Positions 1 to 64,000 are shown, numbered from the stretch's first letter. The stretch: 64,000 bases of DNA from an uncultured Gemmatimonadales bacterium (GCA_963851265.1 CAWKNZ010000009.1:96001-160000), one strand, 5' to 3'. Translations and numbers: made by a program. Notes: generated by a model from the letters alone, not told the origin.

Positions 1-2
1 TG

Positions 3-260
3 GCGCTTGCGGTGGGCGTGACGTTCATCGGGGCGATCTTCACGCCGTGGGCGTACGTGATCGGGTTCGCGTTCGGGATCGTCGCCTTCGCGGGCTGGGC
101 GTGGCCGCGCGCCGCGGACCGCGACGACACGCGGGTCGTCCGCCCGGGCGGCACGGACCCGCGGGCGCGGCCCGCGAACGCGCGCCAGGGTCCTCCGCCT
201 AACGCGCACGTCGCGCCGCGCCCGGTGCTGGCGAGCGCCACCGCGCCGGAGGCCGCGTGA
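3..260 (+). CDS. Partial CDS (5' end outside window); hydrophobic C-terminus, probably cytochrome c oxidase subunit I tail
   Basis: Open frame from the window edge with two TM-like segments (ALAVGVTFIGAIFTPW..., FAFGIVAFAGWAWP); stop overlaps the GTG of a subunit III gene. Identity inferred from context only. Confidence 0.5.
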   Translation, partial: ALAVGVTFIGAIFTPWAYVIGFAFGIVAFAGWAWPRAADRDDTRVVRPGGTDPRARPANARQGPPPNAHVAPRPVLASATAPEAA

Positions 261-943
261 GCGCGCCCGTGGCCCCCGCGCCGTCCGGGATCATCGCGCC
301 GCACGCGCCGGGGCACCCGCTCGCGGCGCCGCCGCGGCGCGTCGCGCTCGACGTCGCCGAGCTGCCGGACGTGACGTTCGGCCCGCGCGACCTGATGTGG
401 TGGGGCACGATGGGCTTCGTCGCGATCGAGGGGTTCACCCTCGTGCTCTGCTCGGCGGTGTACCTGTACCTCTGGAAGAACTTCGACGCCTGGCCGCCGG
501 CCGGCACCGAACTGCCGACGCTCGGCATCCCGACGGCGCACGTGGCGCTCATGCTGCTCAGTCTTCCGGTCGTGAGCTGGATGGAGCGCGCAGCGCGCCG
601 GTTCGACCTCGCGCGCGTGCGGCAGGCGCTGACGGTCGCGACCGCGTTCGGCGCCGCGTTCGTCGCGCTGCGCGCGCTCGAGTTGCTCGTCGCGCTGCAC
701 GTGAAGTGGGATACGAACGCCTACGGGTCGGCGCAGTGGCTCGTCGTCGGCTCGCACGCCACGCTGCTGATCATCGAACTCGTCGAGATCGCCGGGTTCG
801 CGCTGTTCTTCTGGACCGGCGTGCCCGAGGAGAAGCACTTCGCCGACGCCGCGGACGCGGGGTTCTACTGGCGGTTCATGGTGCTCGCGTGGCTGCCCCT
901 CTACGTGCTGTGCTTCTGGGGCCCGCGGTGGACGGGGCAGTGA
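257..943 (+). CDS. Heme-copper (cytochrome c) oxidase subunit III family protein
   Basis: WWGTMGFVAIEG, WPP, NAYGS...W...G.H and YW.F...W motifs typical of COX3; about 5 TM helices. Confidence 0.85.
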   Translation: MSAPVAPAPSGIIAPHAPGHPLAAPPRRVALDVAELPDVTFGPRDLMWWGTMGFVAIEGFTLVLCSAVYLYLWKNFDAWPPAGTELPTLGIPTAHVALMLLSLPVVSWMERAARRFDLARVRQALTVATAFGAAFVALRALELLVALHVKWDTNAYGSAQWLVVGSHATLLIIELVEIAGFALFFWTGVPEEKHFADAADAGFYWRFMVLAWLPLYVLCFWGPRWTGQ

Positions 944-1332
944 CCGCGCCCGGGACGCGGGCGGCAGCCGAGGCGGCGCCCGCCGGGCAGGTGCCGGGCG
1001 TCGCGATGCAGTGGGTCGGGCTGCTCCTCGCGCCGGCCACGTTCTTCGCGCACCTGCAGCTCGGCTACGTGCTCGTCTACCGCGCGTGCCGCTATCACAC
1101 CGACCTCTGGGTCCACCTCGCCGGCGCGACGTCCGTCGCGCTCGCGGCGTTCGGCACCTGGACGGCGTGGCGGGTGTGGACGCGCACGGGGCGGACGATG
1201 TCGATCGAGGAGGCGGGGGCCGTCGCCCGGGCGCGCTTCCTCGGGATCACCGGAGTCGGGAGCGGCGCGCTGTTCGTGCTGCTGCTGTTCTCGCAGTGGA
1301 TGACCGCGTGCTTCCTCTCGCCGTGCCAGTGA
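940..1332 (+). CDS. Small membrane protein of the oxidase cluster (3 TM, ends in PCQ)
   Basis: GTGA overlap with the upstream stop; hydrophobic segments WVGLLLAPATFFAHLQLGY and FLGITGVGSGALFVLLLF. Confidence 0.7.
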   Translation: MTAPGTRAAAEAAPAGQVPGVAMQWVGLLLAPATFFAHLQLGYVLVYRACRYHTDLWVHLAGATSVALAAFGTWTAWRVWTRTGRTMSIEEAGAVARARFLGITGVGSGALFVLLLFSQWMTACFLSPCQ

Positions 1333-1718
1333 GCGGGCGGGCCGCCGCACTGGGACTCGCCGCCGCCGTGCTCCTCGCGGCGGCGTGCGCGGGTCGCGCC
1401 GACGAGGAGCGTCGCGCCGAGGCGATGGCCCTGACCGGCGGCGACCCCGAGCGCGGGCGCGTGCTGCTGCGCAGCTACGGCTGCGCGAGCTGCCACACGA
1501 TCCCCGGCGTGGACGGGGCGAACGGGCTCGTCGGCCCGCCGCTCGGCGGTATCGCGAGCCGGAGCTACGTCGGCGGGGTGCTGACCAACACGCCGCCCAA
1601 CATGATCCGCTGGATCGAGGATCCGAAGGGCGTGAACCCGCTCACCGCGATGCCCAACGTCGGCGTGACCGACCCCGACGCGCGGCGCATCGCGGCCTAC
1701 CTCTACACGCTCCGCTGA
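1329..1718 (+). CDS. Class I c-type cytochrome (probable lipoprotein)
   Basis: CASCH heme motif, GPPL, distal Met in TAMPN, signal/lipobox LAAAC; GTGA overlap with upstream stop. Confidence 0.9.
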   Translation: MSGRAAALGLAAAVLLAAACAGRADEERRAEAMALTGGDPERGRVLLRSYGCASCHTIPGVDGANGLVGPPLGGIASRSYVGGVLTNTPPNMIRWIEDPKGVNPLTAMPNVGVTDPDARRIAAYLYTLR

Positions 1719-2731
1719 TGCGCCCTCTCACCCGTGCCCTCGCCGCGTTCACGACCGCGATCGCCGTTCCGCTCGCGGCGTGCGGACGCGCACAGGCCGC
1801 GTCCGCCGGTGCGCGCGGCGTCGACAGCGCGACCGCCGCCGACGGCGTGGCCGCGGGCGTGGGGTCGGGCGGCGCGCGCTTCGTCGTCAACGTGCTCGGC
1901 TTCGAGGGCCCGGAATCGGCGCGCTACGACTCGGCCCAGGACGTCTTCTTTGTCTCGAACATGACCGGCTACGGGTCGAGGAAGGACGGCAACGGCTACG
2001 TCACCCGGATGAGCGCCGCGGACCCGAACGCGGCCACCGTGTTCGTGCAGGGCGGCCGGAACGGCGCGGTGCTGAACTCGCCGAAGGGGCTCGCGCTGCA
2101 CGGCGACACGCTCTGGGTGGCCGACATCGACGCGCTGCGCGGCTTCGACCGGCACACCGGGGCGCCACTCGCCACCGTCGACCTCGCGCCGTTAGGCGCG
2201 GTGCTGCTGAACGACGTGGCGGTGGGTCCGGACGGGACGGTCCGCGTCACCGACACTGGGATCGAGATGGGCGAGGTCGGCGTGGTCCACACGGGCCCGG
2301 ACCGCATCTTCGTCGTCGGCCCCAACCGCGCCGTGTCGGTGATGGCCGCGGGCCCGGCGCTCCGACAGCCGAACGGCATCACGTGGGATGCCGCCGGGCG
2401 GCGCTGGATCGTCGTCTCGTTCGACCCGTTCGTGGGCGAGATCGCCGCCTTCGCCGAGGGCGACAGCACGCGGCACGTCGTGCACCGCGCGCCGAAGGGG
2501 CGCCTGGACGGCGTCGAGGTCCTGCCGGGCGGCGCGATTCTGTACGCGAGTTGGGCGGATTCGAGCGTGCACCTCCTCGCCGGCGGGCGCGACCGGCAGG
2601 TCGTGCGCGCGGTACCCGAGCCCGCCGACATCGGCGTCGACACGCGCCGCCACCGCCTGGCGATCCCGCTCTCGACGTTAGGCCGCGTGCAGCTGTGGGA
2701 CATCGCCGCGCTCTACCCGGCGGCGCCGTGA
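1718..2731 (+). CDS. SMP-30/gluconolactonase-like beta-propeller lipoprotein
   Basis: TGATG coupling; lipobox LAAC; PES, PKG, LNDV, PNGI, LDG and PADIG blade motifs. Confidence 0.8.
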   Translation: MRPLTRALAAFTTAIAVPLAACGRAQAASAGARGVDSATAADGVAAGVGSGGARFVVNVLGFEGPESARYDSAQDVFFVSNMTGYGSRKDGNGYVTRMSAADPNAATVFVQGGRNGAVLNSPKGLALHGDTLWVADIDALRGFDRHTGAPLATVDLAPLGAVLLNDVAVGPDGTVRVTDTGIEMGEVGVVHTGPDRIFVVGPNRAVSVMAAGPALRQPNGITWDAAGRRWIVVSFDPFVGEIAAFAEGDSTRHVVHRAPKGRLDGVEVLPGGAILYASWADSSVHLLAGGRDRQVVRAVPEPADIGVDTRRHRLAIPLSTLGRVQLWDIAALYPAAP

Positions 2732-2741
2732 CGGCGGCACC

Positions 2742-3683
2742 GTGACCACGCCCGCGCGCACCGCGCGCCGCGCGGCGGCGGCGGGCGGCGCGATGATCGT
2801 CGCGCTGGTCCCGGCCGTTGCGCACGCGCACCCGGGGCTCCCCCCCGAACCGCACGACCTCGCCGGCGCCTGGACGTGGGAACCGGGCGTGGTGCTGCCG
2901 CTGCTCCTCACCGCCGCGGCCTACCTGGCGGGCGTGCGCCGCGTATGGGCGCGGGCCGGATCGGGGCGCGGCGTGCGCCGCTCGGACGTGGTACGCTTCG
3001 CCGCGGGGTGGGTCGTGCTCGCCCTCGCGCTGGTCTCGCCGCTGCACGCGTTGGGCGGCGCGCTTTTCAGCGCGCACATGGCGCAGCACGAGCTCCTGCT
3101 GGCCGTGGCGGCCCCACTGCTCGTGCTCGGCCGGCCCGGCGTCGCGACGGCGTGGGCGCTGCCGCGGCGGTGGCGAGCGCCCGTGGGACGCGCCGCTTAC
3201 GCCGTCGCGCGTCGCTGCCGCGCACTCGCCGCGCCGTACGGGGCCACGGCGGCGCACGCGGCGGCCATCTGGCTCTGGCACGCGCCGCCGGTCTACGGAC
3301 TGGCGCTCCGGTCGGAGGTGGCGCACGCCGCGCAGCACGCGAGCTTCCTCGGCACGGCCCTGCTCTTCTGGTGGGCGGTGCTCTCACCGCGCGGCCGGCG
3401 GCACCCGGGTGCGGGCGTGCTCGCGCTGTTCCTCACCACGCTGCACACCGGCGCGCTCGGCGCGCTGCTCGCGTTAGGCACCCGCGTGCTCGTCCCGCAC
3501 TACCTCACGACGACCGCGCCGTTCGGGCTCTCGCCGCTCGAGGACCAGCAGCTCGCGGGGCTGGTGATGTGGGTGCCCGGGAGCGCGGCGTACGTGGCGG
3601 CCGCGCTCTGGCTGCTCGGCACGCGGCTGCGCGACGGCGTGCCCCGCGCCGCGCCGACCCTTCCCTCCCACTCCCGCGCATGA
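2742..3683 (+). CDS. ctaG: Cytochrome c oxidase assembly factor, caa3-type CtaG family
   Basis: SPL...FSAHMAQH, W.WH.P and EDQQLAGLVMWVP motifs. Confidence 0.88.
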   Translation: MTTPARTARRAAAAGGAMIVALVPAVAHAHPGLPPEPHDLAGAWTWEPGVVLPLLLTAAAYLAGVRRVWARAGSGRGVRRSDVVRFAAGWVVLALALVSPLHALGGALFSAHMAQHELLLAVAAPLLVLGRPGVATAWALPRRWRAPVGRAAYAVARRCRALAAPYGATAAHAAAIWLWHAPPVYGLALRSEVAHAAQHASFLGTALLFWWAVLSPRGRRHPGAGVLALFLTTLHTGALGALLALGTRVLVPHYLTTTAPFGLSPLEDQQLAGLVMWVPGSAAYVAAALWLLGTRLRDGVPRAAPTLPSHSRA

Positions 3684-5638
3684 CGGCACCGCCCACGCCC
3701 CGCCGGTCCGTTCTCCCCGCGCACGTGACGCGCTGGTGCGTCGCGCTCGCCGCCGTCGCGGGGGGCGCGTGGAGTGGACGCGTGCCGGCACGCGCGCCGG
3801 CACGCGCTGCCGCGGGCATGGCGGATCGCGCGGCCTCCACGGGCGAGCTCGCGTACGTGAGCAACGAGGCCGGGCGGACGCTCTCCGTGATCGACGTCGC
3901 GACCGACCGCGTCGTCGCGACGATTCCGGTGGGCACGCGCCCGCGCGGCGTGCGCAGCGGGCCCGGCGGGGCGTTCGTGTACGTCGCGCTCTCGGGCTCG
4001 CCGCGCTGCCCGCCGACGATGGCGGACGCGGAGTGCGCGCGCATGCAGTCGGACCGCTCGCTCGACGGCATCGCCGAGGTGGACGCGGTGACGCGGCAGG
4101 TCACGCGCGTGCTGCCCGGCGGCACCGACCCGGAGCAGTTCGCGCTCAGCCCCGACGGCCGGCGGCTCTACGTGTCGAACGAGGACGCCGGAACCGCGTC
4201 CGTCGTGGACGTGCGGAGCGGACGCGTCACGACCACCGTCCCCGTCGGGCGCGAGCCCGAAGGCGTGCGCGTGACGCCGGACGGCCGCACCGCGTTGGTC
4301 ACCTCCGAGGCCGGCAACGCCGTCGTCGCGCTCGACGCGAGCAGCGGCCGCGTGCGCGCCCGGGCGACGGTCGACGCGCGCCCGCGCGACATCGTCGTTA
4401 CGCGCGACGGCGCGCGGTACTACGTGTCCGCGGAGGCCGGCGGGACGGTCAACATCGTCGACGCGCGGCGCGACACCGTGCTCGCGCGCATCGCGCTGCC
4501 CGCGGGTGCGAAGCCGATGGGGCTGGCACTCTCCCCCGATGCCACGACGCTCTACGTCGCGACCGGTCGGCACGGGACCGTCGAATTCGTCGACACGCGG
4601 ACGCGCGCGGTGACCGGTTCGGTTCGGGTGGGCGCACGCCCGTGGGGGATCGCGCTCGCCGCGGCGGGGCGCAAGCTCTACGTCGCCAACGGGTCGTCGA
4701 ACGACGTGTCCGTCATCGACGTGGCCGCGCGACGTGTGGTCGCGACGATTCCCGTCGGCGCGCTGCCGTGGGGCGTCGCGGTCGCGCCGGCTCCCTCTTC
4801 ACGATCGGCGCGGAACGGCGGAACGACCGGTGCGCGTACCGGCGTCCTGCGCGTCTGCGCCGACCCCAACAACCTGCCGTTCTCCGACGCGCGCGGCCGC
4901 GGGTTCGAGAACCGGATCGCCCGCGTGCTCGCCGCCGAGCTGCACGACACGGTGCAGTACACGTGGTGGGCGCAGCGGCGCGGCTTCGTGCGGAACACGC
5001 TCAAGGCGCGCCGCTGCGACGCCGTGATCGGCGCGCCCGTCGGCGACGAGCAGCTGCGCACGACGATGCCGTACTACCGGTCGACGTACGTGTTCGTCAC
5101 GCGACGCGGGACGCCGCCGGTGCGCTCGTTCGACGACCCGCGCCTGCGTCGCATGCGCGTCGGCGTCCACGTGATCGGCGCCGACAACAACAGTCTGCCG
5201 CCGGGCGTCGCGCTCACGCGCCGCGGGATCGTGCGCAACGTGCGCGGCTACAGCATCTACGGCGACTACCGGCAGGAGTCGCCACCCGCGCGGCTGGTCG
5301 AGGCGGTCGCGCGCGGCGACGTCGACGTTGCGGTCGTGTGGGGCCCGCTCGCCGGCTACTACGCGCGCCGCAGCCGCGTGCCGCTCGACGTCACGCCGGT
5401 GGCGCCGACGCCCGCCGACGGGCCGACCGCGCGCATGGACTTCGCCATCGCACTCGGCGTGCGCCGCGCCGACGATTCGCTCCACGTCGCGCTGGAACGG
5501 GCGCTGGTGCGACGGGCGGGCGCGGTGCGGCGCATCCTGCTCGAGTACCGCGTGCCGCTCGTCGGCGGCGACCTGGTCCAATCGGGCGAAGGGGCAGCCC
5601 GAGCCGCCGCGCCCGGTCCGCCGTCCCGGACCCGTTAG
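3680..5638 (+). CDS. Fusion: YVTN-type beta-propeller plus MxaJ/XoxJ-like substrate-binding domain
   Basis: ATGA overlap; N-terminal YVSNE / IPVG..P.G repeats; C-terminal LRVCADPNNLPFS...GFEN.IA...WWAQRRGF.R.TL, the MxaJ-family signature. Confidence 0.85.
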   Translation: MTAPPTPRRSVLPAHVTRWCVALAAVAGGAWSGRVPARAPARAAAGMADRAASTGELAYVSNEAGRTLSVIDVATDRVVATIPVGTRPRGVRSGPGGAFVYVALSGSPRCPPTMADAECARMQSDRSLDGIAEVDAVTRQVTRVLPGGTDPEQFALSPDGRRLYVSNEDAGTASVVDVRSGRVTTTVPVGREPEGVRVTPDGRTALVTSEAGNAVVALDASSGRVRARATVDARPRDIVVTRDGARYYVSAEAGGTVNIVDARRDTVLARIALPAGAKPMGLALSPDATTLYVATGRHGTVEFVDTRTRAVTGSVRVGARPWGIALAAAGRKLYVANGSSNDVSVIDVAARRVVATIPVGALPWGVAVAPAPSSRSARNGGTTGARTGVLRVCADPNNLPFSDARGRGFENRIARVLAAELHDTVQYTWWAQRRGFVRNTLKARRCDAVIGAPVGDEQLRTTMPYYRSTYVFVTRRGTPPVRSFDDPRLRRMRVGVHVIGADNNSLPPGVALTRRGIVRNVRGYSIYGDYRQESPPARLVEAVARGDVDVAVVWGPLAGYYARRSRVPLDVTPVAPTPADGPTARMDFAIALGVRRADDSLHVALERALVRRAGAVRRILLEYRVPLVGGDLVQSGEGAARAAAPGPPSRTR

Positions 5639-5692
5639 GCGCGCTGCCTGCGATCCGGCGCCGCGGGCGGGCGTACCCTGCCGTAGTGCAGC

Positions 5693-7393
5693 TCAGGATG
5701 TGGTGTTCCGCCGCGGATCGTCGTCGCCTGCCACGTCCACCACGCGCCGGAGCGTGACGGTGAACGTGGAGCCCGTGCCTTCGCGGCTCCGCACGCGCAG
5801 GTCACCGCCCATGCCGCGCGCCAGGTCGCGGCTGATGGCCAGGCCGAGGCCGATCCCCTCGCTCGTGCGTGTGAGCCCCGTGCTGACCTGAACGAACGGT
5901 TCGAACACCGCGTCCTGCTGGTCGCGCGGGATACCCACCCCGGTGTCGCGGACCCGCAGGTACGCCAGCGTCGGGTCTGCTCCAGTGGGTGCCTGCCCGG
6001 CAGGTGTCTCGCCGACGAGTACCTCGCCGGCCGAGGCTTCGGCGCGTCCGGTGAACTCCACGCGCACGACGCCCGGCGTACCGTCGGGCTGCCGGGCCGG
6101 CGTGAACTTGATCGCGTTCGCCAGGAGGTTGAGCAGCACCTGGCCGAGCTTCGCGCGGTCCGCCCACACCGGGCTCACGTCGCGCAGTGCGAAGCCCTCG
6201 TCCGGCGACGGCTCGGCGGCCGGCGCGGCGGGCGCGGCCGGCAGGCGCACCTCGAGCACGAGCCCCTTCGCGTGCGCCTGCGGCTCGACGAGGGGCAGCA
6301 CGTCGCGCACTACGTCGGACACCCGCGTCGGGCGCAGGTCGAAGGTGACGCGTCCTTCCTCGAGCCGTGTGAAGTTGAGCACGTCGGTCACGAGCGCGAG
6401 CAGGCGGGTCTGCGCGCGGCGGATGCGTTCGAGCGGCTCGCGCTGCGCTTCGGCGACCGGGCCGTACAGGCCGTCGGCGAGCAGGGCCACGTAGCCCTGG
6501 ATCGCGTTCAACGGCGTACGCAGCTCGTGCGACATGCTCGCCAGGAAGTCGGCCCGGGCGCTGTTGGCCCGCTCCGCCGCCTCGCGGTGCCGCTCGGCGT
6601 CGCCGCGCTGGCGCTCGGCTTCGTCGGTGCGCTCTTCGAGCGCGGTCGCCTGTGCCTGCAGCTCCTGCGTCAGCACCTCCAGCTCCGTCGCCTGATCCTG
6701 CAGCCGCATCGCCGCGTCCTCCGCCTCGGTGCGCGCGGCGCGTTCGGCCGCCGCATGACGCTCGTTCGCGCGGGCCGCGGCCGCGAGCAGCAGGCCGACG
6801 ACCACCACGCACGACGCGGCCGCGAGCGTTTCGCCGAAGACGACCCACCCCGTCGTCGCGCGCAGCCGGGTCTCCTCCGCCTCGCGCGCGGCGAGCAGTC
6901 GCTGCTCCTCCGAGCCGACGGCGGCGGCCGCGGCCCGGAGCGCGTCCATGCGCGCCTTGCCCGTCGCCAGGAGCGCCGTCGCCTCGGTCCGCTCGCGTGG
7001 GCGGGCGCGCGTGAGGGCGACGGCGGAGTCGAGTTGGGCGACGACGGCACCGGCGCGCGCTTCGAGCGTGTCGAGCCGCAGCTGCTGGGACGGATTGTCC
7101 GCGGTCAGGCGCCGGAGCCGGGCGAGTTCGCGCGCGACATCGCGGTCGGCACGCACGTACGGTTCGAGGAAGCGCGCAACGCCCGTCGCCACGTAGCCCC
7201 GCACGCCGGTCTCGGCGTCCACGGCGCGTCCCCGGGTGGCTTCGAGCGTGGCGAGCACCTCGTACGTGTGCGCCACCCACACCGCCGCGTCGCGGCCGCG
7301 GAGGGTGGTCAGATACGTGAGGAGGCCGAGGAGGAGCACGGTGCCCGCCCCGGCGACGACGGCGACGGCGCGACGCGCAGGCGTGAGGCTCAC
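5693..7393 (-). CDS. Membrane sensor histidine kinase with CHASE3 domain
   Basis: WVAHT.EV...DAETGVRGY...FLEPY...DNPSQ (CHASE3); SHELRTPL H-box; N, G1 and G2 boxes. Confidence 0.92.
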   Translation of the reverse strand: MSLTPARRAVAVVAGAGTVLLLGLLTYLTTLRGRDAAVWVAHTYEVLATLEATRGRAVDAETGVRGYVATGVARFLEPYVRADRDVARELARLRRLTADNPSQQLRLDTLEARAGAVVAQLDSAVALTRARPRERTEATALLATGKARMDALRAAAAAVGSEEQRLLAAREAEETRLRATTGWVVFGETLAAASCVVVVGLLLAAAARANERHAAAERAARTEAEDAAMRLQDQATELEVLTQELQAQATALEERTDEAERQRGDAERHREAAERANSARADFLASMSHELRTPLNAIQGYVALLADGLYGPVAEAQREPLERIRRAQTRLLALVTDVLNFTRLEEGRVTFDLRPTRVSDVVRDVLPLVEPQAHAKGLVLEVRLPAAPAAPAAEPSPDEGFALRDVSPVWADRAKLGQVLLNLLANAIKFTPARQPDGTPGVVRVEFTGRAEASAGEVLVGETPAGQAPTGADPTLAYLRVRDTGVGIPRDQQDAVFEPFVQVSTGLTRTSEGIGLGLAISRDLARGMGGDLRVRSREGTGSTFTVTLRRVVDVAGDDDPRRNTTS

Positions 7394-7605
7394 GGTGTCA
7401 TGCGCGGGTTACACCCGCCGCGGGCGCTGAGCAGACGAAAAATGCATGCGGCGCGCGTCGGCAGGTCCCGTACCGGGCGCGATCGGCCGCACAGCGCTTG
7501 GCCCGGTCGAACAGGGTCGCGCGTCAGCGCGACCGATCCGCCGCGCTCGCCGCAGGCGCGGAGCAGGCTTGCGCGATCGGAATCGCTCGCCTTCGCCGAC
7601 GACGG

Positions 7606-10296
7606 TCAGGTCGCGGCGGGGAGCGTGAGCGTGAAGGTGCTCCCCACGCCCGGCTCGCTCTCGGCCGTGAGGTCGCCGCCCATCCCGCGCGCCAGGTCGC
7701 GGCTGATCGCCAGTCCCAGCCCCACGCCCTGCTGGCTCGCGTGCGTGCGCTGCCGGTCGAGCTGGACGAACGGCTCGAAGACCCGGTCGAGCTGGTCCGC
7801 CGCGATGCCCCGCCCCGTGTCGGCCACGCGCACGCGCACGACTCCCGTGGTCTCGGTGTCGCACGCGAGCGTCACGCGGCCGCCGGCGTCGGTGAACTTG
7901 GCCGCGTTCGTGAGCAGGTTGAGCAGGATCTGACGCACCTTCTCGGCGTCCGCCCACGCGACGTGTGGCCGCTCCCGCGTGTCGGGGCCGCACGCGTCGT
8001 GGTCGTACGCGAGCCCCTTGGCCGCGAACTGCGGGCCCACCAGTGCCTCCAGGTCCGCGACCACGGGGCCGAGCCGCACGGCCTCGAAGTGGTACTCGAC
8101 CTGGCCCGCGTCCAGCCGTGCGAAGTTGAGGACGGACTCCACGAGCCCGGTCATGTGCTGGTTCGCCCGGCGCAGTCGCTCCAGGTCCTGCCGCTGCGCG
8201 TCGGTCACCGGCCCGCGCAGGCCGAGCGTGAGCAATTCGGCGTAGCCGCCGATCGCGTTCAGTGGCGTCCGGAGCTCATGGCTCATCGTCGAGAGGAACT
8301 CGCTCTTGGCCTGGTTCGCCGCGTGCGCCGCCGCTCGCTGCCGCTCGGCCTCGGCGCGCGCCATCTCCACCTCGCGGCGCGCGCGCACCTGGCCCGTCAC
8401 GTCGTAGGTGGCGCTCGCGACGGCGTAGATGTGGCCCTCGCGGTCCCGGAGCGCCTGGTAGCCGATGTTGAGGTAGTGCTCCACGAGGGCGCCATCGCCG
8501 CCGCGAAGAAGCACCCGGCGCTCCGCGGCGGCGAACGGCTCGCCGGTGACGTAGACCCGGTCCATCGTCTCGACATAGCCGGTGCCCTCCAGCTCGGGGA
8601 ACGCCTCCCGTACGGAGCGGCCGAGCAGCGTCCGGCCGCCGCCCGGCGTCTCGGCGTAGAGCGGGCTCACGATGCTGTACACGTGGTCGGGCCCGGTCAG
8701 CACGGCCACCGAGACCGGCGCCTGCTCGAACACGTCGCGCAACCGCGCCTCGGCAACCTCCGCGGCGCCGCGCGCGGCGTGCTCCGCCTCGAAGAGCCGG
8801 GCGCGCTCGAGCGCCTGCGCCGCCTGCCCGGCGAGTGTCTCGAGGAGGCCCAGTTCGTCCGCCAGCGCGCGCGGCGCCGGGAAACTCAGCCCGAGCGCGC
8901 CGAGCACGCGGCCGTCCGGCGCCGCGACGGGCAAGGCGCACATCGCCTCCGTCCCGTACGTCCGGCAGAGATCCGCGATCGTGGGCGCGTGCGCCGCGAT
9001 GGCGTCGAACGTCGGAAGGACCACGGCATGACCGAGCCGGGCTGCCTCTGCCAGCGGCACTGGCGCCTCGAGCGGGAAGGTCGCCCACGCGCGCCAGGTC
9101 TCCTCGCGGAGTCGCTCGGCCGCCGCGACGGCGAGGCGGTCCCCCGCGGGCGTGACGAGCGCCAGGACGCCGAGGTGGGCGCCGAGCGCCGTGCTGATCC
9201 GCTCGATGACGACGGCGGCGACCTGCTCGCGCGTCAGCGCCTGCGAGAGCGCCGCCGTCAACTCCTGCAGCAGTGCCGCGCGGGCCGCCGCGGCCTCCGC
9301 CTCCGCGCGCGCGGCGCGCTCGGCGGCGAGCAGGCGCTCGACCTCGCCGCGCGCACGCACCTGGGCGGTCACATCCACGCCGTGCACGAACACCCCCGAG
9401 CGCGTGCCGTCGACCTCGGTGAGCGCCTGGTACACGAAGTCGACGTACCGCACGTCCTCGTTGCCGGTGTCGTCAGGCCGGCGGTACGGCACCTCGCGTC
9501 CGACGAACGGCGCGCCGCTGGCCAGCACCTCGTCGAGCAGTGCCACGAAGCCCTGAGCCGCCGCCTCGGGGAGCGCCTCGGCCACCGAACGGCCGCGCAC
9601 GTCGCGGCCCCCGACGAGCGCGTCGTAGCCGGCGTTCGTCAATGCGATGACGTGGTTCGGCCCGCGGAGCACGGCCATGAACGCGGGCGCGAGCCGCACC
9701 ACCTCGGCGAGGCGGGCGCGCTCCGCCTCGAGCGCCTGCTCCGCACGCACGCGGGCCGTGGTCTCGGGCGAGATGTTCAGCACCGCGACAACATCTCCGT
9801 CCTCGTCGCGGAGCGCCGAGAGCGAGTAGCTGAACCACGCGTCCTCCGTCCGGCCGCCCTCCAGACGCGCCATCACGAACCGCGCGTCCTCGCCGTAGAC
9901 CGCCGGCCCGCCGGCCGACACCTGCGCGAACTGCGGCGCGAGCGCCTCCCAGATCTCGGCCCACACGACGGAGCCGGGCTGACCGAGCGCGCCCGGGTGC
10001 TTGGCGGCGAGGATGCGGCGGTAGGCGTCGTTGTAGACGAGGGCGTACGCGGGACCCGACCAGAGGCAGATCGGGTGCGGGGCGTCGAGCATCGCCCGGG
10101 TCGCGATGCGCAGCGCCGGCGACCAGGTGTCGGGCCAGCGGAGCGGGGTCGCGCCCCAGTCGAGCGTACGGGCGAGCTCGCGCACCTCGCCCGGCCCGGC
10201 GAACAGGGCAGCCGCAGCGGCGCGCCCGCTGACCACCTCGGCCGCACGGCCCGCCGCTCCTCCCAACCCGTCCCGCCCGCGTGCGCTCGTCGTCAT
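7606..10296 (-). CDS. Cytoplasmic PAS-PAS-GAF-PAS sensor histidine kinase
   Basis: DW..TPL...W N-terminus, several PAS-like repeats, a GAF-like segment, SHELRTPL, NAAKFT and GLGLAISR boxes. Confidence 0.92.
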   Translation of the reverse strand: MTTSARGRDGLGGAAGRAAEVVSGRAAAAALFAGPGEVRELARTLDWGATPLRWPDTWSPALRIATRAMLDAPHPICLWSGPAYALVYNDAYRRILAAKHPGALGQPGSVVWAEIWEALAPQFAQVSAGGPAVYGEDARFVMARLEGGRTEDAWFSYSLSALRDEDGDVVAVLNISPETTARVRAEQALEAERARLAEVVRLAPAFMAVLRGPNHVIALTNAGYDALVGGRDVRGRSVAEALPEAAAQGFVALLDEVLASGAPFVGREVPYRRPDDTGNEDVRYVDFVYQALTEVDGTRSGVFVHGVDVTAQVRARGEVERLLAAERAARAEAEAAAARAALLQELTAALSQALTREQVAAVVIERISTALGAHLGVLALVTPAGDRLAVAAAERLREETWRAWATFPLEAPVPLAEAARLGHAVVLPTFDAIAAHAPTIADLCRTYGTEAMCALPVAAPDGRVLGALGLSFPAPRALADELGLLETLAGQAAQALERARLFEAEHAARGAAEVAEARLRDVFEQAPVSVAVLTGPDHVYSIVSPLYAETPGGGRTLLGRSVREAFPELEGTGYVETMDRVYVTGEPFAAAERRVLLRGGDGALVEHYLNIGYQALRDREGHIYAVASATYDVTGQVRARREVEMARAEAERQRAAAHAANQAKSEFLSTMSHELRTPLNAIGGYAELLTLGLRGPVTDAQRQDLERLRRANQHMTGLVESVLNFARLDAGQVEYHFEAVRLGPVVADLEALVGPQFAAKGLAYDHDACGPDTRERPHVAWADAEKVRQILLNLLTNAAKFTDAGGRVTLACDTETTGVVRVRVADTGRGIAADQLDRVFEPFVQLDRQRTHASQQGVGLGLAISRDLARGMGGDLTAESEPGVGSTFTLTLPAAT

Positions 10297-10705
10297 GCCC
10301 CCCGTCCTCGGTCACGGTCGTGTGCTCGACCCGGAATGTGGCACGGCGGTCACGGCTTCCATAGCCGGGGCGCGTGATCACCGGCGCCACGCGGGCCGAC
10401 ACCGCGCCGTTCCGGACGCCAGTCGGATCCGGTCGGCGCAGGCGCGAGTCGTTGGACGAGATCGGTTCGGAGCGCCGTGCGCGGCGTGTCGCATTGCCAC
10501 CCACGCCGCGGGGGCTTCGAGCGCCGAATCGACAGCAGACCGCAGTCGCTGGTTATCCGGCTTATCCGGCGCCGGCGGCGGCGTCCGTCGCGCGCCGCCT
10601 AACGTGGACGCCGAGCCGTACAGCAATCGCGGCGCACCGGACCTGCCACGGCGGGCCGGGCCGCTTTGGCAGCTTCCGCGCTGGGAGGGTGCGCGGGCGA
10701 GGGGC

Positions 10706-11002
10706 TCAGTGGGGCGTCAGCACGCGCGATTCGGCGGCGGGGATGTCGCTTCCGGTGACGACGCCCCGCCCGGTCAACGCGCGCGTCAGGAACCGTTGGC
10801 CCTCACCGACGCGCTCCACCTCGACCGCGATCGCCTCGACCGCCTGTTCGAGCCGGGTCAGGCGGGCGTCGTCCGCCGGCAGGCGCTTGCGCTCGGCGGC
10901 CAGTTCGGCCAGCCGCTCCCGGTGCTGGAACCAGCGCCAGAGGATCGCGACGGGGGTGGCCAGCGCGACGGCCAGCGGGACGGCGACTTCGGGGTTGATC
11001 AC
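10706..11002 (-). CDS. Small hypothetical membrane protein with coiled coil (98 aa)
   Basis: GTG start; one TM helix then RLTRLEQAVEAIAVEVERVGEGQRF; ends in TPH. Confidence 0.7.
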   Translation of the reverse strand: MINPEVAVPLAVALATPVAILWRWFQHRERLAELAAERKRLPADDARLTRLEQAVEAIAVEVERVGEGQRFLTRALTGRGVVTGSDIPAAESRVLTPH

Positions 11003-11088
11003 GGACCGTAGGGGCGGGGGGACCGGCGGCGACGCAAGCGCGTACGGGCGCGCCCGGTCGAGAGTTACAGCCCGGCGCCGCCAAGCGG

Positions 11089-11736
11089 TCACGGACGTCG
11101 GCGGATGACGACGTGGGTGGCGCGCTCGCCGGCGACGGTCTCCGCGCACTCGTAGCCGAGCGCGCGCAGGTCGATGTCCCGCATGAGGTGCTCCCCGGTT
11201 CCGAGCAACACCGGCCCGACGGCGAGGTGCATCTCGTCGACCAGTCCGGCCTGCAGGTACTGCCGGACGGTGGCCACCCCGCCGCCGAGCCGGACGTCGC
11301 GGCCGGCGGCCGCCGCGGTCGCCTGCTCCAGCGCGGCGTGGATGCCGCCGGTCACGAAGTGGAACACCGTGCCGCCGGCCATCGCGAGGGGCGGGCGGGG
11401 GTGGTGCGTCAGCACGAACGCCGGGACGTGGTACGGCGGATCGTCCCCCCACCAGCCCTTCCAACTCTCGTCGGGCCACGGCCCGCGCACGGGGCCGAAC
11501 ATGTTGCGGCCCAGGATCCAGGCGCCGACGTTTTCGAAGCCCCGCTGGGCCATCGTGTCGTCGACCCCGGTCTCGCCTCCGGGCTGGCCCTGCTTCGCGC
11601 GCCACGTGCGCGTGTGGACGAACCACGCCATCAGCTCCGGGCCGTTGACGCCGAGGGGGTGCTGGAGATCTTGGTCGGGGCCGGCGCCGAACCCGTCGAG
11701 CGACATCGCGAAGCCGTGGACGCGCAGTCTGGACAT
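11089..11736 (-). CDS. Dihydrofolate reductase / RibD C-terminal family protein
   Basis: SLDGF, GAWILGRNMF, FVLTH, GGGVAT and LVDEMHL..PVLLG.G motifs. Confidence 0.9.
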   Translation of the reverse strand: MSRLRVHGFAMSLDGFGAGPDQDLQHPLGVNGPELMAWFVHTRTWRAKQGQPGGETGVDDTMAQRGFENVGAWILGRNMFGPVRGPWPDESWKGWWGDDPPYHVPAFVLTHHPRPPLAMAGGTVFHFVTGGIHAALEQATAAAAGRDVRLGGGVATVRQYLQAGLVDEMHLAVGPVLLGTGEHLMRDIDLRALGYECAETVAGERATHVVIRRRP

Positions 11737-11907
11737 GCAGTGGGTGGGTGGGTGGGTGGAAGCGGGACCGATGGTGGCCCGCCTAACGCATCAGTGCGGC
11801 AGGAACGCGTCCGGCTCGACGCCGAGGTGCCGGCATCTCTGGCGCAGCCGCGGCGCCGCGAGGTCCCGACCCGCGTGGAGCTGCGAGTCGTCCGAGCGAG
11901 ACGGCGC

Positions 11908-12360
11908 TCAGGCCCCGAACTGCCGCAGGTGGTGATCGAGGTGCTTGTACATCAGCACCGCCCACTCGTCGGGCGTGAGGCGGCCGAAGAAGCTGTGCGG
12001 GTGCGTCGTGCAGGCGCCCCGGCCGGCGGCCACGAATCGCGAGATTAGGCCGTCCAGCCGCCGCCGCTCGACGTCCAGGTCGCGCTCGTTCGCGACCACG
12101 GCTCCCGGCACTGTGGGCGAGTTCCGGCGCATGGGGGCGTCGTCGCGCAGCGCGAGCCGCTTGATGGCGGGGCCGAGGAGCCGGCCGATGAGTACCCGAG
12201 GGGGACGCTGGTCGCCGGTGGCGAGCTCCATACCGTACGTGCAGTGCGCGACCGCTTGGGCGACGGTCATCGTGCCCCAGCGGCGGGCGTTGTCCTGCCG
12301 CAGTCGCGTGAGCCGCTCCCGCACCTCGGCGGCGGTGGCAGGCTCGAAGAGGTTCTTCAT
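11908..12360 (-). CDS. DUF1569 (DinB-like) protein
   Basis: MKNLF...WG.M...Q..AHC; HSFFG.L...EW...KHLDHHLRQFG. Confidence 0.85.
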   Translation of the reverse strand: MKNLFEPATAAEVRERLTRLRQDNARRWGTMTVAQAVAHCTYGMELATGDQRPPRVLIGRLLGPAIKRLALRDDAPMRRNSPTVPGAVVANERDLDVERRRLDGLISRFVAAGRGACTTHPHSFFGRLTPDEWAVLMYKHLDHHLRQFGA

Positions 12361-12476
12361 GGTACGCTTCGATACGAGGACGGTGTGGCCACGCGCGGCC
12401 CCACGTGCGACGGGGCGCGGACACGATGCGATCGCGGACGACCACGGTGCAGCACAATGATAAGCTCGTGTGCGCC

Positions 12477-12572
12477 GTCGAAGGCACCAGTTCAGCGGCG
12501 CGGCGGCCGCGAGGGGTCCCGCGCCGCCGAGGAGCACCGGGCCGCTGCGTCGGCTGATGCACAGCGTTAGGC
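12477..12572 (-). mobile_element. Degenerate integron attC-like site (96 bp)
   Basis: Minus strand reads R'' GCCTAAC, 5 nt, L'' GCATCAGC, CGAC ... L' GCTGAAC, 6 nt, R' CTTCGAC (GTT changed to CTT). This is canonical attC arm geometry, 4 nt after the stop of the upstream ORF. Confidence 0.6.
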
Positions 12573-12576
12573 TCTG

Positions 12577-12684
12577 CTACGCCAGCAGCAGCCGGCGCCC
12601 GTTCGGCCCGGGCACGGCGTCGCCGAACACGCGGTCCGCCGCGTCCCAGTCGACGATCAGCTCGTACTTGGACGGCTCGCTCAC
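12577..12684 (-). pseudogene. hicB: Truncated HicB-like antitoxin (copy 2)
   Basis: GTG overlaps the hicA2 stop; SKYELIVDWDAADRVF...VPG resembles the HicB N-terminus (KYEIIIYWS.ED..F.A.VP.LPG) and then breaks down after about 35 aa. Confidence 0.6.
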
Positions 12685-12930
12685 GGTGCATTCGCTTCGG
12701 GCGCTTCGGTGCTGGTCAGCCCGGCCACGATCAGGGCGGCGCGGACCTGTAGTACCTGGTACGCGTTCGCCTTGGCGCCATCGCGCTGCACGTGGAGCCG
12801 CGCCTCCACCCCCGAGCGCCGGCACCCGTGGTGGCTCCCGCGCGTGCGCTCCGCGAAGCCGCGGTCGCGCAGGAACGCCCGGAGCGCGTCGGAGCCGACG
12901 TTCCCGTCGGCGTGCCGGCGGGCGCGTCGG
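12681..12930 (-). pseudogene. hicA: HicA-like toxin remnant (copy 2), no start codon
   Basis: Manual translation: DGNVGSDALRAFLRDRGFAERTRGSHH...RLHVQRDGAKANAYQVLQVRAAL. No ATG/GTG/TTG between the upstream TAA (12968-12966) and the GSH motif; absent from the ORF track. Confidence 0.7.
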
Positions 12931-12965
12931 GGTGTCGCCGCAGACTCGACGGCAGCAGCGCTGCG

Positions 12966-13103
12966 TTAGGCGGCCACGACTTCGCGCATTTCGCGCTCGA
13001 CCTCCTCCCGGGTACCGCGCGCGGCGACACACCCGGGCAGGTCCGGCGACTAGGCGGAGAACCCGGTCGCGGTCGGCTCGACGACGATGAGATCCCGAGT
13101 CAT
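12966..13103 (-). pseudogene. hicB: HicB-like antitoxin (copy 1) with nonsense mutation and internal deletion
   Basis: MTRDLIVVEPTATGFSA*SPDLPGCVAARGTREEVEREMREVVAA*; TAG at 13052-13050 replaces the Tyr of the usual SAYSPDLPGC motif. Confidence 0.8.
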
Positions 13104-13309
13104 GGCGCCTCCCAGGGCCCCGGTCTCTTTAGCCCAGCTTGCTCGAGGATGCTGTTCAGCGTGCCGGGGGCGAGGTCGTCGCCGCCAGTTCCCGCGACCG
13201 TCACGAGCCCCGCCTTGCTCGGGTCCGAGCACTGCGCGTCGGTGTCCCGGGTCCGGGCGAGGTACCAGCCGTCGTCGGGCAAGACGCGGAGTACGTCGCG
13301 GACCCGCAC
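13100..13309 (-). pseudogene. hicA: HicA-like toxin (copy 1), catalytic GSH motif lost
   Basis: VRVRDVLRVLPDDGWYLARTRDTDAQ...LVTVAG..GDDLAPGTLNSILEQAGLK matches HicA except RGSH is RDTD; ATGA coupling to hicB1. Confidence 0.75.
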
Positions 13310-13625
13310 GGCGGATCGATACCGCCGTGCGGGGCCGCGCGCGACAGTTCCGCCCACAGGCTGTCCGCGTCGCCCCCGGGCGCGGCCACGCGGACCCGGA
13401 GCCACGACCACGCCTGAAAAGCCTAACGCCGACTCCACTGCGTGCTCACGCGCTCGGGACGCTGGCGCACACCGCACGTCGGTCCCGAAACGCCCGCCGC
13501 GGAGACGCCCTCGATGCGGCGGTGGCTGCGGCGTTGCGCGACGATCTCCGGCACACGGGATCACGAACAATCCCGCGCCGGAGTGTGGGCCCGTGACACG
13601 ACGGGCGGGTCCACCCTCACCCCCA

Positions 13626-13654
13626 TTGCATTTGGGTGTTACAACACGCATATT
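13626..13654 (+). promoter_or_regulatory. Sigma70-like promoter with internal inverted-repeat operator
   Basis: TTGCAT (13626-13631), 17 nt, CATATT (13649-13654); GTGTT-AC-AACAC inverted repeat (13636-13647) in the spacer; ATG 7 nt after the -10. Confidence 0.6.
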
Positions 13655-13661
13655 GACCTGC

Positions 13662-14129
13662 ATGGCGTCCGCTCTCCAACAGGAACTCCGACAACACAAG
13701 CCCTTCGCGAGCCTCGAACAGGAGGCCTCGCTCAGCGTGGAGCGCACGGCGGCGCTGCTGCGGCACGAGCTGGCCGAGGCGCTCCGGCCGTTCGACCTCA
13801 CGGGCACGCAGTACAACGTCTTGCGCATTCTGCGCGGCGCCGGCCCGGCGGGGCTGTGCCGCTACGAGGTCGGCGACCGCCTCGTCGCGCAGGTGCCGGA
13901 CGTGACGCGTCTCCTCGACCGCCTCGAAGACGCCGGCCTCGTCGCGCGCGGGCGTAGCGCGGAAGACCGGCGCGTCGTGTCGACGCGGATCACGGCCGAC
14001 GGCCTCGCGCTCCTCGACCAGATCGAGGCGCCGATCACGGCCCTGCACGCCCGGCAGCTCGCTCGCCTCACACGCGACCAGCTCGCGACACTCATCGACC
14101 TGCTCGCAATCGCGCGGCGGCGCGACTGA
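13662..14129 (+). CDS. MarR family transcriptional regulator
   Basis: LT..QYNVLRILRG; PDVTRLLDRLE..GLV.R.R...DRR.....IT..G. Confidence 0.93.
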   Translation: MASALQQELRQHKPFASLEQEASLSVERTAALLRHELAEALRPFDLTGTQYNVLRILRGAGPAGLCRYEVGDRLVAQVPDVTRLLDRLEDAGLVARGRSAEDRRVVSTRITADGLALLDQIEAPITALHARQLARLTRDQLATLIDLLAIARRRD

Positions 14130-14224
14130 CCCGCGCCCCCCGCGTACGATCGCGCCGGCACGCGCGCCTGCACGTCCTCCAACACGTGTCGTCACATCCT
14201 TCGTCACCTCAACCAACATCCGCC

Positions 14225-14695
14225 ATGCACACCCGCAACGATCCCACTCGCATCGACATCGCCCTCACCGTCCTCCGCGTCGTCGTCGGCGGCATCTTCC
14301 TCGCCCACGGCGCGCAGAAGCTCTTCGTCTTCGGCTTCGCCGGCGTGTCCGGCGCGTTCGGCGGTATGCACGTTCCCGCGGCCGGCCTCACGGGCCCGCT
14401 CACCGCACTCGTCGAGTTCTTCGGCGGGCTCGCACTCGTCGCGGGGCTGCTGACGCGCCTCGCCGGCGCCGGCCTCGCCGTCGTGATGCTCGGCGCGATC
14501 GTCTTCGTGCACCTCGCGGGCGGGTTCTTCGCGCCGCACGGATTCGAGTACCCGCTGGCGCTGTTCGGCGCGCTCGTCGCGCTGGCCATCGCCGGTGCCG
14601 GACGCTACTCGCTCGACCAGATGCTGGCGGACCGCCGCGCGGCCGGCGCCGCGCGCGGGAACGAGGCGCCGGGCGCGTTCGCCGCCGCGCGCTGA
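14225..14695 (+). CDS. DoxX family membrane protein (CatD-like)
   Basis: LRV..G..F..HG.QK, EF.GG....GL.TR and GFEY motifs. Confidence 0.9.
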   Translation: MHTRNDPTRIDIALTVLRVVVGGIFLAHGAQKLFVFGFAGVSGAFGGMHVPAAGLTGPLTALVEFFGGLALVAGLLTRLAGAGLAVVMLGAIVFVHLAGGFFAPHGFEYPLALFGALVALAIAGAGRYSLDQMLADRRAAGAARGNEAPGAFAAAR

Positions 14696-14733
14696 CCGCC
14701 CGTCCCACCGTACACCCCTCACCCCAGGCTGCC

Positions 14734-15750
14734 ATGAGTGCGACCACGCACGACCTCTTCGGCGGAGCACCGGCCACCGCGCCGGCCACCCCGGGCAGCT
14801 ACGGCGACCCGCCGCACGGCGCGCACCGCCTTCCCGACGCGACGCGCCTCGGCGCCGTGCGGCTGCAGGTCGCCGACCTGGCCCGCTCGCTCGCGTTCTA
14901 CGAGGGTGTGCTCGGCCTGCACGTGCGCGCGCGCAGCGCCGGCCGGATCTCGTTAGGCACGCCGGCCGCACCGCCGGGCGGTGCGGCCGGCGACGGCCGC
15001 GAGCTGGTCGAACTCCGCGAGCGCCCGGGCGCGCGTCCCGTTCCGCGGCGCGGCCGGCTCGGGCTCTATCACTCCGCCGTCCTCCTTCCCGACCGCCCGA
15101 CGTTGGGGCGCTTCGCACGCCACCTCGCGACACTCGGCGTCCGCGCCGGCGCGGGCGACCACCTCGTGAGCGAGGCGCTGTACCTCACGGACCCCGACGG
15201 GCTCGGCGTCGAGGTCTACGCCGACCGCCCGCGGGAAGGCTGGCGGCGCGAGGGGCGCGAGCTGATGATGGCCACCGACCCGGTCGACATGACCGACCTC
15301 GTCGCCGCGGGGGGGGACGCGCCCTGGACCGGCGTGCCCGCGGGCACGACGATCGGGCACGTCCACCTGCACGTCGGGAGCACCGAGCAGGCTGCGGCGT
15401 TCTTCTCCGACGCGCTCGGCTTCGACCGCACGGTGTGGCGCTACCCCGGCGCGCTCTTCCTCGGCGCCGGCGGATACCACCACCACCTCGGCGCCAACAC
15501 GTGGGCCGGACCGGGCGCACGACCGCCGGCCGCGGACGACGCGCAGCTCCTCGAGTGGACGATCGAACTCCCCACGCCGGCCGACGTGGCGAACGCGGCA
15601 CGCAGTCTCGTCGCCGCGGGGCACGCCGTCGAAGGCGGGCGCGGCGCAGAGCCCGGACACGAGATCCTGACGCGTGATCCGTGGGGCACGGCGGTTCGGC
15701 TCCGCATCGCGGCGTCGCCCGGCGCGGACCGCGTTCCCGACGGTCCGTAG
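14734..15750 (+). CDS. VOC family protein, CatE-like catechol 2,3-dioxygenase/glyoxalase
   Basis: GLYH.A.LLP, DHLVSEALYL.DPDG.G.EVY.DRP, IGHVHLHV and GGYHHH.G.N.W motifs. Confidence 0.9.
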   Translation: MSATTHDLFGGAPATAPATPGSYGDPPHGAHRLPDATRLGAVRLQVADLARSLAFYEGVLGLHVRARSAGRISLGTPAAPPGGAAGDGRELVELRERPGARPVPRRGRLGLYHSAVLLPDRPTLGRFARHLATLGVRAGAGDHLVSEALYLTDPDGLGVEVYADRPREGWRREGRELMMATDPVDMTDLVAAGGDAPWTGVPAGTTIGHVHLHVGSTEQAAAFFSDALGFDRTVWRYPGALFLGAGGYHHHLGANTWAGPGARPPAADDAQLLEWTIELPTPADVANAARSLVAAGHAVEGGRGAEPGHEILTRDPWGTAVRLRIAASPGADRVPDGP

Positions 15751-15799
15751 CGGGTCTCATTGAGCGCGACGACGCGCGGGCAGCGCGACCGCGCCCAGG

Positions 15800-17197
15800 T
15801 CACGCGCGCCCGCCGAGCGCCGCGGCGAGCAGCACGGTGAAGGCGAGGGCGGCGACCGAGATCAGCGTCTCGCACACCGTCCACGTGCGGAGCGTCTCGG
15901 AGACCGACAGCCCGAAGTACTCCTTCACGAGCCAGAAGCCCCCGTCGTTCACGTGCGAGAGGACGAGCGACCCGGCGCCGGTCGCGAGCACCATCAACTC
16001 GGGCGAGACGCCGGCCGCGCGCGCCGCGACCGGGGCCGCGATCCCGCAGGCCGTGGTCATGGCCACCGTGGCCGAGCCGGTCGCGACGCGGATGAGCGCG
16101 GCGACGAGCCAGCCGAAGAGCAGCGGTGGCACGCGGGCGCGCGTCGCGAGCGCGACCACCGCGCCCGACACGCCGCCCTCCGTCAACACCCGCCCGAACC
16201 CCGCGCCCGCACCGACCACGAGGATCACCGCGGCCACCGGGCCGAGGCACTCGTTGGTGTAGCGGAGAATCGTGTCGCGGTCGAACCGGCGCCCGAGGGT
16301 CGCGAAGCTGGCGAGCAGCGCGACGAGGAGCGCGACGACGGGCGTGCCGGCGAGGCGCAGCATGCCGTTAGGCACGCCCCCCGCCGGCGCGACCGCGTCG
16401 GCCGCGTTGCCCAGGAGCATGAGCGCGACCGGCAGGAGCACCGTCCCCACGGTCACGCCGAACCCCGGCCGGCCACCGCGCCGCGCCGCGGGCTCCTGCT
16501 CGGTCAACTCGGCGCCGAGCGCGGTCGCGCCGCGCGGGACTGCATCCCGCGGCGTCCTACCCACGGCGCGCCGCGCCGCGACGCGCGGCGCGACGACGCG
16601 CGCGAACACCGGACCGGCGAGCGCTGCGGTGGGCAGCCCGACGGCGAGCGCGTAGAGCATGGTGCGGCCGATGTCGGCGTGGTACGCGGTCACCGCGATC
16701 AGCGCGGCCGGGTGCGGCGGGACGAGGCCGTGCACCACGCTCAGCGCCGCCACCATCGGGATGCCGACGAGCACCAGCGACGCGCCGGTGCGCCGCGCGA
16801 GGTCGAACGCGATGGGCGCGAGCAGCACGAGCCCGACGTCGAAGAACACCGGGAGGCCGACGAGCAGCGCGATGCAGGCCATCGCCCAGTGGACGTTCCG
16901 CGCGCCGAAGGCGGCGATCACGCGGCCCGCGATCTGCTCCGCCCCGCCCGACTCCGCCAGCATCTTGCCCAACATCGTGCCGAGCGCGATCACCACGGCG
17001 ATGTGCCCGAGCGCGGACCCCGCCCCGGCCTCGAACGACGCGACGACCTTGCCGAGGGGCATTCCCGTCGCCACGCCGAGGGCGAGCGAGACGAGAACGA
17101 GCGCGACGAACGGGTGCAGCTTCAGCCGCGCGATGAGCAGCACGAGGCACACGACCGCGGCCGCCGCGGCGAGCAGCAGCTGATTACCCTGAAGCAC
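15800..17197 (-). CDS. GntP/GntT (gluconate:H+ symporter) family permease
   Basis: KLHPF, LGKML..SGGA..IA, HGLVPPHP, GSATVA and SHVND.GFWLVKEYFG; GTG start estimated. Confidence 0.92.
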   Translation of the reverse strand: MLQGNQLLLAAAAAVVCLVLLIARLKLHPFVALVLVSLALGVATGMPLGKVVASFEAGAGSALGHIAVVIALGTMLGKMLAESGGAEQIAGRVIAAFGARNVHWAMACIALLVGLPVFFDVGLVLLAPIAFDLARRTGASLVLVGIPMVAALSVVHGLVPPHPAALIAVTAYHADIGRTMLYALAVGLPTAALAGPVFARVVAPRVAARRAVGRTPRDAVPRGATALGAELTEQEPAARRGGRPGFGVTVGTVLLPVALMLLGNAADAVAPAGGVPNGMLRLAGTPVVALLVALLASFATLGRRFDRDTILRYTNECLGPVAAVILVVGAGAGFGRVLTEGGVSGAVVALATRARVPPLLFGWLVAALIRVATGSATVAMTTACGIAAPVAARAAGVSPELMVLATGAGSLVLSHVNDGGFWLVKEYFGLSVSETLRTWTVCETLISVAALAFTVLLAAALGGRA

Positions 17198-17230
17198 GCG
17201 CGGGATCCGATGTGTGAGGGGGAGGACGGC

Positions 17231-18691
17231 ATGCAACGCTGCGACACTCTCATCCGCAACGCCACGGTGGTCGACGGGACGGGCGCGCCCGCCGTGCGCG
17301 CCGACGTGGCGCTCGCGGCCGGGCGGGTCGCGGCCATCGGTGCACTCGACCCGCGGGCGTGGCGGGCCGACGACGAGCGAGATGCCGCGGGACTGGTGCT
17401 CTGCCCCGGGTTCGTCGACGTGCACACGCACGACGACACGAGCGTGGTCCGCGCGCCGGGCATGTGGCCCAAGCTGTCGCAGGGTGTGACGACGGTGGTG
17501 GTCGGCAACTGCGGCGTGAGCGCCGCGCCCGTGCGCCTGCGCGGCGAGCCGCCCGACCCGATGAACCTGCTCGGGCGGGCGGAGGACTTCCGCTACCCCA
17601 CATTCGCGTCGTACCGCGAGGCCGTCGAGCGCGCGCACCCCGCGGTCAACGTGGCCGCGCTCGTGGGCCACACGGCGCTGCGCGCCAACCACATGGACCG
17701 CCTCGACCGTCCTGCCGCGCCCCGCGAGGTCGCCGCCATGCGCGCCGAGCTGCGCGACGCGCTCGCCGGCGGCGCGTTAGGCCTCAGCACGGGGCTCGCC
17801 TACGCGAACGCGCGCCACGCCCCGGCGGCGGAGGTGCTCGCGCTGGCCGAGCCGCTCGCGGAGGCGGGCGCGCTGTACGCGACGCACGTCCGGAGCGAGT
17901 TCGCCGGGATCCTCGATGCGCTCGACGAGGCGGTGCGCGTCGGGCGGCACGCGCGCGTGCCGGTGGTGGTCTCCCACCTGAAGTGCGCAGGCCCCGAGAA
18001 CTGGGGGCGGAGCGACGAGGTGCTCGCCACGCTCGACGCCGCGCGACGCACGAGCCCATCAGGCGACGACGTGGTCGGGTGGGACTGCTACCCGTACGCC
18101 GCCGGCTCCTCGACGCTCGACCTCGATCAGGTCGACGACCGCGTCGAGATCACGATCACCTGGTCGGACCCGCACCCCGAGGCGGGCGGACGGTCGCTCG
18201 CAGAGGTCGCGGCCGCGTGGGGCATGCCGCCCATCGAGGCGGCTCGGCGGCTGCAGCCGGCGGGCGCGATTTATCACTCGATGTCGGAGGCCGATGTCCG
18301 GCGCATCCTGTCACACCCGGCCACCATCATCGGCTCGGACGGGCTGCCCAACGACCCCCGCCCGCACCCGCGCCTCTGGGGGGCGTTCCCGCGCGTGCTG
18401 GGCCACTACTGCCGCGACGTGGGCCTGTTCCCGCTCGCCGACGCCGTGCACAGGATGACCGGGCTCTCGGCCCGGCGCTTCGGGCTCGCCCGACGCGGCG
18501 AGGTGCGCGAGGGGCACTGGGCGGACCTCGTGCTGTTCGATCCCGCGACGGTGCGCGACGTGGCGACGTACGCGGACCCGCAGCGGCCGGCCGCGGGCAT
18601 CGCGGCCGTGTGGGTCAACGGCGTGCTGAGCAGCGAGGGGCAGGTCCCGACCGGCGCGCGCGGCGGGCGGTTCCTCCCCCGCGGCGCCTAA
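17231..18691 (+). CDS. N-acyl-D-amino-acid deacylase (D-aminoacylase)
   Basis: GGAGG RBS; PGFVDVHTHDD, QGVTTVVVGNCG, GSDG, HPR.WGAFPR and ADLVLFD motifs. Confidence 0.92.
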   Translation: MQRCDTLIRNATVVDGTGAPAVRADVALAAGRVAAIGALDPRAWRADDERDAAGLVLCPGFVDVHTHDDTSVVRAPGMWPKLSQGVTTVVVGNCGVSAAPVRLRGEPPDPMNLLGRAEDFRYPTFASYREAVERAHPAVNVAALVGHTALRANHMDRLDRPAAPREVAAMRAELRDALAGGALGLSTGLAYANARHAPAAEVLALAEPLAEAGALYATHVRSEFAGILDALDEAVRVGRHARVPVVVSHLKCAGPENWGRSDEVLATLDAARRTSPSGDDVVGWDCYPYAAGSSTLDLDQVDDRVEITITWSDPHPEAGGRSLAEVAAAWGMPPIEAARRLQPAGAIYHSMSEADVRRILSHPATIIGSDGLPNDPRPHPRLWGAFPRVLGHYCRDVGLFPLADAVHRMTGLSARRFGLARRGEVREGHWADLVLFDPATVRDVATYADPQRPAAGIAAVWVNGVLSSEGQVPTGARGGRFLPRGA

Positions 18692-18699
18692 CACCCCGG

Positions 18700-20447
18700 C
18701 TACGGCCGCAGCGGCCGGTAGTTCACGTCGAGCGCGTCCAACCGCCGCAGGTGCGCGCGCAGTCGCGCCGTGAAGTTCGCGAAGTCCCGCGACGCGCGAG
18801 GCGACCACGTCACCTCGGCCAGCGCCGACAGGCGCGGGTACGCCATGTACTCGGCCTGCTTGGGCGTCGGCACGTACTCCGTCCACAGGTTGCCCTGCGC
18901 GCCGAGCACGTGGCGCGCCTCCGAGGCGGAGAGTTCGGTCGGCACGGGCTCGAAGGCGTACACCGTGTCGAGCGGCAGATATCCGCCGCCGGCGAGCGGC
19001 TCCGACGCGTGGTCGCGCGACTGGTAGTAATCGAGGTACACGCGGCTCGTCGGCGTCATCACCACGTCGTGGCCGGCGCGCGCGGCCGCGATGCCACCCG
19101 CGGTGCCGCGCCACGACATCACCGCAGCGCCGGGCGCGAGCCCGCCTTCGAGGATCTCGTCCCACCCGATGAGGCGGCGTCCGCGCGCCGTGAGGAACGC
19201 GTCCATCTGCCGGATGAACCAGCTCTGCAATTCGTGCTCGTCCTTGAGCCCGAGCGCGCGGATGCGCGCCTGCACCTGCGGGTCGGCGCGCCATCGCGCC
19301 TTGTCGGCCTCGTCGCCCCCGACGTGCACGAACGGACCCGGGAAGATGGCGAGCACCTCGGTCAGCACGTCCTGCATGAACCGGACGGTGCCCGGCTCCG
19401 CGTTCAGGATGTTGTCGAACACGCCCCAGCGCGTGGCGACCGCCGAAGGCTGGGGGGCGACGCCGAGCTCGGGGTAGGCGGCGATGGCCGCGACGGCGTG
19501 CCCGGGCATCTCGATCTCGGGCACGACCGTGACGTGGCGCGCGGCGGCGTAGGCGACCACCTCGCGCGCATCGTCCTGCGTGTAGAAGCCGCCGTGGGGC
19601 ACCGAGTCGTACACCCACGCCGCGGAATCACCGCGCGCCTGCCGGCCCGCGACCGTCATCGCGCGCCGCGAGCCCACGGCCGTGAGGCGCGGGTACTTCT
19701 TGATCTCGAGCCGCCACCCCTGGTCCTCGGTGAGGTGCCAGTGAAAGGTGTTCATCTTGTGGAGCGCGAGCAGGTCGATGTACTTCTCGACGAACTCCTT
19801 GGGCATGAAGTGGCGGCCCACGTCGAGCATCCCGCCGCGCCACACGAAGCGCGGCGCGTCCTCGATGCGCGCGGCGGGCATCGTCCACGCGACCCCGCGC
19901 ACCGGCGCCGCGCGAAAGACGTCGGGCGGCAGCAGCTGACGGATCGTCTGCACGGCGTAGAACAGCCCGGCCTGCCCGGCCGCGCGCGCCGTCACCCGGT
20001 CCGGACGTACCTCGAGCGCGTAGCCCTCGTCACCGAGCCGCGCGAGCGACGCGTCGAGCCGGAGCACGATCGCCCCCGCCCTGGCGGACGCGGCGCCCGG
20101 CGGCAGCATCCCCTCGCGCACCGCGAGCGCGTAGCCGGTGGCCGGCTCGAGGTAGCCGGCGAGTTGACGCCCGACCGTGGCCGCCGCGGGCTGGCCGGGC
20201 GCCGTCCAGATCACCGTGCCCGCCGTGAGCGCGAACCGCCCCGGCTTGGCGTCAGCTGTACCGGCCGGGGGACGACCGAGATCGCGGGCGCTGAGTCCCT
20301 CACAGGCGAACCCCCCGCGGGCGAAGTCCCCGCGCGGGGCTCGGTGGCGGCCTGCGCGCCCGCGGGCCGGCTCGCGAGCGCCGCCAGACACGCCCCGAAC
20401 GCGGCGGCCGACCGCGTTGCGCGCGTTGCGCGCGTCGCGCCTGTCAT
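18700..20447 (-). pseudogene. GH20 beta-N-acetylhexosaminidase with single-base frameshift near 20245 (pseudogene or sequencing error)
   Basis: Catalytic domain intact (RGGMLDVGRHF, HWHLTEDQGWR, EIEMPGH, HVGGDE). The signal peptide plus ISVVPRPVQLTP lies in another frame starting at an ATG that overlaps the nitrilase stop. Confidence 0.85.
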
Positions 20448-21400
20448 GCGCCGAACCGCACGCGACGCGTCTCCAGCTCCTGCCCCGTGGAGTGCGTGAG
20501 CGACCCGTAGAGGTCGGGCCGGCGCGCGCGGAGCCACCGCCGCCCCGACGACGTGGGCAGCAGCGACGCGTCGAGGTCCGCGACGACCATCGCGTCGCCT
20601 AACGCGCGCGTCTCGGCGACGATCTCGCCGTAGGGGTCGAGCACCATCGCGTTGCCCGTCCGGATCTCGTCGTCGTCGGGGCCGATGCCGTTACTGAACA
20701 GCAGGAACATGCCGTTGTCGTGCGCCCGGCTCGGGAGCCAGCGCATCAGCCACCCGCGCCCCTTGGGCCCGCACAGCTCGGCCTCGCACGCCGCCGGGTC
20801 CTCCCCACGGCGCGCCCACACGGCGGGGTCCACCGGCTTCATCCCGCGCGGGCTCACCGAATCGCACCCGCCGGTCTGGTGCGGCGCGAGCAACACCTCG
20901 GCGCCGAGCAGCGCGGTGGCGCGCACGTTCTCGACGATGTTGTTGTCGTAGCAGATCAGGACGCCCACGCGGCAGCCGTGCGGGGTGTCGAACACCGTAT
21001 ACCGGTCACCCGCGGCGATGTCGGGGTGCTCGAACACGTGCAGCTTGCGGTGGACGGCCCACGCGCCGTCGGGCATCGCGACGACGTACGCGTTGTAGAC
21101 GCGCCCGTCCTCGCCCAGCTCCAGGAGCCCCGCGCCGACCGTCATCCCGTGCTCCCGCGCGAGCCGCAGGAGCTCCGCGGTCGACGGCCCGTCGGGCACC
21201 GGCTCGGCCAGCGCCTCGAAGGCCTCGCGCGAGAGCTTGCGCACGTGCCAGTATCCCGTCAGGCACATCTCCGGAAAGACGATCAACTCCACGCCCGCGC
21301 GGGCCGCGTCGGCCGCGAAGTGTCGGACCCGCCCGACGTTGTACGCCTTGTCGCCCGGCGCGTGCTGGAACTGGACCGTCGCCACCCGGATATCGCGCAT
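20444..21400 (-). CDS. Nitrilase / carbon-nitrogen hydrolase family protein
   Basis: FPEM, HRKLH and GVLICYD supply the Glu-Lys-Cys triad. Confidence 0.92.
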   Translation of the reverse strand: MRDIRVATVQFQHAPGDKAYNVGRVRHFAADAARAGVELIVFPEMCLTGYWHVRKLSREAFEALAEPVPDGPSTAELLRLAREHGMTVGAGLLELGEDGRVYNAYVVAMPDGAWAVHRKLHVFEHPDIAAGDRYTVFDTPHGCRVGVLICYDNNIVENVRATALLGAEVLLAPHQTGGCDSVSPRGMKPVDPAVWARRGEDPAACEAELCGPKGRGWLMRWLPSRAHDNGMFLLFSNGIGPDDDEIRTGNAMVLDPYGEIVAETRALGDAMVVADLDASLLPTSSGRRWLRARRPDLYGSLTHSTGQELETRRVRFGA

Positions 21401-21539
21401 GTTCTCCCCTGACGGATACGCCCGCTGCCGTGGGCGACGCCCGACAACATGGCCCCGCGCACGCCGGCGGCAAAGTGCGCTCGGCGTCCGCGCGACGCGG
21501 AGCCGCGCGAGCGCCGCGCGAGCGCCGCGCGAGCGGCTG

Positions 21540-23429
21540 TCACCCCGGCCCCCCATCGAGCAGCGCGCGCGCCGCCGCGATCTCGGCGCCGAGGTCGTCG
21601 GGTTCGCCGACGCCCGCGCCGATCCGCAGCAGCTGCACGCGGATGTTCTCGCGCGCGGCGGCCAGCGCCGTGCGCCCCGCGCGCGCCGCGTCGAGTGCGC
21701 GACGCATGTCCGCCACCAGCGCGTCGCGGTGCGCGAGCAGCGCGGACGGCGCGCGGGTCGGGTCGTCCGTCGTCACGTCACCGGCCGCCGAGATTCCTGC
21801 CGCGGCCACGGCGCGCGCGACGTCGGCCTCGCGCGCGCCGAGCGACGCGTACGCCGCCTCGATCCGCCGCAGCGTGTGCGGCAGCTCAGGGAACCGCGCC
21901 AGCACGGCGGGCGGCAGCGCGTCGGGCGACGCCAGCGCGTCCGGCGCCGCACCCCTCGCCCCGGGCGCGCCGCCGTGTGCGCGCGCAGGGCGGCCCACGC
22001 CCGCGAGTCGGAAGAACGCCGGGCCGAATCGGCCCTCCCAGACCCGGGCGGTGAGGCGAAAGAAGCGCCGCTCCGCCCGCGGCGACGCGTTGAGCGCGAT
22101 GACGAGGCTCAGCGCCGTCGTCAGGTCGGCGAGGACGGTCGCCGCGATCCAGCCCCCGCCGGGGTGCGTGCCGGGCGCGGGGCGCAGCAGCCGCACGAGC
22201 GTCACCCCCTTGAGCACGAGCGCGACGCCGAGGACCGCCCAGGCGCGTCGCCGCGTGCGGCGGTCGGCCTCCGTGCGGCGTGCGTCGAACACGGCGCGCA
22301 GCTCGGCTTCGTGCGACCGCCGCTCGCGCGCGAACGCCCAGCGCACGTCGCCGGCGCCGTAGCCCTCGGCGATCAGCTCGCGCGCGCGACGCAGCAGATC
22401 GGCCGACACCACGATCGCGCCGAATGCGATGCCGAACGCCAGCGCGGCGAGGTTGCGCGTCGACGGGAGCCCGTAGAACACCGTGAACACCACGATCAGC
22501 CACACGAGCCACATCGTCTGCTCGGCGGCGCGCACGAAACTGCGCACGGGCGGCGCGATGTCCGCGTCCGACGTCGCGCCGCTGCGCGGCACGAGCGCCT
22601 CGGCGACCGCCTCCCCCGACGGGAACCGCGCTTCCGGCGCGCGTGCGAGACACCGGTCGATGACCCCGGCGAGCCACGGCGGGACGTCCGGACGGACCGA
22701 GGCGACGGGCGGCGCGGCGGTCGTGAGCCGCTGGACCAGGAGCGCCGCCGCGGTCGGCGCCTGGAACGGCGGCCGACCGGTGAGCAGGTAGAAGCCGAGC
22801 CCCCCGAGGGCGTAGAGGTCGCTCCGCCCGTCGACCGGCTCGCCCGCGGCCTGCTCCGGGCTCATGAAGGCGACCGACCCGAGGATCTCACCCTCGCCCG
22901 TGAGCGTCGATGGCGCGCGCTCGGATCGGGCGATCCCGAAGTCGCTCACCAGGGCACGCCCCGAGCCGCGCTCGACCATCACGTTCTCGGGTTTCACGTC
23001 GCGGTGCACGACCCCGCGACCGTGCGCGTACGCGAGGGCCCATGCCACCTCGCGGAGCACGCGCGCCGCCTCCCCCGGCGGGAGCGGCCCCGCACGCCGC
23101 ACGCGGTCGGCCAGCGTCTCGCCGTCCACGTAGGCCATCGCGAAGAACACCGCGTCCGCGTGCTCCTCGACCGCGTGGATCGGCACCACGTGCGGGTGCG
23201 ACAGGCCGGCGCTGATGCGCGCCTCGCGGAGGAACCGCGCCCGGAGCCCAGGGTCGACTCCCAGAGCGCCCGGCAGCACCTTGATCGCGACCGGGCGGTC
23301 GAGCGCCACGTCGCGCGCGAGCAGCACCAGCCCCATGCCCCCGCGCCCGAGCTCGCGTACGAGCGCGTACCGCCCCGCGACAGCCCCCTGCAGCGCGGCG
23401 ACGTCGCGCGCGAGCGGGGCCGGGCTCAG
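21540..23429 (-). CDS. Hanks-type Ser/Thr protein kinase with C-terminal TM segments (start uncertain, CTG proposed)
   Basis: LGRGGMG, VAIK, HRDVKPEN, DFG, MSPEQ and SDLYALG motifs. Confidence 0.9.
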   Translation of the reverse strand: MSPAPLARDVAALQGAVAGRYALVRELGRGGMGLVLLARDVALDRPVAIKVLPGALGVDPGLRARFLREARISAGLSHPHVVPIHAVEEHADAVFFAMAYVDGETLADRVRRAGPLPPGEAARVLREVAWALAYAHGRGVVHRDVKPENVMVERGSGRALVSDFGIARSERAPSTLTGEGEILGSVAFMSPEQAAGEPVDGRSDLYALGGLGFYLLTGRPPFQAPTAAALLVQRLTTAAPPVASVRPDVPPWLAGVIDRCLARAPEARFPSGEAVAEALVPRSGATSDADIAPPVRSFVRAAEQTMWLVWLIVVFTVFYGLPSTRNLAALAFGIAFGAIVVSADLLRRARELIAEGYGAGDVRWAFARERRSHEAELRAVFDARRTEADRRTRRRAWAVLGVALVLKGVTLVRLLRPAPGTHPGGGWIAATVLADLTTALSLVIALNASPRAERRFFRLTARVWEGRFGPAFFRLAGVGRPARAHGGAPGARGAAPDALASPDALPPAVLARFPELPHTLRRIEAAYASLGAREADVARAVAAAGISAAGDVTTDDPTRAPSALLAHRDALVADMRRALDAARAGRTALAAARENIRVQLLRIGAGVGEPDDLGAEIAAARALLDGGPG

Positions 23430-24103
23430 GAGGCCTGTCCTCCGTCCGCAGTCACGCGGGCCACCGGCGCCGGAAGCACGCTGCGGCACACCCCGTCGAA
23501 CGTCGCGCGCAACAGCGCGTCGGTGACGTCGAGCTCACCCGCGTCGCGCATCGCGACGAGCGCGACGATCGGCCCCGTGTAGAGCGCCCAGAACACATCG
23601 CGCGGCAGGTCGCGGAGCACGCCGCGCGCGATCGCGGCCGCGAACGCCGCCAGCCCGTCCGCGGTCGCGCGCCGTTCGCGGTCGCGAGTCGCCGTCGTGA
23701 GAATGCCCGACGCGCGGCATTGATGGATCACGTTCGACGCCTCGGGGTGGTCGAGGTGCCAGCGCGCGAGCCCCGACCACGCGCGCCACAGCGAGGCGCG
23801 CGGGTCGTCGGTGTGTGCCGCGAGCGCCCCCGCGTCCGCCGTCGCGGCCCGGTGCTGGTCGTCGAGCAGTTCGAGGTAGAGCGCGTTGATGAGCGCGTCC
23901 TTGCTCGGGAAATACCGGTACACCGTGCCGGCACCCACGCCCGCCGCGCGCGCGAGGGCGGAGATCGGCGTGTCGTGCAGCCCCGCCCGAGCGATGAGGC
24001 GCCGCGCGGCGTCGAGCAACGCGGCACGCTTGTCGGCGACCGGTCGGACGGGCACGGCCGGTGGCGCGGCGGCGGGCGCAGAACGCGGGACGGAAGCGGG
24101 CAT
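23426..24103 (-). CDS. TetR/AcrR family transcriptional regulator
   Basis: LLDAA..LI...G......LARAAGVGAGTVYRYFPSKDAL HTH. Confidence 0.93.
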   Translation of the reverse strand: MPASVPRSAPAAAPPAVPVRPVADKRAALLDAARRLIARAGLHDTPISALARAAGVGAGTVYRYFPSKDALINALYLELLDDQHRAATADAGALAAHTDDPRASLWRAWSGLARWHLDHPEASNVIHQCRASGILTTATRDRERRATADGLAAFAAAIARGVLRDLPRDVFWALYTGPIVALVAMRDAGELDVTDALLRATFDGVCRSVLPAPVARVTADGGQAS

Positions 24104-24135
24104 CGGGCCGGGTCGGCCGCGGCGTTCGGCGCGCC

Positions 24136-24194
24136 TTGACAGTGCGGAACACCGAACCTACCGTGCCGAACGGTGTGGAGTGAACGTTCGCTCC
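24136..24194 (+). promoter_or_regulatory. Sigma70-like promoter and probable TetR operator
   Basis: TTGACA (24136-24141), 17 nt, TACCGT (24159-24164); 18-bp near-perfect palindrome GGAGTGAAC/GTTCGCTCC (24177-24194) between divergent genes. Confidence 0.65.
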
Positions 24195-24273
24195 GCGCCG
24201 AACGTAGCGCCATGGGCGACGGCCGGCAACCGGCCCGGGCAGCCCCGACCACCCTCGACGAGGAACGACTCTG

Positions 24274-24690
24274 ATGCTGCTGCCCCTGCTGCTCGCGACC
24301 GCGCTCCACGTCACCGTCGCCGATTCCGTGTCCGGCACCTGGCAGGTCACGGGTGACGTCGTGGGCAATCCGGTGAACGAGATCTGCACCCTGAAGCTCG
24401 CCGACGCGAAGATCACGGGCACATGTCGCACCGCAGGGGCTGCCAAGAGCTACGACGTGACCGGCGCGGTGAAGGACGGCAAGATCACCTTCAGCCACGG
24501 CGGCGAGTACGAGGGCCAGCCGCTCACGCTCACCTACACGGGCACGATGGCCTCGGCCAAGTCGCTCACCGGCAGCATCGACGTCCAGCCGTTCGGCGTC
24601 TCCGGCCAGTTCACCGCGGCCCCGGCCGCCACGCCCGCGCCGTCTCCCACAGCGCCCCCCGCCCCCGCCCGGTCGCCCGAGGAGCGGTAG
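24274..24690 (+). CDS. Secreted hypothetical beta-rich protein
   Basis: GAGG RBS, signal peptide, SVSGTW motif, Cys pair; GC3-rich codons. Confidence 0.8.
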   Translation: MLLPLLLATALHVTVADSVSGTWQVTGDVVGNPVNEICTLKLADAKITGTCRTAGAAKSYDVTGAVKDGKITFSHGGEYEGQPLTLTYTGTMASAKSLTGSIDVQPFGVSGQFTAAPAATPAPSPTAPPAPARSPEER

Positions 24691-24696
24691 CGCCTC

Positions 24697-26778
24697 GTGC
24701 GCGCCGTCGCGGAGCGAGCGCATCGGGTGCGGTTCTTCGAGAGGGCCGGCGCGCGCGCGTGGCGAATCCTTCGCGCGGCGACCGCGTTGGCCGTGTCCGC
24801 GTCGTCGGCCGAGGCGCAGCACACGGGATCGGCGCTCGGCACGGGGGTGACGACCCGGTCGCCCGACGGGCGGATCGCGCTCACGGTGCGCGTGCGCCCG
24901 GCGCCCGATGGGCGCCAGGTGCCCACGTACGAGATCAGCTTCCGGGGTGTGTCGCTCGTCGGCTCGTCGGCCCTGGGACTCGACCTCGGCCGCGCCGGCG
25001 CGCTGGGCCGCGACGTACAGGTCACCGGGTTCACGCGCGCCGCCCACGACGGGATCGTGCGCGGGCTGCTCGGCAAGGCGAGCACCGCACGGGACCGCTA
25101 CCAGGAGACGGTGATCGCGCTCGCCGAGCGTGCGCCGTCGGGGCGGCGGTTCGAGGTGGTCGTGCGCGCGTACGACGACGCCGTCGCGTTCCGGTACCGC
25201 ATTCCGCGCCAGCCGGGGCTCGCGGACGTCACGGTCACCGGCGAGCGCACGGAGTTCACCCTCGACGCGCGCGATACGGCGTACGTGCTGCCCCGCGCGG
25301 GCTTCGTGTCGTCCTACGAGGGCTTCTACACGGTCACTCCGCTCGGCGCGATCACGCCCGATACGCTGCTCGCCCTCCCCGCCCTGTTCCATCATGCGGG
25401 CGGCGCGTGGTTCGCGCTGACCGAGGCGGATCTCACGGATTTTGCCGGGCTGTATGTCGTCCACTCGGCGCCGTCACCCGGGCGAGCCGGCGTGCTCGCG
25501 AGCCGGCTCTCGCCGCTGCCGGGCGTACCGGGTGAGATGGTCCGCACGGCCGCCCCGGTCGCCGCGCCGTGGCGCGTGCTGCTCGTCGGCGACGCCCCTG
25601 GTCGGCTGATCGAGTCGAACGCGGTCGCGCTCCTCAACCCGCCGTCCGCGATCGCCGACGCGTCGTGGATCCACCCGGGCAAGACCACGTTCCCGTGGTG
25701 GAACGACTACGTCGTGCCGGACACCACGTTCCGGGGCGGGTTGAACACGGCCACGGCCAAGTACTACATCGATTTCTGCGCCGCGCACGGGATCGCGTAC
25801 CACACGCTCGACGGCTTCCAGGACACGGCGTGGTACGGCGGCGGCATCGACCCGGGCGACCACGTTCCCGACGTCACCGCGGCGCTCCCCGCGATCGACC
25901 TGCCGGAGGTGCTCCGCTACGCGCGGTCGCGCGGCGTGCGCATCCGGGTGTGGACGCACTGGAAGGCGCTGCGGCCGCAGCTCGATACCGCGCTCGCGCG
26001 CTACGCGCGCATGGGGATCGAGGGAATCATGGTCGACTTCATGGACCGGGACGACCAGGAGATGGTGCGCTTTTACCACGAGGTCGTGGCGAAGGCGGCC
26101 GCGCGTCACCTCACGGTGGTCCTGCACGGGGCCTACAAGCCGACGGGGATGGGGCGGACCTACCCGAACCTGCTCACGGTCGAGGCGGTGATGGGGCTCG
26201 AGTACGACAAGTTCGACGGCAGCCGGGGCGTCACGCCGTCGCACGAGTTGCTCGTCCCGTTCACGCGCATGCTCGCCGGCCCGCTCGACTTTCACCAGGG
26301 CGGCTTTCGGTACGTGAGCGAGGGCGCCTTCCGTCCGCGCTACACCGGGCCGCGCGTGATCGGCACGCGCGCACGGACGCTCGCGACCTACGTCGTCTAC
26401 GACGACCCGCTCCCGATGATGGCCGACGCGCCCTCCGCGTACGCCGGGCAGCTGGGCCTCGACTTCGTCGCCGCGGTGCCCACCACGTGGGACGAGACGC
26501 GCGTGATCGCCGCGCACGTCGGCGAGGTGCTCACCGTCGCGCGCCGCCGCGGCGCCACGTGGTACGTCGGCACGATGACCGACGGGACCGCGCGCACGGT
26601 CGACGTGCCGCTCGACTTTCTGGGTGGGGGCGCGTACACGGCTGACGTGTATGCCGACGCGCTCGACGCCGTCCCTCAGGCCCGCCGCACCACGCGGCGC
26701 GTCACACGCGCCGACGTCGTGCACGTCGCGCTGGCCCCGGCCGGCGGGCACGCGATGCGGCTCACGCCCGCGCCGTAG
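24697..26778 (+). CDS. Glycoside hydrolase family 97
   Basis: SPDG N-terminus, RAYDD.VAFRY, SWI.PGK, VDFMDRDDQ, PTG..RTYPN...E.V.G.E, PFTRMLAGP.D and VPTTWDET; start uncertain. Confidence 0.92.
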   Translation: MRAVAERAHRVRFFERAGARAWRILRAATALAVSASSAEAQHTGSALGTGVTTRSPDGRIALTVRVRPAPDGRQVPTYEISFRGVSLVGSSALGLDLGRAGALGRDVQVTGFTRAAHDGIVRGLLGKASTARDRYQETVIALAERAPSGRRFEVVVRAYDDAVAFRYRIPRQPGLADVTVTGERTEFTLDARDTAYVLPRAGFVSSYEGFYTVTPLGAITPDTLLALPALFHHAGGAWFALTEADLTDFAGLYVVHSAPSPGRAGVLASRLSPLPGVPGEMVRTAAPVAAPWRVLLVGDAPGRLIESNAVALLNPPSAIADASWIHPGKTTFPWWNDYVVPDTTFRGGLNTATAKYYIDFCAAHGIAYHTLDGFQDTAWYGGGIDPGDHVPDVTAALPAIDLPEVLRYARSRGVRIRVWTHWKALRPQLDTALARYARMGIEGIMVDFMDRDDQEMVRFYHEVVAKAAARHLTVVLHGAYKPTGMGRTYPNLLTVEAVMGLEYDKFDGSRGVTPSHELLVPFTRMLAGPLDFHQGGFRYVSEGAFRPRYTGPRVIGTRARTLATYVVYDDPLPMMADAPSAYAGQLGLDFVAAVPTTWDETRVIAAHVGEVLTVARRRGATWYVGTMTDGTARTVDVPLDFLGGGAYTADVYADALDAVPQARRTTRRVTRADVVHVALAPAGGHAMRLTPAP

Positions 26779-26818
26779 GACGGCGCGGTCAAGCGGTGCG
26801 GCGGGCCTGAGGGACGGC

Positions 26819-27011
26819 GTTCGGTTACCGAATCGCCCGGATCAGGGTCGCCCATTCGGTAACCGAACGGGCCAGATCACGCGCGGGGCGGCGAGGGGCC
26901 GAGCGGCCGACACGCGGTCTCCGCGCGTTCGGACGCGCTCCGTTTCAGCTCGCGGCAGGCGAACACGCGGCGTTCGGTAACCGAACGACCCAAGCCGTTC
27001 GGTTACCGAAT
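26819..27011. repeat. Four 15-bp palindromes RTTCGGT(T/A)ACCGAAY, putative parS centromere
   Basis: Copies at 26819-26833, 26854-26868, 26972-26986 and 26997-27011, directly upstream of parA. Confidence 0.8.
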
Positions 27012-27171
27012 GGTGACCACCGCCTGCTGCCCAGATCACCCCTGCGATTGCCCCTCGCGTGATTGTCGGCGCGGCGGGCCCGCACTACGTTCGAGTCCCC
27101 GCGGCGTGGTGCGCCCCGTCCGGGGGCCGCGCACGGTGCCGCGCGGCCGTCGTCTCACGCCCTCCCCGGTC

Positions 27172-28014
27172 ATGGCCCTCACAGTCGCGTTCATCGGCGC
27201 CAAGGGCGGCACGCTCAAATCCGCGTGCACCCTCAGCGTCGGCGCCGAGTTCGCCCGGCGCGGGTTTCGCGTCGCGCTCGTCGACTGCGACCCGCAGGCG
27301 ACGACGACCCGCGCCCTCCCCGACGTCGCCGCGGACGGGAGCGAGGCGCCGTTCACCACGGTCGCCGACCCGCTGCACGCGGACCCGGCGGCGGCCACCC
27401 TCGACGCGGTGCGCGCGGCGGGCGGGACGCTGCTCCTCTACCGCAGCGGGGCCTCACTCTGGCGGGCACCGCACGACGCGGTCGTCGCGCACGTGCGCCG
27501 CGCCGCGACGGGGGTCGACGTCGTGCTCGTCGACACGGTGCCCGTGCTCGGCGACATCGCGCTCGCCGTCGCGGCGGCGGCCGACCTGGTCGTCATTCCG
27601 ACCGCGCCAACCGCCGACGACCTCGACGCGGTCGAACACGTGATCGCCGCGGTGCACGAATCGGTCGACCGCGAGAAGCGGATCCGCCTCGTCGTGACCA
27701 AGGCGATCGCGGGACGCCGCAACACGCGCGACGCGCTCGACCTGCTCCGGGACCGCCACCCGGACCTCCTGTACCCGACCGTGATCCCGCACCGCACCAC
27801 CGGCGAGACCGCCAACATGTACCTCCGACCCGCCGTGCTCTACGACGCCGTCGTCGGCGACGGATCGCTGGCCGCGGCCTACGTCGCACTCGCCGATCAC
27901 ATCGCCCACGACCTCGGCCTGCACGCCCCCGCAAGGCCCGCCACGCCGCGCGGCGGCGCCAGGGCCCGGAAGCGGGCCGCGGCCGGCGCACCCACGACGC
28001 GGGGCACGCCGTGA
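27172..28014 (+). CDS. parA: ParA family partition ATPase
   Basis: Deviant Walker A KGGTLKS, A' VALVDCDPQA, Walker B VLVDT, ADLVVIP. Confidence 0.9.
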   Translation: MALTVAFIGAKGGTLKSACTLSVGAEFARRGFRVALVDCDPQATTTRALPDVAADGSEAPFTTVADPLHADPAAATLDAVRAAGGTLLLYRSGASLWRAPHDAVVAHVRRAATGVDVVLVDTVPVLGDIALAVAAAADLVVIPTAPTADDLDAVEHVIAAVHESVDREKRIRLVVTKAIAGRRNTRDALDLLRDRHPDLLYPTVIPHRTTGETANMYLRPAVLYDAVVGDGSLAAAYVALADHIAHDLGLHAPARPATPRGGARARKRAAAGAPTTRGTP

Positions 28015-29267
28015 GCACGCGCACGCCGCTCAAACGCGGCCTCGCGGGCGGCGTGCGCCGCGAGGTGCGACCCGAAGAACGCGCCGAACTCGCCGCACTC
28101 CGACCCGACCCGCAGACGCAGGCGGTACTCGACGCGCTCCCCCAACCGCCGCGGCCGATGACACGACCGGCATCGCGGCCGGCGTCGACCGCGGCGGAGG
28201 ACGCCGCGCCGGGCCGCGACGAGGCACCGGCCGACGCGGGGCAGGGAACCGGGACCGCCGGCGGCGCCGCGCGCCCCGTCCACCTCGTGCCCACCGAGGC
28301 GGTCGCGCCGTCGCCGCACCAGGCCCGGCGCCACTTCGCCGGGATCGAGGAGCTCGCGGCGTCGATCGCCGCGTCGGGACTGCAGCACCCGATCCTCGTC
28401 CGCCGGAATCGGCCCGCTGCCGCCGGAGGACCCCCGAACGCGGGCGCGGCGCCATACACGCTCGTCTTCGGCGAGCGGCGACACCGCGCGTTCCGGCAGC
28501 TCCAGAGCGACGCCGATCCCGCGGTCGCCGCACGCCACCGCGAGATCCCGGCCTTCGTCCTCGAAGCAGACGATCTCTCGGACGCCCGGCTCGCCGTGCT
28601 CACCGCCGAAGAGAACGCGCAGCGCGCCGGGCTCACCGCGTGGGAGCTCGCGCAGAACGTCGTCCGCCTCAAGGCCGCCCTCGACGTGGGGGCCGAGCGG
28701 CCGGTGCGCTTCGACGTGCTCGCGCGCCACTTCAACCTGCAGGCGGGGTCGACCAACGAGTACTACACGATCGGCACCGCCATTCCCGAGACGATCCTCC
28801 GCGAGGCCGGACTCGTCCACGGCGACGCGGTCGACTGGCCGCGCGTGGCCCTTCTCAAGAAGCAGCGCCTGCTCGCCATCGCCCGGAAGCCCGCCGCCGA
28901 GCGCGTCGCCCTCCTGCGGACGTACGCAGGCCTGAACGTCGCGCCGCGCCGGCGCGGCGCCGGGCCACGCTTCTCGGTCGAGGGGCTCCGCGCCGCGGGC
29001 GGCTTCGCACTCAAGATCGAGAAGCCCGTGTCGAGCGCGTCCTACAGCCGCACGCAGAGCGAGAGCTTCCTCCGCGACCTCGAGCCCGCGCTCGCCCTCC
29101 TGGCCGAGATCGCCGGCGACCACGCACCCGTCTACCGCCCCGACGCGCCCAACCTCCCGGGCGTCTACTTCGTGCTGCGCGACCGCCCCGAGAACCTCAC
29201 CGCCGACGACCGGAAAGCCGCGCTCGACGCGCTCGACGCGCTGCGACGGGAGTTGGTCAGGAAGTAG
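28011..29267 (+). CDS. parB: ParB family partition protein
   Basis: GTGA coupling to parA; P.Q.R..F...ELA.SI...GL..PI.VR, GERRHRA (CTPase Arg patch) and EN.QR..L...E.A. Confidence 0.9.
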   Translation: MSTRTPLKRGLAGGVRREVRPEERAELAALRPDPQTQAVLDALPQPPRPMTRPASRPASTAAEDAAPGRDEAPADAGQGTGTAGGAARPVHLVPTEAVAPSPHQARRHFAGIEELAASIAASGLQHPILVRRNRPAAAGGPPNAGAAPYTLVFGERRHRAFRQLQSDADPAVAARHREIPAFVLEADDLSDARLAVLTAEENAQRAGLTAWELAQNVVRLKAALDVGAERPVRFDVLARHFNLQAGSTNEYYTIGTAIPETILREAGLVHGDAVDWPRVALLKKQRLLAIARKPAAERVALLRTYAGLNVAPRRRGAGPRFSVEGLRAAGGFALKIEKPVSSASYSRTQSESFLRDLEPALALLAEIAGDHAPVYRPDAPNLPGVYFVLRDRPENLTADDRKAALDALDALRRELVRK

Positions 29268-29305
29268 CCCACGGTACGGCGGCGCGAACGCGCCGCGAGG
29301 GCGGG

Positions 29306-31276
29306 TTACGCCCCCCCGTCCGCCGGCTCGCCATCGTCCGAGCCGCCGAGCATCGGGCGGAGAACGGGCTGATGCCCGTCGCGCGCGCGGCCGATCTGGT
29401 CGATCCGCACACGCGCCGGCAGGTCGCCGGGGCCCGGCTCGGACGCGGCCGACAGTTCGGAGAGCGCCGCCGTGACCGCCGCGCGCACGCGGCGCACCGT
29501 GCTCGGGGCGACGAACAGGTCGGTCCCGAGCACGAGCATGCCGTCGGCGAGCGAGACGGGCACGAGGTGGCCGAGCAGCTGACGCTCGGGCATGCTCGCC
29601 GTCGCCCCCTCGGGCAGCAGGTCGCGGAGCAGCGCCCAGACGGCCACGGCCCGCGCATCGCCGGGCAGCGACGCCGCCAGCTCCGCCGCCGCGGCCGCGC
29701 CCGCGACCTCGGGATCGACGTTGGGTGCGACGACGGTCGGCGGACGGACGGCCGCGTTGCCCGCGGGCGCGCCCACCGCGTCCGACGCGGGCACGAGACG
29801 CGCCGCGGCCCACGTCGCGAACCCGACGTCGCCGGTATTCGGGCGGTTGGCGGCGACGCGGTCGAGCACGAACCCGCGCCAGCTCCGCGTCACCCGCCCG
29901 GGGTCCGTCTCGCGCACGTAGAGCGCGAAGCAGAGCGCGTCGTACGCCGCGTGCGGGCTCGCGGCGAGCAGCGCGCGCGCGCCCGCGTCGTCGAATCCGA
30001 AGTAGTGCAGGAACGCGAGCTGCGCCCGGTCGCTCGTGAGGTCGATGACGCTCGTCCCGCGCAGCAGCGCGGCAAGGGCGAGCGCGGGCCCGGGCTCGAA
30101 GGTGAGCACCCACTCGCCCTTCTTCGGCGAGGTCGCCCCGAGTCCCGCGGCGAGCACCCCAACCCCCACGAGTTCGTCGGCCGCACGCACGAGGTCCCGC
30201 TTGACCTCGTTCGCATACCGGCTCGGCAGCACGCCGCAGGCGGCGCGCAGGGCGCGGAGGTCGAACGCCCACGGCGCCGGGCGCCCGCTCGCCGCCTCAC
30301 CGGCGAGCAGCACGTAGAGCCGCCGCGCGAGCGGCGACGAGAGCGCGCGATACCGGTCGGCCTCGATCCACGCCACCCACCCGGTGACGAGATGCTCGTG
30401 AAAGCGTGCGTTGAGCTTGAGACGCGTGATGCGCAATTCGCCCGTGGCGCTCCGCTCGTAGCTCAGCCGCCACGCGTACTCGAGCAGGTGCGTGACCTCC
30501 TCCTCGATCGCGACCACGCCGTCGCCCGCCGAACGCCCGCGGCCGCTCGCCGCGCGGTCCGGCACGCGCGGACGCGCCCCGGGCTCGCCGCCGACGATCG
30601 CGGCCGCCTCGCCCGACGCGTCGCGGAACACGCGCCCGGTCGACGTGAACTTCAGGTACCCGAAGCGGCGCAGCGCCTGGCGCACGCGCCGGCTCGCGGT
30701 CGCGTTCCGCTCCTTGCGGTCGACGCCCATCGCGGTGAGGATCTCGTTCACCGACACGTCGGCGAGCGCGCCATCCACGAGGCGCGACGGCTTGCCCGCG
30801 AGCACCGCCTGATAATCTTCCGCGTAGAGCGCGAGCACCGCGAGGAATACGTCGAGGTCGCGCCCGCGCGGCATCCCGAGCCGGCTGTGCCCTTCGACGC
30901 GGATGGTCACCGTGCGGCCGAAGCGCTCGATGAGTTCGTACTTCGCCTGCCACGCCTCGACCGGCAGGACGGGCAGCCGTTCGAGGAAGTCGGCGTCCCG
31001 CTCGTCCGTCTCGGCCTCGGGCGGATCGTCGTCCTCGCCCTTCGACCGCCCGGGCAGGGCTGGCGCGCGCAGCGACGCGAGCACGAACGGCACCTGCGCC
31101 AGGTCGAGCGGAGCCGGCACGTTGGGCACGACCGCGCCCCCGGTGCGCTGCAGCAGCGCGACGTCGGGGATGCCGCTCGCGGCCGAATTCGTGGGGGTGG
31201 CGCCCGTCACCGGCGGCCGTGCGACGCGACGCGGCGCGCGTGACCGGGGATGGGGCGAATCGGCGGCCGACGACAT
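29306..31276 (-). CDS. Putative plasmid/chromid replication initiator (wHTH Rep) with DnaA-N-like C-terminus
   Basis: L...PF, G.P...D.DV.LA.L and L.SPLARRLY.LL motifs seen in plasmid initiators; lies between parAB and an iteron-bearing region. Family not confirmed by search. Confidence 0.7.
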   Translation of the reverse strand: MSSAADSPHPRSRAPRRVARPPVTGATPTNSAASGIPDVALLQRTGGAVVPNVPAPLDLAQVPFVLASLRAPALPGRSKGEDDDPPEAETDERDADFLERLPVLPVEAWQAKYELIERFGRTVTIRVEGHSRLGMPRGRDLDVFLAVLALYAEDYQAVLAGKPSRLVDGALADVSVNEILTAMGVDRKERNATASRRVRQALRRFGYLKFTSTGRVFRDASGEAAAIVGGEPGARPRVPDRAASGRGRSAGDGVVAIEEEVTHLLEYAWRLSYERSATGELRITRLKLNARFHEHLVTGWVAWIEADRYRALSSPLARRLYVLLAGEAASGRPAPWAFDLRALRAACGVLPSRYANEVKRDLVRAADELVGVGVLAAGLGATSPKKGEWVLTFEPGPALALAALLRGTSVIDLTSDRAQLAFLHYFGFDDAGARALLAASPHAAYDALCFALYVRETDPGRVTRSWRGFVLDRVAANRPNTGDVGFATWAAARLVPASDAVGAPAGNAAVRPPTVVAPNVDPEVAGAAAAAELAASLPGDARAVAVWALLRDLLPEGATASMPERQLLGHLVPVSLADGMLVLGTDLFVAPSTVRRVRAAVTAALSELSAASEPGPGDLPARVRIDQIGRARDGHQPVLRPMLGGSDDGEPADGGA

Positions 31277-31495
31277 GGGCGACGAGCGGAGGGCAGAAAC
31301 GGTGCAGGGCACGCTAGCCGGACGCTCTGCACCAGGCAACGCGCCGGGTTGGAGGGAGTTGTCGTTCTGAAAAAGACAACAGACCTACCTACGCATGGGC
31401 GATCCGCACTCTGCGTCGCGGACCGTAAGTCGTGCGTTGAGGGGCGATTGCGCGCGAGTCGAGCACTCCGACCCCGTCACGGCACCCACGTCCGG

Positions 31496-31882
31496 TCCGT
31501 GTCAGCGCCCGTACCCCGCGCGGTTCACCGACCGGATACACGCTGCGACGCATGAAGTCCGTGTCAGATCCCGTACGCCACCATACCCAGCGCCCGTGGT
31601 GGAGTACCCCGGGCGCGCTGGCGTGCATCCGTCCAATGCAGCCCTAGAACCCCCGATACGGGAACTGACACGGAGTAAACGCCGCCCGACACACGGCTGT
31701 GCTCCCGAGCGCTGGGGCAGTGCCGGTCCACTGGCCAGGCACTGCGGATTGACGAGCCCGGGTACTGTCTCCCATACTCCCGGTATGGGCGTTGACACGG
31801 AGTTCTGCCGCGGCTCGCTCGCGTGACCACGCGTCGCATGGTCCGGGCGACGACGCGCGCTCCATCCGTGCGATGACACGGA
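31496..31882. repeat. Iteron-like 19-bp repeats TCCGTGTCAnnnCCCRTAY, putative replication origin
   Basis: Plus-strand copies at 31496-31514 and 31558-31576; minus-strand copies at 31656-31674 and 31783-31801; partial copy at 31864-31882; lower-GC intergenic region upstream of rep. Confidence 0.75.
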
Positions 31883-32919
31883 GATCGCGCGTTCCGAATC
31901 GCGCCGTCGCGTCGAGCCTCTCCGCGGCGAGTGCTTCGGCAGCCCAGGATGCGCCTGCTTCGAGCGGCAGCACGCGCGGCGGCGCGAACGACGTGCGGTG
32001 GCTCCGCCCCGCGTCCGCGCCGCCCCGCGTCGTCGACCTCCGGGCCGTCGCGCGGCGCCTCGACGATCTGGGTCCGCTCGACGCGGGTGCGTGGCGCGCC
32101 GCGCAGCTCGTCGCGCTGCTGGTCGGGGCGGAGCTGGACGGCGGACCCGGCGCGGCCACGGCGGGATGGGAGGGCGGCACGACCGTGCGGGTGGCCGATC
32201 TCGCGTCACGCGCCGGCGTCGTTCCGGCCGAGGTCGAGGACGCGCTTCGCAGGCTCGGCCGCGCCGGCGTGCTCCGCGCGGAGGAGGGCGGGGAAGTGGG
32301 ACCGGCGTCGGACGACTATGCCGGGGTGTGCGTGCGCGTCGCGGCCGACTGCGTCACGGACGGCCCCGCTGCCGCCGTCGCGTGGCCCACCGTGACGGCG
32401 GCGCTCGCCGGCTCGGCGGCCGGGCTCCTCGTGGCGCGTGCGCTCGCCGCCGCGACCGACCGGCCCGGGCATCCGACCGTCGTGCCCTACGGCGATCTCG
32501 CCCGCGCGACGCACTACTCCGAAGGGATGGTGAAGCGCGGAGTGGCGACGGTGCTCGCGTCGGGCGCGGTCGTTCAGCACCCGTGCCGCGGGCGCGCGCC
32601 GGCGTACGCGTTCTCGGACTGGGCGCTCGGGCGTGGTACCGCGCGCGCGGCGGTGGACGTGCCGGCCGAGGTGGCGCGCGTCGCGCCTCCCTCGACCGCT
32701 CCGCGCCAGGCGGGTGCGCTGCCACCTGTCGCTCCGCAGCCCGTGCCCTCCCGCCGCACGGCGTCTGCGTTCGCAGCCCTTCCGCCGGTCCTGCGGGCGC
32801 GCGTCGCCGGCGTCGACTTCGAGGTGCCGGCCGAGACGGGGGCGGAGGTGGTCGTCGAGACCGTGATCGACGGGCGCCCGGTCACCGCACGGCTGACGAT
32901 CCCGGCGGCCCGCGGCTGA
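31873..32919 (+). CDS. Hypothetical protein with two predicted winged-HTH motifs
   Basis: VADLASRAGV...EVEDALRRLGRAGVL and YGDLARATHYSEGMVKRGVATVLASGAV; start uncertain. Confidence 0.6.
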   Translation: MTRRSRVPNRAVASSLSAASASAAQDAPASSGSTRGGANDVRWLRPASAPPRVVDLRAVARRLDDLGPLDAGAWRAAQLVALLVGAELDGGPGAATAGWEGGTTVRVADLASRAGVVPAEVEDALRRLGRAGVLRAEEGGEVGPASDDYAGVCVRVAADCVTDGPAAAVAWPTVTAALAGSAAGLLVARALAAATDRPGHPTVVPYGDLARATHYSEGMVKRGVATVLASGAVVQHPCRGRAPAYAFSDWALGRGTARAAVDVPAEVARVAPPSTAPRQAGALPPVAPQPVPSRRTASAFAALPPVLRARVAGVDFEVPAETGAEVVVETVIDGRPVTARLTIPAARG

Positions 32920-33031
32920 CCGCGGGCCGCCCCGTGCGGGCCGCCCCGTGCCGGCGACGTGCGCCGCCGGGTAGATCTCCGGTGCTTCCCGGACTCCCCG
33001 CTGACCCTCGCCTTCGTATCTCGCGCCGCTG

Positions 33032-33529
33032 ATGCGTCCGACCCGACTGCTGACTCCGCTGCTCGCGCTCGCCCTCGCCACGCCCCTCGCTCTCCCGCTC
33101 GCCGCGTGCGGCGGGTCGGACACGACAGCCCCGACGCCCACGGCCACGATCGAGACGACGACCTTCGCCCCATCCCTCGGCATCGACCTGACCGCTCCGG
33201 GCTGGACGCGCACCTCGGCGGACCTCTACACCCGCACGCTGACCGCGGCGCCGTCGGGGGCGGCGACGGTCGTCAACGGGCAGCACCTGTCGGTGGCCTA
33301 CACCGGCTGGCTCGCGGACGGGACGTCGTTCGACTCGGGAACGATCCCTTTCACGCTCGGCGCCGGCGCCGTGATCCCGGGGTGGGACCAGGGCATCGTC
33401 GGCATGCGCGTCGGTGAACGCCGCCGGCTGCTGATCCCGCCGGGGCTCGCCTACGGCGCCTCGGGTCAGGGAAAGATTCCGCCGAACGCGGTCCTGGTCT
33501 TCGACGTCCAGGTGCTCTCGGCGGGGTGA
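33032..33529 (+). CDS. FKBP-type peptidyl-prolyl isomerase (lipoprotein)
   Basis: Lipobox LAAC; YTGWL.DGT.FDS, VIPGWDQG..GM.VG and IPP.LAYG. Confidence 0.95.
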   Translation: MRPTRLLTPLLALALATPLALPLAACGGSDTTAPTPTATIETTTFAPSLGIDLTAPGWTRTSADLYTRTLTAAPSGAATVVNGQHLSVAYTGWLADGTSFDSGTIPFTLGAGAVIPGWDQGIVGMRVGERRRLLIPPGLAYGASGQGKIPPNAVLVFDVQVLSAG

Positions 33530-33575
33530 GTGTGGGGTGTGCGGGGGAGCCCTCCCGCGCCCGTTACCTTCGGGC

Positions 33576-34310
33576 GTGCTGCACACCGTCCTCGACCTGC
33601 TCGGCGTCGCCGTGTTCGCCGCCTCGGGGGCGCTCGCCGCCGGACGCAAGCAGCTCGACCTGCTCGGCGTGCTCGTGCTCGCGCTCGTCACCGCCGTGGG
33701 CGGGGGCACGCTGCGTGACGTGCTGCTCGGCCGCCACCCGATCTTCTGGCTGGCGACGCCGCGCTACCTCGCGGTCATCGCGGCGGCCGCGCTGCTCACG
33801 GTCGCCTACACCCGCCGGTGGCGCGCGCCGGAGAGCGCGCTGCTCGTCGCCGATGCCGTGGGCCTCGGCGCGTACGCGATCGTCGGCGCCCAGATCGCCG
33901 AACGCGCGGGCCTGCCGCCGACCAGCGCCGTCCTCCTCGGCGCGGTCACCGGCGCGGCCGGCGGCGCCGTGCGCGACGTGCTCTGCGCCGAGATCCCGTA
34001 CGTGCTCCGGCGCGGCAACCTGTACGCGAGCGCGGCGCTCGCCGGCACGGGGAGCTACGTCGCGCTCGAAGCGCTGGACCTCGCCCGCCCCGCAGCCGCG
34101 CTCGCGGGCGCCGTGGTCACCATAGCCCTGCGGCTCGGCTCCATCCGCTGGCAGCTGCAGCTCCCCGTCTATCGGCTCGAGGCGGCGGAACCGCGCCCGC
34201 TGTTCTCGCGCCGCGCGACGGCCCGGGTCACCGGGGAGTTCGCCGTGCCGGCCGCGCCGCGCCTGCCACCCGATGCGGGGCCCGGCGGTGGCGCCGCGGG
34301 CGCGACGTAG
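33576..34310 (+). CDS. TRIC / UPF0126 (YadS-like) membrane protein
   Basis: FA.SGA, TAVGGGTLRD and D..GL...G..GG..RD repeats. Confidence 0.9.
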   Translation: MLHTVLDLLGVAVFAASGALAAGRKQLDLLGVLVLALVTAVGGGTLRDVLLGRHPIFWLATPRYLAVIAAAALLTVAYTRRWRAPESALLVADAVGLGAYAIVGAQIAERAGLPPTSAVLLGAVTGAAGGAVRDVLCAEIPYVLRRGNLYASAALAGTGSYVALEALDLARPAAALAGAVVTIALRLGSIRWQLQLPVYRLEAAEPRPLFSRRATARVTGEFAVPAAPRLPPDAGPGGGAAGAT

Positions 34311-34385
34311 TTTGACGTGACAGCCGGCAGACGGGCCGCACGCCGCGCGACCCGATCCCGCCCGACCACCCCGCCTCACCCTGCC

Positions 34386-35990
34386 ATGCCCGCACCCGGT
34401 CTCCCGCGGCGAGTTCTGCCCTCGCACACGGCCGCATGCCTCGCGACCGTCCTGGTGGCCGCCCTGGTGGCCGCACTCGCGCCGACCGTGGCGCGGGCGC
34501 AGGCCGTGCACCCCGCCGTCCGCGCCGCTTCCCCCGCGGCGTCCGGCGTGATCCCCGCGGCGATGGCCGCGATCCGCGAGGCGGACCTCAAGCGCGACCT
34601 CTACGCGCTGGCGAGCGATTCGATGCGCGGGCGCGAGGCCGGCACGCTGGACGAGCTGCGCGCGTCGATGTGGATCGCCGACCAGCTGCGGCGCATCGGG
34701 GTCGCGCCGGCGGCACCCGACGGCAGCTACTTCCAGTGGTGGAACATGCGTCGCACGCGCGTCTCGACCACGGCGAGTCGCGTGCTCGTCGGCGACCGCC
34801 CGCTCGCCATCTGGAGCGAGGTCGCGCCGGGGTCCGCGCTGGCGGCGATGGTGGACGCCCCCACCGTCGTGCTCGCCGACGCGCGCGACAGCACCACGGA
34901 CGTCGCGGGCAAGGTGGTCGTCGCCGACCTCGTGCCGCCGCCCACCGCCGTGCGCCGCGAGGGCACCAACTCGTACGAGTACCGCTACGCCGCGAGCGCG
35001 CTCGCCGCGGCCGGCGCCCGGCTGCAGCGGCGCGGCGCCGCGGCCGTGATCCTCGTGGCCGACTCGGTCGCCGAGCGCGGGTTCGAGGGTGTGGCGGCGA
35101 TCCGGTCGCGCGGCACGTACGACGTCGAGGGCGGGGCGCCGTGGCTCGCGCCGCGTGCGCCTAACGCCGCGACCGTTGCCGCCGCGCCGGTCCCCGTGCT
35201 CCTCGCGCGCCGCGGACTGGCGGACGTGCTCCGCGTCCCCGGGCAGCGCGTGCGGCTCGACCTCCGCCTCGAGCGCTTCGAGGCGCCCTCCGTCAACGTC
35301 GTGGGCACGGTGCGCGGCGCCGACCCGGCACTCCGCGACGAGTACGTGCTCTACAGCTCGCACCAGGACCACGACGGGGTGCGCTACGCGATCAACGGCG
35401 ATTCGGTCTGGGCCGGGGCCGACGACAACGGCTCGGTGAGCGTCGCGCTCCTCGCGATCGCGCGGGCGTTCGTGCGGCAGCCCGGCAGGCGCTCGGTCCT
35501 CTTCGTCTACCACGGCGCCGAGGAACGCGGCCTGCTCGGCTCCCGCTACCACGCGGCCCACCCCGTGGTGCCGCGCGACCGCATCGTCGCCGTGCTCAAC
35601 GGCGACATGATCGGGCGCAACAACCCCGACTCGGCGAGCCTGCTCGGCATCCAGCCGCCGCACCGCAACTCGTCCGACCTCGTCGCCACCGCGCTGCGTG
35701 CGAACGCACTCACGGGCAGGTTCCAACTCGACTCGATCTGGGACCGCCCCACGCACCCGGAAGGCTGGTACTTCCGGAGCGACCACGTGCCGTACGCGCG
35801 GATGAACATCCCGGCGATCGAGTACTCGACCAACCTGCACGCCGATTATCACACGCCGCGCGACAAGCCGTCGGCGATCGACTACGCCAAACTCACCCGG
35901 ATGACGCAGTGGATGTACTTGACCGGCTGGTTCGTCGCGACCGCGCCCACGCGCCCGACCATCGACCCCGGCTTCCGGCTGGAGCGGTGA
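34386..35990 (+). CDS. M28 family metallopeptidase, secreted
   Basis: SH.DH, GADDNGS, AEERGLLGS, N.DMIG, RSDH and YH motifs. Confidence 0.92.
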   Translation: MPAPGLPRRVLPSHTAACLATVLVAALVAALAPTVARAQAVHPAVRAASPAASGVIPAAMAAIREADLKRDLYALASDSMRGREAGTLDELRASMWIADQLRRIGVAPAAPDGSYFQWWNMRRTRVSTTASRVLVGDRPLAIWSEVAPGSALAAMVDAPTVVLADARDSTTDVAGKVVVADLVPPPTAVRREGTNSYEYRYAASALAAAGARLQRRGAAAVILVADSVAERGFEGVAAIRSRGTYDVEGGAPWLAPRAPNAATVAAAPVPVLLARRGLADVLRVPGQRVRLDLRLERFEAPSVNVVGTVRGADPALRDEYVLYSSHQDHDGVRYAINGDSVWAGADDNGSVSVALLAIARAFVRQPGRRSVLFVYHGAEERGLLGSRYHAAHPVVPRDRIVAVLNGDMIGRNNPDSASLLGIQPPHRNSSDLVATALRANALTGRFQLDSIWDRPTHPEGWYFRSDHVPYARMNIPAIEYSTNLHADYHTPRDKPSAIDYAKLTRMTQWMYLTGWFVATAPTRPTIDPGFRLER

Positions 35991-35995
35991 GCGCC

Positions 35996-37804
35996 ATGCG
36001 ACGCCTGCTCTCGATCGCGCTGCCGTGCGCGGTCGGCGTGTGCGCGGCCGGCACCGCGGCCCGCGCGCAACCTGCGGTCTGGCCCGACGAAGGGCCGCGC
36101 ACGTGGACGCCGCGCCCCACCGCGCCGGCCATCACCGCCAACGACCTGCGCACGCGTCTCTACCAGTTTGCCGACGACTCGATGCAGGGGCGACGCATCG
36201 GCGACGTCGGCAACTTCAAGGGGACCGAGTACGTTGCCCGCGAGTTCCGGCGCCTGGGTCTGCGCCCCGCCGGTGACGGCGGCACGTACTTCCAGGTGCT
36301 CCCGATCGGTCCGGTGGGCGTGGACAGCGCCGCGGCGCGGCTGCTGGTCGCGGGCGCCGCTCTCGCCCCACGCGCCGACTGGATTCCCACCGCGCCGAAC
36401 GCGGCGAACGGCTTCGGCGACGCCGTGGACGTCACCAACGCGCCGGCGGTGTTTGCGGGGCGCTGGGGCGACACGACGGTCGCGCTGGACCCGGCGGTGT
36501 TCCGCGGCAGGGTGGCGGTGTTCCTCGGCGCGGCCGGCACCGCGGGCGCGCGTCGTCCCGCGCTGCCCCGGTGTGATTCGGTGCCGGACAAGTTCGGCGC
36601 CGCGGCAGCCATCGCCGTCGAAACCGCCGACCGCGCACGCGGCGGAGGGATTCGGCGCGTGCGGGTGGTGCGCGACGCGCGGGCGCAGACCGCCGGCGCG
36701 CTCGCTGCGCTCGTCGTGGAGCTCGACGCACTCCCCGAGGCCGCGCTCGACGCCGCGTTCGCCCAGCGCATGACGATGCGCCCCGAAACGCCCGCGCGCG
36801 GGATCGGCGGTGCGACGATTTCGCAGGCCGCGGCGGCGCGCCTGTTCGGCCGGGCGGTCGACGGCCTCGCCGTGGGCACGGTCGGGCAACCGGTGACGGC
36901 ATCGTGGCGCTATACGTGGCGCATGTCGACAACGCCGGCGCGCAACGTCGTCGCCGTCCTTCCGGGCGCGGATCCGGCGCGTGCGGGCGAATACGTCCTC
37001 GTGAGCGCGCACAACGATCACATGGGCGTCAACCCGAGCGCGGTCGACCACGACTCGCTCCGCGCGGTCAACATGGTCACCCGCCCGCAGGGCATCAACG
37101 ACCCCGCCTGCCGCCCCACCGAGGCGCAGCAGCGGCGCATCGACTCGCTCGTCGCGCACGCCCGCAGCATCCGCCCGCCCCGGCGCGACTCCATCATGAA
37201 TGGCGCGGACGACGACGGTTCCGGCACCGTGGTGCTGCTCGAGATCGCCGAACAGTTCGCGGCGGAGCGTCCGGCGCGCTCCATCGTCTTCGTGTCGCAC
37301 ACGGGCGAGGAGGCGGGACTGCTCGGCTCGAAGTGGTTCACCGACCACCCCACGGTCAAGCTCGACTCGGTGGTTGCCGCCCTCAACATGGACATGGTCG
37401 GGAAAGGGCGGGCGGACCAGGTGAAGTTCGGCGGTCCGACCTCACTCCAGACGCTCGGATCTCGCCGCTTATCACGTCAGTTCGGCGACATCATCGACTC
37501 CGTGAACGCCGCGCGACCCGAGCACATGGCGATCGATCGGAGCTGGGACGTGCCCGCCAACCCGATGAACCGTTTCTGCCGCAGCGACCAGGTCAACTAC
37601 GTTCATCATGACGTCCCCGTCACCTACTTCTCGCTCGGCTACGCGGAGGACTACCACCAGGTGACGGACGAGCCGCCGTACATCGACTACGACCACGCGG
37701 CGCGGGTGGGGCGGTTCATTCACGACGTCATGGCCGCGATCGCCGATCGCCGCGACCGGCCGGCGATTTCGGGCGCCGACCCGTCGTACCCGGCCTGCCG
37801 GTGA
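35996..37804 (+). CDS. M28 family metallopeptidase, secreted, with insertion between zinc ligands
   Basis: SAHNDH, NGADDDGSG, GEEAGLLGS, NMDMVG, RSD and DYH motifs. Confidence 0.92.
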   Translation: MRRLLSIALPCAVGVCAAGTAARAQPAVWPDEGPRTWTPRPTAPAITANDLRTRLYQFADDSMQGRRIGDVGNFKGTEYVAREFRRLGLRPAGDGGTYFQVLPIGPVGVDSAAARLLVAGAALAPRADWIPTAPNAANGFGDAVDVTNAPAVFAGRWGDTTVALDPAVFRGRVAVFLGAAGTAGARRPALPRCDSVPDKFGAAAAIAVETADRARGGGIRRVRVVRDARAQTAGALAALVVELDALPEAALDAAFAQRMTMRPETPARGIGGATISQAAAARLFGRAVDGLAVGTVGQPVTASWRYTWRMSTTPARNVVAVLPGADPARAGEYVLVSAHNDHMGVNPSAVDHDSLRAVNMVTRPQGINDPACRPTEAQQRRIDSLVAHARSIRPPRRDSIMNGADDDGSGTVVLLEIAEQFAAERPARSIVFVSHTGEEAGLLGSKWFTDHPTVKLDSVVAALNMDMVGKGRADQVKFGGPTSLQTLGSRRLSRQFGDIIDSVNAARPEHMAIDRSWDVPANPMNRFCRSDQVNYVHHDVPVTYFSLGYAEDYHQVTDEPPYIDYDHAARVGRFIHDVMAAIADRRDRPAISGADPSYPACR

Positions 37805-37981
37805 GCGGTTTGGGCGAACGCCCCTGATCGGGGAGCAGTCGCCGCCGCCCTGCCCGCGATTTGCTCGCTCGCTGCCGACGTGGACCCGCGCTTGCGCGGA
37901 CGTACCCATCGCTGCACCGCGATTCCCGATCGCGCGACAGGCTTCGCCCACCGTTCGCGACTCCAACGCTCACACCGCGCC

Positions 37982-38932
37982 ATGACTCCGCAAGAACGCG
38001 ACGCCCTCCTCCCGCTCCTCGACCGGCTGCGCCAGGCGCGCGTGCCCACGAAGGACGCCGAAGCCGACCAACTCATCCGGCAGGCGGTCCAGGCGCAGCC
38101 CGACGCGCCGTACGTGCTCGCCCAGACGGTGCTGATGCAGGACTACGCGCTGCACGCCGCGCAGGACCGCATCCATGCCCTCGAGCAGCAGGTGAGCCAG
38201 GCGCAGGCCCAGGGGCAGCGGTCGTCGGGCGGCGGCGGATTCCTGAGCAACCTGCTCGGCGGCCACCCCGCACCTCCGCCCGCGCCTCCTCCGCCCCCGC
38301 CTCCCGGCTACGCCGCGCCGCCCGGGGCCTTCCAACAGCCGAGTTATGGCCAATCGGCGGCATACGGCCAGCAGCCCGGCTACGCCCAACAACCCAGCTA
38401 CGGCCAGCAGGTCGCGAACGCCGTCCAGCCCGGGGCCGGCCAGCCGTCGTTCCTCCGGAGTGCGGCACAGACTGCCGCGGGAATCGCCGGCGGCGCGCTG
38501 CTCTTTCAGGGGCTCGAGGGGCTGTTCGGCGGCCACGGCGGATTCGGCGGCGGCGGTGGCCTCGGAAGCGGGTTCCTCGGCGGCGGCGGTCAGGGCTTCG
38601 CGCCGCGCGAGGAGATCGTCGAGAACGTGAACAACTACTACGGCGACCAGCCGACCCACGCCGGCCAGCAGTTCGGCGGGTTCGCCGATCAACCCGGTGC
38701 GGGCCAGCCCGGGATGGACCAACCGGGGAACGAGGACGTGACCCGTTTCGCCGACCAGGGTGGTGCGCAAGGCGGGGACGCGGGTGCCTTCTCCAACACC
38801 GCCGATTACGACACCTCCGACGACCCCGGCGCGAGCGGCCTCGACGACTCGGGGAACGACTACGGCGGAGATTCGGGGGGCGGAGACTTCGGCGGGGGAG
38901 ATTTCGGCGGGGACGACAGCTTCAATAGCTGA
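37982..38932 (+). CDS. DUF2076 family protein with low-complexity Gly/Gln/Pro/Asp regions
   Basis: MTPQER...L..RL, PDAPY.L.Q.VL.Q..AL and SFL..A..TAAG.AGG.LLF motifs. Confidence 0.85.
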   Translation: MTPQERDALLPLLDRLRQARVPTKDAEADQLIRQAVQAQPDAPYVLAQTVLMQDYALHAAQDRIHALEQQVSQAQAQGQRSSGGGGFLSNLLGGHPAPPPAPPPPPPPGYAAPPGAFQQPSYGQSAAYGQQPGYAQQPSYGQQVANAVQPGAGQPSFLRSAAQTAAGIAGGALLFQGLEGLFGGHGGFGGGGGLGSGFLGGGGQGFAPREEIVENVNNYYGDQPTHAGQQFGGFADQPGAGQPGMDQPGNEDVTRFADQGGAQGGDAGAFSNTADYDTSDDPGASGLDDSGNDYGGDSGGGDFGGGDFGGDDSFNS

Positions 38933-38940
38933 GCGGCCGC

Positions 38941-40494
38941 GTGCGCCTTCTTCGCCGCGCGCTCGCGGCCCTCTGCGGATTGGCCGCGGGCCTACCCGTC
39001 GCCGCCCAGTCCGCACGCGCCCCGCGGGCCACGCGCGAGCCCGCTGCCACCGCGCCGCGCGTCGGACCCGCGCGCGGCGCGGTGGTGGTCGTCGGCGGCG
39101 GGGCGGTCGGCCCCGAGATCCTCACGCGCTTCATCGCCCTGGCCGGCGGCCCCGACGCGCTGATCGTCGACGTGCCGACGGCGGGCGGCGACTCCGTCTA
39201 CCCGGCCGACACGCCCGGGGCGCGGATGCTCCGGGCGGCAGGCGCTCGGCACGTCGTCGTCCTGCACACGGTGAGTCGGGCCGCGGCCGACGCCGACAGC
39301 TTCGTCGCCCCGCTCGCCCGCGCGGGCGGCGTCTGGTTCGACGGCGGCCGGCAGTGGCACCTCGTCGACAGCTACGCGGGCACGCGCACCGAGCGCGGCT
39401 TCCACGACGTGCTCGCGCGCGGCGGCGTGGTGGGCGGCTCGTCGGCGGGCGCGTCCATCCTCTCGAGCTACCTGCTGCGCGGCGCGCGCGCCGGCAACGC
39501 GACCATCATGGCGGCAGGCTACGAGCAGGGCTTCGGCTTTCTGCGCGGCGTGGCCATCGACCAGCACGTCGTCGCCCGCGATCGCCTCCCTGATCTCGCC
39601 GACTCGCTCCGCCCCGCACACCCCGAACTGCTCGGCATCTCGGAGGACGAGGGCACGGCGTGGGTGGTGCGCGGCGATACCGCGGACATCCTCGGGCGGA
39701 GCAAGGCGTTCGTCTACGGCGGCGCCGACCCCACCGACCCCGGCCGGCCGTTCCTCACCCTCTACCCGGGCGACCGGTACGACCTCGGCGCGCGCCACGT
39801 GCTCCGCCGCGCGGGCGAGGGGCTGCCGCTCACGCGCGCGTTCGTCGACTCGCTGTTCGCGCCCGTGGCGGGGGCGGGGCGCGGCGCGGCCACGGTGCTC
39901 GTCGCCGAGGACGGCCGCGTGCTCGCCGACGAGGCGTACGGCGTGCCCGACCAGCCGCGCTACCTCCCGCGCACGACCGCGCCCAACTTTGCGTTAGGCG
40001 GCATCGCCGCGCCGCTCGACTCGCTGGCCTCGCGGCTGGCCGCCCGCGACTCCGCCGCGCGCCCCGACGAGCGACTCGGCAAACGCGCCTACCCGCAATT
40101 CGTGGCGCGACGCGTCTTCACCCCCGTCGGCGCGCACCGCACCACCGTCGACGCCGCCGGGGCGTTCCGGTCCAACGTCGACGAACTGTACCGGCTCTCG
40201 TTCGCCTTCGACCCGCGCGAGACGCCGGCGGCGTTGGGCGGGCCCGCGCCGACGGACGGACCGCCCGACGCCTTGGACGCGTCGGCGTCGGGGTGGCAGG
40301 TCGACCGCGTGGGCGGGCTCACCCGCCTGAGCGCGTTCGCCACGCCCGACGGCCGGCGCGGCGCGTTCGTGCGCATCCCCGACCGGCGCGCGACCATCGT
40401 CATCCTCAGCGATCGCGACGCCGTGGACGCGCGCGGCCTCGCCGAGCGGATCGCCGAGCGCCTGGTCGGGGCGGACCGCCCGCGTCGCGAGTGA
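38941..40494 (+). CDS. Secreted cyanophycinase-like (S51) peptidase fused to a degenerate beta-lactamase-like domain
   Basis: VVVGGG, GGRQ, GGSSAGA nucleophile, IDQH and EDEGTA; C-terminal VLVAEDG.V....YG and SNVDELYR but no SxxK. Confidence 0.8.
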   Translation: MRLLRRALAALCGLAAGLPVAAQSARAPRATREPAATAPRVGPARGAVVVVGGGAVGPEILTRFIALAGGPDALIVDVPTAGGDSVYPADTPGARMLRAAGARHVVVLHTVSRAAADADSFVAPLARAGGVWFDGGRQWHLVDSYAGTRTERGFHDVLARGGVVGGSSAGASILSSYLLRGARAGNATIMAAGYEQGFGFLRGVAIDQHVVARDRLPDLADSLRPAHPELLGISEDEGTAWVVRGDTADILGRSKAFVYGGADPTDPGRPFLTLYPGDRYDLGARHVLRRAGEGLPLTRAFVDSLFAPVAGAGRGAATVLVAEDGRVLADEAYGVPDQPRYLPRTTAPNFALGGIAAPLDSLASRLAARDSAARPDERLGKRAYPQFVARRVFTPVGAHRTTVDAAGAFRSNVDELYRLSFAFDPRETPAALGGPAPTDGPPDALDASASGWQVDRVGGLTRLSAFATPDGRRGAFVRIPDRRATIVILSDRDAVDARGLAERIAERLVGADRPRRE

Positions 40495-40533
40495 TCGGTG
40501 CCGGTGGTCCTCACGCTCCCTCGTCGCGCCCGC

Positions 40534-42588
40534 ATGCGCCGCCTCTCCCTCGCCACGTCCGCGCTCGCGGCCTCCCTCGTCGCGGGCCGTTCCGCGTCCG
40601 CCCGCGTCGTCCGCGTCGTGGTCGACCACCGCGACGACGTCGCGGCCGGCGCGCCCATCGGCGGCGCGCCCGCCTACGAACGCCTCACGGGCCGGGTGTT
40701 CTTCGCCTTCGACCCGCGCAACCCGCACGACCGGCAGATCGTCGACCTCGCGCGCGCGCCGCGCAACGTGCGCGGTGAGGTGGAGGCGTGGGGCGAGTTC
40801 GCGATGCTGCGCCCCAAGGACCCGGCGCGCGCGAGCGGGGTGACGCTGGTCGACGTGGTGAACCGCGGCGGCGTGACGGTGGGCGTGTTCCACCTCGGCG
40901 CCGAGCGCGGGGCGGGGCCGACCGACTCCGCCGCCTTCGGCGATGCGCTCCTCCTCCGTCGCGGCCTCACGGTCGTGATGCTCGGCTGGCAGTGGGACAT
41001 CCTGCCGAACGCGCCCGGCCTGCACTTCTACCCGCCCGTGGCCCGCGACGGCGCGCACCCGATCACGGGGCTCGTGCGGAGCGACGTCACCGTCGACGCG
41101 CCGACGCGCACCATCCCGCTCGGCCACCGCGTCGCGACCTCCGAGGCGCTCGGCTACCCGGTGTCCGACCCCGACGACCCGGCGACGGTGCTCACCGTGC
41201 GCGACGGCCCGCTGGCGCCGCGCACCACCGTGCCGCGGAGCGCGTGGCGCTTTGCGCGCGAGGACAGCGCCGGGGGCGTGATCGCTGACGCACGGCACGT
41301 CTACATGGCGGCCGGCTTCCAGCCGGGGCACGTATACGAGGTCGTCTACCGGGCGAAGGACCCGGTCGTCGTCGGCACCGGGATGGCCGCGGTGCGCGAC
41401 ATGATCGCGTGGCTCAAGCACGACCCCGCCACGCTCGCGCCCACGCGCTGGGGCATCGCGTACGGCGTCTCGCAGACGGGGCGCTTCCTGCGCCACTTCC
41501 TGTACGACGGCTTCAACGTCGACGAACGCGGGCGCCAGGCGTTCGACGGGATCTTCGCGCACACGGCCGGTGCGGGGCGGGGGAGCTTCAACCACCGCTT
41601 CGCCCAGCCCTCGCGCGACGCGCAGCCGTACTCGACGTTCTTCTACCCCACCGACGTCTTCCCCTTCACGAGCCCCGACGAGACCGACCCCGCGACGGGG
41701 CGCACGGGCGGACTGCGCACGCACCGCCCGTCGGGCGCGGGGGCGCCGAAGGTGTTCTACGTCGACGGGGGCTACGAGTACTGGGGACGCGGCGCGTCGC
41801 TCGCGCACACCACCGTGGACGGCCGCCGCGACGTGGGGTTCCTCCCGCTCGAGCGGCGCTACGTGCTGTCGTCGGCGCAGCACTCGGGCCCTGCGGGGTG
41901 GCCGCCACCGCCTAACGCGCGCGTCGGGGACGCGGCGGCGTGGCGCGGCAACCCGATGGACCAGCGGCTCGCCCTCCGCGCGCTCCTCGTCGCGCTCGTG
42001 GACTGGGTGAAGGACGGGCGCGAGCCGCCGGCGTCGCTGTACCCGACGCGCGCGGCCGGAATGCTCGTGCCCGTCGACTCGCTGGTCCGGCCCGCCATCC
42101 CGGGCGTGCGGCTCGCGGCGGTGCCGTACCGGCCGTACCGGCTCGACTTCGGCCCGCGGTGGACGAGCGGGATCATCGACCGCGAGCCGCCGGCGGTGGG
42201 CGCGCCGTTCGCCGTGCTCGTGCCACGCGTCGATTCGTTAGGCAACGACCTCGGCGGCGTGCGGTCCGTGGAGCTCGAGGCGCCCCTCGCCACCTACCTG
42301 CCGTGGCAGCTGCGCGCGCCGTCGCTCGCCGGGAGCGACCGGCTGGTGAGCTTCCAGGGCACGTTCGTGCCGCTCCCGCGCACCGAGGCCGAGCGGGCGC
42401 GCGCGGGCGACCCGCGCCCGAGCATCGAGCGGCTCTACGGCACGCGCGACGCGTACCTCGCGCGCGTGGACGCGGCCGCGCGCGCCCTCGCCGCGCGCCG
42501 GTTCCTGCTCGACGAGGACGTGCCCCGCGCGCGCGCGCGCCTCGCGAGCACGTGGGACTGGATCACCGCGAACGGGGGCACGCGCTGA
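40534..42588 (+). CDS. Secreted alpha/beta-hydrolase-domain protein
   Basis: G.SQTGRFLR.F...GFN.DE, EYW...ASL and D..GN..GG motifs; signal peptide. Confidence 0.8.
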   Translation: MRRLSLATSALAASLVAGRSASARVVRVVVDHRDDVAAGAPIGGAPAYERLTGRVFFAFDPRNPHDRQIVDLARAPRNVRGEVEAWGEFAMLRPKDPARASGVTLVDVVNRGGVTVGVFHLGAERGAGPTDSAAFGDALLLRRGLTVVMLGWQWDILPNAPGLHFYPPVARDGAHPITGLVRSDVTVDAPTRTIPLGHRVATSEALGYPVSDPDDPATVLTVRDGPLAPRTTVPRSAWRFAREDSAGGVIADARHVYMAAGFQPGHVYEVVYRAKDPVVVGTGMAAVRDMIAWLKHDPATLAPTRWGIAYGVSQTGRFLRHFLYDGFNVDERGRQAFDGIFAHTAGAGRGSFNHRFAQPSRDAQPYSTFFYPTDVFPFTSPDETDPATGRTGGLRTHRPSGAGAPKVFYVDGGYEYWGRGASLAHTTVDGRRDVGFLPLERRYVLSSAQHSGPAGWPPPPNARVGDAAAWRGNPMDQRLALRALLVALVDWVKDGREPPASLYPTRAAGMLVPVDSLVRPAIPGVRLAAVPYRPYRLDFGPRWTSGIIDREPPAVGAPFAVLVPRVDSLGNDLGGVRSVELEAPLATYLPWQLRAPSLAGSDRLVSFQGTFVPLPRTEAERARAGDPRPSIERLYGTRDAYLARVDAAARALAARRFLLDEDVPRARARLASTWDWITANGGTR

Positions 42589-42624
42589 CCGGATCGGACC
42601 GCCACCACGGTCAGGCCGTCAGCA

Positions 42625-43905
42625 TCATGCCGCGGCCGGCGCGGTGCTCGACCCCCGCAGCCCGTAGTACACGATGTAGAGGTAGCAGAGCGCCGGCACG
42701 AGGAACGCCGGCTGCAGCCCCACGCGATCGGCGAGCGCGCCGCACAGCAGCGGCACCAGCGCGCCGCCGACGATCGCCATGACGAGGATGCTCGACCCCT
42801 CGCCCGTCCGGTGCCCGAGCCCCTCGATCGCCAGCGCGAAGATGGTCGGGAACATGATCGAGTTGAACAGCCCGACCGAGAGCAGCGTCCACATCGCCAG
42901 CTGACCGCTGCCGGCGGCGGCCACCGCGGTCAGTACCGCGGCGCACGCGGCGAACAGCGCGAGCAGGCGTCGCGGGTTGACGTGCTTCAGCAGCTCCCAC
43001 CCGATGAACCGCCCCACCATGGCCCCGCCCCAGTAGTAGGCCACATAGTGCGCGGCGGCCGCCTCCGGGAGTCCGGCGATCCGCGACTCGCCGAGGAAGT
43101 TGATCATGAAACTGCCGATCGCGACTTCGGCGCCGACGTAAGCGAAGATGCCGACCGCGCCGAGCGTGAGGTGCCGGACGCGCCACACGCCGCCCTCCGC
43201 CTCGCCAGCCGACGCCGCGTCGTCGCGCGCGTCCTCGATGCTGAGCCGCGGCAGCCGCGCGACCGACATCACCGCGGCGAGTGCGAACAGCGCGACCGCG
43301 AGTCCCACGTACGGCCCCTGCACGGTCTTGGCCGTCGCGAGCCGCTGCGCGAAGGTGGCGGACGTGCCCACGGCCGCGCTGAAGATGAGGAGCCCGCCGA
43401 TCAGGGGTGCGAGCGTGGTGCCGAGCGAGTTGAACGCCTGGGTGAGCACGAGGCGGCTCGACGCGAGGGCGGGCGGGCCGAGCACCGCGACGTACGGGTT
43501 GGCCGCGACCTGCAGCAGGGTGATCCCGGCGGCGAGCACGAACAACGCGCCCAGGAAGACCCCGTACGAGAGCAGCCCCGCGGCCGGGTAGAAGAGCAGC
43601 GCGCCGATGCCGGCCACCGCCAGCCCGACGACGATGCCGCGCTTGTACCCGATGCGCGTCACCACCCGGCCCCACGGAAGCGCCGTGAGGAAATACGCCC
43701 CGAAGAAGGTGAACTGCACGAGCGCGGCCTGCGCGTAGCTCAGCGCGAACACGCCGCGCAGGTGCGGCACGAGGATGTCGTTGAGCGACGTGAGAAAGCC
43801 CCACGCGAAGAACAGGGCGGTCACCGTCGGGAGCGCGAGGCGGCTCGTCTCGGCGCCGGCGGGGGTCGTGGCCCCGCTCCGGGGGACGGGGGCGGCGATG
43901 GCCAT
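42625..43905 (-). CDS. MFS sugar transporter, FucP/GluP (glucose/galactose) family
   Basis: FF.WGF...LNDIL.P, LQVAANPYV, YVGAEV, NSIMFPTIF and MAIVGGA. Confidence 0.93.
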   Translation of the reverse strand: MAIAAPVPRSGATTPAGAETSRLALPTVTALFFAWGFLTSLNDILVPHLRGVFALSYAQAALVQFTFFGAYFLTALPWGRVVTRIGYKRGIVVGLAVAGIGALLFYPAAGLLSYGVFLGALFVLAAGITLLQVAANPYVAVLGPPALASSRLVLTQAFNSLGTTLAPLIGGLLIFSAAVGTSATFAQRLATAKTVQGPYVGLAVALFALAAVMSVARLPRLSIEDARDDAASAGEAEGGVWRVRHLTLGAVGIFAYVGAEVAIGSFMINFLGESRIAGLPEAAAAHYVAYYWGGAMVGRFIGWELLKHVNPRRLLALFAACAAVLTAVAAAGSGQLAMWTLLSVGLFNSIMFPTIFALAIEGLGHRTGEGSSILVMAIVGGALVPLLCGALADRVGLQPAFLVPALCYLYIVYYGLRGSSTAPAAA

Positions 43906-44000
43906 GGGGGAAGTGGGACGTGAGAGAGGCGGTGGCGCGCGTTGTCATAGTACGCGGGCGACCCACGTACCCGCAGCGCGCGGCGCCGGGCGTCGTGCGC

Positions 44001-45257
44001 CTACGGCGCCGCGTCGTCGGCCCGCTTCGTTCCGGCCGTGGCGGCGTCCTCGGCGCGCCGCGACGGCAGCGAGAAGGCGAACACCGAGCCGCCCGCCTCC
44101 GGGAACTCGACCCACACGCGTCCCCCGAGCGCCTCGACCGTCTCGCGCACGATGCTCAGCCCGAGCCCCGTGCCCTCGATGCCCGTCACCGTCTCGCCGT
44201 GCGCGCGGTAGAACAGGTCGAACAGGCGCCCGCGCGCGTCGGGCGGCACGCCGAGCCCGTTGTCGGTCACGCGCACCACGAGCTCTCCACCGTCGGTGCC
44301 GGCACCGTAGCGCAGCTCGCCCGACACCGCGACCCAGGACGAGGAAGCCGCCGGGTCCGCGTACTTGATCGCGTTCGACACGTAATTCGTGAGGCACAAC
44401 TCGACCGCGGCCGCGTCCACCTCGACCGCCGGCAGGTCGTCGGCGATCCGGACGTCCACCCCGCGCGCCTCGGCCGCGCCGCGCAGCTGTCGCGCGACCT
44501 CGGCCGTCGCGTGCGCGAGCAGCACGTTCCGCTGCTGGCGCGCGTCGGCCTCGAAGCGGGAGAGCGCCTCGAGGTTGTCGAGCACCCGCTGCAGCTCGTG
44601 CGCGTTCTCGGTGATCATCCGCGTGAACCGGGCGCGCTGCGCGTCGTCCAGCCACGGCTCCGACAGGAGCCCGGCCGCGCCCCGCACCGCGCCCACGTGG
44701 TTCTTCAGCTCGTGCGCCACCATGCGGTTGAAGCGCCGGAGCCGCCCCTCGCGCTCGCGCACGCGCTCGGCCGTCAGGCGGAGGAAGTGGGTGAGCGTCG
44801 CCTGCCGGATCAGCTCCGTCGCGTGCGCGACGCGCTGCCAGCAGGTCGCGACCGCGCGGGGCGTCGCGCCGCCGGCGAGCACGTCGAGCTCGTCGGCGAG
44901 GAACGTCGAGAGGATCGCGCCGAGGATCTCGTGCTCCTTCAGGATCTCGTACGCGTCGAACCCCTGGGCGTGCCGGAGTGCGCCGAGTTCCATCGCCTTC
45001 GCCGTGACGGGCGCGTCGGCGTCGAGTTCGCGGTCGGGGCCCTCCAGGTAATCGGCGACCCCGTCCACGAGCAGGGGGACGTGGTTGAGGAGCGTGTCCG
45101 TCGGAAAGACCCGCTCCGGTGCGACCGCCACGCGCGCGACGATTCGGTCGAGCCATCGGCGGACGAGCGTGTCGCGCTCGGCGCGCAGGCGTGAGGCCAT
45201 CGCTCCGGCCAGGGCGACATCGGGCAGGGGCGCGGCGGTACCAACGGACGTGGACAT
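44001..45257 (-). CDS. Cytoplasmic histidine kinase with RsbRD-N-like input domain
   Basis: LG.LR..QGF...EIL.E N-domain; AHELKN H-box; SNAIKY, DNGLG and GTGLGL. Confidence 0.88.
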   Translation of the reverse strand: MSTSVGTAAPLPDVALAGAMASRLRAERDTLVRRWLDRIVARVAVAPERVFPTDTLLNHVPLLVDGVADYLEGPDRELDADAPVTAKAMELGALRHAQGFDAYEILKEHEILGAILSTFLADELDVLAGGATPRAVATCWQRVAHATELIRQATLTHFLRLTAERVREREGRLRRFNRMVAHELKNHVGAVRGAAGLLSEPWLDDAQRARFTRMITENAHELQRVLDNLEALSRFEADARQQRNVLLAHATAEVARQLRGAAEARGVDVRIADDLPAVEVDAAAVELCLTNYVSNAIKYADPAASSSWVAVSGELRYGAGTDGGELVVRVTDNGLGVPPDARGRLFDLFYRAHGETVTGIEGTGLGLSIVRETVEALGGRVWVEFPEAGGSVFAFSLPSRRAEDAATAGTKRADDAAP

Positions 45258-45469
45258 GACGGAGAAAGCTGGCCGCGTCGGCCCCCGCGCGACAGTCGCC
45301 TGGGGCCGGCAACTTCGGGCGCGGGCGCGGCGCGGAGTGTTAGGCTCGTGACACCCCCCGACGCGGCCGCTCGTCGTCGGCACTCGTCGAAGGCGGGCGC
45401 GCCGTCGTAAGTTCCGGGCGGAAACCGGGTGCGCGTGCGCGCGCGGGACGACCCCTGCAGGAGACTCTT

Positions 45470-46384
45470 GTGTTCAACCGACTGGTATGGGCCGCCGCGG
45501 CCGCGCTCGCCGCTGCATTCGGCGGGTCGTGCGCGGGCCACGGTGGGACGTCCGCGGGGCCCGCGCGCGACCTCGCACACGCCCCCGCGCCCGTCGGCAG
45601 CCCCGCAGACCCGGTCGAGATTTACGCGGTCCGTTACGGCACGCTGACGAACTTCCCGGTGGCGGCCCTCGTCGCCGGCGCAGACACGGCGCGGCGGATG
45701 GACATCGCGCTGATGGTGTGGCTGGTCCGTGAGCCCGGTGCCGACGGGCATCCGCGCACCGTTCTGGTCGACGCCGGCTTCTACCGCGACGCGTTCGTCC
45801 GCCGCTGGCACCCCGCCGATTATCAACGCCCGTCGGCCGCCCTCGCGCCGCTCGGCGTGCGCCCGGAGGACGTGACCGATCTGATCATCTCGCACGTCCA
45901 CTGGGACCACCTCGACGGCGCCGACCTCTTCCCGAACGCGCGCGTGTGGATCCAGCGCGCGGAGTACGAGCACCACGTCGACGCGACCGGCCGGGTGCGA
46001 GACCGCGCGATCGACTCGACCGACGCGGCGATGCTCGCGCGGCTGCGGGCTGCCGGCCGGGTCAGGCTCTTGGACGGCGACAGCACTCAGGTGCTGCCGG
46101 GGATCGTGGCGTATACGGGCGGCCGGCACACGTACGCGTCGCAATACGTGAGCGTCGCGACGCCGGAGGGCCCCGTCGTCCTCGCGTCGGACAACGCGTA
46201 CCTGTACGAGAACCTCGACACGCATCGCCCGATCGCGCAGACGCTCGACACGGCTGCGAACCTCGCGGCGCAGGCGCGCATGGTCCGGCTCGCGGGCGAT
46301 CCGCGCCGCATCGTGCCGGGCCACGACCCGGCCGTCTTCGTACGCTTCCCGCTACCCGGCCACGGCATCGCACGTATCAGGTGA
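45470..46384 (+). CDS. Metallo-beta-lactamase-fold hydrolase, AHL-lactonase-like
   Basis: LVDAG, SHVHWDH (HxHxDH), GRHT, ASD and PGHDP; N-terminal signal. Confidence 0.88.
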   Translation: MFNRLVWAAAAALAAAFGGSCAGHGGTSAGPARDLAHAPAPVGSPADPVEIYAVRYGTLTNFPVAALVAGADTARRMDIALMVWLVREPGADGHPRTVLVDAGFYRDAFVRRWHPADYQRPSAALAPLGVRPEDVTDLIISHVHWDHLDGADLFPNARVWIQRAEYEHHVDATGRVRDRAIDSTDAAMLARLRAAGRVRLLDGDSTQVLPGIVAYTGGRHTYASQYVSVATPEGPVVLASDNAYLYENLDTHRPIAQTLDTAANLAAQARMVRLAGDPRRIVPGHDPAVFVRFPLPGHGIARIR

Positions 46385-46430
46385 CCGCGGGCGCGGGCCG
46401 GATACGACGTCGACGTCGAGGACCAGTCCA

Positions 46431-46829
46431 ATGCCGACCCGGATCGCCGGACGTGTGCAGGCCGGAAAGGGCGACGCGTCTCGCTGGCTCGCGCGCTTCA
46501 ACGCGGAGTACAGCCGCAAGCTCGGGATCGCCGTTTATCCCGGGTCGTTGAACGTCGCGCTGAGCCACGGCTTTGACTGGTCCTCCCCCGACCTGCAAGC
46601 GCACCTGCGCTGGTTCGGACGGGAGGAGTACGGCGGCGAGCGCGACATTCTGCTCCTGCCATGTTCGCTGGCGAACCTGCGCGGAGAGCGGGCGTTCCTC
46701 TGGTCCACGACGACGGCGGCGCGGGACCGCCCCGATCCGTGGGTAGTGGAGATCGTCGCGGCGGTCGGGCTTCGCGCGACATACGGACTCCGCGACGGCG
46801 ACGCGGTTGCCATCGATCTCCCCTCGTAG
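46431..46829 (+). CDS. CTP-dependent riboflavin kinase-like protein (DUF120)
   Basis: G.V..G.G.A, YPGSLNV and VEIVA...LR...GL.DGD.V motifs. Confidence 0.8.
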   Translation: MPTRIAGRVQAGKGDASRWLARFNAEYSRKLGIAVYPGSLNVALSHGFDWSSPDLQAHLRWFGREEYGGERDILLLPCSLANLRGERAFLWSTTTAARDRPDPWVVEIVAAVGLRATYGLRDGDAVAIDLPS

Positions 46830-47034
46830 CGACCCGCGCACGATGCGCCAACCGGCAGGATAGGCATCGACGCGGCCGCCACTCGGGTGCCGAGATGTAC
46901 TTCTGCTCGTGAGATGGTCGTGAATTCGGGATCCCGGACGAACGGCTCCAGACCCGCGAGTGCGCGCCATCGTCGTATGTTGGACGCGCGCGGGATCGCC
47001 CCGCGCCGCGCGCCGGGCACCTCGGAGGACGTCG

Positions 47035-48102
47035 ATGACCAACGCGGACCCCACTCGGACCCGCATGCGTATGCCGTGGCGGACCACGCTCCCTGTCGCC
47101 GCCGCCGTCTTTCTCGGCCTCGGCGTCCTCTGGGGCCTCCGCGACATCGCGCGCCCGCTCGGCTTCCTCATCCTCGCGATCGCCGTCGCCGAAGCACTCG
47201 CGCCGCTCGTCGCCGCGCTCGAACGGTGGCGCGTGCCGCGCGGCGTCGCCATCAGCGTCGTCTACCTCGGCGTGCTCGTCGCCACCGTCGGCGTCGGCTG
47301 GCTCCTCGTCCCGACGATCATCGCGCAGACCGGCGAGTTCGTGAACCGCCTGCCCGCGCTCGCGTCCTTCGCACGCCGCCTCGCCGCCGAGGGACACGCA
47401 GCCATCGGCGCGCAACTCGACGCGCTCCTCGGCAACCTCGCGCGCCAGGTCGGCGGGTTCCTGCTCGCCGTACCGCTCCAGGCGTTCGACGCCCTGATCA
47501 ACCTCATCCTGCTCGCGTTCCTGTCCGCGTACTGGCTGTTAGGCGAGCCGGCCCTCGTGCGCTTCGTGCTCACGCTCCTGCCCGAGCGCCGGCACGCCGC
47601 GGCGGCCGCGCTGTTCGACGCGATGGGCCGCGCCATGGGCGGCTACGTACGCGGCACCGCGATCAACTCCGTGCTCATCGGCGCCGCCGTCGGCGTGGGG
47701 CTCGCCCTCGCGGGCGTCCGCTACCCGGTCGTCCTCGGCACGCTCACCATGCTCCTCGAGCCGTTCCCCGTCGTCGGACCGTGGCTCGCGGCCGGCCCCG
47801 TCGCCCTCGTCGCGCTCCTCGACTCGCCCGGGAAGGCCCTGCTCGCCCTCGGGGTGTACGGCGTGCTGACGCAGGTCGGCGGTCAGGTCCTCACGCCCAT
47901 CATCATGCGGCGCTCGACCGACATCCCGCAGACGCTCGTCATCTTCGCCATCCTCGCCGGCGCGGCGGTCGGCGGCCTCCTCGGGCTCGTCGTGTCGATC
48001 CCGCTCGTCGCCGCCCTGCGCGTGTTCGTGCTCCGCGTCGTCGTGCCCGTGGTGCGCCGGTGGACGGGGGCCGAGCCGGACGTTCCGTCAGCCGCGGCGT
48101 GA
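47035..48102 (+). CDS. AI-2E family transporter
   Basis: L.P.V..LER..VPR, P.VGP, L.P.I and GG..G....P motifs; multi-TM. Confidence 0.88.
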   Translation: MTNADPTRTRMRMPWRTTLPVAAAVFLGLGVLWGLRDIARPLGFLILAIAVAEALAPLVAALERWRVPRGVAISVVYLGVLVATVGVGWLLVPTIIAQTGEFVNRLPALASFARRLAAEGHAAIGAQLDALLGNLARQVGGFLLAVPLQAFDALINLILLAFLSAYWLLGEPALVRFVLTLLPERRHAAAAALFDAMGRAMGGYVRGTAINSVLIGAAVGVGLALAGVRYPVVLGTLTMLLEPFPVVGPWLAAGPVALVALLDSPGKALLALGVYGVLTQVGGQVLTPIIMRRSTDIPQTLVIFAILAGAAVGGLLGLVVSIPLVAALRVFVLRVVVPVVRRWTGAEPDVPSAAA

Positions 48103-48294
48103 GGCCGGCGGTGGACGTCTCGCGCGGCGTGTCGCGCCCCCGAACGACCTTGCGCGCTGCCCGGGCGCGCCCCACGTTGCCGCGCCGCATCGCGCCGGTA
48201 CCGTGTGCCCCGCGCGACGACGCCGGCGACGACCCCCGGTGACGGCGGCCGACTGCGATCGGCGAGCCTGCTCCCCAATTCCATGGAGGTTGCC

Positions 48295-49542
48295 ATGTTC
48301 CGACTCTTGGGAGTCTCTGCGCTGTGTGTGGCGTGGGCCCCGATCGCGGCGGCCCAGGGACTCCGCAGCCAACTCGACAAGCTCCTCACGTTCGGGGCGT
48401 GGCCGGCGCCGCTCCAGGTGGGCGTCGTGGCGCCCGACGGTCGGTCCATCGTACCGAGCAACGCGTTCTCCCCGAGTGCCGTCGGCGCCAACGGCCAGCT
48501 CGCGTCCTTCCTCGTCGCCTGGATGACCGCGGATGCGTCGAGCCCACCGCTCGCTTCCACCGGAGGCGGCCGCACGTTCCGCTTCGCAGGTGGAATCCCG
48601 GTGGAGGACCGACCCGCCCCCGGGCCGATCTTCGGCGAGAGTGCCACCACCCTCGGCCGCGGGGCGCTGCTCGCCGGCGTCAACTACACCGGCGTCCAAT
48701 TCTCGCGCGTGCGGGGCGTCCCGATGAACGCGCTCGACCTCACGCTCACGCAGGGCCCGGCCGCCGGCGCGAACGCCGATGCGATCGATCTGCGCCTCTC
48801 CGTGGACTACGCGATGTCGGTGACCGCGCTGTTCGCGACCTGGGGCGTCCTCGACCGTGTGGACCTGGGGATCGTCGTCCCAGTCGTCCGGACCCGACTG
48901 ACCGGGGCGAGCACCGCGCGCGTCGTCAGCGGATCCGGCGCACAGCCTTCGACCGTGCTCGGCGGTTCGCCCGAGGCGCCCCTCTACACGTCGCAGCAGA
49001 GCATCGCGGGCCGAGCGTCCGGCATCGGCGACGTCGCGCTGCGCGCGAAGGTCAACATCATCGACCGGCCGGCCGGCGGACTCGGGGTCGTGGGCGACGC
49101 GCGGCTACCGACGGGCGACGCGAACAACTTGCTCGGCAGCGGCACGTTCTCGGCCCGACTTCTCGCCGTGTACTCCGGCCGGTTCGGACAGATCGTGCCT
49201 CACGCGGAGGCAGGCTACCTGTACTTCGCCGACCGTACCATCAATGACGCGTTCCTCGCGACGGTCGGGCTCGACGGAGACATGGCCCGTTGGGCCACGG
49301 TCTCTCTCAGCGTCATCGGCCAGCGCCATGCCGGCAGTAGCGCGTACCAGCTCCCGGCGGCGACCAACCGGCAGCCGCTGACGAACATCCCCGACGTTCG
49401 CGACGACGCGCTCAGCGCGTCGCTCGGCGCGAAGGTCGGCGTCGGCGGCACGCGCGCGACCGCAAACGTCATCGCGCCGTTCACGCGCGGTGGCCCGCGC
49501 CCAGATCTCGCCTACACCTTTGGCGTCGAGCGGGTGTTCTGA
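48295..49542 (+). CDS. Putative outer-membrane beta-barrel protein
   Basis: GGAGG RBS, signal peptide, GIGDV.LRAK, LPTGD..N.LGSG, alternating beta strands, C-terminal Phe. Confidence 0.7.
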   Translation: MFRLLGVSALCVAWAPIAAAQGLRSQLDKLLTFGAWPAPLQVGVVAPDGRSIVPSNAFSPSAVGANGQLASFLVAWMTADASSPPLASTGGGRTFRFAGGIPVEDRPAPGPIFGESATTLGRGALLAGVNYTGVQFSRVRGVPMNALDLTLTQGPAAGANADAIDLRLSVDYAMSVTALFATWGVLDRVDLGIVVPVVRTRLTGASTARVVSGSGAQPSTVLGGSPEAPLYTSQQSIAGRASGIGDVALRAKVNIIDRPAGGLGVVGDARLPTGDANNLLGSGTFSARLLAVYSGRFGQIVPHAEAGYLYFADRTINDAFLATVGLDGDMARWATVSLSVIGQRHAGSSAYQLPAATNRQPLTNIPDVRDDALSASLGAKVGVGGTRATANVIAPFTRGGPRPDLAYTFGVERVF

Positions 49543-49582
49543 CGTGTGACACCGCGCGCCGTGCGGTCCGCCCGACGCACGC

Positions 49583-50638
49583 TCATTCGACCGTACGCAA
49601 TCGCCACCCGGCCGCGGCGCGGGAGAGCGTGACGACGAAGTGCACCGCCACCCGCTCGGTCCGATGCGGCCGCAAGTTCTGGTACTCGTACGTGCCGTGG
49701 ACGCGAGCCCGCGCCGTCGCACCCGAGCCCACGAGATCTCCCACCTCGAGTCGCGCGTGCAGATCGGACACCGAGCCGAAGAACGAGGCCCACGCGCGGC
49801 GTTGGTCCTCCGGCATGTCCGGGTACACGCGCTGCAACGCGGCCAGGTCGCGCGCCTCGATCGCCTGTCCGTACTCGGTGATCGCGACCTGAACACCGGC
49901 CGCGCGTATCGCGGCCTCGGTGCTGGCGTTGCTACTCACCGTGCCCGCGGCACCGGGCCCGGCGTCGGAACCAGCGTCAGGGGGCGCGCCGATGCTTCCC
50001 GCGCGCGCGGACGCCGGACCCGCCGCGATCACCTCCCCGGCCGCCGATCGCGTGGCCGGTGACGCCGGCGAGGCGACGAGATCGGGAGTCGATGAGCGCT
50101 TGGGGACCTGCGCCTCGCCATCCCGCGCAAGCGCGTCCGGCGCGGACGTAGCGAGGTCCACACGCGCCGAATCGTACGTAGTGACGCCGACGACGGACTC
50201 CAGGCCGAAGGCCTCACCCACACGTCGCGCCGAGACGCGCCCGGCGGACGGTAGCATCACCCCCCGCGCACCGACGTCGACCAGCGATGATGGAAGTCCC
50301 CGGTCGCTTGATGAAGCGCCGGGGGGCGCGAGCCCCTGCTGGAGCGCGTCGGCGAGCAGATCGCTCGGCGCGCCGAGCAACCGAAACAGGGCCGCGCGCG
50401 CTGCGACGTTGTTGGGGTCGGCGCGGACGGCGGCTGCGAGCGAGCGGCGCGCCGCCGCGACGTCTTCGGCCGCCGGTGCGGCGAGTCGCGCGCTCCCCCA
50501 GCCGTCCCCGAGGTGCGCGCCGAGGCTGGCACGGGCCGCCGCCCGCGCCTCGCGTTCTGAATTGCACGCGCTCGCGCCCAGTGCGGCCACGAGCGTCGCG
50601 GTCATCACGATCGTTGCCCAGCCAGTCGGTTGTGGCAT
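49583..50638 (-). CDS. Hypothetical lipoprotein with C-terminal NTF2-like domain
   Basis: Lipobox ASAC, low-complexity linker, then Y..AIE.RD...L..VYP ... GWR; start uncertain. Confidence 0.6.
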   Translation of the reverse strand: MPQPTGWATIVMTATLVAALGASACNSEREARAAARASLGAHLGDGWGSARLAAPAAEDVAAARRSLAAAVRADPNNVAARAALFRLLGAPSDLLADALQQGLAPPGASSSDRGLPSSLVDVGARGVMLPSAGRVSARRVGEAFGLESVVGVTTYDSARVDLATSAPDALARDGEAQVPKRSSTPDLVASPASPATRSAAGEVIAAGPASARAGSIGAPPDAGSDAGPGAAGTVSSNASTEAAIRAAGVQVAITEYGQAIEARDLAALQRVYPDMPEDQRRAWASFFGSVSDLHARLEVGDLVGSGATARARVHGTYEYQNLRPHRTERVAVHFVVTLSRAAAGWRLRTVE

Positions 50639-51380
50639 CGCCAGGAGACGCACGCGGAGGCCTCGCCCGGATCGCTGATCGCCTCGACGTCGCGGAGCGG
50701 CAAGCACGCACGTCACCGAATCGTGAGCGCGTCGGCCTCGGGGGTTTCGGCCAAGGTAGGTCCCGGCATCGGCATCCGCGAGCAGGAAGGCATCGCGCGG
50801 CGTCAGGACGGGATCGGAAGGACCCGACGTCGGTGCAACGACGGTGGCGCGGGACGGCGGTGCCCGACCGAACGACGAGACGCGCGCGACCGGCAACCAC
50901 GTCGCGATCCCGCTCGACCCGGGTCATGTGCACCCGCGAGTCGCGTTGCGCCGGGGGTCGGTCCAGCGTCAACCGCGCGGTGCGACGCGGACCCCTGCGT
51001 CCTGACGCGCCGCCACACCGCGTTCAAGTCGGCACCCGCCGCGCCGAGACTCCGGAACGCGCGGACCCTTCGCACGGCCGCGCATCGTGCGCTGCCCGCG
51101 ACGCCTGCGTGCGACCCCCTCGTTCGCTCCTCCGACGCGGTGGGGCCAGCATGCCACGTCCCGGCTGCACCGGGACGCGGTGTGCCGGCCCCGCAATTGG
51201 GGGGATCACCGCCATCCGCGCGAGCGCGATGAATCTCCGTCTGGTGCAGCACCACGATCCCACGCCGACCGCGCACGTCGCACCGCCCGCTCCGCGGTCG
51301 GCGGTTCTACCGACGTCGGCGCGCCGAGTGGACGCAACGCGGGCTCGCGCGTGACGCGGTCGACGGAGGGTGACCGCCCG

Positions 51381-53447
51381 ATGCCTCGCGCGGTCGGCTT
51401 CGTGGGGCGCGTTGCGCGACGCGGCCTCGCCCACGTGCGGCAGGGATTCGGGCAGCCCGCGATGGGACCGACGCGAGCCGAGCAGGCGTTCGAGGACCTA
51501 CACCTGGCGCGCGAGGAAGCCGAGAGCACGGCCGCTCGCCTCCGCACGGTCGCGGACGTGGCCGGCGGCGTCATCCGGGCCGACTCCTTGCCCGCCCTGC
51601 ACGCGGTGCTCCGCGACGTCTGCGGTCAGCTGTTCACGTTCGACCGCTTCGCGGTGGTCGCGGGTGAGCCGGTCGGCCCACCCGGCACCCCCGTGCCATT
51701 GCGCGCCCTCGGGGACTCCGATCCGTCCCTGGCCGCTGTCGTCGTCGGCGGGATCACGGTCGCCGGGTGCGGGACCGCGCGGCCCGACTCGTTCTCGACG
51801 AGCGCGTCGTCGGTTCTTGCGGCATCGGACTGCTCGACCCTCGTCAGACCCGTGCTCGGCGACGACGCGGTGCTCGGCTATATCGCCCTGGGCGCCGACC
51901 GACCCGACGCCTTCCGAGTGAGCGACGGCGAGGTGCTCGAAGCGCTTGCCGCGCTGGCGGCCACCGCGATTCGCAACTTGGTGCTCGTCGGCGAGCTGCG
52001 GTACTCGCGCGAGGCGTACGCGCACCAGGCGCTGCACGATCCGCTGACCGGACTTCCCAACCGTGCCGGGCTGCACGAGCACCTCGCGCGGGTGCTGGGC
52101 GGCCCGCACCCGGAGCGCGTGAGCGTGCTCGTCCTCGACCTCGACGGCTTCAAGCGCGTCAACGATTCGTTAGGCCACCCGCAGGGCGACAGCCTGCTGG
52201 TGCAGGTCGCGGAGCGCCTGCTCGACGCCACGCGCGGCAGCGACACGGTCGCGCGACTCGGCGGCGACGAGTTTGCCGTGCTGCTCGAGAACACCCGTGC
52301 GCCGGACGACGCCGTCGCGGTCGCCGAGCGCGTCCTCGGGGCGCTCCGCGCGCCATTCGACCTCGGCGGCGCCGAGGCCATGGTCGGCACGAGCGTGGGT
52401 ATCGCGTTCAGCGGCGCCGCCGAGGCGGACCTTCTGGGCGACGCGACGGCTCTGGGCGACGCCCTGCTGCGCGACGCGGACCTCGCCATGTACCGCGCGA
52501 AAGAATCGGGCAAGGGGCGATACGTAGTCTACGAGCCTCACATGCACGCGGAGGCGGTCAGTCGCCTCGAGCGCGAGGCCGATTTACGCGCGGCGATCGA
52601 GAAGCGCGAATTCCGCCTGTATTACCAGCCGATCGTAGCGCTCGAGACTGGGGCGGCGCTCGGCGTGGAAGCGCTGGTCCGCTGGGAGCACCCGCTTCGT
52701 GGCCTCGTCCCGCCTGCCGAGTTCATCCCGCTCGCCGAGGAGACCGGACTCATCGTGCCGCTCGGCCGTTGGGTCCTGGGCGAGGCGTGCCGCCAGGCGC
52801 GCGTGTGGGCCGACCACGCGTGGGGGACCGACCTCACCGTGACCGTGAACGTGTCGGGCATCCAGCTCTACGACGCCGCGTTCGTCGAGGACGTCCGCCT
52901 GGCACTCGCGGCGAGCGGCGTCACGCCGCAGCGGCTCGTCCTCGAGCTGACCGAAACGGTCATGGTCGACCGACCCGGGCTCGCGCTCGAGCGGTTCAAC
53001 GCACTCAAGGCGCTTGGCGTGCGGCTGGCCATCGACGACTTCGGCACGGGCTATTCGGCACTCAGCTATCTGCGCCAGTTTCCGTTCGACGTCCTCAAGA
53101 TCGACAAGAGCTTCGTGGACGAGGTTGCCACCCGCGGGCAGGCCGCGACGCTCGCGGCGGCGATCGTCGCGCTCGGCAACGCATTCGCCCTGCGCACGGT
53201 GGCGGAGGGCGTCGAGTCGGCCGACCAGGCCACGGCACTCGGCGAGATCGGCTGCGCGATCGCGCAAGGGTACCATTTCAGCCGACCGCTCGCGGCGGAG
53301 GCGGTGACGGCCTGGCTCGCGGCCGAGCGGGTCGCCCCCGCGCCCGACCCACTCGGCGGGGTCACCGAAACGAGGTGGGCGCGGGAGCCCGCGGGCGGGC
53401 GGGCGGCGCCGCTGCGCACCGTGGCGACGCGCGGCGAGCTGCCGTAA
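51381..53447 (+). CDS. GAF-GGDEF-EAL c-di-GMP cyclase/phosphodiesterase
   Basis: HDPLTGLPNR, RGSD I-site, GGDEF, EAL, DDFGTGYS, AEGVE and QGY all intact; start uncertain. Confidence 0.93.
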   Translation: MPRAVGFVGRVARRGLAHVRQGFGQPAMGPTRAEQAFEDLHLAREEAESTAARLRTVADVAGGVIRADSLPALHAVLRDVCGQLFTFDRFAVVAGEPVGPPGTPVPLRALGDSDPSLAAVVVGGITVAGCGTARPDSFSTSASSVLAASDCSTLVRPVLGDDAVLGYIALGADRPDAFRVSDGEVLEALAALAATAIRNLVLVGELRYSREAYAHQALHDPLTGLPNRAGLHEHLARVLGGPHPERVSVLVLDLDGFKRVNDSLGHPQGDSLLVQVAERLLDATRGSDTVARLGGDEFAVLLENTRAPDDAVAVAERVLGALRAPFDLGGAEAMVGTSVGIAFSGAAEADLLGDATALGDALLRDADLAMYRAKESGKGRYVVYEPHMHAEAVSRLEREADLRAAIEKREFRLYYQPIVALETGAALGVEALVRWEHPLRGLVPPAEFIPLAEETGLIVPLGRWVLGEACRQARVWADHAWGTDLTVTVNVSGIQLYDAAFVEDVRLALAASGVTPQRLVLELTETVMVDRPGLALERFNALKALGVRLAIDDFGTGYSALSYLRQFPFDVLKIDKSFVDEVATRGQAATLAAAIVALGNAFALRTVAEGVESADQATALGEIGCAIAQGYHFSRPLAAEAVTAWLAAERVAPAPDPLGGVTETRWAREPAGGRAAPLRTVATRGELP

Positions 53448-53490
53448 CCGCCGGCAGCCGAGGGCGTGTCGGCGGTCGCAGGCGGGTCGA

Positions 53491-54975
53491 CTACGCCGAG
53501 TCGGCGCGGCTGCGATCGCGCCCCGTGGGGAAGCGGCGGTCGAGCTCCCCCTTGCCGGTCCGCACCCACGCATCACGCGTCACGCGGACGATCCGCAACG
53601 GGCGCGCGGCGAGTGGGCCTAACAAATCCGGGAGGTCGCCGGCCTCCGGCACCGGCTCCACCTCGCCGGCAGTCGACAGGGCCAGCACCAGCGTCCGCCC
53701 GTCGGGCGACGACAGCAGGACGTCGGTGAGCTGCGGCCAGCGCGCACGCACCGCGCGCTCGACGGAAGCGGCGGGCACGAACCGGCCGTTCTCCAGCTTG
53801 AAGCTGTCTGCCGTGCGCCCCTCGAACGTGTAGGTGCCGTCGAACTCCCGCCTCGCGAGGTCGCCGGTGCGCACCCAGCGCCCGGGTGGCTCGACGCTGA
53901 TCCCGAGACCTCCGGCCGCGTCGGCCTCCCACACGCCGAGGCAGGCGTTCGCGCCGCGAAACGCGAGCACGTCGTCGGCGTCGAGGCGGACCTCACAGCC
54001 GACTGGGTGACCGAGCGCGCCCGCGTGCCACGCTCCCGGATCACCCATCGTGATGCCCGGCGAGGCTTCGGTCTGACCGTACCCCACGCGCAGTCGCGTG
54101 CCGCGGAGCAGATCGGCGAGTGTCGAGTCGACCGGCGCCCCACCGATCACCCCGCCGCGCAGCCGGCCTAACAGCGCGCGGCCCTCGTCGCGTTCGGCGA
54201 GCAGGCGCAAGGTGTACGGCACGGCGTGCAGGTGCGTGATCGGATGCTCGGCCGCCACGGCCAGCATGGCCGCGGCGTCGCGCCCCCCCGAGGGGTCGCG
54301 CAACAGCTCGGCGCCGGCCAGCAGCGCGGGGAGCAACTCGAGCACCAGGCCGAACGCGTGATGCCACGGCAGCACCGAGAGGACCACGGCCCCATCCATG
54401 GCCAGCAGCGGGGTGTGGCTTGCCAACACCGCTCGCACGTTGGCGTCGGAGAGCGCCACGCGCCGCGGGGCCCCAGTCGTACCACTGGTCTCGAGGAGGA
54501 ATCGCGCCTCGCGGGTCGGCCCCGAGCGTGCCGGGCGCGGGATCACGGCAACGTCGGGCGGCGTGCCCGCGCGCTCCGCGGCGACGATCGCGGCAGCCGC
54601 CGGGCGGCCTGGTGCGACCACGGCATAGCGCGCATCGACGAGGTCGAGCAGGGACGCGACGTCGGCGCTGGCCGGCGCGGGCACGAACGTCAGATCGTCC
54701 CAGAGGGCCGCGACGAGCAGCATCGCGAAGCCCGGGCCGGGCGGCAGTGCACACACGACGCGGTCGCCCGGGCCGACGCCGTGCGTCCGCCACCACGCCG
54801 TCCACCGGCGCGCACCGGCCCACAGCGAGGCGGCGGCCACGAGGTCGTCACGCGTCCACAGCAGCGGGAGCGGACGGCCGCGGAGCCGGCGGTAGAGCGC
54901 GTCGCGCCACGACGACTCCGGCGCGGCACGCTCCGGCGCGAAATCCGTGACCGCAGCATCAGGTCGCACGTCCAT
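53491..54975 (-). CDS. pcl: AMP-dependent acyl-CoA ligase, probable p-coumaroyl-CoA ligase for PYP
   Basis: TSGTTG, LPWHH.FG, GYGQTE, RTGD and terminal GK; substrate inferred from position next to pyp and tal. Confidence 0.8.
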   Translation of the reverse strand: MDVRPDAAVTDFAPERAAPESSWRDALYRRLRGRPLPLLWTRDDLVAAASLWAGARRWTAWWRTHGVGPGDRVVCALPPGPGFAMLLVAALWDDLTFVPAPASADVASLLDLVDARYAVVAPGRPAAAAIVAAERAGTPPDVAVIPRPARSGPTREARFLLETSGTTGAPRRVALSDANVRAVLASHTPLLAMDGAVVLSVLPWHHAFGLVLELLPALLAGAELLRDPSGGRDAAAMLAVAAEHPITHLHAVPYTLRLLAERDEGRALLGRLRGGVIGGAPVDSTLADLLRGTRLRVGYGQTEASPGITMGDPGAWHAGALGHPVGCEVRLDADDVLAFRGANACLGVWEADAAGGLGISVEPPGRWVRTGDLARREFDGTYTFEGRTADSFKLENGRFVPAASVERAVRARWPQLTDVLLSSPDGRTLVLALSTAGEVEPVPEAGDLPDLLGPLAARPLRIVRVTRDAWVRTGKGELDRRFPTGRDRSRADSA

Positions 54976-55080
54976 GCCGCGAACGTTACAACCTTAGACC
55001 GGCCGGTCCGACAGTCCGAAGCGAAGGCGCGGCGACGGGCCGAATCGGCCGCGGTCCACCCCCCGCCCCTGTTCGTCGTG

Positions 55081-55416
55081 ATGTCATCCCTCGATGCCCC
55101 TCGGCCTGCACCCGCGAGCGCCGGCGCTCCCGACGCCCTGCACGAGATGGTCGCGAGCCTCGAGGCGCAACTCGTCTCGCTCTACGCAGAGCGCGAAGCC
55201 GAGGTCGCCGAGGCCGACACTCTGCGCGCCGCCGTCGCCAGCCTCGAAGAGCAGGCGCGCGCGTGGTACGCGAGCGTCGAGCGCCTCGGCGGTCGCACCG
55301 TCGACGAGGCCGCCGACGCGCTCGTGAGTTACGAGGCCCAGCTCGATGCGCTCTACGCCGCGGTCGACGCGACCCCCGGCGACGGCGGCAGCGCTCCCGC
55401 TTCGACGCCCGCCTGA
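55081..55416 (+). CDS. Hypothetical 111-aa protein with three S[LY]ExQxxxxY helical repeats
   Basis: VASLEAQLVSLY, VASLEEQARAWY and LVSYEAQLDALY; first gene of the pyp operon. Confidence 0.7.
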   Translation: MSSLDAPRPAPASAGAPDALHEMVASLEAQLVSLYAEREAEVAEADTLRAAVASLEEQARAWYASVERLGGRTVDEAADALVSYEAQLDALYAAVDATPGDGGSAPASTPA

Positions 55417-55459
55417 ACCGCACTGCGTTCACACCACCTCCACCATCCCGACTTCACCC

Positions 55460-55828
55460 ATGTCCTTCGTTCCTCAGGCCGTCATCGACGGCCTCGCCGA
55501 GTTCTCGCGCTCCCAGGCCGACGCCCAGCCGTTCGGTGTCGTCCGCGTCACCGACGAGGGCATCGTCACGCTCTACAACCGCTGGGAATCCGGCCTCGCG
55601 GGCGTCGCCATCGAGACCGCCGAGGGCCGCAACTTCTTCACGCAGATCGCGCCGTGCACCAACAACCGCCTCGTGTTCGGCCGGTTCAAGGACGGCGTGC
55701 AGAAGAAGCAGCTCGACTCGGAGTTCAACTACACGTTCACGTACAAGATGAAGCCGACCAACGTCGCGCTTCGTCTCTTCCGGCACGAGCCTACGGCGAC
55801 GAACTGGGTGTTCGTCGGGCTGCGCTGA
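55460..55828 (+). CDS. pyp: Photoactive yellow protein (122 aa)
   Basis: PFG, YNxxE (Tyr42/Glu46 equivalents), GRNFFxxIAPCT (Cys69 equivalent), YTFTYKM.PT.V and WVFV. Confidence 0.95.
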   Translation: MSFVPQAVIDGLAEFSRSQADAQPFGVVRVTDEGIVTLYNRWESGLAGVAIETAEGRNFFTQIAPCTNNRLVFGRFKDGVQKKQLDSEFNYTFTYKMKPTNVALRLFRHEPTATNWVFVGLR

Positions 55829-55850
55829 GCCGCCGCGGAAGAGCCCGGCC

Positions 55851-56306
55851 ATGATCGCCGAACACCTCAGCGTCGCCGCGAACGTCGACCGGCTCGAAGC
55901 GCTCCTCGAGACGACGTGCAACGGGGTGCCCGCCGGCCCGGCCCGTGAGGCGCTCCTCGCGTATGCGCGGCAGAAGCGGGATGGGATGGTGGCGCTCGCC
56001 GCCGCGCTCCACGCGGCGGACGACGAGCCCGAACTCGTCCGCCTGCTCGCCGCGGTGTGGTTGGAGCTGCGCTGCGAGTGGGAGCGGTACAACAACGTGT
56101 CGAACTATCAGCTCTTTCATTCGGGGCACGACGCCGAGCCCCAGGTCATGGCGGCGGCCGCCACGATGTCGGGCATGCTCACGTGGATCGAGGAGGTCGT
56201 TCCCGGGCCGGCCGTCGAACTCATGACCGTCGCGACGCTCGACATGCTCGACCGCATTCGCGCGGACGTGGTGGAGCGCGCGTTGACGGCCGGCACCGCG
56301 GCCTGA
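55851..56306 (+). CDS. Hypothetical helical protein in the pyp operon
   Basis: Clean ORF between pyp and the MCP; WLELRCEWERYN segment; family not recognised. Confidence 0.7.
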   Translation: MIAEHLSVAANVDRLEALLETTCNGVPAGPAREALLAYARQKRDGMVALAAALHAADDEPELVRLLAAVWLELRCEWERYNNVSNYQLFHSGHDAEPQVMAAAATMSGMLTWIEEVVPGPAVELMTVATLDMLDRIRADVVERALTAGTAA

Positions 56307-56318
56307 CCAGGCGCCTTC

Positions 56319-57212
56319 GTGGTAGACACCGTCAGCTACACGCCGCGCTTTGCCTGGGCGATGGTGGCCGCACCGGCCGCCACGGGGAGCGCCGTCGTCG
56401 CAACCAACGGGCCCGTAACCGGCGGGCCCGCGCAGGCGGGGCCGCCGAACGGCGCGGCGCTCGCGGAACTCGCGGCCGGGCTCGAGCGGAGCCGCGAGCG
56501 CGTGGAGACGCTGACCAACAGCGCGACCACGGTACTCTGCCTCACCTCGGTCGTGCACACGCAGCTCGCGGACGTGGGCGCGCGCGCGGCCGACGTGAGC
56601 GGCGCGGCCGCGCGCGTGGCCGAGCAGAGCCGCGCTACGGCCACCGCGGCCGCGGAGATTCGCGCCCTGGTCGATGACGCGCGCGCGGCGGTTGCGGCGC
56701 TGGCCGGTCACGCGCGCGACATCGAGCACGTGAGCACGCGCTTGAACGTGCTCGCCGTCGAGGCGCGCTTCGTCGGACTCAACGCGGCCATCGAGGCGGC
56801 GCGCGCCGGCGACGCGGGCCGAACCTTCGCGGTGGTGGCCGACAAGGTCCGCGAACTCGCCGACGGGGCATCCGACGCCGCGACGCAGATCATCGGCCGC
56901 CTCGGGCGCATCCGCGACGACGCGCTGCAGTCCGCGGCCGTGATGGAGCGCGCCGGCGTGTCGGTCGGCGCGATCGACGCGTTCACCGCCGGCGTGGCCG
57001 ACGCCGCGGCGGCGCAGGAGGCGGGCACCGCCGAGATCACGAGCAGCCTAACGCAGGTGTCGGGCGCGGTCGACGAGATCGTCCGTGCGGTAGAGGACAT
57101 CACCGAAGTCGGCATGGTGCTCGGAGACGGGACCGCCGAGAATCTCGCGCTCGCCGGCGCACTCGGCGCCGGCGCGGCGGCTTCCGATCCCGCGCCAGCG
57201 AGCGACTCGTGA
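56319..57212 (+). CDS. Soluble methyl-accepting chemotaxis signalling-domain protein
   Basis: LNAAIEAARAGDAGRTFAVVADKVRELA hairpin; no TM helix or sensor domain. Confidence 0.88.
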   Translation: MVDTVSYTPRFAWAMVAAPAATGSAVVATNGPVTGGPAQAGPPNGAALAELAAGLERSRERVETLTNSATTVLCLTSVVHTQLADVGARAADVSGAAARVAEQSRATATAAAEIRALVDDARAAVAALAGHARDIEHVSTRLNVLAVEARFVGLNAAIEAARAGDAGRTFAVVADKVRELADGASDAATQIIGRLGRIRDDALQSAAVMERAGVSVGAIDAFTAGVADAAAAQEAGTAEITSSLTQVSGAVDEIVRAVEDITEVGMVLGDGTAENLALAGALGAGAAASDPAPASDS

Positions 57213-58888
57213 CCGCATCGCTCCGCGACGTCCCGCGGGCGATCGCGCCCGGTGGCGAGGGAGACGCGGGCACGACGACGGTGGACCTGGGCGGACACGT
57301 CACGCCGGCCGACATCTACGCCGTCGCCGTCCGCGGGGCGCCGCCGCGAATCGGGCCCGACGCGCGGGCTCGGATGGAGGCGTCGGCGGAATACCTGGCA
57401 CGGTGCGTCGACGAGCGGCGGCTGGTGTACGGCGTCACGACCGGCTACGGCCCGCTCGCGCGGCACCATGTCGGGCCGGAGCACGCCGCGACGCTCCAGC
57501 AGAACCTCATCTATCACCTCGCTTCGGGCGTCGGCGCGCCGCTCTCGCCGGCGCACACGCGTGCGCTGATGGCGGCGCGCGTCGCGAGCCTGGCCCGCGG
57601 CTACTCCGGCGTTGGGCGCGCGACCGCCGACCTGCTGCTCGCGTGCCTCACGCGCGGCGTCACGCCCGTTGTCCCCGAGCGGGGCACGGTGGGGGCGAGT
57701 GGTGACCTGACGCCGCTCGCCCACGTGGCGCTCGTGCTCATCGGCGAGGGGCGGGCCGCGTACCGCGGCGGCGTCCTGCCGGGGGCCGACGCGCTTCGGC
57801 TGGCGGGGCTCGCGCCGGTGGCGCTCGGGCACAAGGAGGGGCTCGCGTTGGTGAACGGCACGTCGGCGATGACGGGGATCGCCGCCGTGAACGCCGAGCG
57901 TGCGCGCCGGCTCGCGGAGCTGGTCGCGCGCCTCGCGGTGCTGCACGCCGAGGTTCTGGGGGGGCACGTCGAAGCATGGGACGCGCGCTTCGGGCGCGCG
58001 CGGCCGCACCCCGGGCAACGCGCGGCGCACGCGCGACTGCTGCGACTCGCGCGCGGGAGCGGCCGCCTAACGCCGTCGGTGCAGCCGCCGCCGCGGCTCG
58101 ACGCGCGGAGCGAGGCGACCGGACTGTTCAGCGCGCCCGAGCCGCCGCAGGACCCGTACACGATCCGGTGCGTTCCGCAGGAGCTCGGCGCCGCTCTCGA
58201 CGTGCTCGCCTTCCACGCCGGCGTGGTGGGAACGGAGCTCAACAGCGCCACCGACAATCCGCTCGTCTTCGCCGACGGCGCGGACGACCCGGATGGCGCG
58301 GTGTTGCACGGCGGCAACTTCTACGGCCAGCACGTCGCGTTCGCGAGCGACGCGCTCGCGATGGCGGTGGTCAAGCTCGCGGCCTGGAGTGAGCGGGCGC
58401 TCGCGCGGCTCACCAATCCGGCCTACAACAAGGGGTTGCCGGCGTTTCTGCACGGCGGAGCGCCGGGGCTGACGAGCGGTTTGATGGGAGCGCAGGTCAC
58501 GGCGACGGCACTCGTCGCGGAGATGCGCACCGGTGCGGTCCCTGCGTCGATCCAGACGATCCCGACGAACAACGACAATCAGGACGTCGTCACGATGGGT
58601 ACGATCGCCGCTCGCAAGGCGAGCGGGCTGCTCGACCTCGCGTGGCACGTGCTGGCGATCCACGCGATCGCCGCCGCGCAGGCGTCGGAGTGCCGGGCGC
58701 GCGAGGGCGGCGCGCGGGCGCCCGGCGACGCGGGCTTCTCCTCCGCGAGTGCCGCGCTCTGGTCGGCGGTACGCGGCGCGGTCGCACCGCTCGACACGGA
58801 CCGCCCCCTGTCCGACGACATCATGCGCCTCGCCGAGGCGCTGGAGCACGACGACGCGCTGCTCGGTGCGAGCCCACTCCTGACGTAG
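57209..58888 (+). CDS. tal: Aromatic amino acid ammonia-lyase, probable tyrosine ammonia-lyase
   Basis: YGVTTG.G, GTVGASGDL (MIO), LVNGT, QDPY..RC, DNP and HGGNF; selectivity segment NLIYHLASGVG is TAL-like; co-operonic with pyp. Confidence 0.88.
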   Translation: MTASLRDVPRAIAPGGEGDAGTTTVDLGGHVTPADIYAVAVRGAPPRIGPDARARMEASAEYLARCVDERRLVYGVTTGYGPLARHHVGPEHAATLQQNLIYHLASGVGAPLSPAHTRALMAARVASLARGYSGVGRATADLLLACLTRGVTPVVPERGTVGASGDLTPLAHVALVLIGEGRAAYRGGVLPGADALRLAGLAPVALGHKEGLALVNGTSAMTGIAAVNAERARRLAELVARLAVLHAEVLGGHVEAWDARFGRARPHPGQRAAHARLLRLARGSGRLTPSVQPPPRLDARSEATGLFSAPEPPQDPYTIRCVPQELGAALDVLAFHAGVVGTELNSATDNPLVFADGADDPDGAVLHGGNFYGQHVAFASDALAMAVVKLAAWSERALARLTNPAYNKGLPAFLHGGAPGLTSGLMGAQVTATALVAEMRTGAVPASIQTIPTNNDNQDVVTMGTIAARKASGLLDLAWHVLAIHAIAAAQASECRAREGGARAPGDAGFSSASAALWSAVRGAVAPLDTDRPLSDDIMRLAEALEHDDALLGASPLLT

Positions 58889-59017
58889 ACCGGCGCCGGC
58901 GACGGTCGGCGCGTTCGGCGCTCGCGCCGTGCGCGATCTCCTCAATTCTTCCGCTGAGTGTCTCACCACCTCGACGTCCCGCGCCTTCCGAGCGCAGACC
59001 GCTGTCCGACCGCACCG

Positions 59018-60262
59018 ATGCGTGCGGTGATGGACGACTCTCGCGCCCGCGACGACGCACGTCACGATCACTCGCCGACGTCGCGCCCGATCGCGCCCGT
59101 CGGTCCGCTCCGCATCGACGTGGCGACCACGATCGGGCAGTTCGAACGTCTCGAGGGCGAGTGGTCGGCCCTGCTGGCGCGCGTACCGGGCGCGCTGCCG
59201 TTCGCTACGTACGACTGGGCGCGGGCGTGGTGGGAGCATCTGCGGCGCGACGGCCGCTGGACGCGCGACGCGCTCTGCGTGTTCGCCGTCCGGACTGCCG
59301 CGGGCGACCCGGTCGCGTTCGCGGCCTACATGCGCACGGCCTACCGCGTGCTCGGCCTGCCCGTCGCCAGGATCGTGCAGCCGTTCGGGGCCGATCCGAA
59401 CCTCACCGAAGTGCGCGGGATGCTCGTCGCGCCCGAGCACGAGGCCGCGGTAGTCGCGGCCATCGACGCCCACCTGCGCGGCGGGCGCGCATGCGACTGG
59501 GTGCGCTGGGGCGGACTCACGCGGGACGGTGCGGCGCTCGCCACGCTCGCGTCACGCGATGGCGCGGTGGTGGACCGAGTGCTGCCGACCTTCGTGCTGG
59601 CGCTCCCCGACACGTGGGACGAGTTCCGCCGCACGCGCCCGCGCAACGTGCGCGAGTCTCTCCGGAAGTGCTACAAGCTTCTCGAGCGCGACGGCCATGC
59701 GTGGGAGTTCCGGGCCCTCGACACCGGCCCCGCGGTCGCGGCGGCGCTCGACGGATGGTTCGACCTGCACGGCCGCCGTGCGGCACTGACCGAGACGTCG
59801 GTCCGGCATCCGGATTACTTCGCCGTGCCCGGCGCGCGGGCGTTCGTGGCCGACGTCGTGGAGCGCATGGGGCGGCGCGGCGGCGTGCGCATGTTCCAGC
59901 TCCAAATCGGCGCCGACGTCGTCGCCATGCGACTCGGCTTCGTCGTGGGCGACAGTCTGTACCTGTACTACTCGGGCTACGATCCCGCGTGGAAGGCCTA
60001 CAGCGTGATGACCACGGTGGTCGCCGAGTCGATCCGGTACGCGATCGAGCACGGAATCCGCACCGTGAACCTGTCGAGCGGCGCCGACCAGTCCAAAGCG
60101 CGGTGGCGCCCGAGCGAGGTGGCCTACGCCGACGCGGTCGCCATCCGCCCCGGCCGGCGCGCGCACCTCGCCCACCGCGCGTTCACCGCGTTGCGGGCGC
60201 GGACGGATCGCCGCGATGCCCCTCTTCCGCCTGCGGCGTCGGAGGCCGCGTCCGATGCCTGA
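59018..60262 (+). CDS. GNAT family acetyltransferase (CelD/BcsL-like)
   Basis: L..EW..L, PF....W...WW, LP.TWDE, YYSGYDP and K.RW; start uncertain. Confidence 0.85.
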   Translation: MRAVMDDSRARDDARHDHSPTSRPIAPVGPLRIDVATTIGQFERLEGEWSALLARVPGALPFATYDWARAWWEHLRRDGRWTRDALCVFAVRTAAGDPVAFAAYMRTAYRVLGLPVARIVQPFGADPNLTEVRGMLVAPEHEAAVVAAIDAHLRGGRACDWVRWGGLTRDGAALATLASRDGAVVDRVLPTFVLALPDTWDEFRRTRPRNVRESLRKCYKLLERDGHAWEFRALDTGPAVAAALDGWFDLHGRRAALTETSVRHPDYFAVPGARAFVADVVERMGRRGGVRMFQLQIGADVVAMRLGFVVGDSLYLYYSGYDPAWKAYSVMTTVVAESIRYAIEHGIRTVNLSSGADQSKARWRPSEVAYADAVAIRPGRRAHLAHRAFTALRARTDRRDAPLPPAASEAASDA

Positions 60263-61121
60263 ACCGCTCGTGTCCATCGTGATCCCGACGTTCCGCCGCG
60301 AGATGATGCTCGTTGACGCGATCCGATCGGTGCTCTCCCAGTCCGGCGTGCGCGTCGAGGTGATCGTGCTCGACGACAGCCCGGAGGGATCGGCGGCGGC
60401 TGCCGTCGCGGGCTGCGCCGACGCCCGGGTGCGCTACGTGCACCGGGCCGTACCGTCCGGGGGACGTCCGGCCGTCGTGCGGAACGACGGCCTCTCCCTC
60501 GCCGGCGGGAAGTACGTGCACTTTCTCGACGACGACGACGTGCTCGCCGAAGGCGCGCTCGCGGCCACCGTGGGCGCGCTCGAAGCCGCTCCGCACGCCG
60601 GGGTCGCGATCGGCCTCGTCGTTCCGTTCGGCGACGACCCCGTCGCCCTCGCGCGGGAACAGGCGTACTTCGGCGCGGCGACGCAGCGCCTGCGCGCGAT
60701 CCGCGCGCGGCTCGCGCTCGTGGCGGAGATGCTGTTCCAGAAAACGCCGCTCGTGAACTCGTCGTGCACCATCCGACGGACGTGTGCGGTCGCGGTCGGG
60801 GGCTACACGCCGACCATCCCCATGAACGAGGACGTGGATTTCTACCTGCGCGCGGTCCGACGCGGCGGCTTCGTGTTGGTGGACGTGCCGGTCGTCCACT
60901 ATCGTGTCGGCCAGCCGTCGCTCATGCACTCGCTGACCGACTTTTCGGTGCTGGCGGAGGCGTACGGGATGATCCACCAGCAGTACCGGCGCGAGCACGG
61001 CGCGATCGAGTTCACCCTGCTGCGCGCGTACGGCCTCGCGCTCCGGCTCGCGGGCCGCGTCCGCGCGCGCCGGCATGCGGCTGCGGGGCTGGTCCACGCC
61101 GCGCCGCGCGTCGCGGGCTGA
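60255..61121 (+). CDS. Glycosyltransferase family 2
   Basis: VSIVIPTF.R, EVIVLDD, RN.G, FLDDDD and ED.DF motifs. Confidence 0.92.
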   Translation: MPEPLVSIVIPTFRREMMLVDAIRSVLSQSGVRVEVIVLDDSPEGSAAAAVAGCADARVRYVHRAVPSGGRPAVVRNDGLSLAGGKYVHFLDDDDVLAEGALAATVGALEAAPHAGVAIGLVVPFGDDPVALAREQAYFGAATQRLRAIRARLALVAEMLFQKTPLVNSSCTIRRTCAVAVGGYTPTIPMNEDVDFYLRAVRRGGFVLVDVPVVHYRVGQPSLMHSLTDFSVLAEAYGMIHQQYRREHGAIEFTLLRAYGLALRLAGRVRARRHAAAGLVHAAPRVAG

Positions 61122-61230
61122 GCGGGTGATCGCGCGCGTGGCGGTGCTCCGCCGCGTGACGCGCAACCCGTCGCGCCGGGGCGTTAGGCGACGCCCCGAC
61201 CGCGGGTACGATCGGACGGCCGCTCGCGGC

Positions 61231-62730
61231 TCACCGGTGCAGCGGGCTTCCGGCCTTCCACACCGGCGCGGCGTCCTGCCCCGCCACGCGCGCTACGAGC
61301 GCGTAGTAGAACCGGTTGAAGTCCGCCGCCGCCTTCCAGTCGATCCGCTGCTGGAGGTCGTCTTTCGGCGTGTGGTATCCCTCGCGGTACCACTGGCGGT
61401 AGATGCGCTCGCTCTCCGTCCCGGGGCGGTAGCCGAACACGAAGTTCGTCGCCGGAATCCCCGCCTGGAGGAACGGCCAGTGGTCGGAGCGCTGCAGGAG
61501 GCCCCGCTCGGGCTCGGGGTCGCGCTGCACGGCGATCCCGAGCGACTCCGCCACGGCGCGCGCGTCGTCTCCCAGACTCGTGTCGTCCAGGCCGTGCACG
61601 GTGAGAAGCTCCAGAGGGAAGAGCGGGCGGAGCTGGTCGAGGTTGATGTCTCCGGCGATCCGCGCGCGCGGTACGGGCGGGTGCGCGACGAACCACCGAG
61701 AGCCGAGGAGGCCCTTCTCCTCGCCCGTGACGATCGCGACGATCACGGGGCGTCGGAAGCCCTGCCCGTGGCGCCGCTCGAGGACGCGGACGATGAGGGC
61801 GACGTACGCCGCGTCGTCGAGCGTTCCGTTGTAGAGCGAGTCGCCGTCCACCGCCGTCCCATAGCCATAGCCGTCGAGGTGCGCGGTGAGGACGATCGCC
61901 TGGTCGGCCTTCGTCGGGTCGGTGCCCGGGAGCATGCCGACGACGTTAGGCGAGCGCAGCGTCCGCCGCGCCGTCGAGAACGTCGCGCGCAGGCGGTCGC
62001 GCAGGTCGAAGGCGGGCAGGGGTCGCCCGGCGCTCCCCGCGGCGACGAGGGAGTCGGCGTTCGGCCCGCTCCCCCCGAGCACCGTCCGAAGCGCTCCGGC
62101 GCGCAGCGAGAGGGTGACGAACCCGGGGTCGCGAGCCGGAGGTGTCGGCGTCCCGCCGGCCAGCGTGACGCTCCGCGCGTAGGCCGCCGGCCAGCGCGGC
62201 GGCTCCACGGTGAAGCCCGGGTCGGCGATCGCGATCATCCCGGCCGCCCCCGCCTGCTGCAGCGCGGCCCGCCGCTGCTCGTCGTTAGGCAATCCGGGTC
62301 GCCGCGTGGCGTGGCAGATCACCAGCTTCCCGCGCACGTCGCCCAGCGCGTCGGCCCCGCAGTAGCCGCGGTAGGCGAGCGCGCCTTCGAGCGTCGCCGG
62401 TGCTGCCTGCGCGCGCAGGGTGACGTCGTACAGGAAGCGGAGGGACCGGCCGCCGACGTCGAGGTGCGCGCCGGTGACGGCCACCTCTTCCATCGGCACC
62501 GACTGGTACCACGACCCGTCGTCCCCGAGCGGCTTCACCCCCGCCGCAGCGAGCCACCGAGCGACGTGCCGCGCGGCGTGCTCGTGCCCGCGCGACCCGG
62601 TGTCGCGCCCCTCCATGGAGTCGGCGGAGAGGACCGTGGTCCGCTGCCACCACGCGCGCGTGTCGGCGTCGGTGGGGCCACCCGGAGGCGTCTGGAGGAG
62701 CGCGAGAACGGAGAGAACGACGGCGAGCAT
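61231..62730 (-). CDS. M28 family metallopeptidase, secreted
   Basis: TAHLD, NGTLDDA, GEEKGLLGS, RSDH and YH motifs. Confidence 0.9.
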   Translation of the reverse strand: MLAVVLSVLALLQTPPGGPTDADTRAWWQRTTVLSADSMEGRDTGSRGHEHAARHVARWLAAAGVKPLGDDGSWYQSVPMEEVAVTGAHLDVGGRSLRFLYDVTLRAQAAPATLEGALAYRGYCGADALGDVRGKLVICHATRRPGLPNDEQRRAALQQAGAAGMIAIADPGFTVEPPRWPAAYARSVTLAGGTPTPPARDPGFVTLSLRAGALRTVLGGSGPNADSLVAAGSAGRPLPAFDLRDRLRATFSTARRTLRSPNVVGMLPGTDPTKADQAIVLTAHLDGYGYGTAVDGDSLYNGTLDDAAYVALIVRVLERRHGQGFRRPVIVAIVTGEEKGLLGSRWFVAHPPVPRARIAGDINLDQLRPLFPLELLTVHGLDDTSLGDDARAVAESLGIAVQRDPEPERGLLQRSDHWPFLQAGIPATNFVFGYRPGTESERIYRQWYREGYHTPKDDLQQRIDWKAAADFNRFYYALVARVAGQDAAPVWKAGSPLHR

Positions 62731-63049
62731 GACGCGAAGACGGGGGAGCGGAGCGGGAGCACGAACGAGGGCGGTACACTGCCCCACGCACCCGCGCGCG
62801 GCAAGGGAGCGCGCAGGGCCGTGCACCAACGCCTGTCGGTCGTCCGGGCGACGGTGCCGCCGCACACGGTCGGGCCTGTGGCCACGAGAGTCGCCGCGTC
62901 GCGCGGGCGTGGAGGGTAGGCTGGCGCGCGCGCCGGTACGATCCCATCGTAGCGCGCCGGTCGCGGGACGTCGTCGTACCAGCGTCCGGGGCCGGGCGCG
63001 CCGCGCAGCAGCCTGCCGGCCGAGCCTCCACCCCGTGCAGGGTCCGTCC

Positions 63050-64000
63050 ATGCCATCGCTCCCGACCACCCCCCTCCGCCCGCACAGCCCGCCCCGTGTC
63101 CGGGCCGGCCGCGCCGCGCCCGCCACGATCAGTCTCGCGGGCCTCCTCACCGTCAGCGTCTGCGCCGCCCGCGCGCAGGGCCAGGTGCCGGCCCCGCGCC
63201 GCTACACCGTCGTCCCGCTCGACGTCCCCGGCGCGGTCGTCACGGTGGCGCACGGCATCAACGCCGCCGGGCAGGTCGTCGGGACGTACAGCGACTCGGC
63301 GTACGGCGCGCACGGGTTCCTGTGGGGCGGCGCGGGCGCCGGCGCGGTCACCCGGCTCGACGCGCCGGGCGCGGTCGGGGCGACGGTGGCGCGCGGGATC
63401 ACGGACGCCGGGCAGGTCGTCGGCTTCTACAAGGACGCGGCGCGCCATGCCCACGGCTTCCTGTATCGCGCAGGCGTGTTCACTCCGCTCGACGCCCCGG
63501 GCGCGGTGGACACGTACGCGGAAGGGATCGACGCCGCGGGCGAGGTCGTCGGGTGGTACAACTTCTCCGACTCGACCAGCGCGTCGGGCGGTGTCCGCGC
63601 CTTCCGCTACGCCGGGGGGACGTTCACGCCGCTCGACCTCCCCGGTGCGGGCCTCCTCGGGGCGACGGGACTCACCACCGGCGGGCAGATCGTCGGGTTC
63701 TACGGCGACTCGTCGCGCGAGCTCCACGGCTTCCTTGAGGGCGCGGGCGCGTTCCGGGTGCTCGATGTGCCGGGTACTACCCACGGGACGTTCCCGGAGG
63801 GCGTCAACGCCGCCGGGCAGGTCGTCGGGACGTACACCGACACGTTGGGCCGCCACGGGTTCGTCTACGCCGAAGGCGCGTTCCTGCCGCTCGACGCCCC
63901 GGGCGCGCGGCTCGGGCCGCGCAGCGGGACGTCGGCGCACGGAGTCAACGCCGCCGGGCAGGTCGTCGGGGACTACTTCGACGGGGCGCACATGCACGGA
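63050..64000 (+). CDS. Partial secreted protein with HAF-type extracellular repeats (3' end outside window)
   Basis: Manual translation: signal-like N-terminus then about 40-aa repeats LD.PGA..T.A.GINAAGQVVG.Y.D....HGF; absent from the ORF track because it has no stop in the window. Confidence 0.85.
   Translation, partial: MPSLPTTPLRPHSPPRVRAGRAAPATISLAGLLTVSVCAARAQGQVPAPRRYTVVPLDVPGAVVTVAHGINAAGQVVGTYSDSAYGAHGFLWGGAGAGAVTRLDAPGAVGATVARGITDAGQVVGFYKDAARHAHGFLYRAGVFTPLDAPGAVDTYAEGIDAAGEVVGWYNFSDSTSASGGVRAFRYAGGTFTPLDLPGAGLLGATGLTTGGQIVGFYGDSSRELHGFLEGAGAFRVLDVPGTTHGTFPEGVNAAGQVVGTYTDTLGRHGFVYAEGAFLPLDAPGARLGPRSGTSAHGVNAAGQVVGDYFDGAHMHG

Follow-up and report, generated by a model that had tools for sequence, protein, structure and literature searches.

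The gene cluster described here, from a soil bacterium of the uncultured Gemmatimonadales, is by its sequence a blue-light sensor gene set in which PYP, a textbook model photoreceptor, is placed between two small unnamed proteins, OrfX and OrfY. The cluster probably constitutes a complete blue-light input module, in which the signal would run from PYP to OrfY (with OrfX), then to a soluble chemoreceptor (MCP), and finally to the chemosensory array. On comparative grounds, OrfY may be the long-sought signaling partner of PYP. The window, that is, the whole stretch of DNA that was analyzed, comprises 64,000 nucleotides (GCA_963851265.1 CAWKNZ010000009.1:96001-160000) with a GC content of 72-77%. 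The genes of the cluster and one neighbor, numbered from the first letter of the window, are the following.

51087..53447, plus strand: GAF-GGDEF-EAL protein, 786 aa from the first start codon (EAL 3.5e-74, GGDEF 1.5e-38, weak GAF)
53491..54975, minus strand: acyl-CoA ligase, presumed p-coumarate:CoA ligase, pCL (PF00501, 4e-32)
55081..55416, plus strand: orfX, 111 aa, predicted coiled coil, ATG at 55081 (no Pfam or NCBIfam family)
55460..55828, plus strand: pyp, 122 aa, clade B type (TIGR02373, 98 bits; PDB PYP/Ppr, 2e-22)
55851..56306, plus strand: orfY, 151 aa, predicted six-helix domain (no Pfam or NCBIfam family)
56319..57212, plus strand: short soluble MCP, 297 aa, signaling hairpin only (PF00015, 65.2 bits, residues 104-261)
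57209..58888, plus strand: aromatic amino-acid ammonia-lyase, presumed TAL (PF00221, 2e-158, 528 bits)

The pCL gene is divergent from orfX, pyp, orfY, the MCP gene, and the TAL-type lyase gene, all of which lie on the plus strand. The spacing is 43 nt between orfX and pyp, 22 nt between pyp and orfY, and 12 nt between orfY and the MCP gene, while the MCP stop and the GTG start of the lyase share a GTGA overlap. The original prediction had stated these six genes, their strands, gaps, and overlap, and all were re-found at the coordinates given above. The GC content at third codon positions is 0.89-0.94 in pyp, orfY, the MCP gene, and the lyase gene and 0.85 in orfX. This gene order is not accidental, since most related loci likewise have relatives of orfX and orfY next to pyp.

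The survey covered 80 PYP loci (Gemmatimonadota, Myxococcota, Burkholderiales, Planctomycetota, Bdellovibrionota, Spirochaetota, and others), each searched with a local profile for orfX and another for orfY. An orfY match lies no more than 6 kb from pyp in 66 of the 80 loci, an orfX match in 62, and at least one of the two in 73; neither profile has a match farther from pyp than that in the PYP loci. Where 3 kb of sequence is available on both sides (n=55), orfX or orfY lies within 3 kb in 49. The orfX profile picked up 63 ORFs across the 80 loci; 59 of these are no more than 1 kb away from pyp. The pyp strand carries 60 of 61 orfX ORFs and 77 of 83 orfY ORFs. The co-occurrence with this PYP clade is strict: in the bacterium's own 4.6-Mb genome, each profile matches the window gene only, and among 401 Gemmatimonadota genomes, orfY is present in 5, which are exactly those with a PYP profile match of at least 187 bits. 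The two matches are 57 to 803 nt apart in these genomes. A further 22 genomes carry weaker PYP paralogues (at most 113 bits), and none of them has orfY. By these sequence comparisons, OrfX and OrfY each represent a genuine, unnamed family that is associated with this PYP clade, and both appear to be new. The expectation that both orphans and MCP would be conserved next to pyp was borne out for the orphans (one or the other in 73/80), while an MCP gene lies within 6 kb of pyp in 8 of the 80 loci by the local profile.

PYP matches solved PYP and Ppr chains with E values of 2e-22 to 1e-19. Its Cys66, which we equate with Cys69 of the H. halophila protein, lines up with the cysteine in the solved PYPs and is invariant in 21 relatives. 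Tyr39 and Glu43, presumably equivalent to Tyr42 and Glu46, are shared by the window PYP and 18 of the 21 relatives, whereas the positions that we number Thr50 and Arg52 are occupied by Ala and Val, as in most of the 21. The closest solved chain to the lyase is 2o6y (410 bits, with the next chain at 291 bits), which we take to be the Rhodobacter TAL. The lyase translation shows an ASG (Ala-Ser-Gly) triad, presumably the lyase hallmark, and a His-Leu pair that we assume to stand at the selectivity switch; none of the NCBIfam lyase models is matched above its cut-off. pCL is an adenylate-forming enzyme (PF00501) encoded beside pyp, and among the best 25 of its 62 NCBIfam matches, no model reaches its cut-off, all falling far below. 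Homologues of pCL and TAL lie within 6 kb of pyp in 36 and 42 of the 80 related loci, respectively. Homology and context therefore support the earlier proposal that PYP, TAL, and pCL form a self-supplying chromophore module, for which covalent p-coumarate and a photocycle are predicted. On the basis of family membership and conserved context, TAL would make p-coumarate from tyrosine, pCL would activate it, and it would be attached to Cys66.

The family as delimited by Xing et al. 2022 is characterized by a PAS fold with the chromophore cysteine and by at least one of Tyr42 and Glu46; the window PYP has the cysteine and both of these residues. It scores 98 bits against the TIGR02373 equivalog cut-off of 143.05. 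However, the clade B PYPs of Gemmatimonas phototrophica and Sphaerotilus natans, which are close kin of the window PYP, are also marked “< cutoff” in Data Set S3 of the same paper (PMC9664959), so that the shortfall says less about the protein than about the model. A PYP beside a sensor-less chemoreceptor is not new: as reported in the available text of Xing et al. 2022, clade B includes single-domain PYPs with Tyr, Glu, and Cys that are encoded next to sensor-less chemoreceptors with TAL and pCL nearby, as here. Flanking proteins are listed in that source as “None” or “hypothetical”, whereas the window adds two conserved unnamed partner families, one of which occurs in several phyla in fusions with parts of CheA, CheW, and MCP.

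OrfX has no match in Pfam or NCBIfam and harbors three copies of a motif near SLEAQLxxLYxERE. Its predicted structure (pLDDT 80, pTM 0.40) consists of helices at residues 16-68 and 74-97, and the protein is modeled as a coiled coil made from this short repeated motif. OrfY likewise belongs to no Pfam or NCBIfam family. Its model is all-helical, with six helices and a pLDDT of 94.8; Foldseek found no solved relative, and VIA-align returned generic bundles only. An origin of OrfY from the P1 (Hpt) domain of CheA was considered but gained no support from profile comparison, with an hhalign probability of 0.12% against four Hpt domains.

The orfY profile retrieves 387 cluster representatives, of which the stand-alone form is the commonest, and several others are fused to chemosensory domains. 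In P0098, P0107, and P0161, OrfY is followed by the dimerization, ATPase, and CheW domains of CheA (CheA core P3-P5), and residues 281-656 of the 670 in P0098 match the E. coli-type CheA model with an E value of 8e-54. CheW is listed in 11 of 44 scanned long members of the family, in 10 of them above the cut-off, and the protein from Sphaerotilus natans (L032) has OrfY followed by a CheW-like domain. At L080 and L086, Hpt-HATPase proteins with a C-terminal OrfY are encoded directly upstream of pyp. The middle part of the long OrfY proteins from Gemmatimonadales and Burkholderiales has no match. Finally, in P0031, OrfY is followed by an MCPsignal domain that is 53% identical to the window MCP over 206 aa and has the same unusual tip. 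P0031 is a singleton on one 2.3-kb contig, and its fusion could be a read-through or an error.

The last of these proteins bears on the possibility that orfY and the MCP gene are halves of a broken orfY-MCP fusion gene, split by a nonsense mutation in a decaying module. The TGA stop of orfY (56304-56306) is in frame with the MCP start, and read-through would yield 453 residues versus 454 in P0031. This is nevertheless highly improbable: 12 OrfY homologues that are 66-73% identical stand alone at 149-157 aa with the same end point, both halves keep a third-position GC of 0.91-0.93, and the stand-alone form predominates.

Together, co-occurrence and fusions lend comparative-genomic support to the proposal that OrfX and OrfY are part of the PYP pathway and connect it with chemosensory proteins. 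A more specific formulation, to which we give slightly less than an even chance, is that OrfY would be a dedicated six-helix receiver for single-domain clade B PYPs, binding the light-activated PYP and coupling it to chemosensory arrays, whether as a separate adaptor or as part of an MCP or CheA-core fusion, while OrfX would be a multivalent coiled-coil scaffold with repeated docking motifs. It is very unlikely that the orphans instead aid the maturation or stability of holo-PYP (chromophore loading, chaperoning) and take no part in signaling. They do sit with pCL and TAL in many loci, including L054, with the order orfY-orfX-pyp-pCL-TAL, as well as L063, L065, L066, and L092, which have orfX, orfY, pCL, and TAL and no che gene by local counts. 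However, PYPs of the H. halophila type need only pCL and TAL to mature (Dohmen et al. 2025), and a maturation role gives no reason for the fusions of OrfY to CheA, CheW, and MCP parts.

The MCP was predicted to lack a sensor, and this holds: PF00015 (65.2 bits versus a cut-off of 34.6) is the sole Pfam family in the protein, and the maximum 19-residue Kyte-Doolittle hydropathy is 1.40, with no membrane segment. It is the second weakest of the 10 MCP matches in its own genome. The tip keeps the LNAAIEAARAG core, but the preceding residues are unlike those of six other MCPs of the genome and match P0031. Because the tip diverges from that of the canonical MCPs of the genome, entry of this MCP into a CheA/CheW array is uncertain. 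The output pathway had been expected to be encoded elsewhere, and contig C3 indeed carries CheA, CheB, CheR, response regulators, FliS, and FliD, with CheW-domain matches beside them.

In the proposed mechanism, light-activated PYP would be read by the six-helix OrfY, probably with the coiled-coil OrfX, and OrfY would relay the signal to the signaling hairpin of the adjacent sensor-less, soluble MCP. The MCP would then assemble with CheA and CheW, whose genes adjoin flagellar ones on C3, and bias motility. That PYP binds OrfY, that the signal runs in this direction, and that motility is the output are inferred from the genomic evidence. An MCP gene is also found downstream of orfY at L025, L039, L104, L040, L041, and L062, and L049 encodes consecutively, on one strand, PYP, OrfX, OrfY-CheW, TAL, pCL, CheA, MCP, and a double CheW. 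The sister genome G001 has pyp-orfY, but neither orfX nor a TAL was found in it, and an MCP of this subtype is likewise missing (the best match is 25% identical).

PYP could also act directly on the sensor-less MCP, with the orphans as accessory modulators, as has been proposed for Leptospira by analogy to CetB/CetA. Two loci, L107 and L108, have pCL opposite pyp-MCP-TAL and neither orfX nor orfY, although their PYP and MCP are 65-67% and 57-59% identical to those of the window, respectively, and the MCP is of the same subtype; the MCP link thus need not always involve the orphans. Direct contact was proposed by Xing et al. 2022 (PMC9664959), and proteins in which MCP and PYP are fused are known (Dohmen et al. 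2025, PMC12826048). Even so, this explanation is unlikely, given that pyp is accompanied by the orphans much more regularly than by an MCP and that the fusions of OrfY to CheA cores and MCP fit a relay better than a bystander.

The relay through OrfY can be compared with known systems. CetB binds FAD, and CetA is a membrane-anchored transducer, whereas the window MCP has no hydrophobic segment. To our knowledge, CetA/CetB have no third or fourth partner like OrfX and OrfY, and no OrfY-like domain is known in Ppr. As cited in Xing et al. 2022, the CetA/CetB system of Campylobacter jejuni energy taxis combines a separate PAS sensor with a signaling-module chemoreceptor, as is the case here, while the Leptospira chemoreceptors of that study (PMC9664959) have transmembrane regions, in contrast to the short, soluble MCP of the window. 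Ppr from Rhodocista centenaria is a PYP-family photoreceptor connected to chemotaxis proteins (PMC2993699), but it is a PYP-phytochrome-kinase fusion, whereas the window PYP is single-domain. In the fusions described by Dohmen et al. 2025, in which PYP feeds an MCP signaling domain, implying phototaxis through CheA and CheY, PYP sits on the MCP C-terminus; here, PYP is free, and OrfY is fused to MCP or CheA in relatives. The available text of that survey does not contain the words HDOD, CheW, or hypothetical.

The only candidate partner of a single-domain PYP reported in the sources at hand is PBP from Rhodobacter capsulatus (142 aa), which is encoded next to pyp and binds light-activated Rc-PYP (Kim et al. 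2021, bioRxiv 10.1101/2021.06.01.446672). OrfY (151 aa, 22 nt after pyp) resembles PBP as a small pyp neighbor. However, Rc-PYP belongs to clade A and the window PYP to clade B, and for PBP, compared here by its description only, the predicted structure starts with N-terminal helices and continues with beta-sheets, in contrast to the purely helical model of OrfY. The available account of PBP states no link to chemotaxis proteins, in contrast to the OrfY fusions. The PYP signal transduction chain is described as still open in the portions consulted of both surveys (Xing et al. 2022; Dohmen et al. 2025). If the proposed role is correct, OrfY would be the first general downstream partner for this photoreceptor, and the question of what PYP talks to becomes concrete and cheaply testable with holo-PYP and OrfY. 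Cultured carriers of the same module are Sphaerotilus natans ATCC 13338 (L032) and, according to Data Set S3 of PMC9664959, Gemmatimonas phototrophica. If PYP and its partner form a light-switchable pair, this would, moreover, be of interest for optogenetics.

The further suggestion that the module rides on a secondary replicon is unsupported. A ParA-like gene and a weak RPA match do lie in the window, 24-28 kb upstream; a genome-wide RPA search gave matches on contig C1 only, the ends of contig C9 do not overlap, and the orthologous locus of G001 lies inside a large contig, at 1.66 Mb of 1.94 Mb.

The GAF-GGDEF-EAL protein encoded beyond pCL is a possible second output. That c-di-GMP turnover through this protein is the main output, with the MCP secondary or unrelated, is distinctly improbable, since the gene lies beyond the divergent pCL, its product has its own GAF input, and only 3 of the 80 loci of this PYP group have a GGDEF-EAL homologue within 6 kb of pyp. 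Links between PYP and GGDEF domains have nonetheless been published, and the gene adjoins pCL in G001 too, with 69% identity. A PYP-like PAS domain precedes the corresponding GGDEF-EAL neighbor at L107 and L108, and the bacterium's own genome also encodes a PYP-PAS-GGDEF-EAL protein on C3.

The cluster lies on C9, a 205-kb contig of which the window is part, in a 4.6-Mb genome assembled in 12 contigs with a GC content of 73–74% on each. All genes named in the original prediction are present, and their order, gaps, and GTGA overlap are as described there:

53491-54975, minus strand, AMP-binding ligase, presumed p-coumarate:CoA ligase (pCL)
55081-55416, plus strand, orfX
55460-55828, plus strand, pyp
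55851-56306, plus strand, orfY
56319-57212, plus strand, MCP
57209-58888, plus strand, aromatic ammonia-lyase, presumed tyrosine ammonia-lyase (TAL)

The spacing is 43 nt between orfX and pyp, 22 nt between pyp and orfY, and 12 nt between orfY and the MCP gene, which overlaps the lyase gene in the sequence GTGA. The GC3 of orfX is 0.85 and that of the other cluster genes 0.91–0.94. A promoter and terminator scan gave nothing useful. The sequencing-run index listed no RNA run with the module, its sole match being one soil-metagenome run with a 0.15 share of words.

The window PYP scores 98 bits against TIGR02373, below the cut-off of 143. Its matches to PYP and Ppr chains of known structure range from 2e-22 to 1e-19, and in them the chromophore Cys, the Tyr, and the Glu align. 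The Cys is invariant across an alignment of 21 PYP relatives. The lyase matches PF00221 with 528 bits, and its closest solved chain, 2o6y (410 bits; runner-up, 291), is the tyrosine ammonia-lyase of Rhodobacter. As an AMP-binding enzyme the ligase is divergent, and its assignment as pCL rests on gene context. In the available parts of Xing et al. (2022, PMC9664959), the PYPs of Gemmatimonas phototrophica and Sphaerotilus natans, which are very similar to that of the window, belong to clade B and are marked “< cutoff”.

Three Planctomycetota PYPs (L083, 10001-10363; L084, 1729-2091; L092, 6180-6542) retain the chromophore Cys in the alignment and carry Val for the conserved Tyr and Gln for the conserved Glu; according to the same parts of Xing et al. 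(2022, PMC9664959), both positions have never been seen changed in a Cys-retaining PYP. The source genome harbors two further PYP-like domains with 37–38% identity. One (C3:181349-181660) lies N-terminally in a 741-aa PAS-GGDEF-EAL protein (L015:7247-9472), and the other (C7:481365-481703) sits in a 259-aa protein (L014:6988-7767). A whole-genome search found neither orfX nor orfY beside them.

Neither protein flanking PYP belongs to a Pfam or NCBIfam family. OrfX is made up of repeats of a motif close to SLEAQLxxLYxERE, spaced ~28 residues apart; the window protein has three of them and those of other loci up to 10. The orfX model comprises two long helices with a low pTM, as expected of a coiled coil, and the ESM Atlas returned unnamed coiled-coil-like clusters only. 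OrfY is modeled as six helices with a pLDDT of 94.8. Foldseek with this model found no related solved structure at E ≤0.001, VIA-align retrieved generic helical bundles only (best Z 8.9), and the ESM Atlas gave no usable match. The candidate assignment of orfY as a degenerate CheA P1/Hpt domain was rejected by profile comparison. Trp77 and Asn81 are invariant among 21 orfY sequences. A word-indexed homologue search recovered only 13 proteins, whereas an exhaustive profile search retrieved, among 1.84 billion cluster representatives, 387 at E 0.001 and 303 at 1e-10. Most members are ~135–160 aa long, some contain tandem copies, and many reach ~470–540 aa. Family representatives P0014 (463 aa), P0015, and P0016 each carry two or three orfY domains in tandem, and at four loci (L026, L027, L029, and L035) two consecutive small orfY genes lie behind pyp.

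The neighborhood search that had been proposed for these genes was carried out on PYP relatives from a scan of one genome per species, which gave 97, of which the best 80 loci were retained; orfX and orfY profiles were iterated on their six-frame ORFs. The orphans are indeed kept near pyp. The profiles match 63 orfX and 88 orfY ORFs, and within 6 kb of pyp, orfY is found at 66 of the 80 loci, orfX at 62, either at 73, and both at 55. At the 55 loci that extend 3 kb or more on each side of pyp, orfX and orfY each occur within 3 kb at 43 and either one at 49; the six lacking both harbor the most distant PYPs (39–50% identity). The zone within 1 kb of pyp, 14.6% of the DNA, contains 59/63 orfX and 63/88 orfY ORFs, and no ORF of either kind was found more than 6 kb from pyp at the 80 loci. 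Nearly all are on the same strand as pyp. As a control, neither profile matches anything in the entire 4.6-Mb genome except the corresponding gene of the window.

Across 401 Gemmatimonadota genomes, which are kin and thus do not provide independent counts, orfY occurs in five, and exactly those five have a PYP profile match of at least 187 bits, at a distance of 57 to 803 nt from orfY. Another 22 genomes of the phylum have only weaker PYP paralogues (≤113 bits) and no orfY. Among 251 genomes of the phylum of G420, another genome with PYP and orfY, both orfY and a high-scoring PYP occur in G420 alone, a result consistent with the pairing that adds no new positive. As judged from sequence, orfX and orfY are real families tied to the PYP type of the window.

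The module often has a fourth member, an HDOD-HD protein (21/80 loci within 6 kb), which is absent from the window's cluster. The HDOD-HD gene is usually flanked by the small orfY on one side and by the long orfY or the MCP gene on the other (e.g., L025:10892-11917, L032:10880-11923, and L059:10934-12295). In the last of these, a Bradymonadia MAG, an orfX-orfY-pyp-HDOD cluster adjoins an MCP-PilZ fusion and a cryptochrome/photolyase-related gene (L059:5223-8607), so that PYP is accompanied there by another light sensor and by a reader of c-di-GMP.

The domains fused to orfY in the longer family members point toward chemosensory proteins. A domain scan of 44 of these members found a CheW-like domain in 11, in 10 of them above the cut-off, and P0098, P0107, and P0161 also contain CheA dimerization and/or ATPase domains. 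P0098 matches an E. coli-type CheA model over positions 281–656 of 670 (E 8e-54), so that orfY occupies the place of the CheA P1 and P2 domains. Three proteins make up the P0107 cluster; their contigs reach 803 kb, and two of the proteins are named CheA by a source. When P0107 was compared pairwise with the long orfY protein of S. natans and with that of a Gemmatimonadaceae MAG, only the orfY portion or, weakly, a CheW portion aligned; the middle region of these long proteins may be a decayed kinase core. Eight Bdellovibrionota loci, whose PYPs form one group in a quick tree, encode a ~700-aa protein with a C-terminal orfY immediately upstream of pyp. These proteins match local Hpt- and ATPase-like profiles, and Pfam detects Hpt and HATPase_c in the two that were scanned (L080, from an Oligoflexus MAG, and L086).

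The usual order in Gemmatimonadales and Burkholderiales is orfX-pyp-orfY-HDOD-long orfY protein, and the long protein of S. natans ends in a CheW-like domain (33.8 bits). The full arrangement in S. natans ATCC 13338 (L032) is orfX-pyp-orfY-HDOD-orfY::CheW-pCL. At L049, pyp, orfX, orfY-CheW, TAL, pCL, CheA, MCP, and a double CheW follow one another directly on a single strand. With local profiles, an MCP, CheW, or CheA ATPase lies within 6 kb at 40/80 loci, all 40 of which have orfX or orfY.

The window MCP is a signaling domain alone (65 bits) with no hydrophobic segment. It is linked to orfY by P0031, a 454-aa protein in which orfY is followed by an MCP signaling domain with 53% identity to that of the window over 206 residues and the same unusual tip. 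P0031 is a singleton on a 2.3-kb contig, and the fusion has thus been observed just once. In the window, the orfY TGA (56304-56306) is in frame with the MCP start, with 12 nt between them, and read-through would give 453 residues, compared to the 454 of P0031. A second in-frame TGA at an orfY/MCP junction, followed by 3 nt, occurs at L062 (7148-7153). Such junctions could have arisen by chance, at 1 in 9 for two loci, or could mark a recent fission of an orfY-MCP gene or stop-codon read-through that yields two forms. The split is not an assembly error, since 12 close orfY homologues are stand-alone with the same end point. The order orfX-pyp-orfY-HDOD-MCP is found at L025, L039, and L104, with TAL next in the first two, and orfY is followed by MCP at L040, L041, and L062. 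The MCP label requires six changes on a quick PYP tree with few columns and weak support, which suggests that the module acquired MCPs repeatedly.

Other results argue against a relay from PYP through orfY to the soluble MCP. Loci L107 and L108 have the arrangement pCL / pyp-MCP-TAL with the same MCP subtype and neither orfX nor orfY; the preceding GGDEF-EAL gene there comes after a PYP-like PAS domain. In the sister genome, G001, a GGDEF-EAL gene, pCL, pyp, and orfY are present, with no orfX and no MCP of the window's subtype. The tip of the window MCP is itself atypical and unlike those of six other MCPs of its own genome. In G001, which is 97% complete, no ammonia-lyase was found with the window lyase as the query, and p-coumarate may thus be taken from outside. 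At this locus (L013, G001:C1:1650000-1668000), a DUF1810-like gene, named by eye, lies behind orfY.

On the basis of the two families and the orfY fusion pattern, the best-supported mechanism, held with moderate confidence, is that PYP would signal through the orfY domain into chemosensory arrays. The core of the original prediction, a split photoreceptor in which free PYP signals through one or both orphans to a cytoplasmic MCP, is upheld in part, but the PYP–MCP pairing was already published. What appears to be new are the two partner families and the pattern of orfY fusions. In the available parts of Xing et al. (2022, PMC9664959), clade B PYPs often adjoin chemoreceptors without sensory domains and are likened to CetA/CetB, and the neighborhood table gives “None”, HDOD, and CheW as flanking genes for the G. 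phototrophica and S. natans PYPs. The accessible portion of Dohmen et al. (2025, PMC12826048) reports MCP-PYP fusions and pyp operons, and the words HDOD, CheW, and hypothetical do not appear in its text. PBP of R. capsulatus (Kim et al., 2021, bioRxiv 10.1101/2021.06.01.446672) is the only reported candidate partner of a single-domain PYP. According to the description given there, PBP is predicted to be alpha + beta, unlike orfY. A full-text literature search found PYP and HDOD together in none of the matches listed; the PDF supplement of Xing et al. and the supplements of Dohmen et al. may bear on novelty.

The output had been expected to be encoded outside the window, and this holds: CheB, CheR, a complete CheA, response regulators, FliS, and FliD are encoded on contig C3, where the same region also contains two of the four CheW-domain matches of the genome. 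Matches to the MCP domain number ten genome-wide. A flagellar response to the light module is plausible.

The proposed location on a secondary replicon is not supported. Its only basis in the window, and likely its origin, is a ParA-like ATPase gene (27010-28014) together with a 677-aa ORF (29306-31339) that weakly matches replication initiator protein A (RPA), at 36.8 bits overall and with none of the individual stretches passing. Homologues occur at 34–36% identity on two G001 contigs. A genome-wide RPA search gave a match on C1 only, where DnaA is also located, and no overlap was found between the ends of C9. The orthologous G001 locus lies inside a 1.94-Mb contig. The PYP module does look mobile, being rare and patchy in the phylum, with the Burkholderiales PYPs nested among the Gemmatimonadales ones in the tree. 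Elsewhere in the window, ARAGORN places a tRNA-Trp at 31832-31913, within a GC3-called ORF (31792-32919) that has no Pfam match; probably one of these predictions is wrong.
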